DNA of 64,000 nucleotides from a virus. Its lineage: Duplodnaviria > Caudoviricetes. The translations under genes were made by a program, and so were the position numbers. The DNA is taken from the IMG/VR virus record IMGVR_UViG_3300031134_000001, positions 192,001 to 256,000 of that record; one strand, given 5' to 3'. This document shows positions 1 to 64,000 of the stretch, piece after piece; positions within the stretch are counted from its first letter, which is position 1; each line of letters begins with the position of its first letter. The notes under the pieces were generated by a model. It saw only the letters and a list, made by a program, of their open reading frames with translations, was not told where the DNA came from and did no database searches.

Positions 1-49
1 CCTGGCCGGCTTCGTCGCCTACGAGTTCTACAAGCAGAACAAGTCGTAA
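1..49 (+). CDS. 3' end of an upstream CDS (partial; ...LAGFVAYEFYKQNKS*)
   Basis: Open frame from base 2 to TAA at 47-49; hydrophobic segment followed by a basic tail. Confidence 0.5.
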   Translation, partial: LAGFVAYEFYKQNKS

Positions 50-59
50 CGGTTTCTCT

Positions 60-137
60 GGGGGTATCGCCAAGTTGGTCTAAGGCAGTGGATTTTGATT
101 CCACGACGCGAAGGTTCGAATCCTTCTGCCCCTTCCA
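60..137 (+). tRNA. tRNA-Gln (UUG)
   Basis: Acceptor GGGGGTA/TGCCCCT, anticodon arm GTGGA-TTTTGAT-TCCAC (TTG at 95-97), T loop TTCGAAT, CCA at 135-137. Confidence 0.93.
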
Positions 138-155
138 GTTTCAAGCAGTAAATGA

Positions 156-232
156 TCACCGATAGCACAGCTGGTAGTTGCACCGGACTGTTAATCCGGA
201 TGTCCCTGGTTCGAGTCCAGGTCGGTGAGCCA
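156..232 (+). tRNA. tRNA-Asn (GUU)
   Basis: Acceptor TCACCGA/TCGGTGA, anticodon arm CCGGA-CTGTTAA-TCCGG (GTT at 190-192), TTCGAGT loop, CCA at 230-232. Confidence 0.96.
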
Positions 233-246
233 TAAAAGTTCTTAGG

Positions 247-323
247 GGTGAGTGTAGCTCAGTTGGTCAGAGTCCTGGGTTGTGATCCCAGTGGTCGTGG
301 GTTCGAGTCCCATCATTCACCCC
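247..323 (+). tRNA. tRNA-His (GUG), G-1 present, CCA not fully encoded
   Basis: G-1 (247) opposite C73 (321), acceptor GTGAGTG/CATTCAC, anticodon arm CTGGG-TTGTGAT-CCCAG; the 3' end reads C-C-T instead of CCA. Confidence 0.93.
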
Positions 324-352
324 TAAGCGCTTTTGCGTTGTATCGTTTCATC

Positions 353-457
353 GGGTTTAGTACTGCTGCACCGCGGGTCGCCATGTCCGCACAGTACGAG
401 CGCAGCCTCGTAAAGTATTCAGATTGACTTTAAGGTCTCTTTACTGAACCCACCCCA
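353..457 (+). ncRNA. candidate structured RNA between tRNA-His and tRNA-Thr
   Basis: 10-bp closing helix GGGTTTAGTA/TACTGAACCC, three internal hairpins, possible GCTGC/GCAGC pseudoknot; no T-loop consensus. Confidence 0.5.
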
Positions 458-460
458 TTC

Positions 461-536
<76 letters not shown>

Positions 537-550
537 AAAAGAAAGTGGCC

Positions 551-796
551 ATGCTTAAATCCATTACGACCTTTACCAAAAGTTCCATCGCTTCGCTTAA
601 CTCAGCCCAGCTTAAAGCTTGTAACGATTTAGGCAGGGCAATTACAGGTGTGTGGAAAGTAAACGGCGATATTCGGGTAGTCCAGGTGGACAACAAAGAT
701 TACCCGATGTATTACTGGAACGAAGACAAGTGGGTTAGTTTTACGCCCCTTGCTTTGACACCAACAGATTCCATAAAACGTACTGATGAGTCGTGA
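551..796 (+). CDS. hypothetical protein (81 aa)
   Basis: ATG at 551 right after tRNA-Thr; the ORF-track start at 476 lies inside the tRNA. Confidence 0.65.
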   Translation: MLKSITTFTKSSIASLNSAQLKACNDLGRAITGVWKVNGDIRVVQVDNKDYPMYYWNEDKWVSFTPLALTPTDSIKRTDES

Positions 797-869
797 AAGT
801 CGACGCCTACTTCGGTAGGTAAGGTTGCAAATCCTTCGAAACGCTCTTAGAGCGTCTACGATATCGGGA
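771..869 (+). ncRNA. type I hammerhead ribozyme with expanded stem II region; predicted cleavage after C856
   Basis: Core CTGATGA (783-789), G790, C837, GAAA (838-841), stem III ACGCTC/GAGCGT, GTC triplet (854-856), stem I CGTA/TACG (779-782/857-860). Confidence 0.8.
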
Positions 870-1195
870 CTTAACAGTGGCATCTCGTTTCTCTGTCGCC
901 TCCCCTTTAAGGGCGGGTTTGATGGGGTTTAGCTTTAACCGATGATAAGGTTAATGAAACTGTACGACTATCGTTGTTTGCTCTAGCCTCCTATCAAGAG
1001 ACTTTAGTAAATGGGTTAGTAAGTTGTATGCAATCTGTCGGGTTTAACGTTAGCCAAAAGCAGCGGAGATCTCGGCTAAAATGCATGCAGCGCGTAGGAG
1101 ATCGATTGGTTGTGGCCACGGTCAGTCGGTGGTTCTACGTTAGTTGTGTGGGAACGAGCAGAAGAGTCGCGGCGTAGAGAACCGCTGCTTTTTTG
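857..1195 (+). ncRNA. candidate large structured ncRNA (copy A)
   Basis: No credible ORF; helices ACAGT/ACTGT and AAAAGCAGCGG/CCGCTGCTTTT followed by a U-tract; long-range 865-872/1164-1171 pairing. Confidence 0.55.
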
Positions 1196-1239
1196 CTTGG
1201 TTCCTTTTTTATGCTGTCAAATTTTTAAGGGAATACAAA

Positions 1240-1956
1240 ATGTGGCAATTACTCCTGCGTCTGTTTGGTGGCGGCAAATCAAAACAACAAGAGCCAGTCG
1301 ACACCCGGACCTTGGGTGAAATGGGTATCGTCAAAGCTAACAACATTACCGTAAACGGTAGTGAAGGTAGCGGCCTTAGTATCGGACATGGCAGCGTTAC
1401 TATTGGAAAGCTGAAAATCAAAGCTGCGGGTGAACTGGACTTCTGGATGGAAGGTGATGTCGTTTTTGTGAAAGCTAACAATCCCATTATCGAGAATCCG
1501 GACAATGTCAAGGTGCAAATCATCTCACCGCCACCCAAAGAGATTCAACATCTTAGTCCGCGTTCTATGTCGCGGCAGTCAGTTCGTCCGCCTAAGAAGT
1601 TTGACCCAACCACGACCGAACGTGCTATCAAACGTTTCGACGCGATCAACCGTAGTCGCCCTGACTCGCCGCGGTTATATCCTTACCCGGCGAATACAGG
1701 CAACGCCAATCGCCATGCTGTCATCGACGATTCGATCTACTACACGCCATCCCGTCCAATCACGGGTTACAACGCAGATACTGAGCCGCAGCGGTATAGC
1801 TGTGTCAATCCGTCGCCAGCGCCCGCAGTACCTTACAACCCGCCCTGCCCTGCGCCATCGTACAACAATCCGTCGCCGTCGTATTACAGCGATCCATCCC
1901 CGTCGTGGGATAGCGGTGGCTCTTCGGGTGGTTCCGACGGTGGCGGGTGCGACTGA
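1240..1956 (+). CDS. hypothetical protein with amphipathic N-terminus and Pro/Ser/Gly-rich tail
   Basis: AAGGGA RBS before ATG 1240; ends PSPSWDSGGSSGGSDGGGCD. Confidence 0.75.
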   Translation: MWQLLLRLFGGGKSKQQEPVDTRTLGEMGIVKANNITVNGSEGSGLSIGHGSVTIGKLKIKAAGELDFWMEGDVVFVKANNPIIENPDNVKVQIISPPPKEIQHLSPRSMSRQSVRPPKKFDPTTTERAIKRFDAINRSRPDSPRLYPYPANTGNANRHAVIDDSIYYTPSRPITGYNADTEPQRYSCVNPSPAPAVPYNPPCPAPSYNNPSPSYYSDPSPSWDSGGSSGGSDGGGCD

Positions 1957-1958
1957 CC

Positions 1959-2243
1959 ATGTCAATCTATCCCAAAGATTGGCCACGACCTGACCATGTC
2001 CCGGACCATGCTACTCTCAGTAGCACTGAAGGTACACCGATGTGGGTGTGGCAAGGTGGTCCAGCGCGCCCTGAGCGATCAATCATTTCGGCGTATACTT
2101 TAAATTTTCTCGAACGAAGCCAGCCTAAGCGTGTTAAGTACACATCTGCTCGCGTTCTGCCACCTTTGAGTAAAATTGGATTGGCTGTGCTACTACTATG
2201 CAGAGGTAAGCATGAGAGCGCTGATGGTATAGACATCCATTAG
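1959..2243 (+). CDS. hypothetical protein
   Basis: ORF directly following the previous stop. Confidence 0.55.
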   Translation: MSIYPKDWPRPDHVPDHATLSSTEGTPMWVWQGGPARPERSIISAYTLNFLERSQPKRVKYTSARVLPPLSKIGLAVLLLCRGKHESADGIDIH

Positions 2244-2255
2244 GAAAGAAATACC

Positions 2256-2384
2256 ATGACAATGTACTTAGGGATTTGGATGGCGTTGATGGGTTGGACG
2301 GTAACGGTGGTTGATGGTTTACCAGTCTGGTCTCACGCTAGCGGATTGGTGATGTACAATCAAGGCCAAGATAAATCGCTGTGA
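2256..2384 (+). CDS. small hypothetical protein (42 aa)
   Basis: AGGAAAG RBS, ATG 2256 to TGA 2384; below the ORF-track cutoff. Confidence 0.4.
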   Translation: MTMYLGIWMALMGWTVTVVDGLPVWSHASGLVMYNQGQDKSL

Positions 2385-2409
2385 CGTAAACGGATAAAGG
2401 AAAAGAATC

Positions 2410-2745
2410 ATGACGAAGAAAGATTACCAGTATTTTGAAAAGTGTCGTACGGACTTTGTGGATATCTCCATCGACATTCTTTCCAAATGCGGTCGGCATG
2501 AGTTCTTTTATGCGGTGCTCGAAGCAGACGTAAAGAACGGCTCAGGTCGTCAACGCATCACCGCAGGCTTTGTTGAAGAGTTCATCTCTTACTTCAAAAC
2601 CCATGCAATCGATCTTGAATACGTTGCGCAGTTCAAGATGTTCAAAATGACGCTTGACTTGAAGAAGTGTAATTTGGATGTGCATCGGTTCAAAGCTGTG
2701 ACCGAAGCCCTGAAGAACTTCTCGCAACCGGCGGTACCAGCGTAA
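2410..2745 (+). CDS. hypothetical protein
   Basis: AAGGAAAAG RBS, clean ORF. Confidence 0.75.
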   Translation: MTKKDYQYFEKCRTDFVDISIDILSKCGRHEFFYAVLEADVKNGSGRQRITAGFVEEFISYFKTHAIDLEYVAQFKMFKMTLDLKKCNLDVHRFKAVTEALKNFSQPAVPA

Positions 2746-2752
2746 GAATTTC

Positions 2753-2837
2753 CCCCGGATGATGAAATTGGTAGACATGACGTTCTTAAACAGCGTTGCC
2801 GCGAGGCGTACCGGTTCGAGCCCGGTTCCGGGGACCA
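2753..2837 (+). tRNA. tRNA-Leu (UAA)
   Basis: Acceptor CCCCGGA/TCCGGGG, anticodon loop CTTAAAC (TAA at 2787-2789), long variable arm GCC-GCGA-GGC, A73 then CCA. Confidence 0.94.
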
Positions 2838-2846
2838 AACACAAAA

Positions 2847-2881
2847 GCATAGCCAGAGGTAACGCCTCTGGTTTTATGCCG
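2847..2881 (+). terminator. hairpin terminator flanked by GCATA and TATGCCG
   Basis: CCAGAGG-TAACG-CCTCTGG then TTTTATGCCG. Confidence 0.75.
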
Positions 2882-2954
2882 TTAATTACTGAGAGTAGTT
2901 ACTCTCGCACTATTTTCAAATAGTCCACACCCTTTAATAGGGAGAAGGTGTATC

Positions 2955-3485
2955 ATGTACTGCATCATCGCCAACGTCAAAGAAGACAAAGCATTTCGTA
3001 ACGGTGCCAAGGTGTATCTCCTCAACGGCAGGCAAAGCTCTAACAGTGTTGAAGTTCATGGCATTAGCAAAGGCGGTCGGAAGATTAACAAGTACATCCC
3101 GTACAAACGCTTGGAGAACTTCCGCGCTGCATGGGTGCCTGACCATCTGAACTACGAGAAAACCAAAGTATGGTGGGGGGTGGGATGCTGGTGGGAACTC
3201 AAGGAAGACGCGCAAGACGCGGCGAATAAGCTGGCGATGATCTGGGCGGGCATTCGTTACTTTAGTGAAAACGAAGGGCGCTTGATGCAAGATGGTGCGC
3301 CAACCAGTGAAGCACATAACCGCGCTCGCGGAGAACGGCTGGCTAGTCACTATAGCTGTAACTGCATTCCTATGGAATTCATGAAAGTTGGCCACACCAC
3401 CCATCAACGTTTTACACCTTCTGAATTGAAATTGAACAATGTCCAAATATCTCCGCCAACCACCCCAAGCCCTAAGCCCGATTGA
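2955..3485 (+). CDS. hypothetical phage protein
   Basis: GGGAGAAGG RBS, 176 aa ORF. Confidence 0.75.
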   Translation: MYCIIANVKEDKAFRNGAKVYLLNGRQSSNSVEVHGISKGGRKINKYIPYKRLENFRAAWVPDHLNYEKTKVWWGVGCWWELKEDAQDAANKLAMIWAGIRYFSENEGRLMQDGAPTSEAHNRARGERLASHYSCNCIPMEFMKVGHTTHQRFTPSELKLNNVQISPPTTPSPKPD

Positions 3486-3969
3486 ACTTGATCTGACCAA
3501 AAAGGTTTTCAGAGAAAACTACGATTTGGTTGGCGAAACAGTCGACCGGTTCATCGATGAGATCGCCAAATTAGCGTATGCGAACGGTGTGGAAGATACG
3601 CGCAAAAACATCACTGACCACACACCCGACTTTTTCCCAGACTTGCCACCACCGGCGATGTTGTATTCGTTGTTTCCCAATGCCCCCCGTTACTATGAGT
3701 CGGGACAAATGCACCTTCATGCAGATGCCGCGGTTCAGTGCTACGAGAAAACACGAGCGCCTAAGGACCCAGCTGACGGTGACGCGGTGGCTTGGGCGGT
3801 GTGGAATATCCGAGAAGACAAACCCAAGTTCATCTCGACCAACAAAGGCTATATCAAAACGTTCATGGGTACTGTTGTCAAAGCCCATGAACCATACGAG
3901 TTCCGTGCATTGACGGTCGAACAACTCATCGCTTTGGTACGGCTACACAACAAAGTTACTTCGCTATAA
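3439..3969 (+). CDS. hypothetical protein
   Basis: 176 aa ORF overlapping the previous gene end. Confidence 0.7.
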   Translation: MSKYLRQPPQALSPIELDLTKKVFRENYDLVGETVDRFIDEIAKLAYANGVEDTRKNITDHTPDFFPDLPPPAMLYSLFPNAPRYYESGQMHLHADAAVQCYEKTRAPKDPADGDAVAWAVWNIREDKPKFISTNKGYIKTFMGTVVKAHEPYEFRALTVEQLIALVRLHNKVTSL

Positions 3970-3978
3970 AGGATCATC

Positions 3979-4245
3979 ATGTTCGCATGGATTGGCAATC
4001 TTTTCTCACGGCCACCCAAACAAGTCCAAGTTGTCAAAGCAGGCGGTGTAGGTATACAAGCTGGGCGCTCGGCAAACAACGCGGTGGTGGCTAACTGGGA
4101 TTATCCAGAAGACCAGCATGCTCCAGAACCACAGGACGCGCCTAGTGGTCGTAACTGGATCGACCGACATCCGTATCGCTCTGACAATCGTAAAGCGCCT
4201 ACGGCGGCGTGTGGCCATCCCTGCGACACTTGCAAAGATAAGTAA
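3979..4245 (+). CDS. hypothetical protein
   Basis: AAGGA RBS; amphipathic N-terminus MFAWIGNLFSR; C-terminal CGHPCDTC. Confidence 0.7.
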   Translation: MFAWIGNLFSRPPKQVQVVKAGGVGIQAGRSANNAVVANWDYPEDQHAPEPQDAPSGRNWIDRHPYRSDNRKAPTAACGHPCDTCKDK

Positions 4246-4337
4246 TGGCGTGCACTTGTAAGTGTAGTCATTGCCAACAGATGGGCAATGTGCCAAACCC
4301 GAAACCCAAACCCGTTAAGCCGCCTAAGGCGAAATAA
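4245..4337 (+). CDS. Cys/Pro/Lys-rich micropeptide (30 aa)
   Basis: TAATG coupling with the upstream gene; MACTCKCSHCQQMGNVPNPKPKPVKPPKAK; ends just before the terminator. Confidence 0.45.
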   Translation: MACTCKCSHCQQMGNVPNPKPKPVKPPKAK

Positions 4338-4338
4338 A

Positions 4339-4360
4339 TAGAGGAGCTACGGCTCCTCTG
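4339..4360 (+). terminator. hairpin terminator
   Basis: AGAGGAGC-TACG-GCTCCTCT followed by GTTATGTTG. Confidence 0.7.
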
Positions 4361-4503
4361 TTATGTTGTCTGTTTTTCATGAATGATGTTTCCGTAGTAC
4401 ATTTTATGTCGAAACTTACGTGGTTTCATTTTGACAGACAACTGTATAGCGAGGACACTATCGTGACGTTCAATGTAACAGCCTTAAACGCGGAGCGTGA
4501 ATA

Positions 4504-4770
4504 ATGAATCCTCATTTTCACATGAAGCCAGAAATGTCGTCCTTGCGGGTGTATTCTGCCCCCAACGGCTACGAAGAACGCCGTCCGTATGACGGCATCA
4601 TCATGGTAAACCACTTAACTGACACCGTCGTTTATCTGCACGGCGCAATCGGTAAGGTTGATCGTGGCACGTACACCATGGCTTTGAAACTGCTGCGCGA
4701 TAGCGGCGTGAAGAAAGTCATGTACGAACGTCGCGGTGAAATGAAGACCATGCATTTGGCAGAGCTGTAA
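4504..4770 (+). CDS. hypothetical protein
   Basis: 88 aa ORF with GGAG upstream. Confidence 0.7.
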   Translation: MNPHFHMKPEMSSLRVYSAPNGYEERRPYDGIIMVNHLTDTVVYLHGAIGKVDRGTYTMALKLLRDSGVKKVMYERRGEMKTMHLAEL

Positions 4771-4844
4771 TGGCAAGACACTATTTACTTAAGAGGACGG
4801 GCTTAGGCTCGCCCTCTTGCTATGCCGTCTTAATTTTTCACGAC

Positions 4845-4852
4845 TATATCAC
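4845..4852 (+). promoter_or_regulatory. putative early (virion RNAP) promoter TATATCAC
   Basis: Matches the phiKZ early consensus TATATTAC at 7 of 8 positions; T-rich/CACG context shared with the other copies. Confidence 0.65.
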
Positions 4853-4889
4853 TAACAAGTACATGCTAATAACTAACAAGGAAACTGAC

Positions 4890-5366
4890 ATGCTTGCGTT
4901 AGAAACAAAGGGATTAATTACACAAGCTGATTTTGTCATTCTCGATAGTGTCGACGAAATGATTGCCTTGTATGATTTACTCGAATTGACCAATCCTGAA
5001 AGATCTTTTCGAGGAACCATCGACGGCTTAATCTCATCGATTATTGAAATGTGTTTTTTTAAACGGTGCGCCCAAGAGGAACTCGACACCTATTTAGAAA
5101 CAAACTACTTTGTACACAAGCTACCCAATGCCGTTATCGCCAAGCAATGGAACGTTGTTATTGTTCATGCTAGCAATGGGGCTGAAGTGGTAGATCGTCG
5201 TAAGAATCGACGTAATCCAAAAGAGATCATCGAAACGCTAGCGCGAAACATCTGGTATCAGTTGTCCACTTACCAGCTGTACGATCCACACGGCACGCTG
5301 ATGTTTGAATACGATCCGACGTCGCCAGACGGATCGATAGAAATCAGGCTGCGTCGTTTACGCTAA
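4890..5366 (+). CDS. hypothetical protein, LY-x-x-x-G paralog family
   Basis: Likely start 4890 (AAC-rich leader plus AAGGA); the ORF-track start 4770 runs through a terminator and promoter. Confidence 0.7.
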   Translation: MLALETKGLITQADFVILDSVDEMIALYDLLELTNPERSFRGTIDGLISSIIEMCFFKRCAQEELDTYLETNYFVHKLPNAVIAKQWNVVIVHASNGAEVVDRRKNRRNPKEIIETLARNIWYQLSTYQLYDPHGTLMFEYDPTSPDGSIEIRLRRLR

Positions 5367-5441
5367 CGACATTAACTTCAAGCAATTTTTCGGTAATCTT
5401 TGATCTGCAACCCCTATCGAATGTGAGAAAAGGATTCAAGG

Positions 5442-5864
5442 ATGTCAATGCTCTACACCCGCACCATTATTACCACCAATGGTTGGATTGAAAAACTACG
5501 CGCTTTGCTACCGCACGTGACGGATAACGTCGACGAAGCCTTTCGTGGTTTGGTCAATGCGGTGGTGGAGTCTGTGCGTTATCGTGACAAGGCAATGCGT
5601 GAGATCGTTGTCATGTCACAAGCGTTAGAACGTAACCTCGATTACGGCGTAACTGTCAAGAAGGAACTTGTCGCCACCATCAAAGAGCTGGCCAAAGAAG
5701 TGTACTTCCAAGTGGAGAGCTACAATCTCTACAACGAAAGCGGTATTCTCATGTACACGTATTTCTGGCATCCCGATACGGGCTTTGATGACATTATTTT
5801 GCACCCTATCATTTCTTTGACATACAACCCAACGGTTCCCTGCTATGAGCCCAGGACCTACTAG
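5442..5864 (+). CDS. hypothetical protein, LY-x-x-x-G paralog family
   Basis: ESYNLYNESGILMYTY motif. Confidence 0.75.
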   Translation: MSMLYTRTIITTNGWIEKLRALLPHVTDNVDEAFRGLVNAVVESVRYRDKAMREIVVMSQALERNLDYGVTVKKELVATIKELAKEVYFQVESYNLYNESGILMYTYFWHPDTGFDDIILHPIISLTYNPTVPCYEPRTY

Positions 5865-6390
5865 ATCCCCACACCGGGTGTTCATCATCGACTTAAGGCA
5901 ACAGCTCATCGGGTTTCAAGAAATCGTTTCAGACTACTGTGACGACTTTGACTTGGTCAATGAACTAAGTCTACTGACGGTGACGATGAATTTGCTCCAC
6001 GTGCGTGACGCTGTGGGTGAAGCTATCGAAGCCATGGAAATTCACGTCAATAGCTTTTGTCGTTATGAGCACAACGTCTTTAACACCATGCGCCTGCGTT
6101 CGGTCATTGCCGCTTACATGCATGAGATGCACGACATCTTTGTGCAAGCTGGCTTGTACGAACACGGCTGTTATTTAGGGTACACCTTCGGTGGTTGGAT
6201 TGCGCCTTTCGAAGCGCGTATTGTGCCCTATACCCACATGGACGAATACCCGCACGCCCGTAACACGATTGTGCAGTGCGAACCCCTGTCGAATAACCCA
6301 CTTGACAGGTTTCCTGAAGTGCGTGACCCTGACACCATTCGCATCCGCTTTAATGCGTTACTGCGCGGCGAAGAAACAATCCCCTACTAA
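5845..6390 (+). CDS. hypothetical protein, LY-x-x-x-G paralog family
   Basis: QAGLYEHGCYLGYTF motif. Confidence 0.7.
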   Translation: MSPGPTRSPHRVFIIDLRQQLIGFQEIVSDYCDDFDLVNELSLLTVTMNLLHVRDAVGEAIEAMEIHVNSFCRYEHNVFNTMRLRSVIAAYMHEMHDIFVQAGLYEHGCYLGYTFGGWIAPFEARIVPYTHMDEYPHARNTIVQCEPLSNNPLDRFPEVRDPDTIRIRFNALLRGEETIPY

Positions 6391-6460
6391 AAACCCATAC
6401 GGCGTTTTTATCCAGCACTACTATACACAGCCAAACCACGGCAACTAATGAGAGGTTATC

Positions 6461-6829
6461 ATGACTACATCTTCCGTAAGCAAAGCTCCAATGCCCGTTC
6501 GTGTGCGACCGACGCACCGCACATGGCAATCGGTAAACGGGAAAGTGGTGACTGCTGAAAAAGTAGAAGCCCCCGCACCAACACTGACCAGCGTTGACTG
6601 GGAAGCACACGTCGTTGACACGGCTACCGACACCGATGTTGCGCATTACCCTACCGTTACCGGCACAGTCAATGTACCAGAAGGTGCCGATCCAAGCAGC
6701 GACATCGAAGCGGAATACATCGTGCGGTGCAAGTACGCTGACGGCGATAAACTCGACGTTGATAAGCTGATTAAAAACGTCCAAGCAGGGATCTGGGAAA
6801 TCCACCACAAAGTACCAGAGCCGGCATAA
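6461..6829 (+). CDS. hypothetical protein
   Basis: GAGAGG RBS, 122 aa. Confidence 0.75.
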   Translation: MTTSSVSKAPMPVRVRPTHRTWQSVNGKVVTAEKVEAPAPTLTSVDWEAHVVDTATDTDVAHYPTVTGTVNVPEGADPSSDIEAEYIVRCKYADGDKLDVDKLIKNVQAGIWEIHHKVPEPA

Positions 6830-6871
6830 TGCCACCGCCCACCTGACTTCGGTTGGGTGGGTCGTATGCCG
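6822..6871 (+). terminator. CGGCATA-hairpin-TATGCCG element
   Basis: CCCACCTGAC-TTCG-GTTGGGTGGG flanked by exact inverted CGGCATA/TATGCCG. Confidence 0.8.
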
Positions 6872-6935
6872 ACATTCTTTTTTTACAGAGGGTAACCATC
6901 ATGTTGACAGATACGCCCCTAGAACTTTTAAGGGC

Positions 6936-6943
6936 TATATCAC
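6936..6943 (+). promoter_or_regulatory. putative early promoter TATATCAC
   Basis: TATATCAC-TAGGGTG upstream of the 7007 ORF. Confidence 0.65.
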
Positions 6944-7006
6944 TAGGGTGATACCTTTCTGAGTGTCAACCTATAATTTTGTCTATAACTAACAACAAAG
7001 ATTTCT

Positions 7007-7609
7007 ATGTCAACCAAACTGAAAGCCAAAAAGATCGTTGCTACGGTAGCGAATGCTCACGCACCGAAGTCGCAATCGCGACGCGTTTTCGGCGACTTTC
7101 TGAAACACGATGCGTTTGTCATTACGTCTAGCCGCATGTCGCTGGATGCCACGATGCGTATCGCCAACGGCAAAGGCAACTTCAAAGATTGGGACACCAT
7201 TACCAATCGCCTGTATGCTGGCTCGTTCATGTATCACCACTACTTCAAACCGAACCAAGACATTGTCGACGTGGTAAACCGCGCCGTCGATTCGGTCAAG
7301 CTCATCATGGTTCGTACGCTCTGCATCGGCGCTGACGGCTTTGGCATGCGGCCGAAAGAACTGGAGTACGTCCTTGAAGCGCTGGAACTGTTTGACACCA
7401 TGACGCGCTCCATGACATCCCAGGAAGTCATGCTGTCATACCACAACGCCGGTAACTATTTGGACGAAGTGCTCAAGGTCAACCAAGAAGCCATCGACAA
7501 GTTTCACAAACAAGAAAGCTTTTACAATTCACAACGGATGTTGCTAGACCTGGCTCTGGAACATCAGCAATACGTCGTCCCTCTCGGTTCTTGCCCTTGG
7601 GCTAGTTAA
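7007..7609 (+). CDS. hypothetical protein
   Basis: 200 aa ORF with AAC-rich leader. Confidence 0.8.
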   Translation: MSTKLKAKKIVATVANAHAPKSQSRRVFGDFLKHDAFVITSSRMSLDATMRIANGKGNFKDWDTITNRLYAGSFMYHHYFKPNQDIVDVVNRAVDSVKLIMVRTLCIGADGFGMRPKELEYVLEALELFDTMTRSMTSQEVMLSYHNAGNYLDEVLKVNQEAIDKFHKQESFYNSQRMLLDLALEHQQYVVPLGSCPWAS

Positions 7610-7620
7610 AAGGAAAAAGC

Positions 7621-7962
7621 ATGTGCGTAGTTTCCCATCAAGTCACGATGTCTCTTTGGCCCCAATGTACGGAGACGACCAACGAACTGCTCAAGCCTGA
7701 GTTAGTTACGTATCTCGTACAACCGCCAGTGTGGACCCAAGGAGACGATGTATCGTTAGAGATGTGGCTGGAACACCAAACCAAAATGAAGTTCTTGGTG
7801 GACCTGCGTAAGCGTGCTCAGTCAACACCCGAGTTGCACCACTTGTTAATCGGTGACCGCTTTACGATCCGCGGCACGATGCACGGATGGCTGGCACCTG
7901 TTGACGCCAAAGGTAATCGCCGTCAAAAGACGTATGTACCTCCCGATATAAAAGACGCATAA
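7621..7962 (+). CDS. hypothetical protein
   Basis: AAGGAAAAAG RBS. Confidence 0.7.
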   Translation: MCVVSHQVTMSLWPQCTETTNELLKPELVTYLVQPPVWTQGDDVSLEMWLEHQTKMKFLVDLRKRAQSTPELHHLLIGDRFTIRGTMHGWLAPVDAKGNRRQKTYVPPDIKDA

Positions 7963-8001
7963 CCCCCTCCCCTATCCTACTGGGATAGGGGGCGTATGCC
8001 G
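7957..8001 (+). terminator. GCATA-hairpin-TATGCCG element
   Basis: CCCCTATCC/GGATAGGGG stem with flanking motifs. Confidence 0.75.
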
Positions 8002-8068
8002 TTTGATAGAAAAGAATCGCCTGCTTCTAAGTTATAGCCACAATAACCAACAACATAAAGGAACAGCC

Positions 8069-8434
8069 ATGCTCACCATCTCCAAATCCCACAGCTTGCT
8101 CGCAGCAGAAGCTGTGGTCGCTATCTTTACCATTCTTAACAATGACGGCTCCGACATCGAAGAGGATGTTGATATCGAAATACAGGCAGCTACTGTTGGA
8201 CAGCGTTCGGCGCTTATGCTTGTCGATGAGACGGCAGGTAAAGTGGCGTGGATTTTACTTAATCGCTCTTCCGAAGGAATCCGGCTTCTGTTCGGTGAAC
8301 GTGAGAAGCGTAGTTATGATTTCGAAAATCATCACATTCCAAACGATTTTACTGAAGAATGTGATCTGAGGGACAACAGCTATTACGAAGCAGCCCAACG
8401 ACTCTACACCTTCTTTACTATCGCTAAGGATTAA
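8069..8434 (+). CDS. hypothetical protein
   Basis: Start at 8069 after TAACCAACAACATAAAGGA leader. Confidence 0.75.
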   Translation: MLTISKSHSLLAAEAVVAIFTILNNDGSDIEEDVDIEIQAATVGQRSALMLVDETAGKVAWILLNRSSEGIRLLFGEREKRSYDFENHHIPNDFTEECDLRDNSYYEAAQRLYTFFTIAKD

Positions 8435-8438
8435 CATC

Positions 8439-9578
8439 ATGTCGAAGGATGACAACGTCACACCCATCAATAAATCGGTCGCTGAAAGTCTCGCTCTGGG
8501 AGATGATCCTACCGATCCGCTTAACTACGGGTTGGAGCATCTGGCTAACTGGATTCCCAATGCGCACTGGCGTTTTGGCATGACCCCGCAGGAGTTCAAC
8601 CTGATGTTTTCCATCGACGCGGATCGACTGCCTACTCCGCTCGAATTCAGAGACTATCTTCTCCACGGCAAACCAGAAAAGAAAGATGGCGGTTACATCG
8701 ACATCCGTCAATTCTCCAGCAACCCGTTCGTGAGCGGCCCAGCAGGTGACGATGCAGCGCACAACGTCTGGTTCGACGCTACTTCGCCAAAGATATCCAA
8801 CCTGCGTCGGCCTGTTGATAAACCAAAAGAAGGTATCTTCCGCAAGCACGTATCCGCTAAGCCAAATAATTTCACCTTTGAAGAGCAAGGTTTCTCCTTC
8901 AAAGGCGTTATCGATTCCATCATCAATAACCCAGACGCCCGGCTGAATATCCTCGTTACGGGTGACGTGGATCAAAAGCCCACGTACGAGCAAATGCGTG
9001 AATACATCCTGGCCAAGGACAAGAGTCTGGATGTGTTGAATGATATCAACGTCGAATCGTGGATTCCGAAAGTTATCTGGATGGACCCTGAGACAAAGAT
9101 GCCGCTCGACGCATTACGCGATATGGACCAATACTTAAACTCCCATATTGCCCCTCCAACGCTGCGGGACACTTCGCCTTGGGTGTCCACAGTAAAGTCT
9201 CATCTGCGGGCCGCCATCGATCCATCCCACATTGTGCACAACACGATGCCGATGCCGCCTAGGGCAGACATGCGCTTGCCGTATCCAATAATTCGTTTTA
9301 GTGAAGCTGAACGAAAGATGATCGATAACGCAAAGGAAATATTCAAAAACCTGTTCGAACCTCCCTCTGGGTATTTCGGTCCAAAACATTTCGATCTTTG
9401 TATCGGTCGTCAAGAACAGCGGCGTGCTAAAACTACCCAGAAGTTGAAGCAAGCTGGTTATGTGCCCAAAGCAGCAACAGGTCCCAAGAAGCGCGGAGAT
9501 CGCAACGCTGTGCAGTTCGTACGTGATGTTAAACCCCATCCCTTGCTCAGGGGAATAATCAAGAAAACGGAGAGCTAG
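8439..9578 (+). CDS. hypothetical protein (379 aa)
   Basis: Long ORF with AAGGA RBS. Confidence 0.8.
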   Translation: MSKDDNVTPINKSVAESLALGDDPTDPLNYGLEHLANWIPNAHWRFGMTPQEFNLMFSIDADRLPTPLEFRDYLLHGKPEKKDGGYIDIRQFSSNPFVSGPAGDDAAHNVWFDATSPKISNLRRPVDKPKEGIFRKHVSAKPNNFTFEEQGFSFKGVIDSIINNPDARLNILVTGDVDQKPTYEQMREYILAKDKSLDVLNDINVESWIPKVIWMDPETKMPLDALRDMDQYLNSHIAPPTLRDTSPWVSTVKSHLRAAIDPSHIVHNTMPMPPRADMRLPYPIIRFSEAERKMIDNAKEIFKNLFEPPSGYFGPKHFDLCIGRQEQRRAKTTQKLKQAGYVPKAATGPKKRGDRNAVQFVRDVKPHPLLRGIIKKTES

Positions 9579-9579
9579 C

Positions 9580-9870
9580 ATGACTGCCAATAAATCGTCA
9601 ACGCTGTTTTTCGCTTACGAAGGTCCTTCGCCTTCGGTTATCGGCATCCTTCGTCAGATGAACAAAGCGGTAACCGGCGACCCTGATCGTGAGCCTACCA
9701 AAGAAGAATTGGCGCAGTTCCAAGCAAATCAACCGCGCTGTGTGGATTATATCACCAAGCTTCCCCGCGAGCCGATGACACCAGCAGAAATGGCTAACGC
9801 CAAAAAGCTGTTTGAATCCATGCGTAACTTCACAAACAACAACAAGGAAGACCAACATGAACCAAAATAA
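9580..9870 (+). CDS. hypothetical protein
   Basis: Abuts the previous gene; GGAG RBS. Confidence 0.7.
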   Translation: MTANKSSTLFFAYEGPSPSVIGILRQMNKAVTGDPDREPTKEELAQFQANQPRCVDYITKLPREPMTPAEMANAKKLFESMRNFTNNNKEDQHEPK

Positions 9871-10324
9871 CCAAGACGGCAGTCGTGGCGTCGTAATCGC
9901 CATTGAACAACTGACAGGCGAGGAGCCGATCGATGACAACCGCGCAGAGATGATCTTCGATCAAGGGCTGTCGATCAGTCACCAATCCACCATGCTGCTA
10001 AACGATACGTACAACATCGCACTGATTACCGGCATCGCTTGTGGCTCGTACGCTGAGTTGAACGAATTGTCAGAAAGTCGTAATAGCTCGTTCATTAAAA
10101 TCAACAACGAATGGCAGGAGCATAGTGGTAGTCACCGCAACCTAACTCGCGCGGAATCGATCGCCAAAACACTGCGCGCCATCGGCGGTGGTGAAGGTCT
10201 GAATTTCCCGATCACCTACAGCGAATACCAAAAACTGGTGGAACGTGTCCAAGAAGGCGATCTGCTTCTGGCCATCGCAGTGGTCGCCTCGATCGATGCT
10301 AAGGTAGCGAAAGTGAAAGGTTAA
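9857..10324 (+). CDS. hypothetical protein
   Basis: AAGGAAG RBS before ATG 9857. Confidence 0.75.
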   Translation: MNQNNQDGSRGVVIAIEQLTGEEPIDDNRAEMIFDQGLSISHQSTMLLNDTYNIALITGIACGSYAELNELSESRNSSFIKINNEWQEHSGSHRNLTRAESIAKTLRAIGGGEGLNFPITYSEYQKLVERVQEGDLLLAIAVVASIDAKVAKVKG

Positions 10325-10328
10325 AGTC

Positions 10329-10685
10329 ATGGATCAGAAAAAGATCGAGTACAAGGATGTTGGTGAACCCTTGATCGTCATCGACAGTATGGCCGACCTC
10401 GTGGATCGTCAACAGGCTAAGCTGGCCAAACTTCACGTGGGTGATATTCCAGGAAAGGTGTCCCTGATAAGCAGCCGACGCAATGGAAAGGATGGTCAGC
10501 GAATCACCATGAACGCGGCCATCGCTACCATTCTGGCTAATAAGTTCGGTGCTACCGCCCCTGCCATCAATGCAAATTACGAGCAGAGATTTGCGGGTGA
10601 CACCCACGGTAAGCCGAGTAAGCCGGCGGCGCCTAAAGAACAAGCCAGCCTGCTAGCGCGTGCGCTGATGCAGCGTCTTAAATAA
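10329..10685 (+). CDS. hypothetical protein
   Basis: Contiguous operon ORF. Confidence 0.7.
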   Translation: MDQKKIEYKDVGEPLIVIDSMADLVDRQQAKLAKLHVGDIPGKVSLISSRRNGKDGQRITMNAAIATILANKFGATAPAINANYEQRFAGDTHGKPSKPAAPKEQASLLARALMQRLK

Positions 10686-10695
10686 GGAACATTCC

Positions 10696-11052
10696 ATGAT
10701 TATCAAACAATCGAATTATGCGATCGTGAGCGGTCCTCGCCCCGATATTCCAGAAGAAGTAACAAAGCTTCAGAAAAAAGGTTGGATTGCTGTCGGCGGT
10801 GTTCACGTAACCATCGACGGCGTCGGCGCCGCGCAAGCCATGGTAATGCCAGCGCCAGAAAAGAAAGTGACCGACTATGTGTTAGCTTCTGAAGATAGCA
10901 CTGACGGTTTGGAAAAATCTGTCAACGCCATGCTTCATCAAGGTTGGTCGTTGCATGGCGGACCTGCCACGTCGACTCATGAACGACAGATGCACGGTAT
11001 GAAAATTCAATTTACCCGATATACTCAGGCGATGGTAAAGTACGATGCTTAA
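10696..11052 (+). CDS. tandem DUF1737-like domain protein
   Basis: Two repeats of Y..V.......V......GW...GG.......QAM(V). Confidence 0.7.
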   Translation: MIIKQSNYAIVSGPRPDIPEEVTKLQKKGWIAVGGVHVTIDGVGAAQAMVMPAPEKKVTDYVLASEDSTDGLEKSVNAMLHQGWSLHGGPATSTHERQMHGMKIQFTRYTQAMVKYDA

Positions 11053-11404
11053 CCTGAGCAAAGAGGAGTTGATTTACTTAGGCCAACTTACCATGGCCGC
11101 TAAGGGTGAACTGGCTACATCGATCACTGCGAAGATTAACGATGAGTTAACGCGCATCGAATCGATGGTGGGTAAGGATACCGTGATGGTGTCGTTGGTT
11201 TTCAAGATGAGCGAACAGATACTGGCTATAAAGTTCTATCGCGCTCTGACTGGCTTTGCTCTCAAAGAATCGCACGACTACGTTCGTAGCTGCATGCCTG
11301 GGGCTGTTACAGTAAAGATTTTGCGCAGTGAGTTAGAACATGCTCAAAAGCTTGCTGAACAATTTCCTGCAATTACGATGTTAGTTTCTGGTTATAGTTC
11401 TTAA
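11045..11404 (+). CDS. protein with ribosomal L7/L12 C-terminal-domain-like motif
   Basis: QILAIKFYRALTGFALKESHDYVRS resembles the bL12 CTD motif KI.xIK.VR..TG.GLKEAK..VE. Confidence 0.6.
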   Translation: MLNLSKEELIYLGQLTMAAKGELATSITAKINDELTRIESMVGKDTVMVSLVFKMSEQILAIKFYRALTGFALKESHDYVRSCMPGAVTVKILRSELEHAQKLAEQFPAITMLVSGYSS

Positions 11405-11419
11405 ATGAAGGAGTAGTAG

Positions 11420-11734
11420 ATGGCAAAGAAAGATGTGTACCCAGGCGCTCGGTGCCGTATCATCGGCTCGGCCGTAGGTCCTAAAGGGACGTCGGTGGGT
11501 CGTGTGTGTATTGCGCGCGGTCCTGCTAAATCCCTGACGGGAGAACCGCACACGCTGTGGGGTCGGTTCTGGGAATGTGAATCGGCTGATGGTAAACCGT
11601 TCGATATCAAATACGGTGATGGACGTATCGATCGCCGTATGGTGGCGGCATTTGCCGAGGATTGGCTCGAAGTCATCGAAGACGATGAAGACCTGCCGAA
11701 AGCGAAAGCCAAAGAACACGAGCTGGTTGACTGA
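11420..11734 (+). CDS. hypothetical phage protein
   Basis: AAGGAG RBS, 104 aa. Confidence 0.75.
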   Translation: MAKKDVYPGARCRIIGSAVGPKGTSVGRVCIARGPAKSLTGEPHTLWGRFWECESADGKPFDIKYGDGRIDRRMVAAFAEDWLEVIEDDEDLPKAKAKEHELVD

Positions 11735-11901
11735 TGACAACGTATAAACTTTTGGATGGCGCCACCAGTAAGCAGCTTGAGGTGAAAGTAAATATTCAGC
11801 TCAAGTTGGGCTGGAAGCTTCATGGTGGTACGTTTACGAACAACGGCTCCTTTTACCAAGCCATGATCGTCGCGCACCGTAAGACCGAAAAGGTCAACTA
11901 A
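11734..11901 (+). CDS. DUF1737-like small protein (55 aa)
   Basis: TGATG overlap; MTTYKLLDG...LGWKLHGGTFTNNGSFYQAMI; not in the ORF track. Confidence 0.7.
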   Translation: MTTYKLLDGATSKQLEVKVNIQLKLGWKLHGGTFTNNGSFYQAMIVAHRKTEKVN

Positions 11902-11914
11902 GAAAGGAATTATC

Positions 11915-12424
11915 GTGAACCAACCAATTGAACGCGGCAGCGCCGAATGGCATCGCCGAGTGCAGATGCTACTGCAAAAGCAAGTGGGTCTGATCAAAGA
12001 ACATGGCTATACGGTGCAGGGCGTATTTCCTAGCGACGAGGATACGCTGAAAGGTGATGGCAGCGACTCCTTCTTCTACACCATCGGTCTGTTCCAGAAG
12101 CGCTGGCCAGAGCTGCTGGTCTTGGGCGCACTGCACGGCGGTTCAGCTGCCGGTATCATCAAAGACGTCTACGACTTCTGGATGAAGAATGGTGACGCTT
12201 CGATCGGGGACATCCCAGCAGACGTGCCTGGCGGTAAGCTGCGCTTGAATCTAGTCCAACGCGGTGTCGGTCAGCAATTCACCGTCGGAGTTCGCACCTT
12301 CAAGCGCGACGAGATATACGAAGTGGTCCAGGTGCTCTGGCCCGATAACAAAGGTTGCCTGCCCGATGAGTCCGGTTATTCGACCGAAGCAGCACTCAAG
12401 CAAAAGATCTTGGAAAAGATTTAA
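11915..12424 (+). CDS. DUF4262-like protein
   Basis: HGYTVQGVF...FFYTIGL...PELLVLG and terminal QVLWPD.G.LP motifs. Confidence 0.65.
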   Translation: MNQPIERGSAEWHRRVQMLLQKQVGLIKEHGYTVQGVFPSDEDTLKGDGSDSFFYTIGLFQKRWPELLVLGALHGGSAAGIIKDVYDFWMKNGDASIGDIPADVPGGKLRLNLVQRGVGQQFTVGVRTFKRDEIYEVVQVLWPDNKGCLPDESGYSTEAALKQKILEKI

Positions 12425-12498
12425 TATCAAGGGCGTGACACCACCCCCCACGATCGTCAAATCCACACCCGTGGTCAACAACCGGAGTAATTGAACCC

Positions 12499-12729
12499 AT
12501 GGCGGGCATCATTCTTTTCGCAATCTGGCTTTTGATAGGCTGGATGTTTATATTTGCTCGAAGGGGACACACAGCAACACAAATCGCTCACGTCCGCCGA
12601 CAGGGGTTTCCACTATTTACAGCCATAGCCACGCTGTGCGTATTAACACTCTGGCCAATTGCCCCGGCAGTCCTGCGTGGACTGATCTGGGCACTGAATA
12701 AACTTCTCGACACTGAAGTCGACAAGTAA
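12499..12729 (+). CDS. small membrane protein
   Basis: Two hydrophobic segments. Confidence 0.6.
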   Translation: MAGIILFAIWLLIGWMFIFARRGHTATQIAHVRRQGFPLFTAIATLCVLTLWPIAPAVLRGLIWALNKLLDTEVDK

Positions 12730-12761
12730 CCTACAACTAACAACACAAAAGGAAAAGCACC

Positions 12762-13574
12762 ATGAAACAAATCTCGATCGTTACCGAACCAACCAAACCG
12801 CAATACGGCGCTTGGGGTTCTATCGCTCTGCGCCCACACAAGAAAAATATCGAACACCTGGACGATCTGCCGCTGGCGTATGTCATGCTGGCTAACTTCA
12901 ACACCGCCCAAAACATCATCCAACCACTCGATGTTGAGCTGCATGCCGCGGCCTTCGAAGAACTGAACTGGGATGTTGTCGCCCTGCAGATCGGTGAGGC
13001 CATCCAAAAGCTGGTATCGGAAAACACGCCTGAGGACACCGTCTACGAAATCCGCGCACCACACGGCTCCACCAACGGCTGTTCGCAAACCATGCTGACC
13101 AACGAAGCCCGACTCGAAGCCATCGGCAAAAACGTCATCATTCAATACCGCAATCGCCACTCTGGCTTCTATCAAGCCGTCAACAATGAGCCGTTGATGC
13201 ATTCCGGCATTAGCACTCATGGCAATATCATCAACATGCATCTGGCTGTCGGCGCAGGCATTACCTTCCAGACCTACAACGAGAAGGAGCAAGTCCGCGC
13301 TATCGAAAACGCAGTGGGTGGTTTCTACGGCACTTGCCGCCTCGACGGCGTGCTGAAGCATTTCTCGCTGACGCAGGAAATGCAGTATGGTTCGGCCGCG
13401 ATTCCCCTGAACGAATACGTCTTCAGCGACAACTTTTTGGTGCCGCTGATTAAGAATGCAGTGGGCGCAGCCTTCCCATTCCTGGACGCGCTGCACAACC
13501 CGCTCACAAAAATCTCGATCAGCTCGCGCGGCGACACCATGACCGATTGCGCTCTGCGCGGTCGTTCGTTCTAA
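12762..13574 (+). CDS. hypothetical protein, possibly related to the C-terminal half of the adjacent gp68-like protein
   Basis: 270 aa; AAC-rich leader; weak motif echo FSDNFLVPLI vs FANALTSPII. Confidence 0.75.
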   Translation: MKQISIVTEPTKPQYGAWGSIALRPHKKNIEHLDDLPLAYVMLANFNTAQNIIQPLDVELHAAAFEELNWDVVALQIGEAIQKLVSENTPEDTVYEIRAPHGSTNGCSQTMLTNEARLEAIGKNVIIQYRNRHSGFYQAVNNEPLMHSGISTHGNIINMHLAVGAGITFQTYNEKEQVRAIENAVGGFYGTCRLDGVLKHFSLTQEMQYGSAAIPLNEYVFSDNFLVPLIKNAVGAAFPFLDALHNPLTKISISSRGDTMTDCALRGRSF

Positions 13575-13579
13575 ACTCG

Positions 13580-13610
13580 CAGGAGGGGATCGCAAACCCC
13601 TCCTTTTTTC
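13580..13610 (+). terminator. rho-independent terminator
   Basis: GGAGGGG/CCCCTCC stem then T-tract. Confidence 0.7.
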
Positions 13611-13633
13611 TATCATCTTACCAGGATACTAAA

Positions 13634-15046
13634 ATGAACATTTCGCTCAAGATCACCAGCTTGCATTTCTCGAACATGGGAGCGCAGCAACAGCCGCACC
13701 ACCGCAGTTACTTGGCGGACTTTACCAATTCGACCAAAAAGAAAATCAAAGCGCTTGACGGTCAAGCCATGCGTCAAGCAGTGCGTCGCCTGTCCGCCGA
13801 CCATCCCGACAACGAAGAATACTTGCTCCACCCATTCGCTACCAACGTCGTGGGCTTTTCCGTACACAGCAAAGTCGTTCCTTTCCCCATGGGCAAACGT
13901 AATGGCTGGGAAGATGGTGTGGCAAGTTTTGTACTCCACGTTTCGGTGATGAATGGCGCTATGCCTAAGAAATACATCATCGCCGGTTACACCGATCGTC
14001 CTATCCCGGAAGACGGCGCAGCCTTTGATCCTGACATGCTGCTGATGATCAACTCGATCTTTGAAATTATCGAAGCACGTGGGTTCGGCGCCATCGTGCG
14101 TAACGCCAGTCATGTTCTGTCAAATCCGCAATACCACGGCCCGTATGGCGATGCAGATTCACCGAACAGTAATCCTCATCGCATGCGACCGCAAGAAGTC
14201 TTTGGCCGGATGGAAATCAACAGCATGCCTGAATTGATGAATGGTCAAAGCGTGTATGATACGCGTAGTGCACACACCTCTACAGCAATGCTCAGTAACT
14301 ACGGTTATAGCAATCCAGCGCACTGGCTAAGCACCATCGTTAACGCATCAGCCAAGCATCACATCCGCGAACTTCAAACGCCACATGAGTATCTTCAGAC
14401 GTCGACAGGGATCACGGCGCTCGCAAGTTCGGTGCGTGAACAAAGCGCACATGCAAATGTGTTCTTGGCGGCGCTGAAAAAAATCATCGGTCACGGCGCA
14501 CCTTCACCAATCTTTCAACTGAAAGACTTGGCGCCTATCGATACTGATTATCTCGATGTCTGCAATGTCGTTGAAGGATCGCGTCACCACATCGACATGG
14601 GCTTTGAAAGCTGGGGCGCTTTCGATTTGATGTCGTTGGCAGCGCACCACATCAACCAAGTCGTGCCAACGATTCTGGCTAAGCATGGTTTGCGCTCGAT
14701 TGCGTTTAACGCTTTCCTGGAAGCTGGAGCAGTCCAACAAGACGGCATCACCATCAGTAACGTTGGTGCTCTCGTTGGCGACACTGGTATGTCGCCGCAA
14801 ATGAACGTGGTGGAAGACCTGCGCTTGCAAGTGTTTGATGTTGTGGAAAAGATGTTGGGTGGTGACTATCGTTTTGCTGGTAAATTCGATCTGTTTGGCA
14901 CCAGTAAGTTCATGCTCGAACACCGCGGTGAGACGAAGCACTACGGCTTCCCAACGTTTGCCAATGCGTTGACGTCGCCTATCATTGCCGATCAGCTGGT
15001 TCTCGAACACATGGCTGCGGGTATTGAAGAAGCGCTGGTCTCGTGA
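13634..15046 (+). CDS. phiKZ gp68-like non-virion RNA polymerase specificity subunit (putative)
   Basis: Motifs NGW...F.L.V, IAGYTD, DPDM...INS, RMRP.EVF, PTFANALTSP recalled from gp68 homologs. Confidence 0.55.
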   Translation: MNISLKITSLHFSNMGAQQQPHHRSYLADFTNSTKKKIKALDGQAMRQAVRRLSADHPDNEEYLLHPFATNVVGFSVHSKVVPFPMGKRNGWEDGVASFVLHVSVMNGAMPKKYIIAGYTDRPIPEDGAAFDPDMLLMINSIFEIIEARGFGAIVRNASHVLSNPQYHGPYGDADSPNSNPHRMRPQEVFGRMEINSMPELMNGQSVYDTRSAHTSTAMLSNYGYSNPAHWLSTIVNASAKHHIRELQTPHEYLQTSTGITALASSVREQSAHANVFLAALKKIIGHGAPSPIFQLKDLAPIDTDYLDVCNVVEGSRHHIDMGFESWGAFDLMSLAAHHINQVVPTILAKHGLRSIAFNAFLEAGAVQQDGITISNVGALVGDTGMSPQMNVVEDLRLQVFDVVEKMLGGDYRFAGKFDLFGTSKFMLEHRGETKHYGFPTFANALTSPIIADQLVLEHMAAGIEEALVS

Positions 15047-15054
15047 TCATTTAA

Positions 15055-15098
15055 CGGCATAAGACAGAGAGCCTTCGGGCTCTCTTCTTTTTCTATGC
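15055..15098 (+). terminator. CGGCATA-hairpin-TATGC element
   Basis: AGAGAGCC-TTCG-GGCTCTCT plus T-tract. Confidence 0.8.
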
Positions 15099-15117
15099 TT
15101 TCTTTTTTTGTTTCCTT

Positions 15118-15381
15118 ATGCCGCCTGATGTAGAACTCAAAGAATTGTTAAAACGCGTTCGCGCCTGGCACACAGTCAGGATGCGAAGATACAAGAACGA
15201 CTTACCGGACGACGTCTACTACGCCGCTTACTTACCCAGCTTACAATTATACCAACGCGCTAAGCAGAGTTACTACCTTAGCGATTTACGAGAACTGCGC
15301 ATTATTGCAAGATCCGTCAATTACCACATTGAACCGTGGTCAGTGACGGCGTGGTACGCGTTAAACACTAAGAAGGTGTGA
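15118..15381 (+). CDS. hypothetical protein
   Basis: 87 aa ORF, weak RBS. Confidence 0.55.
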   Translation: MPPDVELKELLKRVRAWHTVRMRRYKNDLPDDVYYAAYLPSLQLYQRAKQSYYLSDLRELRIIARSVNYHIEPWSVTAWYALNTKKV

Positions 15382-15395
15382 ATTTATTTCACGCC

Positions 15396-15403
15396 TATAT
15401 CAC
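15396..15403 (+). promoter_or_regulatory. putative early promoter TATATCAC
   Basis: TTTCACGCC-TATATCAC-TTAGGTG. Confidence 0.65.
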
Positions 15404-15484
15404 TTAGGTGTTGTAGAGAGAAAACAACAACAGTTCTTTTCGTTATTTGACTTACTTACAAAAATCAACTACAGGAGTTAGATC

Positions 15485-16240
15485 ATGGCGGTGGCAGGAG
15501 CACATTACAAGAAGTTCAATGAAGACGAGTGGGACATTATCGAAGAACGCTTTCCGCCAAGCGTTTCGCATTACAAGCAGATTTTCGAAGAAGACCATCG
15601 CAAGCACTACAAGATCCGCGTAACGGAAAACGGCATCAAAGTCGATCGCGTCGTTATTATCAGTGACGTTGATTTCGACGACATGATTCACGTTACGATG
15701 GAAGAAGCGACGGTACATCCAGATTCGGACGATACCCATTTCGTCATGCACCGTGAAAAGTTTAAGATTCACGCTAACGTGCTGGATGAAGTTGAATTTC
15801 GCTTCAAGTATATCAGGTACTTCCTGATGCAAACGATCAACCCTAAAACCGTCCCACCGTTTGATCTGATCATTAAAGCTGAAAAGATTACGAAGGACTG
15901 GTTGGGTCGCAGCTCCACTAAAGTGGTGCTGTTTTTGGACAAAGGTGATGTCGGCGATCAATGGTGTTACAAGATCACGTCAGTGAGTTATCCTGACAAA
16001 ATCATCGTATCGCACCTCGACCCCGCTACGGCCGACGGCCCTCTGTACTCCAAGCTCGTGAACGTGTGGCATGATGGCCTACGTCAAGGACGACTGCAAG
16101 GCGTCGTAGAAGTGGGGGAAAAGATGGCGATGAATACCTTTCGTGAAGCGTTCACCGCCGGCCAAATCCTCCAAGGAGAAATCCCCGATTCCGTGCGCGA
16201 GTTCTTGCGAAACGGTTTTATTGACCAGCTGAAAAAATAA
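15485..16240 (+). CDS. hypothetical protein
   Basis: AGGAG RBS, 251 aa. Confidence 0.8.
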   Translation: MAVAGAHYKKFNEDEWDIIEERFPPSVSHYKQIFEEDHRKHYKIRVTENGIKVDRVVIISDVDFDDMIHVTMEEATVHPDSDDTHFVMHREKFKIHANVLDEVEFRFKYIRYFLMQTINPKTVPPFDLIIKAEKITKDWLGRSSTKVVLFLDKGDVGDQWCYKITSVSYPDKIIVSHLDPATADGPLYSKLVNVWHDGLRQGRLQGVVEVGEKMAMNTFREAFTAGQILQGEIPDSVREFLRNGFIDQLKK

Positions 16241-16248
16241 GGTACACC

Positions 16249-16986
16249 ATGGAAATTCGTAGACACGCTGGCAGTCTGGATGACTCGATAGCAACTGCCA
16301 AAGAGATCCCGAACACAATGGCCGCGATTCGCGCGTACGCTCTTGAGCAAGCGAAGTATCTCTCCTATACGGAAGAAGAACTGGCTTCGTTTGCTGTGGA
16401 ACCGCATAGCGGCCCTGATGAGCGCATTGGTTGGGATGCCACGTTCATCATCACGTACGTGAGTCACAACACCGGTAGCCGTGGTGTGTTTGGATTTTGC
16501 GATCAAGCGCCAGAGGAAGGCATTTACGCCAAACTTCTCAACCTCAATGGACCGACCCGCGGTGGCAACTTCTACCCGGCAGCGTTGATGGCAGAAGCGG
16601 TCAAGAAGTTCAATGCTAAGAACCGCGGAGAATTCTTCGGCGAGACGCGTACTCCCGATATATCGATCGAAGGTCTTGGGTTAGCACCTGATACTCCCTA
16701 TAAAGATCGCGCCGACGCGCAAATAAGGCGGGTCGCGATGGTGGCTGGTGATGAGATGGCTCTTCAAGGCACGAACTTGCGCATTGAAGACGGGTTCGTT
16801 GTCGCCACTGTTAAACCAGCAGGCGTGGCAGCTAACGTCGTGGAAATGTTACAAAATGCCGGTAAGGTACATTTCGCCATGCGCGCGTTTGTCAGCTACG
16901 AGTTTCAATTGCCGATGGACCAAGGCCCGCGGGTGGTGGATCGGTGCGACATCGTAACCTTCGATCTGTGTGATAAACCCCTGTAA
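16249..16986 (+). CDS. small phage domain fused to a degenerate T4 gp21-like (S77) prohead protease domain
   Basis: TRGGNFYP...FFGETRTP...FAMRA lines up with N.NGR.YP...LGEL.HP...SSRG but lacks the His and Ser. Confidence 0.5.
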   Translation: MEIRRHAGSLDDSIATAKEIPNTMAAIRAYALEQAKYLSYTEEELASFAVEPHSGPDERIGWDATFIITYVSHNTGSRGVFGFCDQAPEEGIYAKLLNLNGPTRGGNFYPAALMAEAVKKFNAKNRGEFFGETRTPDISIEGLGLAPDTPYKDRADAQIRRVAMVAGDEMALQGTNLRIEDGFVVATVKPAGVAANVVEMLQNAGKVHFAMRAFVSYEFQLPMDQGPRVVDRCDIVTFDLCDKPL

Positions 16987-17007
16987 CTGTAAGAAAGAAC
17001 CAACAAC

Positions 17008-17946
17008 ATGAATGAAGCTGCTATCCTTTCCGACCGCCAGATCCGTGAACTGTGCGAGAAACCTGTCGGCACCCTGCGTTACACCGATTCCCGCCATGGT
17101 CCGGTTACTGAAGAACGTCGGGTACAAGTCTACGCTGATCAACTCGTTAACGGGTATCGCCAACACTTTGATGCTTACGCGGAAAAGCACGGCGGTAAAC
17201 AGATCCACGGTACACGCATTACGCTGCATGACGTTCACAGCGACGTCTATCAAGAGCACTATCGCGACTTCCAACCAATGATCGAACCGTTTTCTCCGCA
17301 CCAAGTTCGCGAGAACGAGCGCAACGCTACGGACGAAGAAGTGTATGTGATTCAACGCATGCTCAATGAAGAAGGTGTCGGCAATAAAGTTGACATCATC
17401 GCGGAACTGCAAAAGAAATGGCCTAGCATCCGGTCATTCCGGCTAGACATCATGCTGGGCTACCAGATCCTGGAAAAGATCGTCAGCTACGGTTTGACCT
17501 CGTTCGGTTACGATGTGCGCTGCGGTCGTGAATTCAAGATCTTCACCAACATCAATTCCACGCTGATCGATCCGAAGAACTTCGACGACAAGAACTTCGT
17601 GGACTTCGTCGGCGACGTTTGCATTATCCCGCCCAATTCGTTCGTGCTGGCCCGGACCATGGAACGCTTTGATCTGCCCCGCGACATCGTCGCTGACTGC
17701 GTGGGTAAGTCCACTTACGCCCGGTGCGGCATCTCCATCATGGTCACGCCACTCGAACCTGAGTGGGACGGCTACCTGACGCTGGAGTTCGCCAACACGA
17801 CCCCGCTGCCAGCCAAGCTGTATGCTGGTGAAGGTTGTGGTCAGATCCGCTTCTTCCGCGGCAGCGAAGGCTGCGAGACGTCGTACCGTGACCGTGGTGG
17901 CAAGTACCTCGGTCAAACCGATCAACCTGTCACACCGAAGATGTAA
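17008..17946 (+). CDS. dcd: dCTP deaminase with two N-terminal insertions
   Basis: [55 protein letters not shown] motifs. Confidence 0.93.
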
Positions 17947-17947
17947 C

Positions 17948-18382
17948 ATGAGCCAAGAAATCAACGGTCCTCATCTTGAGACGAATGGTTTTTACTTTCT
18001 TCTCAAGAAAGCAGCTTGCGCTACCTCGCTCAGAAACGCTTTGAGCAGTCACGCTTCTGGCGAGCCCCTCCATCCGAGTTATCTGCATTCGTGGCTCGCT
18101 GTCCTGCAAACCTTCAGTCTCTTCCGGCGGCATCAGATCGTCTTCGAAAAGGAAATCTTGTTTGAGCCAATCGTCATTACCGACGGTAAGCTCGAACCAG
18201 TGCTTGATGCCAAGCTGTGCGGCGTTCTGGTGATCTCTCCGTCGGAAGACTACGAGGGCGGTGAATACAACGGCGCCAAGGTCGAACAAGGCGGCGCTGT
18301 GTTCTATCGCCCTGAAGACTACCAAGACTTCGCACCGGTCACGGAAGGCGAATGCAAGGCGTACTACTTCGCACTTAAATAG
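17948..18382 (+). CDS. degenerate 2OG-Fe(II) oxygenase-like (PKHD-type) protein
   Basis: LVISPSEDYEGGE and PVTEGE motifs; no HxD...H triad visible. Confidence 0.45.
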   Translation: MSQEINGPHLETNGFYFLLKKAACATSLRNALSSHASGEPLHPSYLHSWLAVLQTFSLFRRHQIVFEKEILFEPIVITDGKLEPVLDAKLCGVLVISPSEDYEGGEYNGAKVEQGGAVFYRPEDYQDFAPVTEGECKAYYFALK

Positions 18383-18393
18383 CAGTTCAGCCG

Positions 18394-18416
18394 AGGGCTC
18401 GCAACCCTCGGCTTCT
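18394..18416 (+). terminator. hairpin terminator
   Basis: GCCGAGGG/CCCTCGGC stem. Confidence 0.65.
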
Positions 18417-18436
18417 TACCAGGGAAAGGATGCAAC

Positions 18437-18814
18437 ATGCTTGAACCAGTTTGGAAACGCACTAAAGGCTATAACTTGCTGGACCCGTACCAAAGCATCC
18501 AAACCATCGAAGACGGTAACCTGACAATGGCTGCGTTGCGGTCATTGTTTCCAGATGGCCAAGCCAACGCCATGAACCTGGCGATGTTCTCGACCGGTGG
18601 TACGTTTGGCACGTTTGCCACGATCGAGGACGTGGAAGCAGAAATCAAACAAAATGGCTTTACGTTTGATGGCTTGACGTTCGTGGTGGTGCAACCACGG
18701 GTTTTGTGCTTGCGTTACGGCAGAGCTTATCCGGAGAACGACGACGACTTCGCGTTCTTAAAGAAGCTGCGAACAACCTCGAACGAAGTGTTCGGCAAGA
18801 TCGGTCAGCCGTGA
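18437..18814 (+). CDS. hypothetical phage protein
   Basis: AAGGA RBS, 125 aa. Confidence 0.75.
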   Translation: MLEPVWKRTKGYNLLDPYQSIQTIEDGNLTMAALRSLFPDGQANAMNLAMFSTGGTFGTFATIEDVEAEIKQNGFTFDGLTFVVVQPRVLCLRYGRAYPENDDDFAFLKKLRTTSNEVFGKIGQP

Positions 18815-18815
18815 T

Positions 18816-19175
18816 ATGGGCTTCTTAGATGAGCTAAGTCAGCGTTTGTATAACGCCACTAAACGCCAATACCTCGAAATGAGATACGGTGCACCTTGGC
18901 CATATCCAGACGCAGCTGGAGTGGGTCTGCATATCACCAACATCCAACTTGATGCGCAACGTTTTGTAGATGCAATTCGTGGAGCCGGCTGCCCTACGAA
19001 CATGGCAATCGAACTCGCCGGTAATCTTGCTTTGAACGGGGAAATCAAAACCACCATATCGCAGCAAGTCGATCTGTTATCTGCGATCGACGACATAAAG
19101 AAAAGTGGCGCAGCTGTGCAAGTTATTGCGCCTGCCCAGAAATACATAAACGGTTTACATCATGAGTCCGTATAA
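18816..19175 (+). CDS. hypothetical protein
   Basis: Contiguous ORF. Confidence 0.7.
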   Translation: MGFLDELSQRLYNATKRQYLEMRYGAPWPYPDAAGVGLHITNIQLDAQRFVDAIRGAGCPTNMAIELAGNLALNGEIKTTISQQVDLLSAIDDIKKSGAAVQVIAPAQKYINGLHHESV

Positions 19176-19347
19176 CAATCCGCCTCCGACGGGTATTTCC
19201 AACGAAGGTTACATGGGTTTTTCACTGAAACAATTGGCTGCGCTGTCTCAGCCGGCTAAACCTTGGTGGAAAGATATCTTCACCATCAGCGAATTGATTG
19301 TCATTGGCTTTTCGATCATCAAGGGTTTGATTGTTTACTATAACTAA
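19162..19347 (+). CDS. small membrane protein
   Basis: C-terminal hydrophobic segment. Confidence 0.55.
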   Translation: MSPYNNPPPTGISNEGYMGFSLKQLAALSQPAKPWWKDIFTISELIVIGFSIIKGLIVYYN

Positions 19348-19364
19348 CAACATCGGAGGTCGCT

Positions 19365-20141
19365 GTGAAAATCACTATCCTACCGCCACAAGAAGCGCCC
19401 AAGCAACTCACTGCCCAACATCGCTCTAAGTCATTAGGGGAACATTTCGAAGCGTTCATGAGCGTGAACAACATCCGTGGGTTCATGGATGAGTTGTGCG
19501 TTGAAGAACCGATCGTGGAAGAAGTCGCTGCGATGTGGTTGATTGTTGTCTGGGAAGTACAGTACCAGCGACAAGTCGAAGCAATGCGTTTGTATGCCGA
19601 GCAACAATGGCTGCTGGAACGTAAAGCTACGCAAGAGAAGAAGATGGCTGAGCGGGCAGCAAAGCGCGCGCTCGATACGCCTGTGTTGAAAACCGCGCAA
19701 GTAGCGCAGTCGATGGTGCGTGGGACTGTAGCAGAAGCGGACTCTCAACTCTTCAAAACACCACTGCAGCAATACGACGAAGCTGTCAAACAAGCGCGGG
19801 CTAGTGGTAAGATGTTTGACATCGCATCACCTAAGCCACTCCGTGACGCCGAGTATCGCGCCCGCTTGAATGAACTTTTGGCGGACAGTGAGATACTGAT
19901 CTCCGAAGCAGAGATGAGTGATCGCATGAAGACCTCACCGCTGCGCAAACATATCGTGGCTAGCCGAGATTTTTACTCGATGCGCGCCGTCACGCCAGAG
20001 CAAGCTAAAGCGATTGCCCAAGCTTATCAGGAATCTTTGGCGCCTGTTTTCGTATCGACATTTGACATTCAAGAATTTCTGATGTCTTCACCAAAGTCGG
20101 AACCTACAGGCGCGTACCGCATCAACCCGTACTTAAAATAA
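19365..20141 (+). CDS. hypothetical protein
   Basis: GGAGG RBS with GTG start, 258 aa. Confidence 0.8.
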   Translation: MKITILPPQEAPKQLTAQHRSKSLGEHFEAFMSVNNIRGFMDELCVEEPIVEEVAAMWLIVVWEVQYQRQVEAMRLYAEQQWLLERKATQEKKMAERAAKRALDTPVLKTAQVAQSMVRGTVAEADSQLFKTPLQQYDEAVKQARASGKMFDIASPKPLRDAEYRARLNELLADSEILISEAEMSDRMKTSPLRKHIVASRDFYSMRAVTPEQAKAIAQAYQESLAPVFVSTFDIQEFLMSSPKSEPTGAYRINPYLK

Positions 20142-20163
20142 CCAACAACTAAAAGGATCGCTC

Positions 20164-20598
20164 ATGAAGGAAAACTTTGATCCACACCAAGTGGTGATCT
20201 CCCGTGAGTATTTCAACACGCTCATTACCATGGCCGGTATTAACGACGTACCTGCTGGGCGCAAGAACCATCCCAACCAAACGATCATTGGACGCATCCT
20301 CTGGCATGCGCGTAAGTTCAATCGCGCGCTTCACAATGAGCGGCAGGTGGATGTCGAAAAGGATCTGCTGATTAAACGGCATCAAAGACACAAGCGGACT
20401 CAGCTGATAAAAGAGTACGGCAACGGCACTAAGCAGGTCTTTGTTATGGATGGCGAGAACGATTGGCCAACTGTCATCTGTGGCGAAAGCCGCAAAAGTA
20501 AAATGCATATCCGCTGCATGGTGATCCGTGCTCACACATGTAACTTTGAAGCGGTTCATGTCGACAGCATTATCCGCATACCACGCGCATTTAAATAA
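20164..20598 (+). CDS. hypothetical protein
   Basis: Flanked by 19-nt identical leader repeats. Confidence 0.75.
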   Translation: MKENFDPHQVVISREYFNTLITMAGINDVPAGRKNHPNQTIIGRILWHARKFNRALHNERQVDVEKDLLIKRHQRHKRTQLIKEYGNGTKQVFVMDGENDWPTVICGESRKSKMHIRCMVIRAHTCNFEAVHVDSIIRIPRAFK

Positions 20599-20621
20599 CC
20601 AACAACTAAAAAGGAATCATC

Positions 20622-21857
20622 ATGCAGTTCTATATCGTCGGCGGCTATGTCCGCGATAAGGTTTTGGGCAGAATACCTAAAGACCGTGATCTCGTGGTCG
20701 TGGGAGCTACCGAGGCTGATATGCTGGAGTTTGGCTGTCGGCCGGTTGGTAAAGACTTTCCTAGCTTCATCGGTCCAGATGGCGATGAAATTTCCATGGC
20801 GCGCCGTTCCCGTAATGGCGGGGTCGCTGACTTCGGTCCTGAAGTTACCCTCGAAGAAGATCTGGGTAAGCGAGATCTGACCATCAACGCCATGGCCATG
20901 GGCGAAGCCTACGAGGGTGATGCGTCGCTGATCGATCCGTATTTCGGCCACGACGACCTGCTTAACAAAGTGCTGCGTATGGTCAGCGAAGAAGCGTTTC
21001 GTGAAGACCCTATCCGAGTGCTGCGTGTTGCGCGGTTCGCTGCCCGCCTTCCGGACTTCCGGATCGACACCGACACCATGCATGTCATGAAGTCGCTCGT
21101 GATGGAAGGCAAACTCGACAACCTCGTGCCGGAACGGGTGTGGAAAGAACTGCACCGCGGCCTGATGGAAACCCAGCCCTCCAGGATGCTCAAGACGCTG
21201 CGTTTTTGCGGTGCACTCAAAGCCATCCTGCCGGAAGTCGATGCGCTCTACGGGGTCCCACAACCTGCCCAATGGCATCCTGAAGTGGATACGGGCATTC
21301 ATATCGAACAAGTGCTCGACTACGCGGCCAGCCAAGACTTTGCGCTGCCGGTGCGTGTGGCTGCGTTGCTGCATGACGTCGGTAAAGCATTAACACCGGC
21401 TGACACGTGGCCTGCTCACCATGGTCATGAAGGACTGGGCGAGCGCACTGCGCTGGCTGTGTGTGAGCGTCTGCGCGTGCCGGACTCTATCGCCCGTGTG
21501 GTGGCAATGACGACCCGTGAGCACGGTAACGTGCATGCAGCACTGAAGCTGCGGCCTGTGTCTGTGACGCGGTTGCTGCGTAAGTGCGACGCATTCCGTA
21601 ATCCCGATCGTTTTCAATACATGCTGCAAGCCTGCATGTGCGACGCACGTGGTCGTAAGTCCGACACCGTGAGCTTTGAAAACGTTGAGTATCCACAAGC
21701 CATGCGCTTGAGCGGTGCTCTGTGGGCAGCCCGGCAAGTCAAAGGCCATGACATCGCTGCCAAGTTCAAAGATCGTCCTGAAGAGATCGCAGTTCACATC
21801 CACGCTGAACGCGCCCGCGCTATCCGTCGCTTCGAAAAACAACACCCCGTCAATTAA
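20622..21857 (+). CDS. cca: class II tRNA nucleotidyltransferase with HD domain (Cca-like; possibly CC-adding)
   Basis: GGYVRD..LG...KDRD, EEDLGKRDLTINA, EDPIRVLRVARF, HPEVDTG, LLHDVGK motifs. Confidence 0.93.
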   Translation: MQFYIVGGYVRDKVLGRIPKDRDLVVVGATEADMLEFGCRPVGKDFPSFIGPDGDEISMARRSRNGGVADFGPEVTLEEDLGKRDLTINAMAMGEAYEGDASLIDPYFGHDDLLNKVLRMVSEEAFREDPIRVLRVARFAARLPDFRIDTDTMHVMKSLVMEGKLDNLVPERVWKELHRGLMETQPSRMLKTLRFCGALKAILPEVDALYGVPQPAQWHPEVDTGIHIEQVLDYAASQDFALPVRVAALLHDVGKALTPADTWPAHHGHEGLGERTALAVCERLRVPDSIARVVAMTTREHGNVHAALKLRPVSVTRLLRKCDAFRNPDRFQYMLQACMCDARGRKSDTVSFENVEYPQAMRLSGALWAARQVKGHDIAAKFKDRPEEIAVHIHAERARAIRRFEKQHPVN

Positions 21858-21867
21858 GGAGTAATAC

Positions 21868-23037
21868 ATGGGCGGCAACGCACTGATGTTTGCGCACACT
21901 GAGCGCAAGAACAAAGAGCAGTACACTGAAATCACCCGCACCGTGATCGACAAGTTGTGCGAACTGTTCCCGGCAACCGAGATGGCAGCGATCAAATCGA
22001 TCGAAGGTAAAGAGACCTTTGGCGACTGCGACATTTTGTTGGTCGATAAGAACCTGCCGGCAAACTGGATCTACCAAGTCCAGCAAGCATTCCATACCAA
22101 GGAAATGCTGATCAACCGACTGGGTGGTGGACCGCTTCGCTTCATTGACCCTAACATCGCGTTGGAGGTGGAGCACGTCGCCCTGCACGACGGTAGCCAC
22201 TACGATGTGCCGCAGTCAGCTATCCCGTCTTCGACAGTGTCGTTTGCGTTCGAGGATTTCCAGATCGATCTGATGATCACCCAACCAGAAGACTTCGAGA
22301 TCGCCCAAATCTACTACGCTTACAACGACCTCGGTAACCTCATGGGGCGCATCGCTGATGCCATGGGGTTCAAGTTCGGCTGGAGCGGCCTGTGGAAGAA
22401 CCTCGATGAAGGTAGCGAGACATACGCGAAGTTGTGCGTCTCGCGCGACCCTCGCCCCATCTTCGAGTTGTTGGGATACGATTACGATCGCTATTTGGTC
22501 GGATTCGAATCGTTCGAGAACATGTACGAATACGCTGCTTCGTCGCAGTGGTTTCACAGTGCGCTTTACCAGTTTGAAAACCGCAATCACAAAGACCGCG
22601 TGCGTGATGAGAAGCGCGCATCGTACCGCGGTTTCGTGGCGTGGCTGGAAGGCAAACCATGGCTGAACAAACACACATGGACCCGGTACGAGCTGGGCAC
22701 CAATCCACCGGCTCGGGTGCGGGAAAAGGAGGCACATCTGCGCCGGGCTTTGAGCCGGCATACGAGTTTCCGCCTGAGTGTCGATATCGAAAAGCGGCGG
22801 TACGTGGCAGTCAAAGGCGCCAAGAAGATCTGGAACGGTGAGATCATTTCCAAACTCACTGGGTTTACGGGTATGGAGTTGGGCGACTTCATGCGTCACT
22901 GCAAAGAAACGACGTATTGGGAAGGGGAGTTTGTTTCGTTTGAAGAACTTCTGTACGTACGTCGTCATGCGATCAATGTCCCTGCCATGGTTCGTGACCG
23001 CCTGCAGCATTTCAAACGGAAAGTCGATGACGCGTAA
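21868..23037 (+). CDS. Pol-beta superfamily nucleotidyltransferase-like protein
   Basis: KETFGDCDILL (G-D-x-D) and FQIDLMI (third Asp) motifs. Confidence 0.65.
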   Translation: MGGNALMFAHTERKNKEQYTEITRTVIDKLCELFPATEMAAIKSIEGKETFGDCDILLVDKNLPANWIYQVQQAFHTKEMLINRLGGGPLRFIDPNIALEVEHVALHDGSHYDVPQSAIPSSTVSFAFEDFQIDLMITQPEDFEIAQIYYAYNDLGNLMGRIADAMGFKFGWSGLWKNLDEGSETYAKLCVSRDPRPIFELLGYDYDRYLVGFESFENMYEYAASSQWFHSALYQFENRNHKDRVRDEKRASYRGFVAWLEGKPWLNKHTWTRYELGTNPPARVREKEAHLRRALSRHTSFRLSVDIEKRRYVAVKGAKKIWNGEIISKLTGFTGMELGDFMRHCKETTYWEGEFVSFEELLYVRRHAINVPAMVRDRLQHFKRKVDDA

Positions 23038-23395
23038 GATGGTGCATCTTGCAATTACCCGGCAGCTAAGTCGCTGGTCGATTGACTACATGCAGCCGTA
23101 TCAGTTGCTAACGCATTACTTGATGGCGTCGTACGCGTATTACATTCTAGCGGAAAGCGTATGGGTGGATGACGACTACGACTTTTTGTGTAGTCGGTTA
23201 TTAGAAGAGTTTGATAACTTCGAACACCGGCACAAACACTTAACTGGCGTCGATGCGTTGGGAGCCGGTACCGCATACCACCTAAAGTCGGAAGATTATC
23301 CACCTCAAATCCGTCATGGCTTTCCGACGTACATACGCAACATGAATGACGGCACCATCGAAAGCGACCTCTTAAAACAAGGTCGTTATAAATAA
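23027..23395 (+). CDS. stand-alone NAD-dependent DNA ligase domain-Ia-like protein
   Basis: YAYY......VDDDYDFL resembles LigA Ia YY.......D..YD.L; the start overlaps the NTase stop. Confidence 0.5.
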   Translation: MTRKMVHLAITRQLSRWSIDYMQPYQLLTHYLMASYAYYILAESVWVDDDYDFLCSRLLEEFDNFEHRHKHLTGVDALGAGTAYHLKSEDYPPQIRHGFPTYIRNMNDGTIESDLLKQGRYK

Positions 23396-23489
23396 ACATC
23401 GGGAACTACGATCGTTTGACAGATGCGCTTCCCTATGGCAACTGTTCGCGACGTAGTTAACCGCACAAAACTAATAAAGGAAAACAAGC

Positions 23490-25169
23490 ATGTCCGAAGT
23501 CATGTCCCTCGAAGCGGCGCGCGCGCCGTACGACCCAAACCTGTTCCACCGCATCGCCCAGCGTGCACAGAACAACTACAGCGCTCACGTCGCTACCAAC
23601 AAACCGATGTTCCGCGTCGAGCTGCCTAAAGGCGCGTTGTTCACGACCTACCTCGACAACCTGCCGATCGAATACCGCCAGCAGATGAACTGCTCGTGCT
23701 GCCGCAGCTTCCTGAACCGCATGGGTAACCTGGTCACGATCTCGACCGACGAAGCCAGCTTCGGCAAACTGGAATCGGTGTTCTGGCGCGAACGGGACAT
23801 CCCAGAAGAATGGAGCGTTGATCCAGTCTTCAACGACACCATGCAAGCCATGCGTGACCTGGTCGAATCGTCGACCATCGGTTACCATTTCCTGTCCTCG
23901 CTCGAAACTCTGGGCATTCCGGAAAAGGGCGGTTTCGAGCACTTCGCTGTCAAAAACGAACAAGTGTTCGAGAACAAGCTGTTTGAAGCCCACGAAGTCG
24001 TCGCCACCGAATACCAGTCCTTCGGCGCCCTGTCCAAGTTCATCGGCGTGACGGTCAAGCAAGAACTCATCGACCAGATCCTGGTTTACTTCAAGCACGA
24101 CAAGCGCTTGAAGGACATGGACAAATGGATCGGCCATCTCGAATGGCTGGCGCAGTTCAAGACGAAGCTCACGGCGCTGCCGCAGAAACAACGTCGGGCT
24201 TACACGTGGCTGCAAGTGGCCACCCAAAGCCCTGGTCGCGTGGACCTCAAGAACAGCCCGCTGGGCAAGTTCATGAAGAACATCATCAACGGCGTGGAGT
24301 ACGAAGCGGCTACCCGCATGTTCCTGTCGATGATCGGCGAGAAGTACATGAAAGCGACCGTGGCACCGAAGGAAGGCAACATCAAGCGCGCCGAGACCGT
24401 CGTTGAAAAGCTGGGTCTGGCATCGGCAATGAACCGCCGGCCGCTGATGCATTCGGAAGTGCGCGGCAAGATCTGGACGCCGCCAGTTGCCGAAGCAAAA
24501 GAAGCAGAGCACAAACCAGTGTTCGGTCATCTCAAGCCACGGGAAGAAAAGAAACCACCTGCGCCTGCTCTGCCGGAAATCACCTACGGCTCGATCACGC
24601 TCAAGCGCTTCTTGGAAGAAGTGTTGCCGGAAGCCGTCGAGATCTACTTCGACTACAGCCACAACTACTACGGTCAACACTACCCGATCGTCGGCTTTAA
24701 CACCAGCGTGGATGCTGATGCGAAGCCAATCCTGACGTGGGATAAGGAAGACAACCGCAACCCAGTGTCGGGCTACCTCTACCATGGGGGCAGCACGGCA
24801 TCACACTGGGCGCTGCCTCGTGATGGCAAGGTGCGCGTGACGGCCATCACGGTCGGTGTGCCGGACTGGAGCAAAGAAGTGTCGCTCGCTGACATGGCCG
24901 ATACGAGTTCGGTGATCTTCATCCTCGAATCGGGCCGCGATACCCGCGTCACTGACACGCCGATGTTTGCCGAGTCGTTCCTGCCAGAACTGCACGGTGT
25001 GCGTTCGGTGCTCGACGCGCATTTCCGCAGCCAACCCATGGCAGCGCTGCCAGAAGGTGAAAATCCAGTGGTCGGCATTACCGCTACTACCAAAGGCGAG
25101 GCGCTGGTCACGCTCAAGGTCGTCAAGAAAGACGCGGTCGTTCGCTACGTGATCGATCGTTCGCACTAA
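23490..25169 (+). CDS. large hypothetical phage protein (559 aa) with CxCC motif
   Basis: AAGGA RBS; NCSCCRSFL; strong codon bias. Confidence 0.85.
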   Translation: MSEVMSLEAARAPYDPNLFHRIAQRAQNNYSAHVATNKPMFRVELPKGALFTTYLDNLPIEYRQQMNCSCCRSFLNRMGNLVTISTDEASFGKLESVFWRERDIPEEWSVDPVFNDTMQAMRDLVESSTIGYHFLSSLETLGIPEKGGFEHFAVKNEQVFENKLFEAHEVVATEYQSFGALSKFIGVTVKQELIDQILVYFKHDKRLKDMDKWIGHLEWLAQFKTKLTALPQKQRRAYTWLQVATQSPGRVDLKNSPLGKFMKNIINGVEYEAATRMFLSMIGEKYMKATVAPKEGNIKRAETVVEKLGLASAMNRRPLMHSEVRGKIWTPPVAEAKEAEHKPVFGHLKPREEKKPPAPALPEITYGSITLKRFLEEVLPEAVEIYFDYSHNYYGQHYPIVGFNTSVDADAKPILTWDKEDNRNPVSGYLYHGGSTASHWALPRDGKVRVTAITVGVPDWSKEVSLADMADTSSVIFILESGRDTRVTDTPMFAESFLPELHGVRSVLDAHFRSQPMAALPEGENPVVGITATTKGEALVTLKVVKKDAVVRYVIDRSH

Positions 25170-25183
25170 GTCGTATCCAATAA

Positions 25184-25217
25184 AGCGGGAGGGCTTCGGC
25201 TCTCCTGCTTTATGCCG
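25184..25217 (+). terminator. hairpin-TATGCCG element
   Basis: GCGGGAG-GGC-TTCG-GCT-CTCCTGC then TTTATGCCG. Confidence 0.75.
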
Positions 25218-25291
25218 TCGATATTTTGCGATTGACGGTGCAACATGTATGGACGTACCTTGATTGTTCGTTAACCCTCACTTTTAGAACC

Positions 25292-26191
25292 ATGGAAAAG
25301 TACAAATATAGAATTGCGCTCTCGTTCGGTTGCTTGGAGATCTGTGACTTTCCAAGCGTAGCAACTGCATTCGAACAATACCCTTCAGGTCGGTTGGTCA
25401 TCGACGATCTGCATGGGAATGAGTTGATTTACTATCGCCTGAAAATCAGTGCGGCGGTACGCAATCGTAACAGTAAACTGCTTAGCTTTGAAGATTATAA
25501 GGCCGAGCTCTACGATGAAGTCCACAAGTATCTGAACGAAGTCTACGGCCGTAAGGTATCGGTCTATGGCATGGCAACCATGTATCGCTATCTGAACTGG
25601 CTGCTAGCGCCTGATGGACGCCACATGCGCCAACGCCCAGGTTCACGGATCGAACCGATCAACAGTTCGCAAGGCGGGTACCAGATCTTTATCGAGTTCC
25701 CCAACCTCGTGTTCTTCCACATGCATGACCGCGTGGTGTGCAGTCATCCTACCGACCCTAGCGCACCACCAACCACGTACTACAGCCGGCGTTACCAGGA
25801 ACTCTCTACGAGTGATGTGAACGCAGACACTGTAGCGCACGCTTATCCGCGGGATGGTTTCTTTGGTGTCATGCCATTTGATGGCAACAACTACTTCTTC
25901 TCGTTACAGATGGCTGACGTACCGCGCTGGAATACCATCGCCCGGCCAGATGAAACGGGCGGCGTGTGGAACAAAGACCGGCTGCTGAGTAATAGCTTAA
26001 GTCAAGCAGACATTGGCATTATTCTGCACCGAGAGATTCTCAAACGGTTCTCGTTCTTCCGCCACGGTACGCTGGGAAAACCGTCAGACATCCAAGTGCT
26101 GTTTAACCTGACCGATCGCTTGAATGAAAAGCCGGCCGAATACCCCAACATCAAGATGATTAAACCATCTGCGACCAATAACCAACAATAA
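25292..26191 (+). CDS. hypothetical protein
   Basis: Long ORF, likely start MEKYKY. Confidence 0.75.
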   Translation: MEKYKYRIALSFGCLEICDFPSVATAFEQYPSGRLVIDDLHGNELIYYRLKISAAVRNRNSKLLSFEDYKAELYDEVHKYLNEVYGRKVSVYGMATMYRYLNWLLAPDGRHMRQRPGSRIEPINSSQGGYQIFIEFPNLVFFHMHDRVVCSHPTDPSAPPTTYYSRRYQELSTSDVNADTVAHAYPRDGFFGVMPFDGNNYFFSLQMADVPRWNTIARPDETGGVWNKDRLLSNSLSQADIGIILHREILKRFSFFRHGTLGKPSDIQVLFNLTDRLNEKPAEYPNIKMIKPSATNNQQ

Positions 26192-26201
26192 GGCCACTAC
26201 C

Positions 26202-26969
26202 ATGACCAACATCGTCGACTTTGCCAAGTTCCAAAAAGCTAAGAAACAAAAGACAGAAGAACAAAACGAAGACAACTCAGTACTCGCCATCCTGAATGAT
26301 CGCATGGCATTTTTGCTTAATGATGGCAAATCGATTCAGGAGTTTGAAGGCGGCCGCCCTGGAAAAATCGACCCGGTTACCAGGGTTGAAGCGTTGTTGA
26401 TTTCGCAGATTTACTATCTGGAAACCGCACTGCGCGATTTCGTAGCGCACCACGCGCCACATCGGTTGCTGGACGACTACCTGACGTATCCGTATATCGA
26501 ATGGAATGAATTGGCCACCACGCAAACCTCAACATTCCAAGCATGGCACGAGAAGTTTGTAGAAGAGCCGGGCGTTTCTATGGCGCGTGAAGCGCATGTG
26601 TTGATCAAAGACATTCGCGCCATGGCAGCCATGCTCGGCTTTACTGACAAGATCGGTTTCATCTCTGGCGAGCCTGGCGATATGGGTAAGCTGATCTGCT
26701 CGCCGACCTCGCCGTTTGTGTTTCGCATTAACGGCGTAGCGGATATTGCCGACAGCTCGCTGTGTGTTACCTTCAAATTGAAAGATGGTTGCACCGATCC
26801 AGCTGGTTTGGTAAGCGGTGAAATCTTCATCCCACAGTTCTGGGTCAAACAAGAGCGTGTCACGTTCATGGCGTTGTTGTTTACCGCGCCATCGAGCTTT
26901 GAGTTCTTGCAGCAAGCCGAGTCGCTGATCCAGGCTGCCAAAGCTGGTCACGTTCGCGTTGAAAAGTAA
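26202..26969 (+). CDS. hypothetical protein
   Basis: AAC-rich leader, 255 aa. Confidence 0.8.
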   Translation: MTNIVDFAKFQKAKKQKTEEQNEDNSVLAILNDRMAFLLNDGKSIQEFEGGRPGKIDPVTRVEALLISQIYYLETALRDFVAHHAPHRLLDDYLTYPYIEWNELATTQTSTFQAWHEKFVEEPGVSMAREAHVLIKDIRAMAAMLGFTDKIGFISGEPGDMGKLICSPTSPFVFRINGVADIADSSLCVTFKLKDGCTDPAGLVSGEIFIPQFWVKQERVTFMALLFTAPSSFEFLQQAESLIQAAKAGHVRVEK

Positions 26970-26996
26970 TACCAGTAGTCTCCATTAGAGAGAAGA

Positions 26997-27037
26997 AGGT
27001 TAGGTGGTTAACGTATGTAGCTTCATCCACCTAACCT
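26997..27037 (+). repeat. 11-bp perfect inverted repeat AGGTTAGGTGG/CCACCTAACCT
   Basis: Directly visible; 19-nt loop containing TATG. Confidence 0.8.
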
Positions 27038-27063
27038 AACAATTCACGTCCATCCCCCCAACC

Positions 27064-27441
27064 ATGCTCAAACAAAGACATGTCCTGCAAGGCCCGCCGT
27101 TCTTCACATCGCCGGTGTTTGTTAACAAGATCGTTGAACGCGCTCGTAGCGTCGCCGATGAATCCCACGTCATCAGCGTGCAGTCGGACAACACGTCCCG
27201 CACGTTCGTTCATGTGACTGCGCAGTGGGTAGCTCCCGGTAGCCGTAAAGTCGAAAAGCGCATCATCATCGATCGGGAACTGACCGAGAAAGGCCATGTG
27301 CGCATGACCTACATGGCCAAGCTGTTTGATCCGAACGCCAAGATCGTGGACTACGACTTGTGTAACGACGCGCAGTACAACCAAGCCGGACGCGACATCG
27401 TGCATTACCTGCGTATGGGCATCTTGCCAGGAGCAGTTTAA
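27064..27441 (+). CDS. hypothetical protein
   Basis: 125 aa ORF. Confidence 0.7.
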   Translation: MLKQRHVLQGPPFFTSPVFVNKIVERARSVADESHVISVQSDNTSRTFVHVTAQWVAPGSRKVEKRIIIDRELTEKGHVRMTYMAKLFDPNAKIVDYDLCNDAQYNQAGRDIVHYLRMGILPGAV

Positions 27442-27449
27442 AATAGCGA

Positions 27450-27498
27450 GCATATCACCGCCCTCCAGAGCTTCGGCTCTGGGGGTAGGTAGTATGCT
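27450..27498 (+). terminator. GCATA-hairpin-TATGC element
   Basis: CCAGAGC-TTCG-GCTCTGG stem. Confidence 0.75.
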
Positions 27499-27532
27499 TT
27501 CTTTTTTTGCCTAGTGTAAATATTTTCGGGTA

Positions 27533-27540
27533 TATATTAC
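27533..27540 (+). promoter_or_regulatory. putative early promoter TATATTAC
   Basis: Exact phiKZ early consensus followed by TCAGATG. Confidence 0.7.
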
Positions 27541-27613
27541 TCAGATGTGATATCTATCGAGATAGTTATCTTCGATCGAATAATTAACAATTAATAACAT
27601 AAAAGGTTGCCAC

Positions 27614-28501
27614 ATGCTAGTTTCTCACATGATCGCTCGTAGTGAAAAAGGTTTGAAATTACAAGACATAAGCCAATTGGGTCGCAAGCCCTACCAGCCC
27701 TTGGCGTTTGAAGTGCGTCTGCAAATCATGCAAGCTTCTAAATTTGTAGTACCTACGGAACTAATCAATCTCATGGTGCCGTACATACTTGCTAAAGAAG
27801 ATAAATACTGGAGTGACGAAACCCAGCCTGACTGGGAAAATGCTATCGCTCGATACCGAGAATTCTCTAAGTTGCCGTTTGATTCAGTGTTCTTAGAGAA
27901 CATGGGTGGCGGATATCTAGTATCACGTCACCCAAACGCTGAGAATGCATGGATTGTGCGAACGGTATACAACGTGGATGGCGTAGGTGCGCAGTTGTCA
28001 CCAGTGCGTTTTGCGGTATACCTGAACGACGTAACAGAAGACAACTTTACTCGCACTGAAATACTGGGTGATAAATGGGTAGGAAGTGTAAACGCCACCC
28101 CACCCAAAGATGCAGAGTTATCCAAACGTATTCGCCAAATTACGATTTGGAATATTGCCGAAACGTTGTTGTTTTTGAATGTGCGCAATACAGTCACGCA
28201 TTTCTATCGTCCTGGCAAAAACGAGTTAAAAGACATCGTTAAGCCGTTGCACCGCTTTTATGATTACCGCGTCATTGACATTTACCGGGAACGAATTAAG
28301 TACCAACGTCTGGACGAAATCGTTGAGTTTGCACAAGACAACGATCGTGCAAATAAAGGTAAAGCGCATCGAGCGCACATGGTGCGCGGTCACTTTAAGA
28401 CCAAAGGCGGTAAACTGTACTGGTGGAACGCATTTATGCGTAACCGCCGCAACATTACCACCAGCGGCGTTGTCGAAAAAGATTATAAACTTCATACCTA
28501 A
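27614..28501 (+). CDS. hypothetical protein with C-terminal HxVRGHF motif
   Basis: AHMVRGHFKTKGGKLYWWNAF; visibly more AT-rich than neighbours. Confidence 0.8.
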   Translation: MLVSHMIARSEKGLKLQDISQLGRKPYQPLAFEVRLQIMQASKFVVPTELINLMVPYILAKEDKYWSDETQPDWENAIARYREFSKLPFDSVFLENMGGGYLVSRHPNAENAWIVRTVYNVDGVGAQLSPVRFAVYLNDVTEDNFTRTEILGDKWVGSVNATPPKDAELSKRIRQITIWNIAETLLFLNVRNTVTHFYRPGKNELKDIVKPLHRFYDYRVIDIYRERIKYQRLDEIVEFAQDNDRANKGKAHRAHMVRGHFKTKGGKLYWWNAFMRNRRNITTSGVVEKDYKLHT

Positions 28502-28517
28502 CCTAAAGGACTTTACT

Positions 28518-28925
28518 ATGATTTCCGCAAGCGAAGTATACAAAATGTACGAAGACGCAGAAATGAACGACACCCAGACGTACAGCGTCGAACCAGTTGC
28601 AGAACTGCGCGATGAGCGTGAGGATTTGCACGCTGAAATCGCCAACATCAATGCTGGCATCGAAACCACCGACGACGGCGACCAGATCGCCGCGCTGCGT
28701 CAAGAAAAGATCGGCTTGGTCGGTACACTGGAAGACATGGACCGCGTGTTGGACATGGCTGGTCAGAACCACAAGGGCTATCTGGTACTCAAGCGCGTGG
28801 CGTCGGAAGAATGGCATACCCGCATCCCGATGCTCTACATGAGCGACGACACTGATGCGTCCATGGCGGTTGCTGTGCTCAATACCCACGCCATCATCGA
28901 ATCGTTGCCCAAGGAGTCATCGTGA
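28518..28925 (+). CDS. hypothetical protein
   Basis: AAAGGA RBS before ATG 28518. Confidence 0.75.
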   Translation: MISASEVYKMYEDAEMNDTQTYSVEPVAELRDEREDLHAEIANINAGIETTDDGDQIAALRQEKIGLVGTLEDMDRVLDMAGQNHKGYLVLKRVASEEWHTRIPMLYMSDDTDASMAVAVLNTHAIIESLPKESS

Positions 28926-29260
28926 ACTTCGACACCCCAACCATCAAGTACAGCACCGACAACGGCGCGACCTATACCCCGGCGCCAGACGGTGTGCGAG
29001 TTGTGTACGAAAACTTCGACACCATGATCGAAGGTCAAGAACAGAAAGTCTTGATCGAGATCGCTCATCGCCCTGACGGCGTGACGACTGAAGTGTTCGG
29101 CACGGAAGTGCAGCTGTACGACACGCACATCGTGACAGCCACTACCGATCTGGATCAAATCGTGATCGACGCCATCCTCATCGGCAACGAGAACGACGAA
29201 GATGAAGGTGACGACGAACCGGTGGTTGAAAACCTCGACGACGACGATCCACCCACTTAA
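28922..29260 (+). CDS. hypothetical acidic protein (paralog of 29684..29962)
   Basis: IKYSTDNGATY...GVRVVYEN. Confidence 0.7.
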   Translation: MNFDTPTIKYSTDNGATYTPAPDGVRVVYENFDTMIEGQEQKVLIEIAHRPDGVTTEVFGTEVQLYDTHIVTATTDLDQIVIDAILIGNENDEDEGDDEPVVENLDDDDPPT

Positions 29261-29301
29261 AAAAGCAGTAACCCGACAATTAACAACTAAAAGGATCACC
29301 C

Positions 29302-29673
29302 ATGCTCTCGAATAACAAACGCAACATCGTTGTGTATTACTTCACAGACTCCACCCGCAGCGCTGTGATCGCCAACACCACCCGCTGGTATAAGTACGCC
29401 CGCAGTGCCAAAGCCACAGCGCACGACGCCATGGACTTGAATCTGTACGGGGCAGGTGTGGCCGTGGTGTACGACGACGAGAACGGCCGAGATTTGTACA
29501 TCTTTACCCGCGACGTCGAAGGTCGTGTTGTGACTGCTCACACGGCCGAAGCCATGAAGCAAAAGAACCTGGGCACCACGCGCGATCCGTTTGGCGACTT
29601 CACCAAGAAGCTGTCCAAGACGGCTGCATCGCGCCGCACGAAAGAGTTCCAAGGACTTCCACGTCGTCACTAA
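29302..29673 (+). CDS. hypothetical protein
   Basis: TAACAACTAAAAGGA leader. Confidence 0.75.
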   Translation: MLSNNKRNIVVYYFTDSTRSAVIANTTRWYKYARSAKATAHDAMDLNLYGAGVAVVYDDENGRDLYIFTRDVEGRVVTAHTAEAMKQKNLGTTRDPFGDFTKKLSKTAASRRTKEFQGLPRRH

Positions 29674-29683
29674 AAGGAATGAC

Positions 29684-29962
29684 ATGAATTGCGATCAAAT
29701 CAAAATCAGTTTGGATGGAGGTCAGACTTTTCAAGATGTCGACTCTGAAAATGGTGTTATCGTCAAGTACGAAAACACGATAGTAACAACCATGTTAGAT
29801 GGTAGTCCAACGCAATATGGCGATGTTACCACCACTTTTACCAAGTCGGACGTTATTCAACAAATCCACTATCGGCATGAAGAAGATCCCGTCGTGGAGT
29901 TTGGGCGGACTGTGTGGGAGTACATGAGAAAAATTCGATTTGAATGGGCTGGAAGAAAATAA
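29684..29962 (+). CDS. hypothetical protein (paralog of 28922..29260)
   Basis: IKISLDGGQTF...GVIVKYEN. Confidence 0.7.
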   Translation: MNCDQIKISLDGGQTFQDVDSENGVIVKYENTIVTTMLDGSPTQYGDVTTTFTKSDVIQQIHYRHEEDPVVEFGRTVWEYMRKIRFEWAGRK

Positions 29963-29963
29963 C

Positions 29964-30341
29964 ATGAAACTTTGGAAATGGTTGGTTCGGCAGTTTTGCA
30001 CAATCGAGATCGCTGGCTTAAAAGCCGTACCCAATATCGAAACAGCCATGCTGCAAGATTACGACGCGGGTATTTGCGGTAACTACATTGAAACAAACAT
30101 GTATACCAACGTTGTCAAGTGTGGGCAACGTCAAGTCATGGCGATTCGTGTCAAAGATCCGGCGATGTTGAGAGATATGGGCGAGCGTGATAAAGAGCGG
30201 ATCGAGAAGGAATTGCGCAGCTTAAATTTCGTCTGGTCGGGTGACTTGTATATTTTCCCCAAGCGTCCTGGTGGCGCTAGTCTTGACTGGCGGATTGATA
30301 ACACCATCAAAGACCAACTGGGTTCGTACTACCTCCAGTAA
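29964..30341 (+). CDS. hypothetical protein
   Basis: Contiguous ORF. Confidence 0.7.
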   Translation: MKLWKWLVRQFCTIEIAGLKAVPNIETAMLQDYDAGICGNYIETNMYTNVVKCGQRQVMAIRVKDPAMLRDMGERDKERIEKELRSLNFVWSGDLYIFPKRPGGASLDWRIDNTIKDQLGSYYLQ

Positions 30342-30348
30342 GTTTATG

Positions 30349-30373
30349 CAAGGGGATTGACCATCCCCTTTTT
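30349..30373 (+). terminator. rho-independent terminator
   Basis: AAGGGGAT/ATCCCCTT plus T-tract. Confidence 0.7.
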
Positions 30374-30407
30374 TTGTACCTATAATTAACAACTAAAAGG
30401 AATTCAT

Positions 30408-30800
30408 ATGGCCAACGCAATCGCAGTTATTATCCCGCCATGGGTGGCTAAGATCAAAAGCACCCTGGTTGAGTCGGACACCACGGTCTACCAGTTCTTC
30501 CCAGGACTGATGCAGTGGCGTAACGTCGACTACATGGAGCGCATCATGCTCATCTACGGCGCGACGCCGGGTGTGCGTTTCCAGATCAAAACGCTGTTTG
30601 ACAACATGCGTGAAGAGGCGCAGTGCGAAGAGGACCCTCATTGTTTGATAGCCCGCATCGACTTGTCGACCCAATTTCCGAAATGCCTGTATTTGATGTT
30701 CAGGCTGGACAGGAACGATGCACCGCTTATGGGTAGCTATATGCTGCACGTAAACGACGAAGGGCTGATCGAACGCGTGACTCGAATGACGATGTGTTGA
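30408..30800 (+). CDS. hypothetical protein
   Basis: TAACAACTAAAAGGA leader. Confidence 0.75.
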   Translation: MANAIAVIIPPWVAKIKSTLVESDTTVYQFFPGLMQWRNVDYMERIMLIYGATPGVRFQIKTLFDNMREEAQCEEDPHCLIARIDLSTQFPKCLYLMFRLDRNDAPLMGSYMLHVNDEGLIERVTRMTMC

Positions 30801-30835
30801 GTCGCATGATCCCTTTGTACTGAGACCTTTCATCC

Positions 30836-31273
30836 ATGAACGTAATTACCCAAGACTACAACAACACCACCGACTTTGATTTCGTGCGCCAAGTCTTTGA
30901 CGCTCTGGATAAGATCCCAACGAAGAACAAAGTGGTGTTCCCGTTACCGAATCGTTGTTCCGCATTCGCAGACATCGACTGCCGGTTGTTCTACGACGAC
31001 TATAAGCCACACGGTGAGTTCAAGTTCCATCTGCGCTCTGAAGGCTTGGAGATGGCCCACAGCATCGTCATCAGTACGACGGTGACCGATGGTTCGCTCA
31101 AGCTGCAGATGGTGGTCAAACCCAACGGCAAACTACGTCGTGCTGGTGCTCGTAGTCTGGTGCGCATCATCCCCAACGTAAAACTGTTGGCCGATGCAAT
31201 CTGCGCTAATTACATTCCTGGATCAAACGGTCGCAAGATCGTTGTTGTACCTGCTGTAAAACAATTCGCATAG
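30836..31273 (+). CDS. hypothetical protein
   Basis: 145 aa ORF. Confidence 0.7.
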   Translation: MNVITQDYNNTTDFDFVRQVFDALDKIPTKNKVVFPLPNRCSAFADIDCRLFYDDYKPHGEFKFHLRSEGLEMAHSIVISTTVTDGSLKLQMVVKPNGKLRRAGARSLVRIIPNVKLLADAICANYIPGSNGRKIVVVPAVKQFA

Positions 31274-31311
31274 CGTCCCTAGCCCTCCATTACGGGGGGC
31301 TAGGTATGCCG
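31268..31311 (+). terminator. GCATA-hairpin-TATGCCG element
   Basis: CCTAGCCCTCC/GGGGGGCTAGG stem. Confidence 0.75.
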
Positions 31312-31343
31312 TCTTAGTTCTAACCACCAAAAGGAAAAGCATC

Positions 31344-31655
31344 ATGAGTCTCAAAACCATAAAAATTCCAACCAGCGATGCTGCAGCTCCGCGCGTATCC
31401 GGCAGCAACGGCAAGCGTCCAAGAATGATCGACGTGTTCAACAAGATTCTTATCGAGAAAGGAATCGACGACATGAAGTTGAGCGAGCTTATTCTCGCAC
31501 ACATCAAGAAGGAAGATCCAGAAGACACGGAAGCAATTCAAATGCGCAGTGCTGAACACTGGCTGAACCACCTGAAAGATAACAACCTTTCGTGGGTAAA
31601 ATTCTGCAAAGGTCTGGAAATGATCGGTGTGGATGAGCTGGTATTGTCGGTCTAA
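31344..31655 (+). CDS. hypothetical protein
   Basis: AAGGA RBS, 103 aa. Confidence 0.75.
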   Translation: MSLKTIKIPTSDAAAPRVSGSNGKRPRMIDVFNKILIEKGIDDMKLSELILAHIKKEDPEDTEAIQMRSAEHWLNHLKDNNLSWVKFCKGLEMIGVDELVLSV

Positions 31656-31725
31656 ATGTTGCAGAGGTTAAACAATATTCCGTTGCCAAATAGTACAGTG
31701 CACGTTAACCTCAAGGAGAATTATC

Positions 31726-32445
31726 ATGGCAAAAAAGAAAGCTACTACCGCAGTCCAAGAGCCAATCAAATCGCAGATGGGTGACATCATTGCCATCTGT
31801 TTGACGCCTAAGAAAGAAACCAACGAAGAAAGTGAAACGGGGACCAATGTCGCCGTGGCGCGCATCGGGGAAGTGCTCCGAGCGACCAACGCCTACGAGA
31901 CGATCGATGTCATCAATATCAAAGACGTTGACCTGAACGCGCCACTCATCTACGCCGAGAAAGATGGCGACAAAGAAATGCAGGAGTACGTCAGCACCGG
32001 CGAAGGCAAAGTCACCATGGCGTTGGTAATGAACCAATACAAGCGTGATCGCGATCGTGGCGACATCGAAGAGAAGGACCGCTTCATCGCCATGGGTGAA
32101 GAAGCCATCAAGACCGAAGATGAAGCGCGCCGTAAGCATCTGCGCGAAGCCATCCTGGAGGCGAACAACGCTGCTGACAAGCGCCGTGCTGAAGCGGTGC
32201 TGCATGCGTTCGACGTGGCCAACCGCTGGTCGACTGCGCCAGAACTCACGCCACGTGAACGGGTCCATGGCGCTACGCGCGAACTGTACCACCACTACGG
32301 CCCAACCCAAGCCCGTGATGAGCATGGTCGCTTTGTCCATGTGGAAGCGGGGCCTGAGTACGACGCCCACTACGAAGCGCACTTCGCGGAAGACATCAAG
32401 TTCCGCTCGATCCGCGCTGCCAAAGATTTGTTCGGAGGTAAATAA
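31726..32445 (+). CDS. DLF-tail array protein 1
   Basis: Ends KFRSIRAAKDLFGGK. Confidence 0.85.
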   Translation: MAKKKATTAVQEPIKSQMGDIIAICLTPKKETNEESETGTNVAVARIGEVLRATNAYETIDVINIKDVDLNAPLIYAEKDGDKEMQEYVSTGEGKVTMALVMNQYKRDRDRGDIEEKDRFIAMGEEAIKTEDEARRKHLREAILEANNAADKRRAEAVLHAFDVANRWSTAPELTPRERVHGATRELYHHYGPTQARDEHGRFVHVEAGPEYDAHYEAHFAEDIKFRSIRAAKDLFGGK

Positions 32446-33131
32446 TGGCTGAGGAAAAAGACATCGATCCACCAGTCGGCACCGTCGTTACCATCATGGG
32501 GATGCCGATCGGTAAATCCCCAGAAAGCGTGATGCGCGCCATCAACGATATCTCGGAAGCAGCACTGGGCCACTTCACCAAAGTCGAGGTAGCTCACCTT
32601 CCCAATGTTCCTCTTTTTACCGCTGAGGTTGTCAAAAATAACCCTGACGAACTTGACAACGAATACCTGGCTACGCCGGTAGGTCGTGCGGCTTCCACTG
32701 TGTTTGCTGGCAGTATGCGAACTCTGGATGACCTTGAAGACAAAAAGGAAGAAGCTCGCTTGGCCACGATGTCGCCAGAAGAAATCGAAGCGGAAGAGGA
32801 GCGACTCGATGCATGGGCTAAGAACTTGAAAGAAGAAGCTCGCGCCAACACGCTGAAAGAAATCCGGCAAGGGGTTATTGAATCCTACGAAATCGCTGAG
32901 AAGTGGGCGATCACGCCTAACGTCACAGCGCGTGAAGTGGCCCACGGCGTGGCGCATGACATGCATGCCCATTTGGCTTACGATTATGGCAAGCCGGGCG
33001 AGTACCGTCCAGAGCGGACTTACCCAACGCCATCCCAAAATTACCAGTCGTACTACACGGAACAGCTGGCTGATGAAATCAAGGCGCGTTCTATCCGTGC
33101 AGCGAAAGACCTTTTTGGAGAAGGCCGATGA
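32445..33131 (+). CDS. DLF-tail array protein 2
   Basis: Ends KARSIRAAKDLFGEGR. Confidence 0.85.
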   Translation: MAEEKDIDPPVGTVVTIMGMPIGKSPESVMRAINDISEAALGHFTKVEVAHLPNVPLFTAEVVKNNPDELDNEYLATPVGRAASTVFAGSMRTLDDLEDKKEEARLATMSPEEIEAEEERLDAWAKNLKEEARANTLKEIRQGVIESYEIAEKWAITPNVTAREVAHGVAHDMHAHLAYDYGKPGEYRPERTYPTPSQNYQSYYTEQLADEIKARSIRAAKDLFGEGR

Positions 33132-33805
33132 GTAAAGAAGAACCTAACCGCGATTGGAATGCGGAACATCGCGAAATCAATGAAAAAGGGCATCAAGATC
33201 TCGCGCGTCTTTATATCAAGGACGCGAACAAGCGTAAGGACGATATGTTCTTCGATGGTCAACCCATCGATTCGCCTAACCGCTTGGCAGCTCGCGCGAT
33301 CATCGCGCTGGTGGGGGATCGCACGAATGCGGATTTTCTTGATCTGCATCAGCATGGCCGTAGCGAAATAACTAACATCGCTGTCGAGATCATCGGACAA
33401 GTCAACGCTCAGCAAGTGGCTGACTCCATTTACGAAAGGGTCCAAGTCGTGGATGCGCCTAAAGATAAACCCAACCCAACGCCAAGCAAGTTGGACCAAG
33501 CCATGGAAAACATGCAGTACACGTTTTCTGAACTGTCAATGGCGCGGCGCGATGATGAATTGCGCGAAGTCATGACCGCCGCAGTTAACTGGGGCAATCG
33601 CGATGACCTGTCGCCGATGGAGCGTTGTCAAGGGTTGGCACATGAGCTCTATAGCGAGTGGGGTACCGATACCGTGATGACCGCCGACGGCACTACGGTA
33701 CCCACCAGCCCTGGGCTTAACTACGCTCGCATGTACGAGCATGGCTTTGCCGAAGAAATCAAGGCGCGCTCGATGCGGGCTGCTAAGGATTTGTTCGGCT
33801 CGTAA
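33128..33805 (+). CDS. DLF-tail array protein 3
   Basis: Ends KARSMRAAKDLFGS. Confidence 0.85.
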   Translation: MSKEEPNRDWNAEHREINEKGHQDLARLYIKDANKRKDDMFFDGQPIDSPNRLAARAIIALVGDRTNADFLDLHQHGRSEITNIAVEIIGQVNAQQVADSIYERVQVVDAPKDKPNPTPSKLDQAMENMQYTFSELSMARRDDELREVMTAAVNWGNRDDLSPMERCQGLAHELYSEWGTDTVMTADGTTVPTSPGLNYARMYEHGFAEEIKARSMRAAKDLFGS

Positions 33806-33814
33806 AGGAGAATC

Positions 33815-34990
33815 ATGGCAAACAACTACCAGGACATAGTTGGTCAAATTTATCTTGAAAAGATGACCCCCGTTATCGCAGCTCTTTTCAAGACCTACAA
33901 CCTTAACCCTCACTCTAACTATCCAGGCAATGGCGCCTACGGCATCTGGTGTGGCGAATTGGTCGGCAACGACTATCCGACGTGGGATAGCTTTGCAGAG
34001 TCGCTGAGAGAACTCTGTCAGCAACTTAACATTGTCGTTGATGATGGAAACATCGAAGAAGAAAACGAGTTTTACGCTTACTTACTGAAACTCCTCTTTA
34101 CCTTCTTTGGCGCTATCGATAAAGAAGATGCGAAAGCATATATCGAAATAGCGAGAACGTGCGATTCATACGACTTCGTCGAACTGCGTTATCTGTTTAA
34201 CATCGCCCAACTCATGAACGACGGACATGGCTTAAAGCGCTATGAAGTTGACAGCGCGTTTTACTGCTCCAAACCGCGTCACCAAGAGTTTGGTGGTTAT
34301 GGCGAATACCACAGCCACCATGTCCATTCATTTGAAGGTTCAATCCAGGCTTGTTTGTTTGGCGCCGCTTTAGAAGAAGATTTGCTGGCTAAGCGCTACG
34401 ACGCCGCTGCAGCGCGTATCGTCGACAAAACCGCACGCTCACTCAACTGCATCACCAACCCAGAAGACCGTCAGAAAGTTCAAAGTCTGGTCGTGAAGGA
34501 AATGAATACCCTACACACGCCCATTCCGCAAGGTCAACCCGCCAGCAACGAACCTACTATCAACCCCTACGACATCGACGCAATCATCGACGCGCCTGTG
34601 GTACAAATGACACATAGTGAGCAGCGCTCGGAAATCGCGGGTGCTATTTACAACATCGCGCGGGAGTGGGCGGATAAGCCGGCACACTTCGATCCATACG
34701 AACGGGTGCATGGCGCGCTCTGCAGCTTCATCAGTCTGCTCGAAGACGGTAATGGTGAAACTGTACCACCCATGCAGTTGTATCCGATTCCTGCAAGCCA
34801 CAAAAGTTACGACACCTCGGTTTTCCGAGAAGGTCCAGAATGGCAAGTCGGGCAATGGCGCTTTAATCAGCCTATCCCGATGTACGAAACAAATAACCCA
34901 CAACACAGTTTGTTGAACGAATTCATCACCACTGCGGAGACTCTGGAACGTCGACGAATCGAAGCGGCTAAGAAAATGTTCGGCACCTAG
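33815..34990 (+). CDS. DLF-tail array protein 4
   Basis: Ends ERRRIEAAKKMFGT; N-terminal half resembles an ICE-type hypothetical domain (recollection). Confidence 0.85.
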   Translation: MANNYQDIVGQIYLEKMTPVIAALFKTYNLNPHSNYPGNGAYGIWCGELVGNDYPTWDSFAESLRELCQQLNIVVDDGNIEEENEFYAYLLKLLFTFFGAIDKEDAKAYIEIARTCDSYDFVELRYLFNIAQLMNDGHGLKRYEVDSAFYCSKPRHQEFGGYGEYHSHHVHSFEGSIQACLFGAALEEDLLAKRYDAAAARIVDKTARSLNCITNPEDRQKVQSLVVKEMNTLHTPIPQGQPASNEPTINPYDIDAIIDAPVVQMTHSEQRSEIAGAIYNIAREWADKPAHFDPYERVHGALCSFISLLEDGNGETVPPMQLYPIPASHKSYDTSVFREGPEWQVGQWRFNQPIPMYETNNPQHSLLNEFITTAETLERRRIEAAKKMFGT

Positions 34991-35002
34991 AAAGGCAACA
35001 CC

Positions 35003-35389
35003 ATGGACCACGACAAGATGCAACACCGTCGTTTCTTTACAGATGCAGCGTATCGCGCAGTGACTGAAGCGACGGCCGATAGCTTTGTAAAGGCAATGCA
35101 AGACTATAGCGCGCTGCCCGTCAACGAAGAGGACTACGCTGGGGATAAAGCCAAAGATTACTTCCCTGCGGTTGATGCCGCAGACATCGCGGCTGGAGCT
35201 ATTCTTTCTGAATTGTCTCATCGTCTCGACTTCCATTACGAAGTCGACCACCATGGTAACCACGACATGAATGACATGGTGGCGTCGATTATTCGCAAGA
35301 GCATGGCGCCTGCTACCGTAGAGCCGCCTGAGGCCACGTTTGAATCGATCGACATTCGTGCGCTGCTCGACGATACTAACAAGTCGTAG
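35003..35389 (+). CDS. array protein 5 (N-terminal module only, no tail)
   Basis: Aligns with the N-terminal half of 35403..36191 (RRFFTD/RRYFTD; AADIAAGAILSEL/QADLAAEAVLSQL). Confidence 0.8.
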   Translation: MDHDKMQHRRFFTDAAYRAVTEATADSFVKAMQDYSALPVNEEDYAGDKAKDYFPAVDAADIAAGAILSELSHRLDFHYEVDHHGNHDMNDMVASIIRKSMAPATVEPPEATFESIDIRALLDDTNKS

Positions 35390-35402
35390 AAGGGAAATCC
35401 AA

Positions 35403-36191
35403 ATGGAAGATAAGAAACAATCGCGGCGGTACTTTACTGACAAAAACTATCGTCATCAAATCCAAGAAGCCGCTTACGCCGATGTAGAGCGTTCTAAAAT
35501 CTTCATGGGGGAAGATCTCGATAAAGGCACCGAACATTACCATCCCATCGTTGACCAAGCTGACTTAGCGGCCGAAGCGGTCCTCAGTCAGCTGAGTGAT
35601 CGCAGTGGTATTCAACTTGATTTCGACCCTGAAACGAATCACGAAATCGCTGACACTCTGGCAGAAATCATTCGCCACAGCATGGCTGCCCAAGTCTACG
35701 AGCGTCCTCCGCTGGACTACACGCCGTTCGTTTACCACGATGAAAAGTGGCCGTTCTTCGACGACAACGAAATTCGCTCCGAAGGCGGGACGTACACACC
35801 CCACGAAGTGCGTCAGCAGCTGTTTAACCGCATGATCGACAAAGCGATGACGTGCGGTCAAGAGGAAGGCAACTACACGCCAACTGAACGCTGCATGCGG
35901 ACGGTGCACGGCGTCATCGGTTTGATCGATGGCAAAGGTGGTAATCGTTCGGATGGTAAAGGTCTGCCGGTCATGCAACTGATGATCTGCCCAAGCCCCG
36001 AGTATTCGGAAGAACGTGCCCGTAAAGGGCTGCCGTTGTATGACAACAGCGTACCGCTTGACTGCGGATTGCCCGCACCTGACTATGAGACCGGGCTGAC
36101 ACGGGCATTCGAAGACCACTACACCAGTCGGTTTGAAACGTCCATTCGCGCCCGGCAACTGCGCGCAGCGAAGGATCTCTTTGGGAGCTAA
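35403..36191 (+). CDS. DLF-tail array protein 6
   Basis: Ends RARQLRAAKDLFGS. Confidence 0.85.
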   Translation: MEDKKQSRRYFTDKNYRHQIQEAAYADVERSKIFMGEDLDKGTEHYHPIVDQADLAAEAVLSQLSDRSGIQLDFDPETNHEIADTLAEIIRHSMAAQVYERPPLDYTPFVYHDEKWPFFDDNEIRSEGGTYTPHEVRQQLFNRMIDKAMTCGQEEGNYTPTERCMRTVHGVIGLIDGKGGNRSDGKGLPVMQLMICPSPEYSEERARKGLPLYDNSVPLDCGLPAPDYETGLTRAFEDHYTSRFETSIRARQLRAAKDLFGS

Positions 36192-36192
36192 C

Positions 36193-36621
36193 ATGGACAC
36201 AAGCATGATGGAGCGTGTCACTCAATTTCACGCACGCGTCGAAGCGCTGTCTGCTTTGTTTGATTGGGACGTGTTGGGCGATCTAGCTGCCGAATACATC
36301 GAGTACGTCGGTAAGATGGAAAGCATGACGGTGGATGAAGCGATCGCTGAACTCACGCGGTGGGCTGTTAAGAAGCAGGAAAAGCGGCGCTCGATAGAAC
36401 AGCGACGCTATTTCAAAATGGCGCAGCATGTAGCAGCGCAGCACCTTACTCTACCAGAAGCCTGTCACTTCATGGCCAAGCATTTCTACGTCATGCACCA
36501 TCAAGTCAAAGGAGCGCCTGAAATCATTTCGCAAGAATACAATGCGTTGTACGATCGTACGTATTCTGACGCCATCAACGCCCGCCAGGCGCGTGCTGCA
36601 AAAGATCTTTTCGGGGGGTAA
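36193..36621 (+). CDS. DLF-tail array protein 7
   Basis: Ends NARQARAAKDLFGG. Confidence 0.85.
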   Translation: MDTSMMERVTQFHARVEALSALFDWDVLGDLAAEYIEYVGKMESMTVDEAIAELTRWAVKKQEKRRSIEQRRYFKMAQHVAAQHLTLPEACHFMAKHFYVMHHQVKGAPEIISQEYNALYDRTYSDAINARQARAAKDLFGG

Positions 36622-36624
36622 GTA

Positions 36625-37404
36625 ATGTTTCAATACGAACAACCTGCGCAATTAAGCGGCGTTAGCCGAATCGTGTCGGACTCGGATTATGGTAACGAAT
36701 GCGTAATGCGTGTGGAGCATGGCGCCGAAGTACGTTTCCCACCTTACCCAATCTCTTGCGGCTACGTGCGTGTGGTAAAGAACGGCAATGAGATCGGCTA
36801 CTGGGATGCACAAGAATGGATGGAGGCGCCGGAAGAAGTCATGGGTGCGATCATGGGCGCTGCGATGAGTGGTGATCATGCTGCACATACAGCAACTCTA
36901 TCTGAAGAAGTCGCTGGCGAAATCAAAGAAGGTTTGGCTGCACACGGCATGGTGGATGCCCAGCCATTGGCCAAACTGCGTCCTTACGAACAGATCCAAA
37001 CTCTGGCCGATGTGACGCATCAGGTGGCTGCGCATTGGGCGTACCGTGACGATCCTGATCTCGGTGTGGAAGAACGTGTCATGGGCGCAGTACACGGCGT
37101 GCTGGACGTACTGCAAAACGGCTTGATCGAACGGTTACCAGCATTTCAACTCGTACCCATCGATCCTGAAACGGACGAAGGTTGCGTGCAATGGGTGAAC
37201 CGTAATCAGAAAGATGTCGTGGCGGCAGATTGGAACTATGGCGTTCCCTTCGATTTGTCAGTACGTGCTACACCTGAGATGGGTCCTGCTGGTGCGCTTC
37301 TGGGAAAGAGCCCGCCCTCATCGCTCACTTACCGTTTCGAAGAGCACTACGAAAACATGCGTAGCCGGTTCCGTACGTCGGCGGAGGATCTTTTCGGAGG
37401 CTAG
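36625..37404 (+). CDS. DLF-tail array protein 8
   Basis: Ends RSRFRTSAEDLFGG. Confidence 0.85.
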   Translation: MFQYEQPAQLSGVSRIVSDSDYGNECVMRVEHGAEVRFPPYPISCGYVRVVKNGNEIGYWDAQEWMEAPEEVMGAIMGAAMSGDHAAHTATLSEEVAGEIKEGLAAHGMVDAQPLAKLRPYEQIQTLADVTHQVAAHWAYRDDPDLGVEERVMGAVHGVLDVLQNGLIERLPAFQLVPIDPETDEGCVQWVNRNQKDVVAADWNYGVPFDLSVRATPEMGPAGALLGKSPPSSLTYRFEEHYENMRSRFRTSAEDLFGG

Positions 37405-37965
37405 ATGTCGAAGGAAGACAGTGAGGTGTTGGGTTGGTACGCTCAGCACGTCATGACAAACAACCCAGAGTTCTTTGGCACTCCCGAGAGCTGGGACCCT
37501 AAATTAAGAAGGGGGGCTGATATGGCCAAGAAATCGTTGAGTATTAACGATGTCGGCAACGTGTACGAAATGCCGGCACTTACCAAGGAGGAAATGCTTA
37601 CCATCATCGCACAACGAGCTTATAACAGGGCGTTATTGTCGTGGGGTGAGGGCGTAACTAACGCGCGCTTGACGATCAACGATCGGGTGCTGGGGGCTGT
37701 ATACTCAACATTCGAATTGCTTCAAGAGGGCAGAGAAGGGCTGATGCCGCCAATGGAGCTGGTGCCGCATGTTAGTGAAGACATAGTGGTTCATATAGAG
37801 CGCGAAGGGCATGAAGTTGCCTGTTGCTGGCCAGAAGACCCAGTTCTCTTGGCACCAGACACGCGCGACGCCACCAGCATGACTGCGGTGTTCTCTACCG
37901 TTTACGATCGCTATAAAGACCGCTTGGCTGCGTCTGCTAGAGATCTTTTCCAAACTTACGAATAG
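37405..37965 (+). CDS. DLF-tail array protein 9
   Basis: Ends DRLAASARDLFQTYE. Confidence 0.85.
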   Translation: MSKEDSEVLGWYAQHVMTNNPEFFGTPESWDPKLRRGADMAKKSLSINDVGNVYEMPALTKEEMLTIIAQRAYNRALLSWGEGVTNARLTINDRVLGAVYSTFELLQEGREGLMPPMELVPHVSEDIVVHIEREGHEVACCWPEDPVLLAPDTRDATSMTAVFSTVYDRYKDRLAASARDLFQTYE

Positions 37966-37973
37966 GCGTTACT

Positions 37974-38843
37974 ATGCCACGTGATGAAGGGTTCTATAAC
38001 CCATCCCAACATTTCAGCCCAGCGATCCAGTATCAGCTCAACCAAGAGCAGATCAAAGAACTGATCGAAAGCACAGCCATCGCTGCAGCGCAAAAGGTAC
38101 TGCAAGCAAACGGCTACGGCAACCCTTACGAACAACCAGCAGTCGACCCGAACGCACCGCGCGCCTACACCAGGGAAGAAGTCACCGAGCAGATCCTTGA
38201 AGGCGTTGTAAGGAATGTGCGGTACTGGCAAAAGCAGCCTAACTGTGGCACGATGGAACACCGAGTCGAGGGCGTGGCGTTTTCCATTCTCTCCATGTTG
38301 GACGGCTCGACCCTGGATTTGCCAGCCTTCAATCTCTCGCCTGATCCGGCGGAAGACGACATGAACTACCATATCGAAGAAGGAGAAAATTACTACGATC
38401 CCGATACGGTGATCTCTACGTCGCTCCATGAACTGTTTCATCCAACGATGAAGCGGTTGTACCCAGATACGAAGCATCCAGAAGGCTACAGCGAACTCTC
38501 GCCAGAGGAAATGCGCGAACAGTTTACTGGCATGATATCGCGCATGGTGGATGTGGCTGGGACTTCTTCGGCCGACAAACTCGAAGCGTGTGAACGTCTG
38601 GGGCGCGATGTGTTGCTGGTACTGGACGGTAAGTACTCGCCGTACATGCCAGGCTTCATGTTGTTTGCGGCGCCCACCCAGGACTTCAATGCCCGAGAAA
38701 TCAAAGAAGGGCGTAAAGCCTGGGGCAATCATATCCCCCTGAACCGTCAGGAACCCACGTACGGCATGACCGATTCCTTGGTGGACGCGTACGACACCAT
38801 CCGCGGGCGTAGCGCTAGAGCTGCGCGTGACATGTTTAAATAA
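37974..38843 (+). CDS. DLF-tail array protein 10 (two core modules)
   Basis: Ends GRSARAARDMFK. Confidence 0.85.
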   Translation: MPRDEGFYNPSQHFSPAIQYQLNQEQIKELIESTAIAAAQKVLQANGYGNPYEQPAVDPNAPRAYTREEVTEQILEGVVRNVRYWQKQPNCGTMEHRVEGVAFSILSMLDGSTLDLPAFNLSPDPAEDDMNYHIEEGENYYDPDTVISTSLHELFHPTMKRLYPDTKHPEGYSELSPEEMREQFTGMISRMVDVAGTSSADKLEACERLGRDVLLVLDGKYSPYMPGFMLFAAPTQDFNAREIKEGRKAWGNHIPLNRQEPTYGMTDSLVDAYDTIRGRSARAARDMFK

Positions 38844-38857
38844 GAAAGGTATTTCGC

Positions 38858-39262
38858 ATGACTACTACTCCATCTGCTATTCTCCTGCCGATCAACGTGG
38901 ACGAAGACGCCATGTCGGCCAGTCCCTACCAGGGCGAACGTATCGCCTCGACCATCACCGAAGCCATTCAGTACGGCTTGGGCATCATGGATCTGCGTCA
39001 AAACGAGATCTACGAAAAGAGCCCGGCGGATGTCAAGGCCGCATGGGAAAGCCACACAGACGACTACGTCGGCAAGATGCGGGCACAAACCTTCCCAGGC
39101 GCGACGACCGAGGAGACGGAGCTCTTGCAAAAGATCACCGACATCCTGAACCTGCAACGCCGGCGTGAGCGTGAAGAATCGCATCTTAGTCACGATTCGA
39201 TCATCTTGCTGTGGCTGCAAATTAGCAGTGCAGCGCGTCAGTATCTGAAACCAAAAGCATAA
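38858..39262 (+). CDS. hypothetical protein
   Basis: AAGG RBS; last gene before the terminator. Confidence 0.75.
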   Translation: MTTTPSAILLPINVDEDAMSASPYQGERIASTITEAIQYGLGIMDLRQNEIYEKSPADVKAAWESHTDDYVGKMRAQTFPGATTEETELLQKITDILNLQRRREREESHLSHDSIILLWLQISSAARQYLKPKA

Positions 39263-39298
39263 CGCCCCCCAGCCCTTAACGGGGCTGGAGTTATGCCG
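39257..39298 (+). terminator. GCATA-hairpin-TATGCCG element
   Basis: CCAGCCC/GGGCTGG stem. Confidence 0.75.
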
Positions 39299-39354
39299 CT
39301 ATTGTTTTTTGATCCGGCAAACGTATTAGATAGACACAACCACACCTACCCACC

Positions 39355-39933
39355 ATGTCCATTGCCATCTATCGCCATTTGAAACTGTCAGTCGCTGTCC
39401 CGATCCACCGTGAACCCAACGTTGTACAGCTGTCACGCCGCAAGGTACATGATTTTTGTCTGGACCAAGATGCTGAAGGCGGTTGGGTAGGGTCGATTGA
39501 ATTTAGTACCATAGCACGCCGCTTGGCTCGACTTAACGTCTACAAACAACTGTGGCAAATCAAAAACGGTCAGCTGTTGATCACCCACCGCACTTACTGC
39601 AACGGCTCTTTGCGTTCGGTTACGACACCGGCTTTAATCGCACCAGCCTTAACCACGGTCTGGACATTAAACAACGACGTGGCCTCGATCAGCAAACAGT
39701 TCGCTGAGGAACAAATCACCAGTCGTGTTGCAATCGAGCGTTATCTGCATGACCATACGCCGAATCCATTTGACTTTAAGATTATCGTCATGGACTTTGA
39801 TCCTAACAAACAACTCATGGGTCGACCTTATTACACCACGTACTTGGTTCGCACTCGCGATAAAGTTGAAAGGATGGCGACCTTTGACCACAGTGAGGAT
39901 TCTAACGCATGGGCAAAACTATTTCTAACGTAG
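39355..39933 (+). CDS. hypothetical protein
   Basis: 192 aa ORF. Confidence 0.7.
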   Translation: MSIAIYRHLKLSVAVPIHREPNVVQLSRRKVHDFCLDQDAEGGWVGSIEFSTIARRLARLNVYKQLWQIKNGQLLITHRTYCNGSLRSVTTPALIAPALTTVWTLNNDVASISKQFAEEQITSRVAIERYLHDHTPNPFDFKIIVMDFDPNKQLMGRPYYTTYLVRTRDKVERMATFDHSEDSNAWAKLFLT

Positions 39934-40331
39934 TTGAAAACTTGCTGGTCATGGATATTGGCGACATTCTCGATGACTTGCAAAAAGAGTTACAACGCAT
40001 CGGCATTCGCTCTGTGTGTGAAGATTGGCACAAAGGTCCCATTGAATCGTTCCTCTACGAGATCTTCACCGAGGTTGGGTACTTGCCCGATGGCGAACGC
40101 CGAGTAGCGTATAACGTCACTGACGTGTTAGATACGAGCGGCCAGTACTTTGATCGCGGCGACATGTGCTCATACGAACGCATTCAGTGGATGATCACCG
40201 TCCAGCGCTTAATCAACCGGTTCGTGGAATACCGTTTGTACGGCAAAGACCACGTGCACGTCTACGACTTCTTCGCTTACGAGAACAACACGCTTTACTT
40301 ACAACATCACGCAGACAATCATGGCGACTAA
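39909..40331 (+). CDS. hypothetical protein, LY-x-x-x-G paralog family
   Basis: VEYRLYGKDHVHVYDF. Confidence 0.75.
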   Translation: MGKTISNVVENLLVMDIGDILDDLQKELQRIGIRSVCEDWHKGPIESFLYEIFTEVGYLPDGERRVAYNVTDVLDTSGQYFDRGDMCSYERIQWMITVQRLINRFVEYRLYGKDHVHVYDFFAYENNTLYLQHHADNHGD

Positions 40332-40770
40332 CCAACAACAATACACCATCGACATTTACGAAGCCGTGGAGCGCTTTAACGGTTACCATCAAGCGTATGC
40401 TAACCTCGCAGTACCGGCGGCGCTACACCGCGAATACATCGACATGCTCATCGAGCAAATGATCGCGCACTTTGAAGTCGAGCGCACCGCAGTGCAGATG
40501 TTTGTCGGTCACTACACCCAGCTCATCACCGACCACTCCATCTCCCCACGCTTCAAATACCATCCGCTGAACTTCCTGCGGCAGATGGATAACGAGGGCT
40601 ACCGCAACTATATCTACTGCCTGTACGGTTTTGCTGAAGACATGTTCAAGATCTTCCAGGCGCATCAGTTCTACAATAGCCGCGGTATTTTGCTCGCTAG
40701 CTTTCAGCATATCAACGGGAACAATCTGTATCTCGTTGTCAGACCGGAGGTACCTGATGTCTTCCATTAA
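40321..40770 (+). CDS. hypothetical protein, LY-x-x-x-G paralog family
   Basis: QAHQFYNSRGILLASF. Confidence 0.8.
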   Translation: MATNQQQYTIDIYEAVERFNGYHQAYANLAVPAALHREYIDMLIEQMIAHFEVERTAVQMFVGHYTQLITDHSISPRFKYHPLNFLRQMDNEGYRNYIYCLYGFAEDMFKIFQAHQFYNSRGILLASFQHINGNNLYLVVRPEVPDVFH

Positions 40771-41257
40771 CGACAAAACTAGCTTTGCACCAGAGCCTCT
40801 GTATCCAGGAGATTACTACCTGGTCGATTGCGCCGAACCTATCAGTCGCTTCATGCAAACGCCGTACAACGTACGCATGCACATGGCGTCTGATTCAGAA
40901 GAGATGACTGAGTACGACATGGTTGATGTGGAGCTCACTGAACTGGTGGATGCTCTGGTGATGCGTAACCCAGTGGACCATCTGGACAACCACGCGGACC
41001 AGCTGTTAGAAGAAGGTACGAACGTTCTGCGTGAAGAAGCCATCATGCAAGGCATTCACAAAGAAGGTCAGGTCTATACCAACACACCAGTACAAACCCA
41101 ACACGCTGATGCTGTACTACAGCTCGGGTTTGATTTGTCACGACTCTTAAAGCAGTACGGGTTCTATCATGCAACGGGAATGTTGGCAGTAAAGTACCAT
41201 CAGTTACTGCCCAATGGATTGGTCGTATTTAGAAAAGAACCCACGCCGTATTACTAA
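40757..41257 (+). CDS. hypothetical protein, LY-x-x-x-G paralog family
   Basis: GGAGG RBS; KQYGFYHATGMLAVKY. Confidence 0.8.
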   Translation: MSSINDKTSFAPEPLYPGDYYLVDCAEPISRFMQTPYNVRMHMASDSEEMTEYDMVDVELTELVDALVMRNPVDHLDNHADQLLEEGTNVLREEAIMQGIHKEGQVYTNTPVQTQHADAVLQLGFDLSRLLKQYGFYHATGMLAVKYHQLLPNGLVVFRKEPTPYY

Positions 41258-41289
41258 ATACCACCATCTTATGTAAACAATGTTCCCCT

Positions 41290-41640
41290 AGCGTGACTTA
41301 CCGTGTAGCGTTAAGGTTAAAATGTGTCACCAGGCCCCAGCAGAGCCAACTTCGGGATAAACTCACTCAGTCGAATGAGGTTGGGGCGAAACAGGTGGTA
41401 AACGGTACGGGCCTTCTTCACAGAGCCAAGCTGTCATTAGGAATTTTCGGTCGAGCGCTGACGCGCGATTATTCGAGTGTGCAACGGCAACCCAGATTGG
41501 ATGATAGTCCTTCGTACTGCGAAGTCACGTTATCTAGTAAGGGTTGTCGGTGCGTAGGTTTCATGTGCCTACAAACTTCTTCGCGGCGCAGGTGCCGGGG
41601 TAGAGTTTTGCGACATGATGCTGTTTTCCTAAGTTTTTCT
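41290..41640 (+). ncRNA. candidate large structured ncRNA (copy B)
   Basis: Intergenic ~480 nt; helices GCCCCAGC/GTTGGGGC and CGGCAACCC/GGGTTGTCG; 8-bp long-range CGTGACTT/AAGTCACG pairing. Confidence 0.55.
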
Positions 41641-41643
41641 TTA

Positions 41644-41681
41644 GCACAGGAGCCTTCGGGTTCCTGTGTCTTTTTATGCCG
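41644..41681 (+). terminator. hairpin-TATGCCG element
   Basis: CACAGGAGCC-TTCG-GGTTCCTGTG then TCTTTTTATGCCG. Confidence 0.8.
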
Positions 41682-41743
41682 TCAATTCTTTTTTTGGTTA
41701 ATTCTTATGAGTCAACCCCTCGATAACCCTTACAGAGAACACC

Positions 41744-43186
41744 ATGCGAAAGTTTTCCTACGCAGCGCCTGTCGTAAAACTTCAACTGTCAGCTGAAGAA
41801 GAAGCCATTCAAATTGACGAAAGCAATCAGTCGGCACATGAGCTCGAACAAACCAGTGCAGACATCGACCGTCTCGGCGATATCGTCGTTACCGTCAACG
41901 AAGTGCAAACTGTCGTTAGTAATACACCAGAGATTCAACCGATCGATGCAGCGCTTACTGGCGCCGTTGGTGAAATGGCTGTAGCTGGCACCGATATCGC
42001 ACCTGACGATATCATCGAAGAGATGCTTCCCAGTGAAAATGTGAGCACTGAAAGCTTTGTGGCTGCTGCCAAAGAAAAGCTCGCCGCAATGTGGAAAGCC
42101 ATCAAAGAGTTCTTCGCTAAGATGTGGAAGCATGTCAAAGATTTCTTTGGCGTCGGTAAAAAGAAAGCCGAGAAGCTCGAAGAAAAGCAAAAGAAAACGG
42201 ACGAAAGCTACGCTCATTTGAAAGGCTTAGGCATTCATAACGAAAATGACTACAATGCCTTTGTGCGTGAAGTCGAAAAAGCAATAGACGCAGACGCTAA
42301 AAAAGCGGACAAGATTCCCACGTTCCATTTCTACAATCAAAATTCGAAGTTGTGTTTGGGCGATTCCACAAAACCACTTCCACCCCGCCAGTTGGTCGTT
42401 GAGTTGCAACATCTGCTCAAAGAAGGCGAACACATGTACAAGTCGTTTTGCGATGGCGTACTAAAGTTGCTCGACTACCTCGCCAACACTGTCGAACAAT
42501 GTTTGAAAGACCCAGAGCGCGCGGGTGATACGTATAAAGACATGCGTGAAGGCTATCAAAAGATTGCCGATAAGCTGTTCCTTGATCTGAAATTCCATAA
42601 CGGCACCACGCCTGGTCCGTTGCTGGGTGACCTTCATTTGGCAGTAATGAGTTATACACCGGGTGAAGAAAGAGGCACCATGTGGTCGCCGCGTATTCAC
42701 CTACCATTTACGATGGGAGGCGGCGCCGATGAAATTCAAGAACCGGTAATGTTATCGGATGGCGTCAAGTTAAGCGAGAATGTCCATGCCTGGATCAGGT
42801 TGACTAAAGGATTCTTCGGTCAAGAAATGGTCGAGAAGATCCAGCAGAAAAGCCAAAAGGTCGAAAGCCTTATCGAGCAGCTCATTAAGCATCGGCCAAC
42901 CGACGCCGAACTGCGTGGGGAGCACGTAGGCAAAGATGAAGACCCAATCGTCAAATATGCCGCAGGCGTGAGTAAGTTTGGGATCGATATAGCAATCGAG
43001 CGGCTGGCTTATGAATCTAAAGAGTTGGTCACTATGGGTGTGACGGCCGCTGTGAAACTGCCACAACGGATTCATCAGATCTTTGAAGTGGCAGCTGATT
43101 ACGCTGAAGCGTCGTCGATGTATCTGTTGAAGCACGGTATCGTTGGTGACGCTGCTGAAGCTGATTTTCAAAACAAATTGAAATAA
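41744..43186 (+). CDS. inner head protein, phiKZ gp93/95/97-like paralog family
   Basis: Acidic propeptide ending VSTES (S-x-E protease site) followed by the helix AAMWKAIKEFFAKMWKHVKDFF. Confidence 0.7.
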   Translation: MRKFSYAAPVVKLQLSAEEEAIQIDESNQSAHELEQTSADIDRLGDIVVTVNEVQTVVSNTPEIQPIDAALTGAVGEMAVAGTDIAPDDIIEEMLPSENVSTESFVAAAKEKLAAMWKAIKEFFAKMWKHVKDFFGVGKKKAEKLEEKQKKTDESYAHLKGLGIHNENDYNAFVREVEKAIDADAKKADKIPTFHFYNQNSKLCLGDSTKPLPPRQLVVELQHLLKEGEHMYKSFCDGVLKLLDYLANTVEQCLKDPERAGDTYKDMREGYQKIADKLFLDLKFHNGTTPGPLLGDLHLAVMSYTPGEERGTMWSPRIHLPFTMGGGADEIQEPVMLSDGVKLSENVHAWIRLTKGFFGQEMVEKIQQKSQKVESLIEQLIKHRPTDAELRGEHVGKDEDPIVKYAAGVSKFGIDIAIERLAYESKELVTMGVTAAVKLPQRIHQIFEVAADYAEASSMYLLKHGIVGDAAEADFQNKLK

Positions 43187-43188
43187 CA

Positions 43189-43231
43189 GCATAACTCCCT
43201 CTACCCCAACGGGTAGAGGGAGGCTATGACG
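43189..43231. terminator. bidirectional terminator between convergent genes
   Basis: CTCCCTCTACCC/GGGTAGAGGGAG flanked by GCATA and TATGACG. Confidence 0.8.
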
Positions 43232-43232
43232 T

Positions 43233-43589
43233 CTATTTCTTTTTTGCCCATTTCGGCAAAGGTACGGTCTTACCAGCTAACCCGTGTGGGCTATCGGAAC
43301 AGAAGTCGATCTTCCCATCCCGGATAAAGTAATGGCATCGGGTGTAATGTACCGGACGAATCTCTTCGTAGGCATTACGCGGCTCACTACTTTGAATACG
43401 CATGGACGGATTGAACGTGGGTTCGAGGTAGTTGTAATTAAACGTCCACAAGTTCCCTGCATCTCCCGTCACGTATTGGTGAGGTTCCTCACAAGCAGGA
43501 CACCAGTGATAGTAATACCATCGCCGATCGTCCACATTAAAGAAGCGGCGCAGGTAAGGACCGGCCTGCTCCATTTCATCGTAACGCAT
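43233..43589 (-). CDS. DUF6527-like Cys/His metal-binding protein
   Basis: CPACEEPH...WTFN...PTFNPS...CHYFIRDGKI.FCSD..H.LAGKTV.LP. Confidence 0.6.
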   Translation of the reverse strand: MRYDEMEQAGPYLRRFFNVDDRRWYYYHWCPACEEPHQYVTGDAGNLWTFNYNYLEPTFNPSMRIQSSEPRNAYEEIRPVHYTRCHYFIRDGKIDFCSDSPHGLAGKTVPLPKWAKKK

Positions 43590-43595
43590 TTCTTT

Positions 43596-44084
43596 TCACC
43601 ATTGCAAATAAACTGGTTGACTTTCTAGGCCCAGACTCAGTTTCTCTTTCAAGTACCAATGCCCAGGCTCGTTGTTCCATGATGGCTTAGGACGACCACG
43701 CACAAAGCCCAAACTCGTAAAGAGGTTAATGGACTTGGTGTTGGCGTCTTCAATCCACGATAGACACGGCGTGTGGTTGGCGAAGAAGGTTTTAAGGACC
43801 GACTTCATGATACCGCGCCCCTCATACTGCGGTAGCAGAAACAAGGTACCGGCACGCCAATACTCTTTCCCATACAGCTTACGCTGGACAGGTGTATGAA
43901 ACCCCACAGGCATGTCATGCGGGCCATACAGAATCACCACACACCGCGGTTTCTTTGGGATGACTTCCGTTTCATCACCCCCCAAGAACTTGCTCTTTTC
44001 AGCTGCGCGTAACACAGCTTGAAAGCACAAGGCTTGCTTGGGGGAGAGTTGGTCTAAGTCTAACGTTTTAACGACGTCTACCAT
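43596..44084 (-). CDS. GNAT-family acetyltransferase
   Basis: LLPQYEGRGIMK acetyl-CoA motif and NTKSINLFTSLGF. Confidence 0.8.
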   Translation of the reverse strand: MVDVVKTLDLDQLSPKQALCFQAVLRAAEKSKFLGGDETEVIPKKPRCVVILYGPHDMPVGFHTPVQRKLYGKEYWRAGTLFLLPQYEGRGIMKSVLKTFFANHTPCLSWIEDANTKSINLFTSLGFVRGRPKPSWNNEPGHWYLKEKLSLGLESQPVYLQW

Positions 44085-44087
44085 ACA

Positions 44088-46160
44088 TCACCACATCGTC
44101 AAAATGGGCATTGTCGCTGCTGGATAAAAGTTCTCAGGCTCAGCACATACCTCATACAACACGCCGTCTTCGTCAACATCCTCAGGGGCGTTACCAGCCA
44201 CCAGTTCCAGATTCGATTCCAATGCGAGTTCTGTCACCACCGGCAGACCCAAGATCTGCTCAACCTGCTTACGGCTCCACTCCATGATGTCGTCCGAGCG
44301 GGAAGACAGGTTCGGTTCGCCATCGGTGTCGAGCACGGTACTGTAGAAGCACACAGGGCCGTCTTGACCCACACGATCGATCCGGGCTTCTGTCTGATCG
44401 AGTTCGCCTGAACGGAATGGCCGATTCATCATTACTGCGGTCGAGGCCATGATGAGTGGCACGGCTGTGGACAACGACTGGAACGTGGCGATCAAAGGGT
44501 TAACGTCCGGATCACGCTCGAACTGTTTGACGATGTTGGCCAAGTCATGGTTGGTCGCCCCATAGACCCGCAGAGGCTTGTAGCCTTTGGCGACCAGATC
44601 GTTGTAGACGCGATCGACCACTTCGATGTAGCTGGTAAAGATGATGGACTTCTTGCGAGCGCTGTCGATGATTGGTTCGAAGTCGGTGTGGGTGGCCAAG
44701 TCCAGATTACACTGCATACGACGCTTGCCCAGAATACGGCCGAGTGCTTCGCCTTGGACCTTGAGCTTGTAATACTTCACCACCGACTTGGCGTTACGGA
44801 ATTCTTCCTTGAGCGGCTGCTTGAGAATCGCCCCGATTTCTTTCTCGTAACGGTTGCAGAACTTCGACTCTTCCTTCATCGATTCCGGATCGTACTGGGT
44901 ACGGATCATTTGCACATAACGCTGGTACGTCTCGTAGCGCTGCATCTCCTTGGGATTATGCTCGATGTGTTTGACCCAGTCCCGCAGACCCCGCTCGTAC
45001 ATCGACTCGTACTGCTTGAAGTTGATGCGGTAGTATTCCATCCGTTCGTCCACGAATTCACGCATCTCTTTCGAGACAGCTTCTAACGTGTACTGTTTGC
45101 CGGTTGGTGTTTTGACCTTGAGCTCGATCCGTTCGACATCGGACTTCATGACCGTGGCTTTGGCGACCTTGTGGATCAAGAACCCTAACCGGTTGGCCAG
45201 AATGTCCAAGCCCTTGGAGCTACTCTTACCGAAGATGGCGATGAAACGTTCTTCAGCGTTCTTGTCAAAGAACGGGTCGATCGTTTTAAGGAGCGGCACA
45301 ACTTCTTTGCCGATGGCCTTGATCGGGGTGCCAGACATCCACAGAACGTGCAAGGCGCGCATGACTTTACACAGTTCGACAAAGAGCTGCGTGCGCAGGC
45401 TGTCGATTTCGTTCATGTTGTGGCATTCGTCCAAGATCACCATGGGTTTGCGCCCTTGGAACTTACGGAAGAACTCCACCGCCCGGTCGAGCTGCTCGTA
45501 GTGGAACACATAGAACCGCTTACCCATCACGAGTTCTTCACCCGAGGACGACACCCAGTAATCGACTGGCTCTTTAAAGAGTGTGTCCAAAGTAGCAGCC
45601 CACACTCGGTCCAGTGCATTCTTCGGCGAGATGATCACCGTGACGTCAGCGCCTAAACATGCGGACAGTGCCAAGCTGTTGATGGTCTTACCCGTACCAG
45701 GGTCAGCTGCCAACATGTAGCCGTTCAGATTGAACTGCGGCACCTTCTCGTTGTAGACTTCCAAGAACTCACGCTGGGTTGCAAACAGCTTGATCTTGAG
45801 TTGGTTTAGTTGCTCGAAGTCAAGGATGTCTGGGAAACGCTCTGTGGTGCGTTTAAACCACGTTTCCCGGCGTAATTCCTCGATGGTCTTACGGATGGCG
45901 CGATAATTGAATGCGTGCCCCCTAGGCGTTTCTAGGGCTTTCTCCAAAGTGTAGATCACTTCAGGCAAAAAGAACTTGTGAAAGACCACGTAACTACTCG
46001 TGACCTTGCTAAACATGTTCAGGCCAATTTTTGACGTGCGCCAGATACGGGCCAAGTCATTGATGTACTGGTAGGTAGGCAAGCCATCGATGCGAACGAA
46101 GTTACCTTCTTCACTCACGTGGATGCTGCCAATCATTTTGCGTAAATTACTAATCAACAT
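44088..46160 (-). CDS. SF2 (SNF2/DEAD-like) helicase, phiKZ gp203-like
   Basis: ADPGTGKT, ILDECH, MSGTP, QTEARIDRVGQ; likely start MLISNLRKMIG. Confidence 0.85.
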   Translation of the reverse strand: MLISNLRKMIGSIHVSEEGNFVRIDGLPTYQYINDLARIWRTSKIGLNMFSKVTSSYVVFHKFFLPEVIYTLEKALETPRGHAFNYRAIRKTIEELRRETWFKRTTERFPDILDFEQLNQLKIKLFATQREFLEVYNEKVPQFNLNGYMLAADPGTGKTINSLALSACLGADVTVIISPKNALDRVWAATLDTLFKEPVDYWVSSSGEELVMGKRFYVFHYEQLDRAVEFFRKFQGRKPMVILDECHNMNEIDSLRTQLFVELCKVMRALHVLWMSGTPIKAIGKEVVPLLKTIDPFFDKNAEERFIAIFGKSSSKGLDILANRLGFLIHKVAKATVMKSDVERIELKVKTPTGKQYTLEAVSKEMREFVDERMEYYRINFKQYESMYERGLRDWVKHIEHNPKEMQRYETYQRYVQMIRTQYDPESMKEESKFCNRYEKEIGAILKQPLKEEFRNAKSVVKYYKLKVQGEALGRILGKRRMQCNLDLATHTDFEPIIDSARKKSIIFTSYIEVVDRVYNDLVAKGYKPLRVYGATNHDLANIVKQFERDPDVNPLIATFQSLSTAVPLIMASTAVMMNRPFRSGELDQTEARIDRVGQDGPVCFYSTVLDTDGEPNLSSRSDDIMEWSRKQVEQILGLPVVTELALESNLELVAGNAPEDVDEDGVLYEVCAEPENFYPAATMPILTMW

Positions 46161-46261
46161 GTCACTTCCGCCATAAGAGGTTTTGTTAGAATGATCGGAG
46201 TGACACATTACTGCCCACTCGCTAGCCACAGAATAGGCGAGCGCTGGGACGAACAAAGAGA

Positions 46262-46306
46262 CGGCATAATGCACGAGGAGCCAGCCACACGGCTAGCTCC
46301 TCTTTT
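46262..46306 (-). terminator. hairpin followed (on the minus strand) by TATGCCG
   Basis: GAGGAGCCAGCC/GGCTAGCTCCTC; CGGCATA at 46262-46268. Confidence 0.7.
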
Positions 46307-46310
46307 CCTA

Positions 46311-47873
46311 CTACATCCCGCCGTCAAAATCCCACATATTGGTTTCGCGTGGTGATCCAATTGGGCCTGCGCCCGGTTTACGCAACATCGTATCAGGACC
46401 ATCCAGATCGTCCAGGAGGTTACCGATTTCATGTAGTGGCCAAGCGCCGTAGTGATCGATACGTGGCGTCTGACGGGTCTTACGGTGCTTCCCACGTTGA
46501 ATGGTCAGGTACGGCTTGCCGTTGACGAACTCAATGTGTTGGAACAGTTCCAGGTCGACTTCTTGGTCCAGACGCTGCGAGCCATCGTAGTAGCCTTTGC
46601 CTGGCAGAATCTTGACGAAGTTGTTCTGACCGTCACGGTAGAGCTTCTTCGCATCCGACGACAACTGATGCGGGGTGATGAACAGAATGTGACGCGGCGC
46701 GCAGAAGTTACGCAGCCGGCGGAACATGTCACGGATATCCGAACCAGCGGTGGTGTGGATACAGCCGGTGGTAGGCAACATCGCCAAGTAGTCGATGAAC
46801 AACGCCACCACTTCAAAGCCTTCAGATTCCAACTGCAAGACTTTGTTCTGCACGTCCAGGTACGTCCACTCCGAGGGATTGACCCGCAGCATGCGGATCT
46901 TGAAACCCGTGGCGGTCATGCGCGGAATGAAGTAGTCGGTCAGCTCTTCGTTCGACAGCGAAGGAATGTCCGGCAACGTCTTAACCGCATCGTGCTTGTG
47001 CTCGTTGGTGTAGAACTGTTCGTACAAGAACTGGAAGTTTTCCCGCAGACTGTCTTCCAGCGAGATACGCAGCAGCACTGGCTTCTTGGTCGGGTCACGC
47101 AAGACTGGTGTGTTGTGCACAGCGATCTGGCGGAACTGGGTTAAGTTCGTACCGGTCTTGAAGTTGTGCGGCAACGCAGCAGGACCAATGACCGCTTCGC
47201 CACGGCGATAACCACCGTCGAGCATACGGTTCATGCCTTGCAGACCCAAACGCAGGATCGTGCCACCTTCCTCGTTCTCTTTGACTGACTGGAAGATATC
47301 GCGCACTTCTTCCGGCTTACTAAAGTCCACCTCGTTGACCACTGCCGGATCTTTCTCCAGTGTGTTGGTCGTGTAGGGTTGGAGCTTCTCCATCGTTTCC
47401 ATGACGTACGTCGGCATGGATTGGATCTTGTTCTTGTTGAACTTGATCTTACTGAATGCTTCGACGATGATCTTCTCGACTTCTTTGCCGCGGAAGTAAT
47501 TACGGATTTGGTTGCGCAGATTGAGGATCGTGCGTTTCAGCGCATTGTCTGACAGTTCTGGCAGGATGCCGCCTTGCATGGCTTCGAAGGTGATATCGTC
47601 GTCACCGCAATTCATCTTCAAACGTTGCAGCAATTCGTTTGGTTCATACTGCAAGTCATACGGCTGGCATGCCATGTAGTACGCGGTCTCTTTCAGACCA
47701 GCGAGCACTTCGGCAGAGCGGTCACGGATATCACGTCCTAAGGATATGTCAGAGACCTTCGCTTCTTCAACGACCTTCAGTACATCTTCGGCGGCATTAT
47801 TGGTATGACCTACTTGTTGACTTTCCCGGAACAAAAGGGTAATCGAATTGACCAACAGTAATTTGATGTCCAT
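46311..47873 (-). CDS. dnaB: DnaB-like replicative helicase, phiKZ gp118-like
   Basis: GGYRRGE...ALPHNFKTG, ISLED, FIDYLAML, FITPHQLS, LDQEVDLE motifs. Confidence 0.85.
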   Translation of the reverse strand: MDIKLLLVNSITLLFRESQQVGHTNNAAEDVLKVVEEAKVSDISLGRDIRDRSAEVLAGLKETAYYMACQPYDLQYEPNELLQRLKMNCGDDDITFEAMQGGILPELSDNALKRTILNLRNQIRNYFRGKEVEKIIVEAFSKIKFNKNKIQSMPTYVMETMEKLQPYTTNTLEKDPAVVNEVDFSKPEEVRDIFQSVKENEEGGTILRLGLQGMNRMLDGGYRRGEAVIGPAALPHNFKTGTNLTQFRQIAVHNTPVLRDPTKKPVLLRISLEDSLRENFQFLYEQFYTNEHKHDAVKTLPDIPSLSNEELTDYFIPRMTATGFKIRMLRVNPSEWTYLDVQNKVLQLESEGFEVVALFIDYLAMLPTTGCIHTTAGSDIRDMFRRLRNFCAPRHILFITPHQLSSDAKKLYRDGQNNFVKILPGKGYYDGSQRLDQEVDLELFQHIEFVNGKPYLTIQRGKHRKTRQTPRIDHYGAWPLHEIGNLLDDLDGPDTMLRKPGAGPIGSPRETNMWDFDGGM

Positions 47874-48004
47874 GATGATGTTTTCTAGTTTAGTTAACGC
47901 ATTGTGCGTTTAGTAGTTATTCTTCTATGAGCTGAGTGCCTTTAGTTCTTCATACTAAAGGACGAGTCCATTTTTTTAAATCTGGGTTTCCCAAGGAGTT
48001 TTCA

Positions 48005-48634
48005 ATGGTGGAACAAAAGAAAGACGTCGTCTACGTTCCGTACTGGATTGCCAGTGCGCTGGAACGTAATAACCTGCCGTTGTCTGCGATTCTGGACTAC
48101 CGTCAGATGGCACGTTTCTTGAGTGCACAAGAACAAGGCAACGCCCTGCTGTTCGATGGCTTTAATCCGTTTAAGCCAAAAGTGGCTGGCGAACAACACA
48201 CACCTACTTACGGTATGACTGGTGTCGGTGAAGGGACAAACATCACGGAATGTCCTTTTGCATCCCCACTGTATGAAGCGTGGCGTAAATGCGTGTCGAA
48301 TTCATCCGACGCAAATGATAACAAGCTGTTCAAAAATCTCGATACCATGAATTCACTTTCGTGGAATCAAATGGCTGAACAGGAAGTGGCGATGCGGTTC
48401 CAACCAGCCAACGCTGGCCGGCTGCCGCATGATCACCCCTTTATTACATATGACGTGGAGCGTGAGTTCTTCATTGTCGTTGTGTATCCAGCATTCTTTG
48501 AGAGTGCAAAGTATTCGGACAATGTCGTCAGTCTCTGCAAAGAGGTTCTGACAAAAGCATTGTATGTGTACAATACACCCGCATCGGGGTGCAAGTCGCC
48601 CTACTTCCGGAAGTACCTCGAATCGTTGGCCTAA
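48005..48634 (+). CDS. conserved protein upstream of the capsid gene (phiKZ gp119-like position)
   Basis: Synteny between DnaB and MCP; likely start MVEQKK. Confidence 0.65.
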   Translation: MVEQKKDVVYVPYWIASALERNNLPLSAILDYRQMARFLSAQEQGNALLFDGFNPFKPKVAGEQHTPTYGMTGVGEGTNITECPFASPLYEAWRKCVSNSSDANDNKLFKNLDTMNSLSWNQMAEQEVAMRFQPANAGRLPHDHPFITYDVEREFFIVVVYPAFFESAKYSDNVVSLCKEVLTKALYVYNTPASGCKSPYFRKYLESLA

Positions 48635-48737
48635 TTATTCTCTGACTTTCTCAGTAAATAATTACTAATAGTTTGAGCTGAATAAGCCCCAAGCAAATTC
48701 CTATTCCATTACTCCTGCTAAAGGACTGGTTACAACC

Positions 48738-50933
48738 ATGAAAAGCATCATCTTTAACAACGCTGCGGACGCCCGTGGCCTGAGCGGTTTCCTGACCAAA
48801 GCACTCGACCACGTCGACACCTTCGCTCATTCGAGCGCCGGCAAGACCGTGAGCAAAGGCCTGCTGTCGATCGAATCGATCGCTGGTAACGTGCACGAAG
48901 TCAACACCCTGAAAACCGCCGCCAGCGAACTGCTGAACCACATCGAAACGTTCGCTGCCGAATCGTTCGGCTTGAACGACAAAAACGGCAAGCTGCAACA
49001 CGACTACAACAAAAACCAGCTGCAAGCTGCGACGATCGCCGCCATGCTGGGTCACGACCTGGGCGCTGCTGTCAAGGCACCAACCAAGCCAACGTTCTCG
49101 ACCGAAGGCATCGCTGTCTGCGAAGTCGGCGACCGTACCCCGTTCGAACGCCGCGCTGCGAACGAAGCATACGACGAACAATCGACCTCGACCTCGGTCG
49201 CGTTCTCGATCGCCTACAACCTCGAATGCGCACGTCAATCGGAACTGGCTGAAACGCTCTTCCCGACCGTCGTGATCCCGCCAAACGAGTCCGGCCTGTT
49301 CATGTCGATCGACCTGGCCCTGCTGCAAGACGATGCGAACCGCCAGATCAGCGGCGCCATCACGAACTTCCACCGCTACAACGTCATCCGTGCCCAGACC
49401 TACCCGGAACTGCTGCACAACGACGCATCGGACCTGGTCCCAGTGCTGCGCGACGAAAGCGTCCAGAACTTCGTGTCGGATGCTCTGGTTCAGCCGGTCA
49501 CCCGCAAAATGCACAACGGTGAAGAAATCACCACCAACGCCCTGAAAATCGGCGCCAAGTTCGACCTGCTGGCCCTGTCGCACACCGACTCGATGGTTGC
49601 CAAAGGTATGGCCAACCAGACCGACTCGATCGACACCGGCGTGTTCCTGGAAACCATCCTGATCGCGCTGAAATCGGCCGACGGCACCAAGACCGAAGTC
49701 ATCCGCTTCAACGTCAAAGAACTGCCATACGCCAGCTACTACCCAGCGAGCCAGGGCGACTACCGCGACCAACAACTGTCGTTCGACAACAGCGATCTGC
49801 TGGTCTCGGAAAAGACCGTCACGGCCGACGGCGGCGTCTCGACCCTGCTGGAACCAATCCGCACTGGCAAGTACGAAGTGCGCATCTCGGTGTCGCTGGC
49901 TGGTCGTCTGAACCTGCAATTCGGTAACGGTTCGGTCTACGGTCCTGCACCGGAAGTCGCAACCCTGTCGAAGAACGCACAACAAGTGTCGATCACCGGC
50001 GGCGCCGGCAAAACCATCGCCGACATCTTCAAGGGCGCCGAGATCATCGGTTACACCCTGGCAGCCAAGCGTTCGAACCTGAACCGTCGTCTGCGTGGCC
50101 AGACCATGGACACCAACACCAAGAAGCAGTTCTACCCACTGAACCTTCTGGCACCGGTCACCATCGTTCGTCCACACAGCGCCGGCGACGTCAACGACGC
50201 ACGCGACCTGTCGTTCCTGATCTTCACCACGAAGACCCGTTCGTCGATCGACGCCATCGAAGTTCTGCAATCGCACTGCGCGACCATGAAGTCGATGCAA
50301 GGCCAATACCACCGTCCTGGTGAAACGGTCGAAACCTTCGGCCTGGCCCGTTGGTTGCTGGACCCGTACTACGGCTACGACAAGTACGTCGCCCCACAAG
50401 TCGTCGACTCGCTGAAGTCGTCGGAGCGTAACGCGGACATCCGTGCTTCGCTGACCAACATGGTCCAGGATCACGTGTTCAAGATGTGGCAACTGTCGAG
50501 CTACGGCCCGGCATCGGCATCGCAAAACGGTGGCGTCGGTCAGATCCCGACCGTCATCATTGCCTGCGATCCACGCATCGAGCAATACCTGAACATCCAG
50601 GGCGACCTGCGTCTGCTGGGCGACAAGTTCCCAGTCAAGGTCGTGTCGGACACGAACATCAAGCTGCGTGGCAAGATGTACATCACGTTCGGCAACATGG
50701 AAACCGCTGCGCAAGGCATCCCGAATGTCCTGCACTTCGGCACCACCATGTATCGTCCGGAAATGACGATCATCCTGCCAGTGTCGCGCGATGGCCAGAC
50801 CTCGAAAGAAGTCACCGTGTCGCCGGCGTTCCGCCACTTCGTCAACCTGCCACTGATCGTCGAGATCGACGTGGAAGGCATCGAAGATGTCGTCAACGCC
50901 AAAGTGCCTGTCGTTCTGAAGGAACTGCCGTAA
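48738..50933 (+). CDS. major capsid protein, phiKZ gp120-like
   Basis: 731 aa; EAYDE...AFSIAYN, ETLFPTVVIPP, IACDPRIEQYL, PAFRHFVNLP; extreme codon bias; S/A-x-E sites in the N-terminus. Confidence 0.9.
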   Translation: MKSIIFNNAADARGLSGFLTKALDHVDTFAHSSAGKTVSKGLLSIESIAGNVHEVNTLKTAASELLNHIETFAAESFGLNDKNGKLQHDYNKNQLQAATIAAMLGHDLGAAVKAPTKPTFSTEGIAVCEVGDRTPFERRAANEAYDEQSTSTSVAFSIAYNLECARQSELAETLFPTVVIPPNESGLFMSIDLALLQDDANRQISGAITNFHRYNVIRAQTYPELLHNDASDLVPVLRDESVQNFVSDALVQPVTRKMHNGEEITTNALKIGAKFDLLALSHTDSMVAKGMANQTDSIDTGVFLETILIALKSADGTKTEVIRFNVKELPYASYYPASQGDYRDQQLSFDNSDLLVSEKTVTADGGVSTLLEPIRTGKYEVRISVSLAGRLNLQFGNGSVYGPAPEVATLSKNAQQVSITGGAGKTIADIFKGAEIIGYTLAAKRSNLNRRLRGQTMDTNTKKQFYPLNLLAPVTIVRPHSAGDVNDARDLSFLIFTTKTRSSIDAIEVLQSHCATMKSMQGQYHRPGETVETFGLARWLLDPYYGYDKYVAPQVVDSLKSSERNADIRASLTNMVQDHVFKMWQLSSYGPASASQNGGVGQIPTVIIACDPRIEQYLNIQGDLRLLGDKFPVKVVSDTNIKLRGKMYITFGNMETAAQGIPNVLHFGTTMYRPEMTIILPVSRDGQTSKEVTVSPAFRHFVNLPLIVEIDVEGIEDVVNAKVPVVLKELP

Positions 50934-50943
50934 GCATCACATG

Positions 50944-50992
50944 AGGTTGGGTGGAAGATTGTTAGTCTAATGATTAACCCTTCCACCTAGCC
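50944..50992 (+). repeat. hairpin AGGTTGGGTGGAAG/CTTCCACCTAGCC after the capsid gene
   Basis: About 13-bp stem whose arms nearly match the 26997-27037 inverted repeat. Confidence 0.65.
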
Positions 50993-51020
50993 CATGGCTG
51001 TAAGTTGTCCTTCAGCACAA

Positions 51021-51073
51021 GCATTGGGGCTACCTCCTCCTACCTTCGGGTAGGGGGAGGCTGTTCTATGCCG
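51021..51073 (+). terminator. GCAT-hairpin-TATGCCG element
   Basis: CCTCCTCCTACC-TTCG-GGTAGGGGGAGG. Confidence 0.8.
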
Positions 51074-51133
51074 CCAAAAAATACTCGGGATGGTAATACG
51101 GTGAGCAATTACCTTAACCACTGGAGATTAAAG

Positions 51134-51355
51134 ATGATCCGAATCACCGCAGAAGGCAACAACGCAGAAGGCAAAACCATGGTCCTGGTTGCGATCGCAG
51201 AAGCTTTGAAGGCCAAAGGTTTTACCGACGTACAGTTCATTAATCCCGAACAATCTGAACACACGCGTCAAGACATCCTCAATGCTCTGGGCGATAACCA
51301 ACGCGTATTGAATACCAAGATCGAGTTGCATGAAAAGTTCGGCACCATCGAGTAA
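51134..51355 (+). CDS. small protein with Walker A-like motif (73 aa)
   Basis: IRITAEGNNAEGKT; GGAG RBS. Confidence 0.6.
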   Translation: MIRITAEGNNAEGKTMVLVAIAEALKAKGFTDVQFINPEQSEHTRQDILNALGDNQRVLNTKIELHEKFGTIE

Positions 51356-51408
51356 TAGAGACCGAGGGGCTTAGCCCCTCGTTTATGATGTCTATTTTTT
51401 TTCACGAC

Positions 51409-51416
51409 TATATCAC
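51409..51416 (+). promoter_or_regulatory. putative early promoter TATATCAC
   Basis: TTTTTCACGAC-TATATCAC-TAGAATG, upstream of the operon containing an nvRNAP subunit. Confidence 0.7.
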
Positions 51417-51487
51417 TAGAATGTTCAGTAGTGAGCCCATCCTTAATGGACCGGCTCGTAACAATCCACTAGAAGAGAGTAGTCGCT

Positions 51488-52654
51488 ATGAAACAAGAAG
51501 ATATCGTCACGTTCTACGGAAAGATTCGCATTTCCAATGTTAAGCCAAATGACACGCAATCTGGTGGATTGTCGCATTTCCATATCAACACCAAGTACAT
51601 TAACAATACCCGCAAAGTTATCCGTGCTAAGCTGCGCTCGAACATGGAGATGTCGGTCCCAGCCGTGGCAGTGCGTACCCAGTACTCGCATGACGAAACG
51701 TTCCTCGTGCGTAAAGAGTTGGTGGTAAGCCAAGTCGCTATCGAATCCATGCGCAATTACTTTGCCAACTTACCTGAAGTGTATGGTGAGTTGGAAATGT
51801 TCCGCGCGGCTTACCTGCAAGTGTATGAAAACGTTTTCACCTTTGGCCATACACGTGAACTACGCTGTATCGTCGAGTATCTGTTTACTGAAACTGATCT
51901 GACCAACAACGGCGGGATGTTCTACCATGATGGGTTGGACACCATGTTCAAGTTCGGTGATGAGCCATACCCGTGCGACCATCCACATAGTCCACAAGGT
52001 CGTGAAAGCGCCATCAAGGAAACAGTAGAAGATTTACAGAAGCAACACGGCTTCGTCTTTTGGGTAGAAATTATTGACAACCTAGGAAAGTATGGAGAAC
52101 GTTTCGTGTCAATCTGCAATCAGATTTACAAGATCGTGCCCAAACGTGATAAAAATAGACCGGATGGTTTGTATATTGTATCTAGTAATCCGTCCAATGG
52201 TCGAGTCAGCACCAGCGAGATCCAAGTGCGTACTTACCCACTGGACAACATCGACAAAGAGCTGGGCATCTACGCCACGTATGAGTTGGCTAAAACCCAT
52301 GGCGACGTCGCAGGTGAACGTAAGAAAGAACTGCAAGATCGTGACCATCAGTACGCCAAAGAAAAACAAGAGTGGAGTCGAGAGAAGTTGCACTTTGAAC
52401 GTGAAGCTGATGAGCGGGATCGTCACATCCGTGACCTAGAACAAGACCGTGCATTGCATGCTCAGCTCATGAAAGACTTACGTGATCGTCAAGAGCACTT
52501 GACCAAAATGCAAAAGCTACAAATGGATGACAACTACGAACAACGTTCAGCAGAACGCAAGGACGCTTCGGAGTTCATCAAGTTTCTACCCAGTATCTTA
52601 GCGGCCGTGGGTACCGTGATCATGATTTGGAAATCCTTTAAGTCTGGCTCTTAA
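51488..52654 (+). CDS. conserved protein with coiled coil and C-terminal membrane anchor (phiKZ gp122-like position)
   Basis: Charged coiled coil then FLPSILAAVGTVIMIW; directly upstream of RNAP beta. Confidence 0.75.
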   Translation: MKQEDIVTFYGKIRISNVKPNDTQSGGLSHFHINTKYINNTRKVIRAKLRSNMEMSVPAVAVRTQYSHDETFLVRKELVVSQVAIESMRNYFANLPEVYGELEMFRAAYLQVYENVFTFGHTRELRCIVEYLFTETDLTNNGGMFYHDGLDTMFKFGDEPYPCDHPHSPQGRESAIKETVEDLQKQHGFVFWVEIIDNLGKYGERFVSICNQIYKIVPKRDKNRPDGLYIVSSNPSNGRVSTSEIQVRTYPLDNIDKELGIYATYELAKTHGDVAGERKKELQDRDHQYAKEKQEWSREKLHFEREADERDRHIRDLEQDRALHAQLMKDLRDRQEHLTKMQKLQMDDNYEQRSAERKDASEFIKFLPSILAAVGTVIMIWKSFKSGS

Positions 52655-52689
52655 AGGATCGTGTGTTAACACAAAAAGGAGAGTAGTAC

Positions 52690-54384
52690 ATGGACCCAGC
52701 ATTGCGGGCGTTTATTCGATCAGACATGCCACCGTTTAACAAGAAGGTGGTCGATGGCTTTGCGGTCAGCGAGATCCCTAAGTCTGAGAACTTCATCAAC
52801 ATGTTGTTCAACTCGATTAAGGACACCTACCCGCCAGGGTTGAAGTTCCGCGGTGGTAAGCGTTGTAACCCGATGGAAGAGTTTCGGGAAGCCACCAAGA
52901 AGCACAACCAGAAGTCGGCTAAAAACAGCCAGCGTTCACAATTCGACATCGCTAAGTCGTTTGTGTACATGATGAAATACACGCACGAGTGGACGCCACC
53001 AGGTTCTACCGTCACCACTGAACTCAAACCACGGTATCTGTATCTGCCATGGGTTGAAGACGGCGGCTTCATCCGGATCAGTGATTCGCTGTACACCATT
53101 TCGCCGGTGCTGGCTGACCGCGTGATCTCGGTGATGCGTAAAACGATCTTCGTGCGATTGATCAAAACGCGCTTTAACATCAACCGTATCAGTCAGCACT
53201 TCCGGATCGATGACATCGAAACGTTTGCGCACGTGGTATGGTCGAAGATCCACCAGAAGAAAGTGGTGCGGGACAAGAACGATCCTGAAAACGTGATCGC
53301 CGAATCGACACTCGCGCATTACCTGTTCTGCAAATACGGCGTGATCGAAACGTTCCGTCTGTTTGCTGGCGCCGACGTGGTGGTGGGTGATGCTGAAAAC
53401 ATCACCACTGAAAAGTATCCACAGGACGAATGGCACATCGCGCGTACATCGCGTGCTGAGCATAACGGCCACCCTAGCGGGCGGCGTGGTGAAGGGTATC
53501 GTCCTACCAAGATCCGCATTGCGCTGCGTCGCGGTTCGGACACCACGATGGTGCACAACCTGATCGGGGCGTTTTACTATCTGGCTGACCGTTTCCCAGA
53601 TCGTATCTCGCACTTGCAGAACTACGTGGTGCGTCCTGACGCTGAAAAGCTCAACCACGAAAAGCGGATGTGGATCTTGATCCTGGGTCACTTGGTGGCA
53701 CCTGGTTCGGGTGAAGGCAAAGTGATGAAGGAGATGGAATCGCACATGCGTTCGCTGGACGAATACATCGACCCGATCGTTAAGAACCAACTGAGCAACA
53801 TCGGGTACGACGTCGATAACGTTTACCAACTGTTCGCACGGATGATTCAAGACTTCGATCCACTGCTCTTGGCCAATCGCAGTAAGCTGTCGTCGATGTA
53901 CGACAAGGAACTGAACATCCTGCAATTCGTGTTGTTCGAAATCAGTAAGTCGATCATGGAGCTGGGCTTTCAAATGCTCAAGCTGTGTGAAGAAACCAAT
54001 CTCACGGCTGAGAAGTTCAACCATGTGTTTGGTAACAAGATTCGTACTGGTGCGATCTTCCACATCTACAAGTCCTCGGGCGCTGTGTCGGCCAACAGCT
54101 ATCCGGGCGATAACAAGGTGTTCAAGATCACGACCTTGCTCGTGCCGCAGCAACACACGAACAAAGGTGGGCGTAAGAAGGGTGGTCTGCAACTGCGCGA
54201 TCCAATCAACCAGCTGCACATCTCCGTGGTGGAAGTCGGTGGTTATGCCAACTTACCCAAGTCGCAACCGTCGGGTCACTTCCGCATCAATCCATTCGTG
54301 GCTTTGACGTTGGACAACGTGATTCAACGTCACGAAGACTTCATCGAGATCTACGACGACGCTCAGCGTAAGATCGAACTGTAA
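52690..54384 (+). CDS. non-virion RNA polymerase beta subunit N-terminal part, phiKZ gp123-like
   Basis: MPPFN..V..G, YLYLPWV, ISPVLAD, TLAHYLFCKYG, DEYID, LYDKEL, PGDN, INPF motifs. Confidence 0.85.
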   Translation: MDPALRAFIRSDMPPFNKKVVDGFAVSEIPKSENFINMLFNSIKDTYPPGLKFRGGKRCNPMEEFREATKKHNQKSAKNSQRSQFDIAKSFVYMMKYTHEWTPPGSTVTTELKPRYLYLPWVEDGGFIRISDSLYTISPVLADRVISVMRKTIFVRLIKTRFNINRISQHFRIDDIETFAHVVWSKIHQKKVVRDKNDPENVIAESTLAHYLFCKYGVIETFRLFAGADVVVGDAENITTEKYPQDEWHIARTSRAEHNGHPSGRRGEGYRPTKIRIALRRGSDTTMVHNLIGAFYYLADRFPDRISHLQNYVVRPDAEKLNHEKRMWILILGHLVAPGSGEGKVMKEMESHMRSLDEYIDPIVKNQLSNIGYDVDNVYQLFARMIQDFDPLLLANRSKLSSMYDKELNILQFVLFEISKSIMELGFQMLKLCEETNLTAEKFNHVFGNKIRTGAIFHIYKSSGAVSANSYPGDNKVFKITTLLVPQQHTNKGGRKKGGLQLRDPINQLHISVVEVGGYANLPKSQPSGHFRINPFVALTLDNVIQRHEDFIEIYDDAQRKIEL

Positions 54385-54423
54385 CATCCGCAGCTTCACA
54401 ACCAACAACAAAGGAGATGCATC

Positions 54424-54729
54424 GTGGGCAAGAAAGAAGAACCGTCCGGATGGCACGCGCACTTTGAGAGCTTGCCAACTTTTAACCAGGAATTGGCAAT
54501 TGCTGAAAGTAGCAAACCAAAAAAGAAACCGCGCGCGGCGCGTAAAAAGAGCAAGCGGATTACCGTCAAACCCGCAGGGATTGGCGTAGTGCGGGACATG
54601 GATACCAAGTCATTTGGCTATCCGGTCCTGAATAAAATCATGCACCAGCTGAATTCTAGCAGGCAAACCATGGTTGAACCTAAAAATACGCCGCAGGAAC
54701 AGGGCGAAGCAGTAAACAATAAGCAATAA
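54424..54729 (+). CDS. small basic protein
   Basis: AAAGGAG RBS with GTG start; Lys/Arg-rich. Confidence 0.6.
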   Translation: MGKKEEPSGWHAHFESLPTFNQELAIAESSKPKKKPRAARKKSKRITVKPAGIGVVRDMDTKSFGYPVLNKIMHQLNSSRQTMVEPKNTPQEQGEAVNNKQ

Positions 54730-54765
54730 GACCAACAGCATCACTACTAAAAAGGAAACAGCATC

Positions 54766-56682
54766 ATGCAACAAATGTACCCAACCGATCGGCCAATGAC
54801 GCCGCAGGTGCAGATCGATGTCAACCGCCCCCCGGTGAACTTCGATATCCACTGCGCGCCGTGGATCAAGCCGTACCTGCCGTACATCACCGGCGTCATG
54901 ATCGACGTCATCACGCGCAACGCCGCTGGTCCGGTGTCGATGCACTTCTACAACCACATGTCCCACAACAACTGGGCCAACAACGAATTGGGTCAGGAAG
55001 TGGCGAACTGCGCTGACTTCATCTTCCTGAACGCTGGTGGTCAGCAAGATCCGAACCTGATCGGGCGTATCGTGCCAGACTACGTGGAAATGCGCACGAA
55101 GTTCGAAGTGGTGTTGTTCCCGCAGCTGCGCAATTACATCAACCCGCAAGACCTGTACGCATTCGATCAGAACGCACAGATCTTCGGTGGTGAAATCCAA
55201 AAGATCACCAACCTGCGCAACAACATCCAGCCAGGTGCGTCGATGCCGCCACCGCCACGGGGTTACCAGCCACCAGCGCAGTACGCACCACCAGGCTCGC
55301 CAATCCCCGCTCAAGGCTATCAAGCACCAGCAGCCCAAGGTTACCAAGCACCGCGTCCTGCGGCGGCAGGTCGTGACTACGGCACCGGCACAACGCCTGC
55401 GGCAACTCAACCAGTGCATCAACAGCAGCCAGTGCAGCAGTATCAGGCGCCGGTCACGCCACAAGCGCCGGTCGGCAATCCAACGCCACAACCAGCGCAA
55501 GCCACTGCTCCGGCTGGCGAACTCCTGGTCGATGCGGACGACGTCGTCTGGAATCCTCTGCCTGACATGCCGCACCCGATGTTGTACAATCCAGTGCATG
55601 TGAAGATGGCTTACGCTATCTCGCAAGGCAAAAAAACCACCCCGAAGCCTGTCAGGACAAACATGGACCCAATCAACTACGACCGCCACAACATCGCCAC
55701 CCTGTTCGGCCGGCCGCCGGAGAACATGCGCGTCCTCAAAGACAACGGCGAAATCACCAACCAGATCAAGGCTGGTGCGCACGACGCTCTGGAAGAAAGC
55801 CAGAACACGGACGAAACGTTCGAGCGTGTCGAAGAAACGATGGGTCTGCGCAAGATCCTGTCGGCCTTTAGCCTGTCGACTGCGATCATCGATGCACGCA
55901 CTGAAATGCTGGCGCGGATCGATCGCAAGAATCCGCCAATGGTCTTCCAGAGCTACGCGCAGATCTTCAACGTCCTGGTCGGCGACAAGAGCGAATACGA
56001 TCTGATCCACAAGTTCGGCGATTCGAACAGCTACATCGAACTGCGTGAAAAGATCGTCGGCGCCGCCGGCACCGCGTCCCCAGAACTGATCACTGTGGTG
56101 ACGCAGCGTTTGACGCAGCTGATGAACGAGATCCTGACCGATCGTCTGTCGATTCTGCCGCTGTCGCAAGATCCGGTCAACGGCGTCGAAGTGGAAGACT
56201 TCCTGGAAGACATCGCACCACTGCTCGAACTGCTCAAGAAGCGGGGCGACAATGGCGAGCGTCTGTACAAGGCATTTACCCACGACCAGGGCAAGCGCAT
56301 CCGCGCCATGTTCCAAGCGCCGAAGATGAACGAGGAAAGCGGCGTAGCACTGCACGAAGACCTCACCAGCGGCAACCTGACCAAGATCTGGGAAGGTCGT
56401 GAAGATCCACCGCAGTACACGTTCTTCGGACCGAACGTGCGCATCACGCTGCTGAACGTCATCTCGCACGATCTGCAGATTTCGGGCCTGCCGTACGTGG
56501 GCAACGTCATCAGCAAGCAAAACAGCGCGGTGCTGTACAACCTGGCCGAGTCGCTGTTCCAGGTCGACGACGATCATCTGCTGCCGGATCGTCAACTCGT
56601 GGTAACCAAAGATGGTCGCATCCTCGAAATCTTCGAAGGTGCTCTGGTGCCCGGCACGTACTTGCTCAAACTGTTCAAGTAA
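54766..56682 (+). CDS. conserved jumbo-phage protein with Gln/Pro-rich linker
   Basis: 638 aa, strong codon bias; QGYQAP repeats. Confidence 0.85.
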   Translation: MQQMYPTDRPMTPQVQIDVNRPPVNFDIHCAPWIKPYLPYITGVMIDVITRNAAGPVSMHFYNHMSHNNWANNELGQEVANCADFIFLNAGGQQDPNLIGRIVPDYVEMRTKFEVVLFPQLRNYINPQDLYAFDQNAQIFGGEIQKITNLRNNIQPGASMPPPPRGYQPPAQYAPPGSPIPAQGYQAPAAQGYQAPRPAAAGRDYGTGTTPAATQPVHQQQPVQQYQAPVTPQAPVGNPTPQPAQATAPAGELLVDADDVVWNPLPDMPHPMLYNPVHVKMAYAISQGKKTTPKPVRTNMDPINYDRHNIATLFGRPPENMRVLKDNGEITNQIKAGAHDALEESQNTDETFERVEETMGLRKILSAFSLSTAIIDARTEMLARIDRKNPPMVFQSYAQIFNVLVGDKSEYDLIHKFGDSNSYIELREKIVGAAGTASPELITVVTQRLTQLMNEILTDRLSILPLSQDPVNGVEVEDFLEDIAPLLELLKKRGDNGERLYKAFTHDQGKRIRAMFQAPKMNEESGVALHEDLTSGNLTKIWEGREDPPQYTFFGPNVRITLLNVISHDLQISGLPYVGNVISKQNSAVLYNLAESLFQVDDDHLLPDRQLVVTKDGRILEIFEGALVPGTYLLKLFK

Positions 56683-56719
56683 GCCGGCTGCCATAAAAGT
56701 TAAGTAGTGGTCTTTTGTC

Positions 56720-56765
56720 AGGAGGTGGGGTAGACTTCGGTCTATCTCCTTCCTGATTTTTTTTG
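56720..56765 (+). terminator. rho-independent terminator
   Basis: CAGGAGGTGGGGTAGAC-TTCG-GTCTATCTCCTTCCTG plus T-tract. Confidence 0.75.
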
Positions 56766-56791
56766 CCGTCATAACGAAAGTGAGGTAGCTA

Positions 56792-57130
56792 ATGAGCGTT
56801 AGTATCCAAGTACACGTTCACTCCTTGGACGGTGTGACGTATCCTGAAGAAATGCACCGCGTCTCTGAATTCATTCAAGCTGGCGTCGAAGCTGGCGTGG
56901 CTAGAGTCTTTCCCAACGTCATGGCGTTTGACCCACACACGGGTGAGCCGCTGTTTAACGTGCCGTTTGCAGACTCTGCTGCGAGCGACTTAATCAGCCA
57001 CATGCACGTCGTATCTCCCGCGGCTTACACCCAAGTGCTGTTGACCGACTACATCGATCCGGCCGATTACGAAAACACCATGGAGCCAATTCTCTTGGCG
57101 CCATACTTCGGGGACGATGATGACGAATAA
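56792..57130 (+). CDS. hypothetical acidic protein
   Basis: GAGG RBS. Confidence 0.7.
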   Translation: MSVSIQVHVHSLDGVTYPEEMHRVSEFIQAGVEAGVARVFPNVMAFDPHTGEPLFNVPFADSAASDLISHMHVVSPAAYTQVLLTDYIDPADYENTMEPILLAPYFGDDDDE

Positions 57131-57374
57131 GACAGGGCTGTTTGAAGTACGCATCTCTGTATTTAATCTGGGTGACGATTCACAACAAGAGTCAGACGTA
57201 GTCAACGCGATTGCTGCGCAGTTCTTGGAGATGGGGGTGAACAACATCACCGTGATTGCCAACAAAGAACAGGTGGACTACGTGGACAACGAAGTGCATC
57301 CAGCTTCTCCTGCCCATCTGTTTAGTAGCAATCCAGAAGCGCCCATCGACGTACACATCCAAGGTCAAGGTTAA
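57117..57374 (+). CDS. hypothetical protein
   Basis: Overlaps the previous stop. Confidence 0.65.
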   Translation: MMTNKTGLFEVRISVFNLGDDSQQESDVVNAIAAQFLEMGVNNITVIANKEQVDYVDNEVHPASPAHLFSSNPEAPIDVHIQGQG

Positions 57375-57377
57375 AAA

Positions 57378-57761
57378 ATGGCATCCATCATGTTTTGCAT
57401 TGCAGTGCGCTTAGTAGGCGATTCGTCTCCCGGTCAGCCAGCGATCAACGTCGAACCGCTGCCGTCGGTGAACAAAACCTTTCCTTTGGCGATGTTAAAT
57501 CCTCGCACACCAGAGTGGGTATTCCCAGATCCAGACATGGCGCCGACAACGTTTAACCGTCTCGAAGATGCTCAAAAAGCACTCAATAGCATTGCCGGCG
57601 GCATCTCTCGCAACGAAGAGAAGGTTAAACTGTTGGTTCAGCGTATCCACCAATTTATCAAACCTTACGCTGAACGTAATCTCTTTCATCGTGCAGATTT
57701 AGAAATTTTGCATCTCACATCAGAAACAATTGTAGTTAAACCGATCTTTAACAACCTCTGA
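57378..57761 (+). CDS. hypothetical protein
   Basis: 127 aa ORF ending at a convergent terminator. Confidence 0.65.
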   Translation: MASIMFCIAVRLVGDSSPGQPAINVEPLPSVNKTFPLAMLNPRTPEWVFPDPDMAPTTFNRLEDAQKALNSIAGGISRNEEKVKLLVQRIHQFIKPYAERNLFHRADLEILHLTSETIVVKPIFNNL

Positions 57762-57763
57762 CC

Positions 57764-57802
57764 GCATAACCCCTCCCCACCCGCTAAGGGTAGGGAGGGA
57801 GT
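57764..57802. terminator. bidirectional terminator
   Basis: CCCTCCCCACCC/GGGTAGGGAGGG flanked by GCATA. Confidence 0.75.
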
Positions 57803-57824
57803 TATTACGTACTATTTTTTTTGG

Positions 57825-60800
57825 TTAAGTTGTCGAAGGTTTGTCGTTTTTGTCAGCATCAGCTTTCGCTTGGGCTTCCTCTTCCTTTTTCTTCGTCTCC
57901 TCTTCCTCAGCTTTCTTTGCAGCTTCCGCAGCTTCTGCTTCTTCCGCTTCAGTAGCTTCAGCCGCCGATGCTTCTTCTGCTGCCGCTTCTTCAGCTGCTG
58001 CGTCGTCTGCGGCAGGTTCGCCCTCGACTGGTTCAGCGTTTGGATCAACATCATCCGTTACGGTATCGCCTTCAGCTCCGCCTTCGGCGCCACCAACTTC
58101 AGTGCCACCCATGTCGAAAGCAAAGTCACCGCCACCGCCCATATCGAAGCCACCCGCATCACCGCCATCACCCATGCCACTATCGCCACCAGTGCTGGTG
58201 TCGCTGCTATAGCTGTCGGCTGGTTCTGTGACTGTGATGCCTGCTTTCTCCAGATCTTTGGCCGCTTTCTCTTTGGCCTTCTTGTTGGCCGTGATCAGCG
58301 TTGTGAGCAAACCAATGATGGCTTCGTTGTGCACTGCTTGGATTTCAGCGATATCCACTTCGAGTTCGCCTTCCTCGTTCAGCGCCGTCATGGCTGCCAG
58401 CTCAGGCATCAAGCCGTTCTTCATCTGCCAATCACGCAGCATGTAAGACTTCATCTGCGCTGCAGCGATGCGTGTATGGTTGGCCAGTTCATCACCCACA
58501 ATACTTGCATCCATCATGTCGTCCGAGATCCACGCCTTCAAGCATTCTTCCACCAGCTGACTCTGCGTGCTGTAGAGTTCGCCCAAGTTCTTTACTTTGG
58601 TGGTGTCTGGCTCTGGCAGCGTCATCATGAAGCCACCCAGGAAGTCTTCAATCATCTCACGGATGAATTGGACTTTTACCAGCGCATTGGTCTTAAGTTC
58701 TTCTTTGGTCACGACTTCACCACCGAACATCTCGATTTGTTCAGCATCGTCGAACTCTTTCAAGATCTCATCGAATGCGCCGTGAATGACTTCGACCAGC
58801 TCTTCGATTAAGTCAGCGGCGTTAATCGCATGCTTACGCAAGTGCGCCGAGACTTGTGGCGTGAACTCTTGCTGGATGATCATGGCTCGTTTGGACAACA
58901 GCGTCGAGTTGTTCGCCACAGAAGCAGCAAAGTCAGCACCCACAGCCGCGTCAACCATCTCTGGCGTTAACCAGAATGACATCAGGCGACGTTTGCGCAA
59001 GTCTTCCATCAACGTACCATCAGGCGGTTGATAGTTGCTGTTCTTCTCCGTGTAATCCATCTTCATGTTCGGCAGCTTCGGGTGACCCGAGAACGAGAAC
59101 TCGAACATGCTGCGTTGCAGGCCGTCTTTGATGTCCAGTGGGTTGATGGTGCCCAGTGGGAAACCGTTACTGTTCACCCGCTGCATTTCACCGACGACTT
59201 GCTCGATCGCTTTCCATGGGTCCGGCGTGTGTTCATCCAGTTCAATGTCCACGTGCGTGCGACCCACCGCATTACGCAGGGCGCCCATCACTGTACCGAC
59301 CAGCATGTTCGCTTGCATACTGTCGATGATCTTGGTGTTCTCCAACAGCGAGCGGCCAGTGCCGTTCGAGTTGTATTCCAAGGCCATGTACGTCATGTAC
59401 TCCACTGGAATGTAGAGGATCTGTGTGTACTGGTTGGACATCGAGCGGGCCAACATCAAGCTGTAGACTTCTTCGTGACCCGAGATCGCCACGTTCTTAC
59501 CGGCTAAGCCGTTACGCAGTCGTTCGGTCAGATCACGCTGGAGCATATTGCCATAGAGCTGAGCAGCATTGGCGTAATGGTTACCTTGTGCGTAGGCTGT
59601 CGAGTTGTCGCTCATGGCGCTACCAGCACGGGCAATCATCGACGAAGAGAAGCTGTTCGATTGTAAGCTCGCACCCAACTGACGATAGTGGTTCACGCCT
59701 TGACCACGGTTGATCGGATTGCCTTCCGAGTCAAGCAGCACGAAGAAACCGATTTGCTTGTGCGGTTGGTTTGGCACGTGCACTGGAATGACCGACTCCG
59801 ACGGGAAGTGGATCTCCAGTGGCATGCCCACCGAGCGACGCTTTAAGTTACTTTGCGCCTTGACTTCTTTGACCACGACTTGGCTGGTGTGTGGACGACG
59901 GAATGCTTGACCGACGATTTGCGTGGTGCGTAAGCCGAGCGACATGTCCGCGACATTACTTACGCGACGTGCACTCGATTCAGTCGACACCTCGGTCGGT
60001 AGCTTTACGTGACGCGAGATGGATTCGGCTGACAGGGCCGAAGAACGACCCATGATCTTGCTGATCTTTTGCCGACGGATCTTCTCGCTGACCAGCGGCA
60101 TCTTTAACACACCGATATTGTCTGTCACGGTGATGCCGGTATTGAGCGTACGATCGGCCGCATCTTTCGCGTCTGGGAAGCGGAAAGCAACTTCGCTCTT
60201 CCAGTTTTTGTTGGGATTGTGGGTGAGCAAATGCTCCAACGCCAACCCCACACCACCGCCGAAACGAGGACCTTGCGACCGTTCGAACGCTTCTTTCTCG
60301 ATGTCAGTCGGACCCAGCAAACCGAGCGATTGGATCTGCCCGTCTTGCTTTAAGATGCTGGAAATGGATTCCATCGAGATACTGCCGTTGCCGTGAATCA
60401 GATCGTCCACAGCGTTCTCAGGCAGCACCGCCACCGGATAGCAGCCACGGCGGAAGAGGATGTCTTCCAGGATGCCCGGCAAACGCGGCTTTATTTTATA
60501 GACTTCGTCAAAATACTTGCGCACCGAGTTGGTCAGTGTGCCCATTACTTCGTGCGGCATGCGCCAGTGCGATAGGTTCGAGTGGTAGTTAACTTCGATA
60601 CCAACCATGTCTTTGGGCGAGAGAACCACCGACACCAAGATGGACGCTGCCAAGTCGGTTTCTGACAGCAGTTGCCGGATGGTTTCCGAGTCGCTGACGT
60701 TTTGCATACCGTCTTGCGCAACGCCCCGCAGGTTCGCCAAATTAACGCCCGTACCCTGCTCGTTCATCGGGTCAACCGAACGTGCTGCCTGACGCTGGTC

Positions 60801-60926
60801 AAGCGTCAGCTTGCTCATCATCGCAGCAGCTTTCGGATTGGACTTGGTCAAACGGAGAGCCGGTACGCGAGCACCTGAGTTATGCATTTCGAGAGGATTA
60901 AACTGATCCCCGTTTGTAGTAGCCAT
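57825..60926 (-). CDS. portal protein, phiKZ gp129-like, with long acidic C-terminal tail
   Basis: VLSPKD, AVLPEN.VD, PSESVIPVH.P, GFFVLLD..G.P, RTQILYIP, TPEMVD...G.DFA; S-x-E sites. Confidence 0.8.
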   Translation of the reverse strand: MATTNGDQFNPLEMHNSGARVPALRLTKSNPKAAAMMSKLTLDQRQAARSVDPMNEQGTGVNLANLRGVAQDGMQNVSDSETIRQLLSETDLAASILVSVVLSPKDMVGIEVNYHSNLSHWRMPHEVMGTLTNSVRKYFDEVYKIKPRLPGILEDILFRRGCYPVAVLPENAVDDLIHGNGSISMESISSILKQDGQIQSLGLLGPTDIEKEAFERSQGPRFGGGVGLALEHLLTHNPNKNWKSEVAFRFPDAKDAADRTLNTGITVTDNIGVLKMPLVSEKIRRQKISKIMGRSSALSAESISRHVKLPTEVSTESSARRVSNVADMSLGLRTTQIVGQAFRRPHTSQVVVKEVKAQSNLKRRSVGMPLEIHFPSESVIPVHVPNQPHKQIGFFVLLDSEGNPINRGQGVNHYRQLGASLQSNSFSSSMIARAGSAMSDNSTAYAQGNHYANAAQLYGNMLQRDLTERLRNGLAGKNVAISGHEEVYSLMLARSMSNQYTQILYIPVEYMTYMALEYNSNGTGRSLLENTKIIDSMQANMLVGTVMGALRNAVGRTHVDIELDEHTPDPWKAIEQVVGEMQRVNSNGFPLGTINPLDIKDGLQRSMFEFSFSGHPKLPNMKMDYTEKNSNYQPPDGTLMEDLRKRRLMSFWLTPEMVDAAVGADFAASVANNSTLLSKRAMIIQQEFTPQVSAHLRKHAINAADLIEELVEVIHGAFDEILKEFDDAEQIEMFGGEVVTKEELKTNALVKVQFIREMIEDFLGGFMMTLPEPDTTKVKNLGELYSTQSQLVEECLKAWISDDMMDASIVGDELANHTRIAAAQMKSYMLRDWQMKNGLMPELAAMTALNEEGELEVDIAEIQAVHNEAIIGLLTTLITANKKAKEKAAKDLEKAGITVTEPADSYSSDTSTGGDSGMGDGGDAGGFDMGGGGDFAFDMGGTEVGGAEGGAEGDTVTDDVDPNAEPVEGEPAADDAAAEEAAAEEASAAEATEAEEAEAAEAAKKAEEEETKKKEEEAQAKADADKNDKPSTT

Positions 60927-60959
60927 CTTTAACCTCTTTCAGTTCTAATAGGGATAGTC

Positions 60960-63317
60960 GTGAGTTCAAATAACTATCAGATTTATATCAATCAGACTTT
61001 GCAGCTGGTCGAGACGATCGTCATCAAATCGTCCACAACAGCGCGCACTCTTAACGAGTGGGTCGCAGCTGCTATGGCAAGTGGAGGTTATTTCGCCTCG
61101 ATCGACCCTGAACCAACCACATGGAAATATTACCTTAATCTTGCTGGAGAGTACCATAGCATCGACGAAGTGATGACCGTCGTATCCATGGACACTCTGG
61201 AGGAGATCGTTTTCAACAAAGCCAACATGGTGATCCATCGCGCCACAGCGCGAGCTTACCAATACGGCACCAAGCAGTACACCGATCTGGTGGCACGTTT
61301 TCCAAGCCAAGAGCAACTCATCTTGGGCATCTTGTATCCTACCGATATCGACAAAGCAGTCGCGGCCAAAGACGGTGAGATTTTATCTTACCCGCCAGGC
61401 TTGGTAGAAGAAAACGAATACAGCTTGATCAGCAATCTGCAAAAATGGATTTACCATTACAAGCAGCGCTGGCATGTGCCGGGCTTTGACTACACCGACG
61501 AATTGTACACCGCCACCATGTTGGGCAATATGTACTTGCTCCTGGTGCAGGCCGTACTAACGTTTCGTCTGTCTGTGTGCAACACGAACGAAGCACACAG
61601 CTTTCATATTCGGGAGTATTTAGCAAGTCATGGTTTCCTGGACAAGTACTTCGATTCAATGACCAAGAAACAAGCGCTGTACTTCTATCGTAACATCGCC
61701 TACATCGAGCGTCATGCCGGCAAAAATGTTACCTTGGACACATTAATCGAGCATATCATGACCGAGCGTCAGATTCCGCTTGGTGAATACAGCATGAAGC
61801 ACGATGTGACTGACCAGACCGAGACCTTGTATCCTGAAGTCATTTTCCGCAAACGTCAGCTGAACCTGGGCATTATCCTCTCGGACGATAATCGCATCAC
61901 GGTGCCTGAAATGCTGGAGAAGGAAAAGTCTCTGGCCATTGGTAACACGACAGACATCGAAGACGTGTCGGCCAACATCAAAGACTTGATGGAAAACTCT
62001 CCATCAAACGTGGTGGCCACCAAGGTACTTGAGTCGTCGATGATCGATGAGACCAACAGTTCGCCATGGATCTTAAGTGAGGTGCTGTTTAATCATTGGT
62101 TGCTGTTAAGTAGCCAGGGCATCTATACGGCCTACATCAACATCAACAATCCAAAGACGGGTGAGCGCATCCCGTTAACGGCCAAGGAAGCGTTTGTTTT
62201 TGCGCTGTACGTCTTTGCCAAGACCGTGGGTGAAACGTTGGTAACAGTGCCGCCAGCGTATGCTAGCCGGGTGCAGCGTATCCCTACGCCGAGTGTTGAC
62301 GATATCTATTCGATCGTGGACCATAAGCTCATCGGTCGTGAAACAGCAGTTGCCGCGTTGGCTGAACAACCCAAGATCCGGTCATTGATTTCGATCGATG
62401 CGTTCTACAATCTGGGCTCACAGATCAACGACGCCATGCAAATGCAACGCCGCTTGATTGCCCGCCAAGAGCATCACGAAGGTCGGGCGATGGTCCAACA
62501 GATGGTCACGCGGATCTATAGCGACCAGCTGATCGAACTGGAACCAGAAGGTACGCTCTACGACAAGTGGCTCTCTTCACGCAACATTGAAGTGTCATCC
62601 TTCTCGCGGGCTGAGTTTGTGCTTCTGTATAACGACATCGTCTCGCAAGCCACGGGCGCGAGTTTGCATCCGATGCAGTCCATGGCGATCTTGCAAAAAG
62701 ACATGGTGAACATGCTGACGCAGTTGTCGTCGTATGGTATCCAAGTCATTGCGGAAATCAACGACTCGACCATTCGTAAAACAGACTGGCCTGGTGCACG
62801 GTTAGGCACGGTCACGGGATCGATCTCGAACAACCCGAAAAATCCCGATGCGGTCATTGGTCTGGATCGCTTTAGTGCTTCGGTCTCGATGGACGTGATC
62901 GTGGACATGAACCTGCCGGGCGTGGGTCCGACCATCAAGCAGTACGGCACGCACCACGTCGAAGTGGATCTGGCGATGAACGCTGAGTTGGTGGCCAAGC
63001 CCACGACGTTTATGTTTAAGTCGCCGATTGGGAATTTGGGCATCACAAGTCCTGATCCGAAAGACGTTGTGATTCCGCGTGGTTGGGTCTCGTTCATTGG
63101 TATTGAATACTTCTTGTCGTTAACGCCAGAACAGATTGGTGACATCGAAGATCCATACAACCCACCAGGCACCTGGAACCCACCACGTAAAACACCACTC
63201 AATCAAGTGATCGTGATTACGGATCTTAACGGCTTGTACTTAACGGATGGCGACCGGGGCGAACCGCTCTCGCGTAGCATCACTGAGACCAAGTTGGGCA
63301 AAACTTACCCACAGTAA
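60960..63317 (+). CDS. virion structural protein (phiKZ gp128-like, putative baseplate)
   Basis: TWKYYLNLAGEYH, QELILGILYP, HSFHIREYLASHG, QLSSYGIQ motifs; GTG start. Confidence 0.65.
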   Translation: MSSNNYQIYINQTLQLVETIVIKSSTTARTLNEWVAAAMASGGYFASIDPEPTTWKYYLNLAGEYHSIDEVMTVVSMDTLEEIVFNKANMVIHRATARAYQYGTKQYTDLVARFPSQEQLILGILYPTDIDKAVAAKDGEILSYPPGLVEENEYSLISNLQKWIYHYKQRWHVPGFDYTDELYTATMLGNMYLLLVQAVLTFRLSVCNTNEAHSFHIREYLASHGFLDKYFDSMTKKQALYFYRNIAYIERHAGKNVTLDTLIEHIMTERQIPLGEYSMKHDVTDQTETLYPEVIFRKRQLNLGIILSDDNRITVPEMLEKEKSLAIGNTTDIEDVSANIKDLMENSPSNVVATKVLESSMIDETNSSPWILSEVLFNHWLLLSSQGIYTAYININNPKTGERIPLTAKEAFVFALYVFAKTVGETLVTVPPAYASRVQRIPTPSVDDIYSIVDHKLIGRETAVAALAEQPKIRSLISIDAFYNLGSQINDAMQMQRRLIARQEHHEGRAMVQQMVTRIYSDQLIELEPEGTLYDKWLSSRNIEVSSFSRAEFVLLYNDIVSQATGASLHPMQSMAILQKDMVNMLTQLSSYGIQVIAEINDSTIRKTDWPGARLGTVTGSISNNPKNPDAVIGLDRFSASVSMDVIVDMNLPGVGPTIKQYGTHHVEVDLAMNAELVAKPTTFMFKSPIGNLGITSPDPKDVVIPRGWVSFIGIEYFLSLTPEQIGDIEDPYNPPGTWNPPRKTPLNQVIVITDLNGLYLTDGDRGEPLSRSITETKLGKTYPQ

Positions 63318-63379
63318 ACACCATCATCTGGCGATGTACACTTTCTTACCTATTCTTACAATCTTGGAGTAAATATAAA

Positions 63380-64000
63380 ATGGCTGAAAAAACCACCCGT
63401 ACCATTTACGGCATGTACCTGCAAACGTGCGCGCATCTGGGCATTCCTTTCGAAGTGGCCAAGCACACCACACTGAACGAACTGCTGACCATCCAAGCTG
63501 ATCGGGTGCCGGACGAAAACGTTTACCCAACGCTCGGTTACATCAGTCTGGGCAATGGCGGCCTGTCGGCAAGTTTGCTGGCAGACGGTAACCTGGTCAT
63601 GGTGCCCAAGGTTTTCGAACCAACCAGCGCTGCGCCTTACAGCCCACTGCCGCTGATCCTGCGCGCCATTGGCGACGACTTGACTGAAGTGGAGCGTCGC
63701 AAGTACGCGCTGCGCCGGATCGAGAACCGTAACAACGTGAACTACATCGCGTACTACCTGAAGCGGATCGACAAGACCAACCTCAAGGCCGGTATGTTTT
63801 TAACCACGGTAGTAGATGGTGTGAAAAACACGGTGCCGTTTGTGCCAGACTCGTCTGTGCTGCATCCAACACCACCGATCATCAGCAACCCAGGCGTCAT
63901 CACGGCCGACGGCAGTTACGTGAGCGCATCGGCGCCACTGGACGTGATCCTCGATACGCTCGACACGCAAGAGCTGATGAACGTGTTTAACATCATCTAC
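63380..64000 (+). CDS. virion structural protein (phiKZ gp127-like), 3'-partial
   Basis: GGAG RBS; MAEKTTRTIYGMYLQTC...TTLNE...LGNGG; open to the window end. Confidence 0.65.
   Translation, partial: MAEKTTRTIYGMYLQTCAHLGIPFEVAKHTTLNELLTIQADRVPDENVYPTLGYISLGNGGLSASLLADGNLVMVPKVFEPTSAAPYSPLPLILRAIGDDLTEVERRKYALRRIENRNNVNYIAYYLKRIDKTNLKAGMFLTTVVDGVKNTVPFVPDSSVLHPTPPIISNPGVITADGSYVSASAPLDVILDTLDTQELMNVFNIIY

Follow-up and report, generated by a model that had tools for sequence, protein, structure and literature searches.

The window analysed comprised 64,000 nucleotides and corresponded to bases 192001-256000 of a 271,026-bp phage genome with direct terminal repeats from IMG/VR (G000). The capsid protein of this phage matched the phiKZ-type major head protein family. 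An array of tRNA genes (Gln, Asn, His and Thr) was located on the plus strand, with the end of tRNA-Thr at position 536. Just downstream of this array, a small open reading frame (ORF), a hammerhead-like element and a structured non-coding RNA (ncRNA) were found (Table 1); the hammerhead shares its strand with the tRNAs and the neighbouring genes. Near-identical DNA was present in straw, phyllosphere, dairy, wastewater, soil and marine metagenomes, and the stretch was contained as a whole or in part in 20 sequencing runs. These were available as contigs, and the one run labelled RNA-Seq probably represents DNA.

Table 1. Features of the hammerhead locus and of the downstream RNA in related phages. 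Positions refer to the window unless another record is named.
Feature	Position	Strand	Remarks
ORF	551-796	+	81 amino acids; last codons overlap stem I, core and hairpin 1
Two unpaired A 5' of stem I	777-778	+	based on conservation between lineages
Stem I, 5' strand CGUA	779-782	+	pairs with 857-860
Catalytic core C3-A9, CUGAUGA	783-789	+	invariant except N7
G10.1	790	+	invariant; C837 or C804 as possible partner
Hairpin 1	791-803	+	3-bp stem, loop U-GNRA-GU (UGAAAGU)
Junction nucleotides	804-805	+	C804 invariant, alternative partner of G790
Hairpin 2	806-819	+	5-bp stem, UUCG loop; variable arm, apparent spacer
Hairpin 3	821-836	+	AAGG/CCUU stem, U.U mismatch, U-A pair, GCAA tetraloop 827-830
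C11.1 and G12 A13 A14	837-840 (C837; GAA 838-840)	+	invariant in all lineages
Stem III	841-855 (841-846/850-855, loop UUA 847-849)	+	A15.1-U16.1 plus 5 bp
C17	856	+	predicted cleavage 856/857, as expected from hammerhead chemistry
Stem I, 3' strand UACG	857-860	+	pairs with 779-782; predicted 5' end of released RNA
Structured ncRNA	857-1195	+	conserved blocks; intrinsic terminator at end
ncRNA in G002	L007 1600-1925		shared blocks
ncRNA in L129	4614-4960		shared blocks
ncRNA in L147	5651-5790		shorter version
ncRNA in L158	~1478-1110	-	

The sequence was re-read against the original prediction, and the core, stem I, stem III and the GUC17 triplet were all present at the predicted positions. 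The layout is that of a type I hammerhead with an open stem I (window 779-860). The catalytic CUGAUGA had also been described as the last codons of the ORF, which ends in ...ACU GAU GAG UCG UGA. The core does supply the T-D-E codons, but the stop codon UGA (794-796) lies within the loop of hairpin 1. The ORF was found solely in G000 and near-identical relatives: a protein search detected no homologue in the related phage G002 (see below) or in four fragmentary relatives, a peptide-pattern scan detected none in IMG/VR, and no PHROG or Pfam family was assigned. In G002, no ORF enters the hammerhead. A functional tie between the hammerhead and the ORF was not found, the latter being absent from G002, and the overlap is lineage-specific.

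Known RNA families were searched with Rfam 15. At gathering thresholds, only tRNAs were detected in the window, and none of the hammerhead families RF00163, RF00008, RF02275-7 and RF03152 reached its gathering score. The best hammerhead model was RAGATH-1-hammerhead (RF03152) with 22.2 bits versus a gathering score of 56.3. This was the only hammerhead model that aligned at E<=10; RF00163 gave no match on the window stretch at that value. No Rfam hammerhead model matched the four relatives at E<=1, and the RAGATH-1 model did not match G002. The RAGATH-1 model has a stem II of a single G-C pair, which may also be the case here, and it shares with the present element an A-rich stretch 5' of stem I, which has 5 bp in the model. 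The stem II loop of the model comprises ~5 nt, whereas here 44 nt are found and treated as an insertion. Furthermore, the hairpin upstream of stem I in RAGATH-1 could be aligned here only with mismatches and non-standard pairs, in a flank that is unalignable between lineages.

The frequency of chance matches was estimated with a permissive type I descriptor, in which CUGAUGA had to be combined with pairing of 10.1 and 11.1, with GAAA within 4-80 nt, with a non-G N17, and with at least 4 bp in each of stem III and stem I. In the 271-kb genome, the site in the window was the sole match on either strand. The same descriptor gave 5 matches in 200 first-order Markov random genomes of equal size, i.e. 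~0.025 per genome. This value is suggestive for a single genome but insufficient for a scan of many windows; relatives were therefore sought.

A search with the capsid protein yielded five IMG/VR relatives, one of them with a complete genome (G002; 272,470 bp, capsid 77% identical), in which the element is located at L007 1504-1603. Starting from the gene 3' of the ncRNA, a near-identical relative (L125/L126) was reached, and the G002 version of this downstream gene led to a third lineage (L129), a 269-kb JGI genome identical to IMG/VR record L141 over the element region. Pattern and covariance-model searches yielded two further lineages. The first, L147, was detected with a looser DNA pattern, in which N7, the stem of hairpin 1 and everything after it were left free, in a 224,654-bp IMG/VR phage with a capsid 39% identical. 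The second was the cultured Burkholderia phage FLC9, detected with covariance model R2 (core plus stem-II domain). The FLC9 element (LC667451.1 137812-137946, minus strand) is part of a gap of 507 nt for which no annotation is given; a single base separates its start from the stop codon of gp133. In addition, a micro-variant of the element was found in a dairy-metagenome contig. Altogether, the element was found in at least five giant (jumbo) phage lineages with capsid identities down to 39%.

Other searches were less productive. Blastn of 540-1240 against the phage collection gave no match. Strict exact patterns (U at N7, UUGCAAA loop) run on IMG/VR and metagenomes recovered G002 plus chance matches in coding DNA only, and are too narrow, since both N7 and loop 3 are variable. 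Model R1, built from a single sequence, matched the relatives only locally and lost stems III and I, due to long stem III loops. A pattern made from the ncRNA blocks detected G002 only, and a scan of prokaryote genomes gave six matches, none of which was upheld by the covariance model. Models R2 and R3 did not match phiKZ, PhiPA3, Psa21, AgentSmith or RP12; both describe this three-hairpin stem-II domain, so that ordinary hammerheads may be present in these phages. Two weak matches in Ralstonia phages violate core rules and were rejected: in RSL2 (17 bits), position 10.1 is U, N17 is G and stem I contains a mismatch, and in FLC1-1B (13-16 bits), U replaces both C3 and A14. The RSL2 site (AP014693.1 194395-194486, minus strand) is a degenerate look-alike with CUGAAGA, a GAAA-capped third hairpin and GAAA, and may be a decayed relative or a chance match.

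A full structural comparison of the lineages was scripted. CUGANGA, G10.1, C11.1, GAA and the A15.1-U16.1 pair were invariant, and G12 A13 A14 followed by this pair (A841-U855 in the window) was the same in all five lineages. Variation of the core was confined to N7 and N17, both of which are free in the hammerhead consensus. N7 was U, C (in L129, and in contig X8 as 787 T>C) or A (in L147), giving the core variants CUGAUGA, CUGACGA and CUGAAGA. N17 was C in three lineages (G000, L147, FLC9), A in the other two (G002, L129), and never G. The unpaired AA abuts the 5' strand of stem I in four lineages and is shifted one base further upstream in FLC9; an A directly after the 3' strand of stem I (861 in the window) was present in all five.

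The helices differ in sequence and keep their pairing. Stem I occurs in five versions, all paired (CGUA/UACG, GGUA/UACC, UGGUA/UACCA, GCUAU/AUAGC and GCUCU/AGAGC). It is 4-5 bp long in every lineage, and the bulged extension of stem I that had been predicted is not conserved. The versions of stem III are ACGCUC/GAGCGU, ACAUCUC/GAGAUGU, ACAUCUC/GGGAUGU, a 10-bp helix in L147 and AGGGGGA/UCCCCCU in FLC9, with loops of 3, 5, 16, 19, 9 or 122 nt depending on the lineage. The longest of these loops is a strongly folded 122-nt insertion in L147 (5520-5641). Large additions are thus accommodated by two of the three arms in this family.

Compensatory changes were counted between G000 and G002/L129. 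On both sides, 8 of the 23-24 pairs were changed and none was broken; stem III contributed four pairs with two-sided changes versus G002 and L129. When the same 16 substitutions were placed at random on the 46 paired bases, none of 2,000,000 placements kept all pairs, and a mean of 10.4 pairs was broken. L147 and FLC9 show further compensatory changes in stems I and III. For the stem-II domain, 98.5% of the cells were paired in an alignment made by the model itself, versus 26-59% for slid partners, and the covariation score was reached by 0 of 500 shuffles. The number of independent covariation events is small, since most compensatory changes sit on a few deep splits. Unaided minimum free energy (MFE) folds of the G002 and L147 sequences gave the hammerhead layout.

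These data bear on the reading that the site is a chance match to the hammerhead consensus in or beside an ORF. The core indeed overlaps the end of the ORF, the best Rfam score is weak, and a genome-wide scan of many windows is bound to yield chance motifs. Nevertheless, only ~0.025 matches are expected per genome, and four other lineages, which do not have the ORF, have kept the element through compensatory changes. The comparative data thus refute a chance origin, which was given practically no weight.

The three hairpins originally described in place of stem II were confirmed in the window at the places given in Table 1 and are conserved in the five lineages. The basal pair of hairpin 1 changes from U-A to C-G in four lineages (compensatory), and the tetranucleotide of its loop is GAAA, GGAA or GCAA, i.e. 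GNRA in every lineage. C804 is followed by variable bases (G, C, AU or G). In the stem of hairpin 2, three pairs are altered on both sides between lineages. Its loop is free (UUCG, GCAU, GAUAA or 10 nt) and the hairpin as a whole ranges from 13 to ~59 nt, the longest arm (~59 nt) being that of FLC9; hairpin 2 looks like a spacer. The hairpin 3 stem AAGG/CCUU is invariant in four lineages, and FLC9 has GGG-GUAAAG-CCC instead. Loop 3 is UUGCAAAY (8 nt) or UGAAAAU (7 nt), with a GNRA in four lineages and a GNRA-like GUAA in FLC9. In total, the domain comprises 48-91 nt. No resemblance of the insert to other modules of the G000 genome was found. From these alignments, the three-hairpin stem-II domain is considered a family trait and not an accident of the G000 genome.

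Hairpin 3 had been likened to the T-arm of a tRNA, for which a 5-bp stem and a 7-nt T-loop are expected. The hairpin has a 4-bp stem and a loop of 8 or 7 nt, and GNRA is the feature that loops 1 and 3 share, not a T-loop, so that this comparison is unsupported. A tRNA-like element was not detected in 771-869 by ARAGORN or the Rfam tRNA model. The two GNRA loops are candidates for the tertiary contact between stem I and stem II on which natural hammerheads depend at physiological Mg2+. The sequence AAGU of loop 1 could also form a 4-bp pairing with ACUU (869-872) in four lineages; in FLC9 the corresponding sequence is not adjacent. The GACUUA block that would take part is alternatively able to pair with an invariant UAAGUU (1020-1025) inside the ncRNA.

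G790 and C837 are invariant and able to pair, and the helix that would continue beyond this pair is replaced by the three hairpins. Two topologies of the junction fit all sequences. In topology A, which corresponds to the original prediction, G790-C837 would close a four-way junction. In topology B, G790 would pair with C804, making hairpin 1 a 4-bp stem II, and hairpins 2 and 3 would be placed before G12. As both C804 and C837 are invariant, the sequences are compatible with either partner of G790. The nearest-neighbour MFE structure pairs G790 with C804 and favours B by ~10 kcal/mol over a four-way junction closed by a single pair, in an energy model that takes no account of the hammerhead core.

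Aptazymes are engineered, artificial allosteric hammerheads with an aptamer grafted on stem II. The present element shares with them a multi-helix domain at the end of stem II that is joined to the core by a very short bridge; the natural domain differs in having GNRA loops and no recognisable aptamer. It is conceivable that the hammerhead is regulated in a similar way, with the domain as sensor and G10.1 toggling between its two possible partners, C804 and C837. Cleavage and release of the ncRNA would then be gated by a ligand, by a protein or other factor of phage or host, or by the way in which the downstream RNA is folded. The precedent of the aptazymes would fit this proposal, as would two mutually exclusive partners of G790 that are invariant in five lineages, and a hairpin 3 stem and two GNRA loops that are conserved well past the needs of pairing. 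Regulation is nevertheless considered unlikely: the domain could not be matched to any known family of aptamers or riboswitches, the GNRA loops are more simply explained as tertiary docking elements, and an arm of 13 to ~59 nt (hairpin 2) is unlike a tight ligand pocket.

The structured ncRNA of ~340 nt was located directly 3' of the element in every lineage. It begins with the 3' strand of stem I, followed by a few variable bases and then by conserved blocks. In G000 it ends with a terminator spanning 1169-1195 (stem 1169-1188 plus a U tract). The blocks GACUUAACAGUGG, AAACUGUACGAC and AGUAAGUUGUA are shared by G002, L129 and L147, and the order GACUU(A/U)ACAGUGG, AAACUGUACGAC, AGUAAGUUGU(A) is the same in these three. 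In FLC9, related blocks are present only in part and in a different order. RNAalifold predicted 22 pairs in the ncRNA that are kept through two-sided changes; no Rfam family matched it.

The constant physical linkage of element and ncRNA could also be expected of a hammerhead-shaped fold without catalytic activity, which would serve as the 5' domain of a ~420-nt RNA or would stabilise the upstream transcript at its 3' end. This was judged very improbable, as the catalytic nucleotides are all invariant among phages with capsids only 39% identical, and an architectural junction is not expected to keep 13 unpaired core bases. Moreover, N7, N17, the loops and the helix sequences, all of which are free in active hammerheads, do drift, with N17 never being G.

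A second RNA of the window (41272-41681) aligned weakly to 857-1195. It keeps the first helix of the ncRNA with a compensatory change (ACAGU/ACUGU to ACCGU/ACGGU). It has no hammerhead at its 5' side and is preceded by a protein gene and a stretch containing TATG. Just past the terminators of both RNAs, the motif TTTTATGCYGTCAA was found (window 1207-1220 and 41672-41685). It also occurs in G002 (L007 1930-1943) and, as TTGTTATGCCGTCAA, in L129 (4974-4987). The motif is conserved across lineages, lies ~20-30 nt 5' of the start codon of the next gene, and looks like a phage promoter. Near-identical relatives diverge abruptly past the ncRNA terminator (from window 1207 versus L125 3049 on; also contigs of runs X11 and X27). 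Beyond this point, these relatives have a tRNA-Ile where the promoter-like motif would be, and identity in the downstream gene falls to only 61%. The pattern resembles a recombination breakpoint located where the RNA module ends.

The upstream context of the ribozyme changes between lineages. It consists of tRNA-Thr plus the ORF in G000 and the near-identical L125, of a tRNA followed by ~230-450 nt of non-coding DNA in G002 and L129, of an ORF ending ~95 nt away in L147, and of the stop codon of gp133 in FLC9. tRNAs near the element are absent in L147 and FLC9. The flank 5' of stem I is unalignable between lineages, and the ncRNA downstream is conserved.

Two observations were made within the tRNA arrays. 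First, the spacer between tRNA-His and tRNA-Thr (window ~340-455) is conserved in G002 (L007 ~1160-1290) and L129 (~4400-4512), with the sequence GGAUCGACCGCGRGUCGC ... AAACCCACCC; in L129 it ends 10 nt 5' of the hammerhead. It is probably another small RNA. Second, ARAGORN called a permuted tmRNA with the tag AGSVAEPA* at L125 1247-1709, overlapping a tRNA-Ser. This call may be spurious; the equivalent region of G000 lies 5' of the window start.

Taken together, the element is interpreted as a true self-cleaving ribozyme of the type I hammerhead class, with a sub-architecture that has not been described before (probability roughly 0.78). Apart from stem II, the sequence-level tests of the class were passed; the element departs from known members in its Rfam scores and, probably, in having no simple stem II, and is therefore placed as a structural variant of the hammerhead class. 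The original prediction of a variant hammerhead that separates an upstream transcript from a structured RNA gains comparative support from the invariant core, the covarying helices, the constant ncRNA on the 3' side and the changing 5' context. Given this constant 3' and variable 5' context, the ribozyme is read as a cutter that would free the ncRNA from read-through transcripts and set its 5' end. Its most likely role, judged from these alignments, is to cut the front end of the ncRNA free.

The proposed sequence of events is as follows. The ribozyme would be transcribed as the tail of an upstream RNA, which may comprise the tRNA array and the small ORF, protein genes or other RNAs. After folding, it would cut behind N17 (C856) and stay with the upstream product, which would then end in a 2',3'-cyclic phosphate. 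In hammerhead chemistry, the downstream product carries a 5'-OH; the ~340-nt structured RNA would be released with such a defined 5'-OH end, starting with UACG. A stem I of 4-5 bp should permit quick dissociation of the products. The GNRA-capped arms would most likely replace loop II and dock on stem I or a neighbouring helix, thus holding the active fold.

Compared with known type I hammerheads (RF00163), the element has the same core, the A15.1-U16.1 pair and H at N17, with stem I open and stem III closed, and it shares their frequent association with phages. It differs in having a conserved domain of three hairpins, two of them GNRA-capped arms, where a stem II hairpin is usual, and in a stem I of 4-5 bp that has no internal loop through which the common loop-loop contact could be made. 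In the accessible literature and in Rfam 15, no branched and conserved stem II was found for any natural hammerhead; a precedent in subscription literature is possible. Perreault et al. (2011, PMC3088659) describe active natural hammerheads with a stem II of 1-2 bp, as well as pseudoknots and small core insertions. According to a 2017 review (PMC6155905), the discontinuous mammalian hammerhead in the Clec2 3' UTR carries a huge insertion in helix I. The tolerance of a very large insertion in one helix is common to both systems (122 nt in stem III of L147); the helix I insertion of Clec2 is unstructured or variable, whereas the elaboration of stem II is conserved here. The HDV-like theta ribozymes are reported to adjoin phage tRNA genes (Kienbeck et al. 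2024, PMC10879173). Like the present element, they are a small self-cleaving class in phages, and defining the end of a neighbouring ncRNA would be analogous. They belong to another class and are described as associated with tRNAs, whereas the present element lies 5' of a non-tRNA RNA and is not tied to tRNAs.

Descriptor and covariance searches that are built on a simple stem II under-count hammerheads. With this element, nature provides a case in which one can ask how much remodelling the core tolerates on its stem II side, and whether arms capped by GNRA loops are able to stand in for the loop-loop contact. Since one member is present in the cultured phage FLC9, cleavage and function are directly testable. 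If the domain does act as a sensor, the element would be the equivalent in nature of the stem-II aptazymes, and a rare example of a natural self-cleaving ribozyme under allosteric control. For the jumbo phages, the element marks the 5' boundary of a conserved, unannotated RNA of ~340 nt, and would give this RNA a defined start.

Follow-up and report, generated by a model that had tools for sequence, protein, structure and literature searches.

The window analysed here, a stretch of 64,000 nucleotides, corresponds to positions 192001-256000 of an IMG/VR virus record that is 271,026 bp long, carries direct terminal repeats and was assigned to the jumbo phages through PHROG matches to phiKZ-type head and polymerase proteins. 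Its closest cultured relatives are remote, with major capsid identities of 39% to Burkholderia phage FLC9 and 33% to the Ralstonia phages RP12 and RP31. The RNA locus considered below forms the end of a tRNA island, in which genes for Gln, Asn, His and Thr tRNAs occupy positions 60-536 and a Leu tRNA gene lies at 2753. Between tRNA-Thr and the RNA are found an orphan ORF of 81 codons (551-796) and then a hammerhead-like element. The features of the locus are as follows.

779-860, + strand: putative variant type-I hammerhead, core and stems read from the sequence, cut predicted after C856
857-1205, + strand: non-coding RNA of ~340-350 nt, from the predicted hammerhead cut to the terminator, with homologues in three lineages
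1150-1205, + strand: lineage-specific terminator region, with a local hairpin (1169-1188) and a U-tract (1189-1194), from a terminator scan and folds
1209-1221, + strand: promoter-like motif TTATGCTGTCAAA, conserved 3' of the RNA in all three lineages
1240-1956, + strand: downstream gene for a protein of 238 aa (MW..LFGGGK..) of no known family, a syntenic anchor in all lineages

Three phage lineages share the locus

Homologues of the RNA were found in three lineages, represented by the window phage (together with L002 and L003), by G002 and by L015/L020. L002 and L003 are JGI metagenome contigs, reached via the downstream protein, that are 91-97% identical to the window overall; across 440-1207 they differ from it at six positions, three of which fall inside the RNA, so that its ~350 nt carry three differences in close relatives as against 3-12% in the flanking genes. 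G002 is a complete 272-kb IMG/VR phage with a diverged hammerhead and RNA, reached via capsid-related IMG/VR records. The third lineage was recovered via a motif pattern in the form of L015, a record of 226 kb that is identical across this locus to the 269-kb JGI contig L020.

The order of elements is the same in all three lineages, namely a variant hammerhead, the RNA (~330-365 nt), a GC-rich hairpin with a U-rich tract, the TTATGCCGTCAAA motif and the same gene. Upstream of the hammerhead the sequence differs among them: the homologue of window positions 324-460 abuts the hammerhead in L020, G002 has ~215 nt more between the two, and in the window lineage tRNA-Thr and the orphan ORF lie in between. 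Because the upstream sequences differ and the order is shared, hammerhead, RNA and terminator can be regarded as a conserved cassette.

A covariance model of 286 positions, R1, detects exactly one copy in each of G000 (297 bits), G002 (233 bits) and G006 (256 bits), always at the same locus. The second copy implied by the name "copy A", under which the RNA had been described in an earlier sequence-only reading, was not found in these genomes. No copy was detected by the model in FLC9, RP12 or FLC1-1B, whose capsid proteins are 33-39% identical, and the RNA was absent by both BLAST and covariance model from four related IMG/VR genome fragments, which are 7-26% complete and hence uninformative. 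None of three BLAST queries (the window region, 8 kb of the window and the G002 region) found a homologue among 50,697 GenBank phages, and a search for the locus in IMG/VR with three flanking proteins gave nothing. The pattern CTTAACAGTGG..GAAACTGTAC matched only G002 and L015 among viral contigs and nothing among GTDB genomes; its four matches in metagenome contigs lacked any resemblance to the locus and were judged to be due to chance. A hammerhead-based pattern led back to the same two records. Five related IMG/VR records came up in the major-capsid searches, whether the query was a single sequence or an alignment, and the homologues of the downstream protein, P0002 and P0005 excepted, did not share its synteny.

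A variant hammerhead at the predicted 5' end

The element preceding the RNA is composed of the following parts.

779-782/857-860, + strand: stem I, CGUA/UACG, from the sequence
783-789 and 838-840, + strand: core CUGAUGA and GAA, from the sequence
790-836, + strand: three hairpins replacing stem II, with compensatory changes in IIa and IIb
841-846/850-855, + strand: stem III, with the GUC triplet ending at C856

All catalytic core positions are present in the window (C3 U4 G5 A6 N7 G8 A9, G12 A13 A14, the pair A15.1-U16.1 and H17), and the core is identical in G002, L015 and L002 except at N7 (U/C) and H17 (C/A), the two hammerhead core positions known to vary. A natural variant in sequencing run X6 (787 T>C) also falls on core position 7. 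Stem I changes from CGUA/UACG in the window to GGUA/UACC in G002 and L015, stem III reads CGCUC/GAGCG in the window, CAUCUC/GAGAUG in G002 and CAUCUC/GGGAUG in L015, and compensatory changes are seen in stem I, in stem III and in two of the three stem-II hairpins (IIa, IIb). Of a regular stem II only the closing pair G790-C837 can form, its place being filled by the three hairpins.

The element resembles phage hammerheads of the RAGATH kind in its core (CUGANGA...GAAA), its stem III, its NUH triplet, its open stem I (type I) and the structured RNA adjoining it, but differs from them in the three conserved hairpins that stand in for stem II and in a neighbouring RNA that matches no RAGATH family. 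The best Rfam match of the element is RAGATH-1-hammerhead (RF03152), at 22.2 bits against a gathering threshold of 56.3 (E 0.53). No Rfam hammerhead model reaches threshold in the window, and none is reported in G002 or L015 at E up to 5. Since stem II is replaced and no Rfam model reaches threshold, the activity of the putative hammerhead is unproven. Nevertheless, given that hammerhead and RNA are coupled in every lineage, release of the 5' end by the ribozyme is the natural reading, and we infer that cleavage after C856 is the best-supported origin of the 5' end of the RNA.

Run X18, the one library with this locus that is labelled RNA-Seq (cDNA), was judged to be probably DNA; it covers only 814-1111, in two 151-nt unitigs at depth 6, and the unitig 814-963 spans the predicted cut site uncut. 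Raw reads of run X26 fall on the tRNAs only.

A four-domain fold backed by compensatory changes

Comparison of the lineages supports a compact fold of four domains, laid out as follows.

867-880, + strand: invariant 5' leader motif GGACUUAACAGUGG, identical in all lineages and holding the 5' strand of P1
874-963, + strand: domain 1, with P1, P1a, P2, P3, P3a and P4, from pair counts
874-878/959-963, + strand: P1, ACAGU/ACUGU, invariant
881-883/954-956, + strand: P1a
887-889/931-933, + strand: P2
891-897/921-927, + strand: P3
898-901/915-918 and 903-905/911-913, + strand: P3a
936-940/949-953, + strand: P4, with its loop at 941-948
967-1020, + strand: domain 2, the same hairpin architecture folding independently in each lineage
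967-970/1017-1020, + strand: P5, with changes on both sides in three of four pairs
974-982/1006-1014, + strand: P5a, whose pairing is kept by the X18 variants
985-986/1002-1003 and 988-990/998-1000, + strand: P5b, with changes on both sides in three of five pairs
991-997, + strand: conserved 7-nt loop of P5b, CUAUCAA in the window and CUGUCAA in the other lineages
943-947/992-996, + strand: kissing-loop pseudoknot, UGAUA of the P4 loop with UAUCA of the P5b loop, from covariation
1023-1091, + strand: domain 3, closed by P6 (1023-1029/1085-1091; seven pairs, two with double-sided changes, 100% paired)
1092-1140, + strand: domain 4, with 21 pairs, 13 double-sided changes and 97.6% of cells paired
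1092-1099/1133-1140, + strand: P7, with compensatory changes
1101-1113/1118-1130, + strand: P7a, 13 bp, with an invariant, palindromic apical UGGCCA (1113-1118)

The structure was assessed on a plain MAFFT alignment of four distinct sequences that had not been fitted to the structure, for a core of 55 pairs comprising P1, P1a, P2, P3, P5, P5b, P6, P7 and P7a. Standard pairs occupy 98.6% of the cells of this core, and double-sided changes are seen in 25 of the 55 pairs, compared to 1-7 once the partners are displaced by 1-3 columns; in 500 shuffles the observed value was never reached on any of five measures. The strongest helices by this count are those of domain 4 (P7 and P7a together), followed by P5, P5b and P6, and P1 never varies. 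Due to the presence of only three independent lineages, no formal significance of the R-scape type attaches to this covariation. Minimum free energy z-scores of -2.76, -2.27 and -1.95 were obtained across the lineages, the window RNA lying ~2.8 standard deviations below its dinucleotide shuffles.

P3a, P4 and P5a vary by lineage in length and sequence, and were compared by eye and by separate folding, which placed them at the same locations in each lineage; realignment to the covariance model gave no improvement. P6 is part of the conserved AAGUUGU and GCAGC motifs and encloses a lineage-variable interior that contains 1056-1066, and beyond this interior of domain 3 the 3' region also differs among the lineages. 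Two further pairings are compatible with all sequences, one between 962-968 and 1023-1029 and the other, a candidate with two double changes, between 865-868 and 884-887. A long-range helix proposed by RNAalifold (~977-985 with ~1155-1163) was dropped in favour of the local P5a, as P5a accommodates both X18 variants (1008 and 1011) and domain 2 folds locally in each lineage.

The contact between domains 1 and 2 pairs UGAUA with UAUCA in the window and UGACA with UGUCA in G002 and L015, a change of the pair 946-993 from U-A to C-G with the other pairs fixed, and all five pairs are standard in all four sequences. By our own estimate, the chance of such a match between an 8-nt and a 7-nt loop is ~1%. 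The P4-P5b kissing-loop pseudoknot is, in this comparative sense, supported.

Near-identical relatives offer a complementary view, with eight natural substitutions inside the RNA. Six lie in helices and all six keep pairing, the remaining two (1131 and 1149) being at unpaired positions. The substitutions of L002 at 901, 915 and 918 are all in P3a, where they amount to one U-G to G-C double change and one G-U to G-C change; the X18 variants in P5a convert G-U to G-C (1008 T>C) and U-A to U-G (1011 A>G); and an X6 variant in P7a (1122 T>C) converts G-U to G-C.

Alternative pairings in the window lineage

The sequence-only reading had called a large structured non-coding RNA at this place, and that call at the level of the gene is right, the RNA being conserved in three lineages with a fold backed by compensatory changes. 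Its detailed fold, judged by the same comparison, is largely wrong. One of its helices, ACAGU (874-878) with ACUGU (959-963), is present and invariant in all lineages and is retained here as P1. The rest of its architecture consisted of an 11-bp helix, an inner helix and a pseudoknot between the 5' leader and the 3' region. It is improbable that this is the working fold in the window phage, perhaps as a lineage-specific alternative that competes with P7 and the terminator.

The 11-bp helix does exist as a perfect complement between 1056-1066 (AAAAGCAGCGG) and 1182-1192 (CCGCUGCUUUU), followed by a U-tract. It is unchanged in L002 and L003, and among 200 shuffled versions of the 349-nt RNA only 1.5% attained a Watson-Crick helix of that length. 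However, it has no counterpart in G002 or L015, where the longest Watson-Crick match of the corresponding segments is 4 bp, and it would cross the covarying P6. As for the pseudoknot, 865-872 (CGGGACUU) and 1164-1171 (GAGUCGCG) do pair at seven of eight positions, but the pairing is not common to the three lineages: the window and L015 allow a comparable leader-to-3' pairing (GACUU/GAGUC) that G002 lacks, and covariation could not support it in any case, the leader being invariant.

The inner helix (1131-1139/1173-1183) would displace the covarying P7, to whose 3' strand 1133-1139 belongs, and is without counterpart in G002 and L015. It also claims the same bases, C1182-C1183, as the 11-bp helix, and its first pair would be broken by the natural variant G1131A. 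In the alignment, the cells of these helices are mostly unpaired in the other lineages. Both CGUAGGA (1093-1099) and CGUAGAGAACC (1173-1183) can pair with 1131-1139, which makes a switch possible. The helices in question are no part of the conserved architecture, though they may represent lineage-specific alternative conformations.

The 3' end and the downstream gene

The terminator hairpin of the window can be extended to a long hairpin spanning 1150-1205, and G002 and L015 carry different GC-rich hairpins followed by U-rich tracts at the end of the RNA. The motif that comes next reads TTATGC(C/T)GTCAAA across the lineages, and occurs ~20 times in the genome directly after GC-rich hairpins. 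Its TTATGC(C/T)GTC portion fits the late promoter of the phiKZ non-virion RNA polymerase, 5'-TATG-3' with the start site at G (PMC4666361). With a promoter-like motif in front of it, the downstream gene probably has a promoter of its own and the RNA is probably a separate product.

These observations bear on the suggestion that the RNA regulates gene 1240-1956 in cis, as a leader of the riboswitch or attenuator kind and not as an independent RNA, with the terminator as its expression platform. Such a leader would fit with an RNA that immediately precedes the same gene in each of the three lineages and ends in a terminator hairpin, and the alternative pairings around 1092-1183 in the window could be accommodated as well. 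We nonetheless consider it decidedly improbable: the conserved TATG-type motif intervenes between terminator and gene, as it follows terminators genome-wide; the terminator hairpins are unrelated among the lineages, with no conserved terminator/antiterminator alternative to be seen; a tRNA gene is inserted between RNA and gene in L002; with 340 nt and four domains the RNA far exceeds known aptamers in size; and no Rfam riboswitch or T-box matches.

Family assignment and other RNA or protein products

At gathering thresholds, Rfam 15 gives nothing within 857-1205, and lowering the stringency to E up to 10 yields only low-scoring partial overlaps in the window with the unrelated families mir-2006 and WT1-AS_2; in G002 and L015 nothing is found at E up to 5. 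The models of GOLLD, ROOL, OLE and raiA do not match. Neither ARAGORN nor the Rfam tRNA model finds anything beyond the flanking tRNAs, indicating that the RNA is not a tRNA or tmRNA. The P5b loop CUGUCAA bears a mere resemblance to an Asp anticodon loop. The sequence-only reading had been unable to assign a family, and the same is found here; the RNA is set apart from all Rfam 15 families and, on these sequence comparisons, is proposed as a new one, which R1 finds between hammerhead and terminator.

A more distant prospect is that the locus holds a catalytic RNA or the relic of a mobile element (an unrecognised ribozyme, an intron fragment or a guide RNA) and travels along with its hammerhead. 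Ribozymes are common among large RNAs that have invariant unpaired motifs and tertiary contacts, and hammerhead and RNA behave as one cassette in different upstream contexts. A precedent is also available, in that the structured RNAs beside self-cleaving ribozymes (RAGATH motifs) described in PMC11061315 include TnpB guide RNAs. Against this, none of the families of group I or II introns, RNase P, RAGATH, HEARO and omega-RNA matches, and no gene for TnpB, IscB, a reverse transcriptase or a homing endonuclease adjoins the RNA; the flanks in G002 and L015 cannot be joined into one reading frame, and the RNA is present as a single copy per genome, always at the same locus. We regard this origin as very unlikely.

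A small protein, such as the product of the 67-codon TTG ORF at 974-1177, is effectively refuted, and the earlier remark that no credible ORF is present holds, as each lineage does have a stop-free stretch in frame 0 (counted from the first base of the RNA), but the translated stretches are dissimilar (best BLASTP E 0.03-0.9) and the open stretch of L015 is in another register, no codon phase is favoured by the substitutions (54, 51 and 46 between window and G002), no reading frame is conserved, indels are not multiples of three, and the variation is explained by compensatory base-pair changes.

Discussion

We consider it likely that a gene of its own spans 857 to ~1200 and that its product is a non-coding RNA of a new family, stable and compactly folded, with a 5' end cut by the hammerhead. 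As judged from comparative sequence data, this is a new family of structured phage RNA, represented so far by three lineages in one clade of uncultured chimallin-type (nucleus-forming) jumbo phages. According to the model that we favour, the RNA would be the last unit of a long transcript of the tRNA island, and the cis-acting hammerhead, as sequence and covariation suggest, would cut after C856 to leave a 5'-OH end. The intrinsic terminator would set the 3' end just before the TATG-type late promoter of the next gene, and the product folds into four domains (P1-P4, P5, P6 and P7), the first two of which are tied together by the kissing loop, as compensatory changes show. The invariant single-stranded motifs GGACUUAACAGUGG, UGAAACUGUACG, AAGUUGU and the palindromic apical UGGCCA point to an action through the folded RNA itself, and not through coding or cis-regulation; protein binding or RNA-RNA assembly may be the form that it takes.

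Assembly would have a counterpart among other large phage RNAs. RNAs of the GOLLD, ROOL and OLE type, encoded by bacteria, phages and prophages, are described as RNA-only homo-oligomers held together partly by kissing loops (PMC12286853), and the RNA of the window resembles them in being large, multi-domain, non-coding, phage-encoded, adjacent to tRNA genes and equipped with kissing-loop contacts. One could imagine RNA-only particles or dimers that assemble by themselves and are peculiar to nucleus-forming jumbo phages, comparable on a smaller scale to those of ROOL, GOLLD and OLE. The UGGCCA loop of P7a might then serve for kissing or dimerisation between molecules, the P4-P5b kissing loop within each molecule might lock the monomer, and the hammerhead might supply a defined 5'-OH end for assembly or later ligation. 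This proposal is speculative and, on balance, unlikely. In contrast to GOLLD and ROOL, whose sizes are roughly 500-800 nt, the phage RNA is only ~340 nt long and has a 5' end defined by a predicted hammerhead, and it does not match their Rfam models even at E up to 10. It is also known only from one clade of nucleus-forming jumbo phages, which sets it apart from GOLLD, ROOL and OLE alike.

With respect to its position, the stand-alone RNA gene proposed here can be compared to species 1 and 2 of phage T4 (rnaC and rnaD), stable RNAs of ~140 nt from the T4 tRNA cluster that are matured by host tRNA-processing enzymes. In both cases a non-tRNA RNA resides inside a phage tRNA cluster and is presumably cut from the same polycistronic precursor. 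The RNA described here is much larger than the T4 species and differs from them in having a putative cis ribozyme at its 5' end; it is not taken to be one of their number.

For now, the RNA joins the list of orphan structured phage RNAs. The locus nonetheless combines a ~340-nt RNA, whose fold is backed by compensatory changes and a covarying kissing loop, with an unusual hammerhead that apparently makes its 5' end. As such, it offers a compact new target for RNA structure determination and a covariance model that can be used for the annotation of related phages, as well as a putative case from nature in which a ribozyme punctuates a polycistronic phage RNA. In nucleus-forming jumbo phages transcription and translation take place apart from each other, and the tRNA islands of these phages are turning out to hold a wealth of unannotated RNAs.

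Insertions within the tRNA island

Between genome positions 190730 and 194837 the phage tRNA set includes Tyr-GTA, Asn-GTT and His-GTG, three of the four queuosine-type tRNAs; the fourth, Asp-GTC, is absent from it. A small structured element lies between tRNA-His and tRNA-Thr, with homologous sequence at L020:2380-2520 and L009:1150-1290. In L020 the homologue immediately precedes the hammerhead, and in the 272-kb phage G002 it lies approximately 215 nt further upstream. In the window lineage, tRNA-Thr and an orphan ORF are insertions between this element and the hammerhead.

Window 324-460: small structured element
Window 551-796: orphan ORF of 81 codons, with its stop codon within the hammerhead core

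The ORF, which may be a gene or may belong to the RNA island, has no homologue beyond the window lineage and no Pfam or PHROG match. It is 100% identical in the sister contigs L002 and L003, and the sole variant seen in it, a C>T change at 682 in sequencing run X6, is synonymous.

On the other side of the RNA, the similarity between L002 and the window ends abruptly at 1207 because an additional tRNA gene, predicted by ARAGORN, has been inserted in L002 immediately 3' of the RNA's terminator.

L002:1266-1350: tRNA-Ile, anticodon AAT

Among runs X2-X17, many DNA metagenomes share 20-58% of the words sampled from window 300-1500; their records give straw, wastewater, dairy, food production, soil and phyllosphere as sources. 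Runs X6 and X25 were the ones aligned to the window.

Structural elements of the hammerhead and the RNA

Three conserved hairpins occupy the position of hammerhead stem II (window 790-836), and in two of the three the base changes that G002 and L015 (a 226-kb record) carry relative to the window are compensatory. Their arrangement loosely recalls a cloverleaf, but without an acceptor stem.

Hairpin with a 4-bp stem and a 7-nt loop
Hairpin with a 5-bp stem and a tetraloop
Hairpin with a 4-bp stem and an 8-nt UUGCAAAU loop

Within the RNA, two further helices are also compatible with all lineages, a result that with three lineages is indistinguishable from chance: 962-968/1023-1029, which competes with P1, P5 and P6, and 865-868/884-887, which has two double changes and would make a pseudoknot with P1. 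The P5b loop (window 991-997) reads CUGUCAA in G002 and L015 and so looks like an Asp anticodon loop, and the P4 loop, CUGACAC, takes the form of a Val-GAC loop; as these two loops pair together, their likeness to anticodon loops may be a coincidence.

A recurrent promoter-like motif

The motif TTATGC(C/T)GTC occurs at the two window sites below and at approximately 20 further sites in the genome.

Window 1209-1221: TTATGC(C/T)GTC motif
Window 2874-2886: TTATGC(C/T)GTC motif

Genome-wide, these sites recur immediately 3' of GC-rich hairpins and 5' of genes, on the coding strand. The motif looks like the window phage's counterpart of the late promoter of phiKZ (TATG, with the start at G), which is used by the non-virion RNA polymerase.

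Follow-up and report, generated by a model that had tools for sequence, protein, structure and literature searches.

Addition of CC and addition of the terminal A to tRNA are split between separate enzymes in early-branching bacteria and in a few eukaryotes, and, to our knowledge, each known split of this kind was created by a small change in the flexible loop. The natural bacterial CC-adding enzymes belong to other, early-branching lineages and are not known to carry an HD domain; they were reportedly described by Neuenfeldt et al. in 2008 from Aquifex aeolicus (AaS), Bacillus halodurans, Deinococcus, Thermus and Synechocystis.

The loop of Escherichia coli Cca spans R65-F74 (PMC2532741, PMC2910056). 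With the substitution G70A or Y71A, the Gly10 replacement of the loop or the deletion of residues 65-74, C-addition is unaffected but A76 addition is lost; the kcat of A-addition drops by a factor of 7.5 in Y71A, of 400 in Gly10 and of 1200 in the deletion mutant (PMC2532741, PMC2910056). Loops are family-specific and share no universal residue, and the positions conserved within a family are essential (PMC2910056). CC-adding enzymes are recognized by a deleted loop and the loss of the basic/acidic (B/A) motif, and CCA activity is obtained when these are restored (PMC7014341, PMC7947759). They often carry QRD in place of RRD in motif B and a variable first residue in the amino-acid template (xDxxR), whereas A- and CCA-adding enzymes retain EDxxR or DDxxR (PMC7947759, PMC11784652). 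Applying these criteria to bacterial enzymes, a 2026 preprint assigns only canonical CCA enzymes to the later-diverging bacterial cluster (10.64898/2026.05.29.728689), which we take to include Proteobacteria. In the literature searched, we found no paper on a CC-adding enzyme from a phage.

Here we describe a cca-like gene of a phage whose IMG/VR record, assembled from a phyllosphere metagenome, is complete (271,026 bp, with direct terminal repeats). The window analyzed is a stretch of 64,000 nucleotides, bases 192001-256000 of that record. Partial relatives were found in straw and food-production metagenomes, and none of the RNA runs searched for the cca locus contained it. The features of the gene are as follows:

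20622..21857, + strand: cca-like gene encoding P0001 (411 aa), a class II tRNA nucleotidyltransferase head and neck followed by an HD phosphohydrolase domain.
20640..20690, + strand: motif A, G7-G8-Y-V-R11-D12 ... D21-R-D23, with the catalytic carboxylates; invariant across 70 and 121 aligned homologues.
20802..20810, + strand: position of the B/A motif, R61-R62-S63 (R-T-E in bacteria), from the alignment.
20805..20846, + strand: shortened segment R62-V75 (RSRNGGVADFGPEV), 14 aa, from alignments with bacterial relatives.
20868..20876, + strand: motif B, K83-R84-D85, KRD instead of RRD, from the sequence alignment.
21003..21017, + strand: motif D, the amino-acid template E128-D129-P-I-R132 (EDxxR), from the alignment.
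21132..21164, + strand: E171RVWKELHRGL, matching the ERxxxExxxhh signature; read from the sequence and invariant in the clade.
21372..21377, + strand: H251-D252 of the HD phosphohydrolase domain (Pfam HD, 30.4 bits).

The open reading frame and its translation, as given in an earlier note on this DNA, were confirmed when the sequence was read again, and a ribosome-binding site (AAGGA) lies 8 nt upstream. P0001 is a phage-encoded Cca with an HD domain and a member of the proteobacterial multifunctional Cca family. It aligns over residues 1-407 of 411 with the NCBIfam model NF008137 (multifunctional CCA addition/repair protein), at 464.8 bits for a curated cut-off of 451. In Pfam it matches PF01743 (PolyA_pol head), PF12627 (PolyA_pol_RNAbd) and PF01966 (HD), and it also matches phrog_2244, "tRNA nucleotidyltransferase".

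The earlier note had called the DRD, RD and EDxxR motifs and the HD domain intact, and all of them are present, motif B reading KRD in full. The first residue of this motif is K in 23/23 members of the clade to which P0001 belongs and R in 97/97 bacterial relatives, a conservative change. The E, D and R of EDxxR are found without exception in both the short-loop (24/24) and the long-loop (97/97) sequences. Within the short-loop clade, motif C (D105...G109..D112) does not vary, and the metal ligands of the HD domain (H219, H251, D252, H266 and H269) are likewise invariant. The ERxxxExxxhh signature marks CC- and CCA-adding enzymes, whereas A-adding enzymes and poly(A) polymerases carry sRxxxExxxhh (PMC2910056).

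The phage protein is shortened between the B/A motif and motif B. The 14-residue segment occupies exactly the nucleotides first reported for it, and the proposal that the loop is shorter than in proteobacterial Cca was borne out, P0001 having 6 residues fewer than each of its 97 nearest bacterial homologues. These 97 all read ARTERKTAPGY[H/K]GFVFHTSPDVTLE, with the pattern GF....P[D/E]V-TLE after [H/K], and their G, Y, G and F residues are invariant (97/97); the bacterial loop as a whole, RKTAPGY[HK]GF, is nearly so. The Salmonella Cca (L025) matches the published E. coli loop numbering R65-F74. Relative to its own family, P0001 has lost 6 of about 10 loop residues. The gap is placed after N65 by MAFFT and after G72 by BLAST, and a third, manual register pairs GVADF with GYTGF. 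None of the three registers retains a Gly-Tyr/His pair, and P0001 has no counterpart of E. coli G70 or Y71. The same holds for the acidic residue of the B/A motif, the equivalent of E64 being a serine, so that the loss of both this acid and the Gly-Tyr element, claimed from the sequence at the outset, stands, and so does the connection then drawn between such losses and CC-adding activity, with which the literature agrees (PMC2532741, PMC2910056, PMC7014341, PMC7947759). The B/A glutamate is E in 97/97 bacterial relatives; in the short-loop clade this position is S in 16/23 members and E in 7/23.

The short-loop clade comprises 23 metagenome proteins and three IMG/VR viral loci (L003, L004 and L005), all with the deletion. 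As these 23 proteins, which come from independent assemblies (JGI, ENA, Logan, NCBI), share the deletion with the three IMG/VR loci, it is not an artefact of sequencing or assembly. The long contigs that bear these genes measure 163-322 kb, and three of them are IMG/VR viral records; where a 95%-identical copy of cca was found, the flanking gene order matches that of the P0001 locus. The clade is monophyletic (support 99/94) and sister to the Cca of Oxalobacteraceae of the Massilia/Duganella group (100/99), the nearest bacterial homologues being those of Massilia, Duganella and Pseudoduganella, at 53-56% identity. A pattern scan covered one genome from each of 185,579 bacterial and archaeal species. 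No relative that it retrieved exceeded 51% identity, and the best 80 loci all have the 22-residue spacing and RRD (80/80). More distant viral Cca proteins (L006-L015, 34-40% identity) have the long loop and the B/A acid in 10/10 cases, and in 9/10 the conserved Phe is preceded by Tyr or His. Since the bacterial scan yields the long loop with RRD and the distant viral enzymes keep the long loop, both the deletion and R83K are features of the whole clade that, as far as visible, occur in phages alone. The B/A glutamate is kept in the deepest branch (L005) and in six further members. The serine state is scattered on the tree, which indicates that E63S postdates the deletion and arose once or several times. 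P0247/P0392, with a 16-aa spacing and a VDxxR template, was considered as a deep member of the clade; it fell outside the clade in a quick, weakly resolved tree and is treated as a separate lineage.

We also looked at how these traits are distributed in the HD-type family as a whole, using 150 representatives drawn from 1.84 billion clustered proteins. A G[YH]x[G/D..]F element is found in 101/139 diverse representatives, and the segment is short in 17 of 142, the other 125 having the long loop. The B/A acid is lost in 13/17 short-loop and 8/125 long-loop representatives, the first Arg of motif B in 6/17 and 7/125, and the first template acid in 5/17 and 4/125, all of these being counts of sequences that are not phylogenetically independent. 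They show that the "CC-adder syndrome" of the literature, as a sequence pattern, recurs within the HD-type family. The phage clade has three of its four traits (short loop, S63 and KRD), and its template Glu is invariant.

The AlphaFold model of P0001 (mean pLDDT 91.7) has a strand at residues 61-65, a turn at G66-G67, a second strand at 68-71 and the motif B helix at 77-81, with pLDDT of about 72 in this block. In the model, a tight two-residue Gly-Gly hairpin stands in for the flexible loop. Across the clade, residue 65 is hypervariable and residues 66-67 are small turn-formers, and in the clade alignment the residual turn has gained no conserved side chain that could replace the Tyr lever. 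The whole model superposes on all solved class II enzymes (Z 21-27). A whole-model fold search was tried as a discriminator of activity and set aside; Z was 26.8 for the Bst CCA enzyme, 26.3 for the Aquifex CC-adding enzyme, 24.6 for a poly(A) polymerase (PAP) and 23.3 for the Aquifex A-adding enzyme.

Taken together, the loss of the A76 determinants and the retention of the C-addition elements lead us to predict that P0001 is CC-adding or strongly A-impaired, rebuilding ...CC efficiently and adding A76 poorly or never, a prediction from sequence that we hold as apt to fail as to succeed. P0001 would then be an active tRNA 3′-end repair enzyme in which a nucleotidyltransferase head is joined to an HD phosphohydrolase domain. 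From a betaproteobacterial (Oxalobacteraceae-like) source, cca would have passed to an ancestor of this group of ~160-320-kb phages, and a 6-residue deletion would then have hit the gene in that phage ancestor, the Gly-Gly hairpin presumably replacing the flexible "lever" loop that switches the pocket from CTP to ATP. The elements needed for C74/C75-addition and for removal of a 3′-phosphate or cyclic phosphate appear to have stayed under strong purifying selection, while the A76-specific determinants (the loop Gly-Tyr, the B/A glutamate and the first Arg of RRD) would have been removed or remodelled. The terminal A would be provided by the full Cca of the host. Whereas the family membership, the deletion and its fixation throughout the clade, the co-varying substitutions and the lack of a second class II enzyme in the phage are observed, the loss of A-addition and this division of labour are what we infer.

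A different outcome of the same deletion is possible, although we regard it with some doubt: P0001 could be a full CCA-adding enzyme with a compact, re-optimised loop and compensating changes (T62R, R83K and, in many members, E63S), that is, an ordinary phage copy for CCA repair. Because loops are family-specific and share no universal residue, a compact loop could indeed have been re-optimised. Motif B follows the B/A motif at a distance of 16 aa in P0001, against 18 in the A-competent Aquifex A-adding enzyme, according to the alignment, and the same span is 18 aa in the human enzyme (PMC2910056), so that P0001 falls only 2 aa below both and length by itself does not decide. EDxxR, motif C and ERxxxExxxhh are all invariant in the phage clade, whereas natural CC-adding enzymes vary at the template Glu position (PMC11784652). 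The substitutions of the clade are fixed instead of drifting, the gene is retained across phages that have diverged to about 50% identity, the cut-off of the NF008137 equivalog is exceeded, and the B/A Glu persists in seven clade members, L005 among them. With K83 invariant and position 63 either S or E and nothing else, the pattern looks like selection, possibly compensation, and not like decay; T62R and R83K could be compensatory. On the other side, in E. coli, whose enzyme belongs to the same loop family, a change at G70 or Y71 or a Gly10 loop of the same length is already enough to abolish A-addition. The residual turn of the phage protein offers no conserved side chain for the lever role, and a glutamate found in 97/97 bacterial relatives has been lost in 16/23 clade members.

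A third reading was that the protein acts as a decoy or poison, being catalytically dead or sequestering tRNA-CC and thereby disturbing host tRNA repair. The loss of A-specific elements is the sole point in its favour. Members of the clade have diverged to about 50% identity without any change in the catalytic carboxylates, in the template, in motif C or in the HD ligands, which indicates selection for catalysis and makes a decoy extremely improbable. The suggestion made early on that the phage might poison host repair also has no basis: tRNA-CC is what the host Cca normally works on, so that such a product is no dead end.

The tRNA genes of the phage were examined as well, one of them lying in the window:

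248..323, + strand: tRNA-His(GTG), predicted by ARAGORN, with G-1 and C73-C74-C75 encoded and a T after them.

With C73-C74-C75 and then T in this gene, A76 must be added after transcription. The CCA end is encoded in nearly all tRNA genes of the phage and of two complete relatives, so that the phage Cca would serve repair. Loss of A76 is the commonest lesion in tRNA-end repair. The complete phage genomes G000, G001 and G002 have a single PF01743 gene each, and neither the phage nor its two complete relatives yielded a second class II enzyme that could serve as an A-adder. Genes for NTP_transf_2 (PF01909), RtcB or Rnl2-type RNA ligases were absent from G000, and thus a wider tRNA-repair kit was not detected in that genome. 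As the phage encodes neither a second class II nor an NTP_transf_2 protein, only the host Cca could finish tRNA-CC. These results also speak for full CCA addition by P0001: a repair enzyme would mostly meet ends that lack A76, the phage tRNA-His requires A76 alone, and no other A-adder was found in the three complete genomes.

It was also proposed that the gene downstream of cca encodes a partner that adds the terminal A. The two genes concerned are the following:

21868..23037, + strand: P0122 (389 aa), with a Pol X-like palm and thumb and a helical C-terminal domain (phrog_24943; AlphaFold).
23039..23395, + strand: solo NAD-ligase Ia-like domain (Nlig-Ia), 118 aa (Pfam PF22745, 30.8 bits, cut-off 27).

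In a two-enzyme phage pathway, P0001 would add CC and the adjacent P0122 the terminal A. The two genes share a strand and are separated by 10 nt, cca is followed by a homologue of P0122 in the L003, L004, L005 and P0002 phages, and the GDxD...D active site of P0122 is intact, its carboxylates (G52-D53-x-D55 and D134) being invariant. However, L007 has the same pair of genes with a long-loop Cca, and the P0122 family (379 hits) is also found without Cca, on a Janthinobacterium chromosome and in a 287-kb phage. Moreover, the fold is that of the palm and thumb of a DNA polymerase X, and P0122 lacks a tRNA-binding body or tail like those of class I or II enzymes. A Pfam search with P0122 gave no match; its AlphaFold model (pLDDT 93.8) has VIA Z scores of 10-11 to Thermus Pol X, Pol beta/lambda, TdT and ASFV Pol X, and its structural neighbours include PolX-NAD-ligase fusions of NCLDV. 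The gene for the NAD-ligase Ia-like domain starts 1 nt after the P0122 stop, and solo NAD-ligase Ia proteins of phages have already been described (PMC9503650). The Pol X fold, the PolX-NAD-ligase neighbours and the NAD-ligase Ia gene that comes next point to DNA repair. P0122 and the NAD-ligase Ia-like protein thus look like a DNA-repair or NAD-linked module and not like an A-adding partner; we consider the two-enzyme pathway highly improbable, and P0122 is probably a neighbour of cca without being its functional partner. Separately, the Janthinobacterium homologue of P0122 adjoins a cytidylyltransferase-like gene.

In summary, the deletion first noticed in one gene is real and common to the whole phage clade, and a CC-only activity is, judging from the residues lost, a plausible consequence that may or may not hold. 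If P0001 is CC-only, this phage-restricted clade would be an independent and datable replay of the loop-driven split between CC- and A-addition, in an HD-containing proteobacterial Cca. tRNA-end repair would then be divided between virus and host, with a hint that host nucleases remove the whole CCA end. If P0001 instead adds full CCA, then the Gly-Tyr lever, essential in E. coli, would be replaceable by a two-residue turn, which would bear on how the pocket switches from CTP to ATP. Loop-graft experiments would be simple, since identity to the bacterial sister enzymes, which are unmodified, is only about 55%. One can go further and propose that the clade is a naturally evolved viral CC-adder, possibly the first with an HD domain, within the proteobacterial Cca lineage, in which the remodelling (the deletion together with the fixed T62R, R83K and E63S) is adaptive and tRNA ends are deliberately rebuilt only to ...CC; we regard this stronger version as unlikely. 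Stopping at CC might be an answer to some host nuclease or defence by which CCA is removed entirely, with the ATP-dependent last step left to the host. As an alternative to CC-only rebuilding, a terminal substrate other than the usual one may fit the altered pocket.

Compared with known systems, P0001 is closest to the proteobacterial Cca of E. coli and Salmonella (NF008137, PRK10885). It is 44% identical to the Salmonella enzyme over the full length and shares with this group the head-neck-HD arrangement, motifs A, C, D and E and the HD ligands; it differs by the 6-aa deletion, by RRS for RTE and KRD for RRD, and by being encoded in a phage. The engineered loop mutants of E. coli concern the same enzyme and loop family, and the phage deletion removes or replaces the same residues (PMC2532741, PMC2910056). 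However, the engineered deletion of R65-F74 takes away 10 aa and the phage deletion 6, and the phage adds T62R, R83K and E63S under long selection, its activity being predicted. The Aquifex CC-adding enzyme AaS (PDB 3wfo-3wfs) has the same class II fold, and P0001 reaches a VIA Z of 26.3 to 3wfo. By description, the natural bacterial CC-adding enzymes resemble P0001 in the loss of the B/A acid, a non-canonical first residue of RRD, the ERxxxExxxhh signature and probably also a short loop, the loop of P0001 being short relative to its own family. They differ in that they always coexist with a dedicated A-adder in the same genome, whereas for the phage the host Cca is the sole possible A-adder, and in that they vary at the first template position, whereas EDxxR is invariant in the phage clade. 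Finally, Cca proteins are found in other phages. A jumbo-phage survey covers them (PMC7824862), and we found a Cca homologue in 433 phage records. Those of phrog_2244, from Sinorhizobium phages phiM12 and phiN3 and from Vibrio, Erwinia, Aeromonas and Acinetobacter phages, are Cca-HD enzymes with a presumed role in tRNA 3′-end repair. The 10 distant viral Cca proteins examined keep the long loop, and the short-loop KRD type is confined to the P0001 clade.

Shortened flexible loops recur elsewhere in the HD-type Cca family. Among its 150 representatives, other Cca-like lineages (P0263, P0273, P0283, P0297, P0258, P0310, and P0247/P0392) have loops even shorter than that of the phage Cca-like protein P0001, with a spacing of 12-13 aa, and the B/A acid is missing from them. 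Some of these lineages read HRD or LRD at motif B, and in some the template is ADxxR, TDxxR, QDxxR, NDxxR, or VDxxR. We consider these lineages candidate CC-adders within the HD-type family. Two further short-loop representatives are P0251, which comes from an Alphaproteobacteria MAG, and P0265, which lies on a 695-kb contig.

One phage tRNA gene departs from an encoded CCA end:

Window 248-323, + strand: tRNA-His(GTG), with G-1 and C73-C74-C75 encoded

It carries T at the A76 position, and the full CCA is encoded by all six remaining phage tRNA genes. In the complete relative phage G002 (322 kb), ARAGORN called three tRNAs without an encoded CCA end, Ile-AAT, Leu-TAA, and Ser-TGA (234757-234846, 246909-246991, and 255564-255652), which may be weak calls; six other ARAGORN calls in this genome have it.

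Three features were annotated around cca:

Window 17008-17946, + strand: 312-aa protein with a dCTP deaminase-like domain (PF22769, E 2e-32)
Window 21868-23395, + strand: Pol X-like nucleotidyltransferase and solo NAD-ligase Ia domain (PF22745)
Window 23490-25169, + strand: 559-aa protein, phrog_1735 (unknown function)

The Pol X-like protein (389 aa), which has no Pfam match, belongs to a family of at least 379 proteins, and the solo NAD-ligase Ia domain starts 1 nt after it. This pair may form a putative NAD- or nucleotide-linked DNA repair module. On a Janthinobacterium chromosome (L016), a Pol X-like homolog is found 10 nt downstream of a CTP_transf_like gene. The dCTP deaminase-like domain forms the C-terminal part of the 312-aa protein, whose gene lies ~2.7 kb upstream of cca and is kept at the same location in the 95%-identical relative. 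A precomputed table assigns PF26675 (DUF8224) to this relative's counterpart of the 559-aa protein, although the Pfam scan of the window protein gave no match.

Sequence alignment also revealed a variable segment in P0001:

Window ~20890-20935 (P0001 residues 91-104): variable insertion between motifs B and C

The insertion measures 3-10 residues and is found in most of the short-loop clade, but P0016, P0018, P0019, P0021, and P0022 lack it. The interval reads MGEAYEGDAS in P0001, whereas bacteria have RAEDG.

Follow-up and report, generated by a model that had tools for sequence, protein, structure and literature searches.

The window, a stretch of 64,000 nucleotides, comes from the 271,026-bp genome of an uncultured giant (jumbo) phage. 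At 31726-38843 on the plus strand it carries ten genes arranged head to tail, and nine of the ten encode proteins ending in R-x-x-R-[AS]-A-[KR]-D-[LM]-F, here called the tail. The tailed proteins are 142-391 aa long and start with ATG, and the junctions within the array range from a 4-nt overlap to a 13-nt gap. In a six-frame translation of the whole genome, [AS]A[KRE][DK][LM]F has exactly nine matches, each 1-4 residues ahead of a stop codon and all in the nine array genes. The genes and the elements around them are as follows.

30350..30376, + strand: terminator-like hairpin and T-run (8-bp stem with 4 GC pairs, then TTTTTTTG), the upstream boundary of the operon
31281..31313, + strand: GC-rich hairpin then TATGCCGTC, a candidate late-type (nvRNAP) promoter or processing element, 31 nt ahead of gene 31344 and the array
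31726..32445, + strand: g1, 239 aa; short-type shared domain at 155-239, with tail RSIRAAKDLFGGK at nt 32401-32442
32445..33131, + strand: g2, 228 aa, starting on the last nucleotide of the g1 stop codon (1-nt overlap); short-type shared domain at 140-228, with tail RSIRAAKDLFGEGR
33128..33805, + strand: g3, 225 aa, with a 4-nt ATGA overlap with g2; shared domain 144-225, short type; tail RSMRAAKDLFGS
33815..34990, + strand: g4, 391 aa; shared domain 265-391; tail RRIEAAKKMFGT
35003..35389, + strand: g5, 128 aa, with neither shared domain nor tail
35403..36191, + strand: g6, 262 aa from ATG (283 aa from an alternative upstream TTG); long-type shared domain at 131-262, with tail RQLRAAKDLFGS
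36193..36621, + strand: g7, 142 aa; short-type shared domain at 45-142, with tail RQARAAKDLFGG
36625..37404, + strand: g8, 259 aa; shared domain 118-259; tail RFRTSAEDLFGG
37405..37965, + strand: g9, 186 aa, the protein chosen for modelling; shared domain 59-186; tail RLAASARDLFQTYE
37974..38843, + strand: g10, 289 aa; two core copies, 65-163 (ancestral type, no tail) and 175-289 (tail RSARAARDMFK)
39355..39933, + strand: basic 192-aa protein, pI 9.3, conserved by synteny in related loci L002, L003, L024 and L026
41644..41683, + strand: strong terminator hairpin (11-bp stem and T-run) with TATGCCGTC at 41675, the end of the operon and the start of the phiKZ_IP transcription unit
41744..43186, + strand: phiKZ_IP (PF12699) internal head protein, 480 aa, the downstream neighbour of the operon; Pfam 33.1 bits against a cut-off of 27 bits

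The array sits in a terminator-bounded operon of ~11 kb, and its promoter context is late-type rather than early-type. A hairpin with TATG[CA]CG[TC]C occurs in 25 copies in the genome, the one at 31281..31313 among them, and phiKZ late promoters are TATG with the G as +1 (PMC4666361). The early-type promoter, TTCTAAA..CTATATCACT, lies ahead of the chimallin-family shell gene and the RNAP subunit genes and is absent before the array. The hairpin and TATG element also precedes the phiKZ_IP gene at 41744 and a helicase operon (46268, minus strand); since replication helicase genes carry it too, it is not specific to structural genes. No RNA run was found to contain the locus.

The phiKZ_IP gene is one of five PF12699 paralogs in the genome, and the gene order array, phiKZ_IP, SNF2 helicase, DnaB-like gene is kept in L026. 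In every related locus the gene for the basic 192-aa protein lies downstream of the final tailed gene, immediately so in L003, L024 and L026; in the window and in L002 one small ORF intervenes. The protein has no Pfam or PHROG match. The genome also carries genes for split RNAP subunits and for a nuclear shell protein of the chimallin family (phrog_4795), and gene 13547-15046 matches phrog_3141, a family without assigned function.

Conservation of the tail

A sequence-only reading of this DNA had listed the nine tails, all correctly as written, and had claimed that the AAKDLFG codons differ synonymously between copies and that selection acts on the peptide. The codon differences are real, the two codon strings it quoted being those of g1 and g6, and comparison between the tails bears out the selection. 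Across the 11 codons of the tail, the copies are 66% identical at positions 1 and 2 and 31% identical at position 3, and codon pairs for identical residues use different codons in 149 of 230 cases (65%). Because the tail codons differ synonymously between copies, the constraint is at the level of the peptide.

Among 58 tailed domains compared, no position carries more information than the terminal Phe, which never varies. R173 (present in 48 of the 58), A177, A178, K179, D180 and L181 are also highly conserved. Between orthologs, identity is 57-86% in the last 14 residues, 25-60% in the core and 15-62% in the N-terminal parts; the tail is the slowest-evolving segment in paralogs and orthologs alike. 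The glycines after the Phe are a different matter. In five of nine cases their codons also form the following gene's Shine-Dalgarno sequence (GGAGG, GGAGAAGG, GGGAG, GGGGGG, GGAGG), and in a distant relative whose tailed genes are 127-136 nt apart, D or S follows the F. Part of the constraint on the terminal G(G) thus lies at the level of the DNA.

Fold and relatives of the shared domain

What the nine proteins have in common is a whole C-terminal domain of 82-142 aa (boundaries from alignments A1 and A3), not the tail alone. The core opens with a helical hairpin, continues through a P-x-F-x-L-x-P loop and a beta-hairpin, and closes with a final helix. In an AF2 model of g9 built on a 124-row alignment (mean pLDDT 85.8, with values >90 across residues 59-186), there are helices at 61-81, 91-108 and 159-182 and a beta-hairpin at 129-140. 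The tail falls inside the predicted helix 159-182, as the last 12-15 residues of the helix that closes the domain. Its hydrophobic residues extend the i+3/i+4 stripe of that helix (F163-Y167-I170-A177/A178-L181-F182), and the conserved charged residues (R173, K/R179, D180) lie on the opposite face. The idea of the tail as an independent linear tag is not borne out, since the tail ends the closing helix of the shared domain, a helix predicted with confidence; this placement comes close to the case that the sequence-only reading had itself set against its proposal.

The g9 homodimer model has an ipSAE of 0.80 versus 0.12 for the best control. Among proteins solved as pairs of one chain, 20 of 30 reach this mark, against 1 of 23 solved as single chains, counts that apply here only approximately because the alignment was our own. 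The confident interface spans 56-170 and ends ahead of the tail, leaving room for an external partner. The loop and beta-hairpin, which supply much of this predicted interface, are missing from g1, g2, g3 and g7. Tandem duplication of the core, found in many database relatives and in g10, where one gene gives two separate profile matches to the domain, fits an ancestral dimer. It is probable that the tail belongs to a folded dimeric domain.

A profile of the shared domain finds 1122 cluster representatives at E<=0.001. Most are phage proteins of ~100-130 aa that end ~2-12 residues past LHE-x-F without a tail, and about 95 of 150 listed relatives have no extension. By sequence relationship, the shared domain derives from a widespread ~100-aa phage protein of the phrog_29367/27353 type; residues 61-158 of g10 match phrog_29367 at E 1.6e-13. 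Tailed members are confined to one clade of uncultured jumbo phages, with about 3 copies in a distant relative and 8-10 in the present clade.

The N-terminal parts ahead of the domain are acidic and, as the sequence-only reading had it, varied, being mostly unrelated to one another. The untailed g5 is a paralog of the N-terminal part of g6 (BLASTP: 40% identity over 106 aa, E 4e-17). For g4 residues 1-~240, tblastn finds plasmid-borne homologs that are full-length hypothetical proteins of Cupriavidus, Enterobacter and Aromatoleum (28-33% identity, E down to 2e-27), and the fold matches ~230-aa Pseudomonadota proteins (TM 0.79-0.80 by query, 0.88-0.92 by hit). Residues ~20-83 of g8 form a small domain with megaplasmid homologs, 37-52% identical by tblastn to plasmid proteins of Pseudomonas, Variovorax and Methylobacter; the same part is only 15% identical to its best counterparts in L002 and L003. 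The plasmid homologs adjoin Lar, STY4534, DUF932 and DUF6094 genes. No DNA- or RNA-related domain was found in the N-terminal parts.

Possible roles of the module

We tentatively favor the array being a lineage-specific expansion of a single C-terminal module with two parts, in a jumbo phage that is phiKZ-like. The first part is an old phage domain of ~100 aa, for which a symmetric homodimer is predicted, and the second is a 12-15-residue amphipathic extension of the final helix beyond the predicted interface. Unrelated acidic N-terminal parts, at least two with plasmid homologs, are fused ahead of the module. The dimeric module with its two tails may then serve all the proteins as one adaptor, carrying their differing N-terminal domains to a single structure that the phage encodes, and the proteins may be packaged late in the procapsid interior and ejected with the DNA. 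This account is tentative as a whole. That the module is a shared adaptor or assembly element comes close to an even call; the capsid interior, though the best guess for the destination, is less likely than not, and is suggested by analogy with the internal proteins of T4 and P1, the phiKZ_IP operon and head paralog family B of SPN3US. Of the common docking tag with varied cargo proposed from sequence alone, the varied cargo stands and the independent linear tag does not.

It is rather unlikely that the array is an ordinary paralog family without a common receptor, in which the tail caps the helical hairpin in cis and each protein acts alone in the cytoplasm through its N-terminal part, for example in anti-defence or host manipulation. 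The position of the tail within a high-confidence helix would suit this, as would the unbroken hydrophobic stripe, with the small Ala at 177/178 typical of tight helix packing, and the structural alignments of three-helix-bundle type, which cover residues 59-185. So would the genomic settings, since core-only relatives are isolated accessory genes in small phages and small function-unassigned genes in phiKZ and RP12, and relatives of the cargo domains sit in plasmid accessory regions. However, the tail is more conserved than the domain core, which a capping helix does not need, and it has conserved charged residues opposite the stripe. The untailed relatives counted above fold and persist without the extension, and the tight translational coupling of the nine genes suggests joint use.

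Co-assembly is improbable. Here the module dimers would link by their tails into a hetero-oligomeric scaffold, inner-body-like or of another late assembly, decorated by the N-terminal parts. The homodimer model passes its controls, the conserved tail beyond the interface is of the same kind in all paralogs, translational coupling favors stoichiometric co-production, and the number of copies changes readily from phage to phage, as it does in head paralog families already known. Against this, four of the tailed proteins (g1, g2, g3, g7) lack the elements forming much of the interface.

We give equally little weight to the module licensing import into, or docking on, a chimallin phage nucleus. 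The phage has the shell protein and split RNAP subunits, and proteins made outside the nucleus with one conserved surface element in common would fit. However, none of the N-terminal parts has a nucleic-acid-related domain, and the published studies, in the portions available, describe a selection that is specific to species and sequence rather than one made through a portable linear tag.

Membrane targeting by the tail as an amphipathic helix is disfavored, and this or a host-protease degron is very unlikely. The helix is amphipathic, the last 15 residues are net basic in 8 of 9 tailed proteins, and three tails contain LFGG, an ending that the C-terminus of E. coli MinD resembles and that is the very end of the protein in two of these. 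However, the tails have a mean hydrophobicity of 0.05-0.31, and their lipid-binding discriminant, at 0.07-1.27, never reaches the usual threshold of 1.34. The GG overlaps the ribosome-binding site of the next gene and is not conserved, as the endings LFK, LFD, LFS and LFQTYE are also found, and known C-terminal degron patterns are absent from the tail. The sliding clamp suggested earlier as receptor is barely credible: D-L-F followed by few residues superficially resembles the clamp-binding consensus QL[SD]LF or the T4 C-terminal type, but positions 1-2 are A/S-K/R, not Q-L, the tail is predicted to be helical rather than a flexible peptide, the replisome is unlikely to have as clients nine acidic proteins that carry plasmid-type domains, and no beta-clamp or gp45-type clamp was found in the phage genome.

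Comparison with known phage systems

The nearest homologs by core are the phrog_29367/phrog_27353 proteins, which include phiKZ gp257 and gp258, RP12 ORF183 and gene 74 of Skatevirus 'seszw'. They share with the array the core YT-x-EE...W...ER-x-x-G...LDG...P-x-F-x-L-x-P...G-x-N-Y...aromatic helix, and the N-terminal core copy of g10 is a typical member. Unlike the array proteins, they are ~100-130 aa, usually encoded by single genes, and end soon after LHE-x-F; the R..RAAKDLF extension, the array arrangement and large N-terminal fusions are all absent from them. A text search of the papers available found no report of phiKZ gp257 or gp258 as virion proteins.

The phiKZ_IP (PF12699) inner-body operons of phiKZ, Goslar and SPN3US (family A) are, like the array, tandem paralogs in chimallivirus-type jumbo phages with a copy number that varies between phages, and the array belongs to a single late-type unit that adjoins a PF12699 gene. 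PF12699 paralogs are packaged and injected (Goslar preprint among the sources). There is no sequence relationship, the array proteins having no Pfam matches. The N-terminal propeptides of PF12699 proteins are removed by the prohead protease, whereas the conserved element of the array is C-terminal. Against a capsid reading, the array proteins match neither PF12699 nor any virion family, and known capsid-targeting sequences are N-terminal and cleaved, unlike this module. The T4 CTS and the phiKZ and SPN3US propeptides are N-terminal and cleaved off (PMC5694885).

Family B of SPN3US (gp83, gp138-154, gp161, gp237) is a long tandem run of diverged, function-unassigned head-protein paralogs (PMC5694885). 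Its translated copies share the extreme C-terminal motifs ...NGELDGF[KQV] or ...ELV[E/LP], so that it resembles the array in being a set of tandem paralogs with common motifs at the extreme C-terminus. The two are not homologous (profile E 0.06 or worse), the motifs differ, and the SPN3US proteins are larger.

Encapsulin cargo-loading tags are short C-terminal peptides on flexible linkers. In them, as in the T4 CTS, one short terminal element loads unrelated cargo into an HK97-fold shell. The array tail has no sequence similarity to either and ends a folded, probably dimeric domain, but it is like both in concept, as a short terminal element common to unrelated cargo.

The array and its shared C-terminal domain

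The virus record is a complete genome of 271,026 bp with direct terminal repeats and ~290 proteins. The ten array genes, g1 to g10, lie on one strand with no other genes between them, and neighbouring genes overlap by up to 4 nt or are spaced by up to 13 nt. With ATG starts, the products are 239 (g1), 228 (g2), 225 (g3), 391 (g4), 128 (g5), 262 (g6), 142 (g7), 259 (g8), 186 (g9) and 289 aa (g10) long. All ten are acidic (pI 4.6-6.4). Nine carry the tail, which ends R-x-x-R-[AS]-A-[KR]-D-[LM]-F, and eight of these are net basic over their final 15 residues.

Features of the array and its surroundings (window coordinates)
30350-30376, strong terminator, left limit of a unit of ~11 kb
31281-31313, hairpin followed by TATGCCGTC, upstream of the array
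31726-38843, + strand, the ten array genes
33815-34606, + strand, front part of g4 (residues 1 to ~240), with homologs on large plasmids
36682-36873, + strand, part of the g8 front (residues ~20-83), matching part of plasmid proteins
39355-39933, conserved neighbour of the array
39909-40331, 40321-40770 and ~40763-41257, three consecutive small genes
41272-41681, 410-nt non-coding gap
41644-41669, strong terminator, right limit of the ~11-kb unit
41744-43186, internal head protein gene (phiKZ_IP, PF12699)
48738-50933, major capsid protein, phiKZ-like, distant

The sequence-only reading had listed nine tails, and these are exact in nine of the ten genes. In a six-frame scan of the complete genome, [AS]A[KRE][DK][LM]F has exactly nine matches, each one to four residues before the stop of a tailed gene. 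A chance origin of the pattern is excluded. The codon strings put forward as a sign of selection on the peptide are likewise correct. Across eleven tail codons, copies agree at 66% of first and second codon positions as against 31% of third positions, and different codons are used in 65% of the 230 codon pairs that encode identical residues. Because the tail codons differ synonymously between copies, the constraint acts on the peptide, and conservation of the terminal helix at that level is extreme. The glycines after the tail Phe are a separate matter. In five of nine cases their codons also serve as Shine-Dalgarno sequence for the gene that follows. A distant relative whose tailed genes are 127-136 nt apart has D or S behind the F, and the terminal G(G) is therefore partly a by-product at the DNA level.

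A shared tail on varied proteins had been claimed. The tail is indeed common to nine, but what they share is a whole C-terminal domain, 82-142 aa in the alignment, and not the tail alone. It follows the pattern (Y/L)T-x-EE ... A-x-x-W ... ER-x-x-G ... [LDG ... P-x-F-x-L-x-P ... W-x-x-x-P] ... F-x-x-x-Y ... R-x-R-x-x-x-A-A-K-D-L-F, where the bracketed loop and hairpin are found in g4, g6, g8, g9 and g10 and are missing in g1, g2, g3 and g7. There are two cores (the domain minus its tail) in g10, one without a tail (residues 65-163) and one with (175-289). The untailed g5 has no core either and is paralogous to the front part, the region before the shared domain, of g6 (40% identity over 106 aa). 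Prohead protease-type sites, [SAG]-x-E, occur in array proteins, including near domain boundaries, and are too common to interpret.

The sequence-only reading had called the front parts different, and most of them indeed share no relationship: at least six unrelated ones are joined to the common module, two of them with plasmid relatives. The homologs of the g4 front part are full-length hypothetical proteins (~225 aa) on large, mostly conjugative plasmids of Cupriavidus, Enterobacter and Aromatoleum (28-33% identity, E down to 2e-27), and its Atlas model aligns to ~230-aa proteins of Pseudomonadota with TM 0.79-0.80 on the query and 0.88-0.92 on the hit. These plasmid genes sit among small accessory genes; one adjoins a Lar restriction-alleviation gene, and another is near the ICE genes STY4534, DUF3275, DUF932 and DUF6094. 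The relatives of the g8 front part are on Pseudomonas, Variovorax and Methylobacter plasmids, one being part of a 191-aa protein of a Pseudomonas IncP megaplasmid. The front parts of g3 and g6 found no match to plasmids by tblastn.

The rate of change is uneven along these proteins. Set against its best counterparts in two related uncultured phages (L002 and L003), the window keeps 57-86% identity over the final 14 residues of the proteins, 25-60% over the remainder of the domain and 15-62% in the front parts. The g8 front part, at 15%, is not shared with those counterparts, and the comparison points to its recent swap.

The domain family and its predicted structure

None of the ten proteins has a named family in Pfam, PHROGs or NCBIfam. 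Only two PHROGs without assigned function match, phrog_29367 (E 1.6e-13) and phrog_27353 (E 1.5e-8), both at residues 61-158 of g10; the long-type domains of g4, g6, g8 and g9, searched singly against PHROGs, did not reach E 1. A profile from a combined 124-row alignment (A4) matches the genome at nine places, all inside the array, strongly in g4, g6, g8, g9 and both g10 copies, weakly in g1-g3 and not at all in g7; it finds no further core in the genome outside the array. By megablast and tblastn the array had no match among 50,697 phage records.

The family is large. Against 1.84 billion cluster representatives, the domain profile retrieved 1122 proteins at E ≤ 0.001. The 150 representatives listed at E ≤ 1e-10 include core-only proteins, and most are phage proteins of ~100-130 aa with no tail, which end ~2-12 residues past a conserved LHE-x-[FWY] position and which correspond to phrog_29367 and phrog_27353. 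Within the array, the PH..DK.Y and LHE-x-[FWY](H) motifs of these free-standing proteins occur only in the N-terminal copy of g10. Judged by the loss of these motifs, the domains with a tail form a derived subfamily of this type of core. Many core-only proteins (for example P0059, P0078, P0149, P0150, P0159) end LHE-x-x-H, resembling HExxH, with a conserved PH..DK upstream; this gives little reason to propose a metalloprotease site, as family members do not all keep the second His. Other core-only examples are an isolated Skatevirus gene between lysis and head genes, RP12 ORF183, and the adjacent phiKZ gp257 (228 aa) and gp258 (124 aa) at NC_004629 245091-246196 (A4 E 6e-21 and 4e-9). With the phiKZ pair, the ancestral domain becomes accessible to experiment; the gp257 of the literature is a different protein, the DNA ligase of PhiPA3. 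Tandem double cores are found in many database relatives, and Pfam showed no informative fusion partner in ten larger core-bearing database proteins.

By a motif check, roughly one third of the 150 listed relatives carry the tail, and all that were traced belong to a single clade of uncultured jumbo phages, with copy numbers of three to ten. In IMG/VR, RAAKD[LF]FG at a protein C-terminus is confined to this clade, the other matches being internal and unrelated.

Tailed genes in related uncultured phages
L002/L052: 8
L003: 10
L054: at least 5
L025 (2-kb contig): 3
L026 (169-kb contig, more distant): 3, in the same syntenic slot

The sequence recurs in metagenomes from the phyllosphere, straw, dairy and food production. 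None of the RNA runs carries the array locus, and the searchable literature holds no description of it.

For g10, an alignment of 11 sequences gave a weak model (pLDDT 63). The A4 alignment gave a g9 model with mean pLDDT 85.8, exceeding 90 across residues 59-186. Two helices (61-81 and 91-108) are predicted, then P-x-F-x-L-x-P in extended form and a beta-hairpin (129-140); the last element is a long helix, 159-182, which includes the tail and has pLDDT about 90 at the motif. No known relative of the fold was found: the domain profile, run by hmmsearch on the PDB, gave nothing below E 0.3, Foldseek reached E 2.2 in the PDB and 0.22 in the AFDB clusters, a BFVD fold search returned only uncharacterised phage proteins, and VIA-align wide gave generic helical bundles (best Z 5.9), with Atlas TM 0.33 or less. 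The only structural alignments spanning g9 59-185 were to generic three-helix bundles at Z about 5.

The g9 homodimer model scored ipSAE 0.80 against 0.12 for the best control, a mark reached by 20 of 30 solved one-chain pairs and 1 of 23 solved single chains and approximate here, as a custom alignment was used. The model supports binding and does not demonstrate it. Its confident interface covers residues 56-170 and leaves 171-186 outside. Together with the tandem-core relatives, the model suggests that the ancestral unit of ~100 aa is a dimerisation unit, with the tail an appendage beyond it, and that the module in the array would dimerise.

The tail had been proposed as a docking or targeting tag; an independent linear tag is not what the model predicts, since the tail is the end of a confidently predicted helix of the shared domain. 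We infer that the tail is a conserved interaction surface. The main rival to our overall reading, already raised by the sequence-only reading, is that the tail is a mere capping helix of the fold and that the proteins act separately. The bundle-like structural alignments fit such a helix, as does the hydrophobic stripe formed at i+3/i+4 spacing by F163, Y167, I170, A177/A178, L181 and F182 (g9 numbering), the terminal Phe being the sole invariant residue (58 of 58 tailed domains, 4.75 bits). Three points speak against it: conservation is higher in the tail than in the core, most of the listed relatives lack the tail, and its conserved charges, R173 (48 of 58), K/R179 and D180, appear by helical wheel to fall on other faces than the stripe. 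We think a mere capping role somewhat unlikely, yet about as probable as the capsid destination favoured below.

Genome and operon context

The capsid protein is 39% identical to that of Burkholderia phage FLC9 and 28-33% to those of Ralstonia and Pseudomonas jumbo phages. A nucleus is probably formed by this phage, since a shell protein is encoded and the RNAP subunits are split in the genome. Two repeated elements bear on transcription.

Shell and polymerase genes (genome coordinates) and repeated elements (window coordinates)
G000:C1:86573-88594, nuclear shell (chimallin-type) protein, phrog_4795 E 3.8e-43
100537-102801, RNAP beta subunit, phrog_3295 E 1.5e-167
4845, 6936, 15396 and 51409, + strand, TTCTAAA...CTATATCACT
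4821, 15117, 25211, 31305, 41675, 43225 and 51067, and 46268 on the minus strand, GC-rich hairpin with TATG[CA]CG[TC]C

The first element, ~30 nt long, has 13 genome copies, all on the + strand and intergenic, and lies directly upstream of the shell-protein gene, an RNAP beta gene, gene 51488 (which adjoins a polymerase-type gene) and others. For the early promoters of phiKZ a "well-conserved extended consensus" has been described (PMC4666361), which this element matches; here it probably serves the virion RNAP as early promoter. The second has 25 genome copies, in which the hairpin is followed immediately by the TATG motif. It agrees with the phiKZ late promoter motif, a short TATG with the G at +1 (PMC4666361), and resembles either a terminator joined to a late start of phiKZ type or a processing site. 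It stands before structural and replication genes alike, and because a helicase operon has it too, it is not specific to structural genes. The early-type element is absent at the array, which is preceded by an element of the second type, as is the PF12699 gene nearby. The array thus has a non-early promoter context and adjoins an internal-head-protein gene, one of five in the genome.

The other genes of the ~11-kb unit are conserved in relatives, and these neighbours matched nothing in PHROGs or Pfam. The three small genes downstream of the array are kept there in L002 and L003 and have no family match; they look like mutual paralogs, with C-terminal regions reading ...LYL..., ...LYLVVRPEVPDVFH and ...GLVVFRKEP.... 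The non-coding gap after them closes the operon at the right-hand terminator.

Possible roles and comparison with known systems

Tandem paralog families in jumbo phages were known before, and the core domain was present, unnamed, in PHROGs. What is new is the array with its tailed subfamily, a predicted dimeric fold without known relative, and domains with plasmid relatives fused to a common C-terminal module. The array represents a tailed and expanded branch of a large, unnamed family of phage domains, and its members carry unrelated front parts.

The module may act as a common adaptor. The destination we favour, tentatively and by analogy, is the capsid interior with later ejection. PF12699 operon proteins of other phages are packaged and injected, and head paralog family B of SPN3US is a tandem run of head proteins with C-terminal motifs. 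In addition, domains of the plasmid establishment type would be most useful if delivered ready-made. In full, the proposal is that the dimeric core and its R..RAAKDLF helix would be a portable address module for any protein fused in front; that the fused proteins would enter the procapsid and reach the next cell along with the DNA, or else be handed over to the phage nucleus or early infection vesicle; and that the phage would thereby domesticate plasmid- or ICE-type establishment proteins as pre-made injected effectors. Taken as a whole, this chain is rather unlikely to be right in every step. To our knowledge, no portable signal has been defined for chimallivirus-type sorting to any of the three.

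Import into the phage nucleus through the module is a possible alternative, as is co-assembly of the paralogs with one another. A sliding clamp, suggested earlier as one candidate receptor, is disfavoured. The clamp-binding consensus QL[SD]LF opens with Q, followed by L or a different hydrophobic residue, and the tails, reading [AS]-[KR]-D-[LM]-F, have neither; the extended flexible segment on which a clamp motif would lie is replaced in the model by a confident helix. No phage-encoded beta-clamp or gp45-type clamp was detected in the genome. Membrane targeting by an amphipathic helix of the MinD/FtsA type is also disfavoured, the nine tails having a discriminant D = 0.07-1.27 against a threshold of 1.34 and mean hydrophobicity of 0.05-0.31.

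The array is a natural experiment, in which one conserved, probably dimeric module with an unusually constrained terminal helix is joined to at least six unrelated front parts and varies from three to ten copies among related phages. An address role for the module would yield a rule of sorting that can be tested, and a means of filling giant capsids with chosen cargo. If the module is not an address label, the work still defines a large unnamed family that includes phiKZ gp257 and gp258, and a clear case of a phage capturing plasmid domains.

Among known systems, the phiKZ_IP family has a member next to the array. The array proteins are not members (no PF12699 match in Pfam at E ≤ 0.1), unlike the neighbouring gene and four others. 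Homology to SPN3US family B (gp142-154, gp160) was rejected, as hmmsearch of the array-domain (A3) and A4 profiles against 14 translated members gave a best E of 0.06. In that family, gp145, 148, 151 and 160 end ...NGELDGF[KQV], with gp151 stopping at F, and gp146, 147, 149, 150, 152 and 153 end ...ELV[E/LP] (JN641803 118000-160000). Head paralog families of jumbo phages may more widely share motifs at their very C-termini.

Cargo-loading tags of protein shells, such as encapsulin loading peptides and the T4 capsid targeting sequence, are short terminal peptides on a flexible linker that bind the shell or scaffold protein. The array element is terminal and common to unrelated proteins, but it is predicted to be helical and to lie within a fold. 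If it does serve as an address, the module would be their C-terminal, folded and bivalent counterpart.
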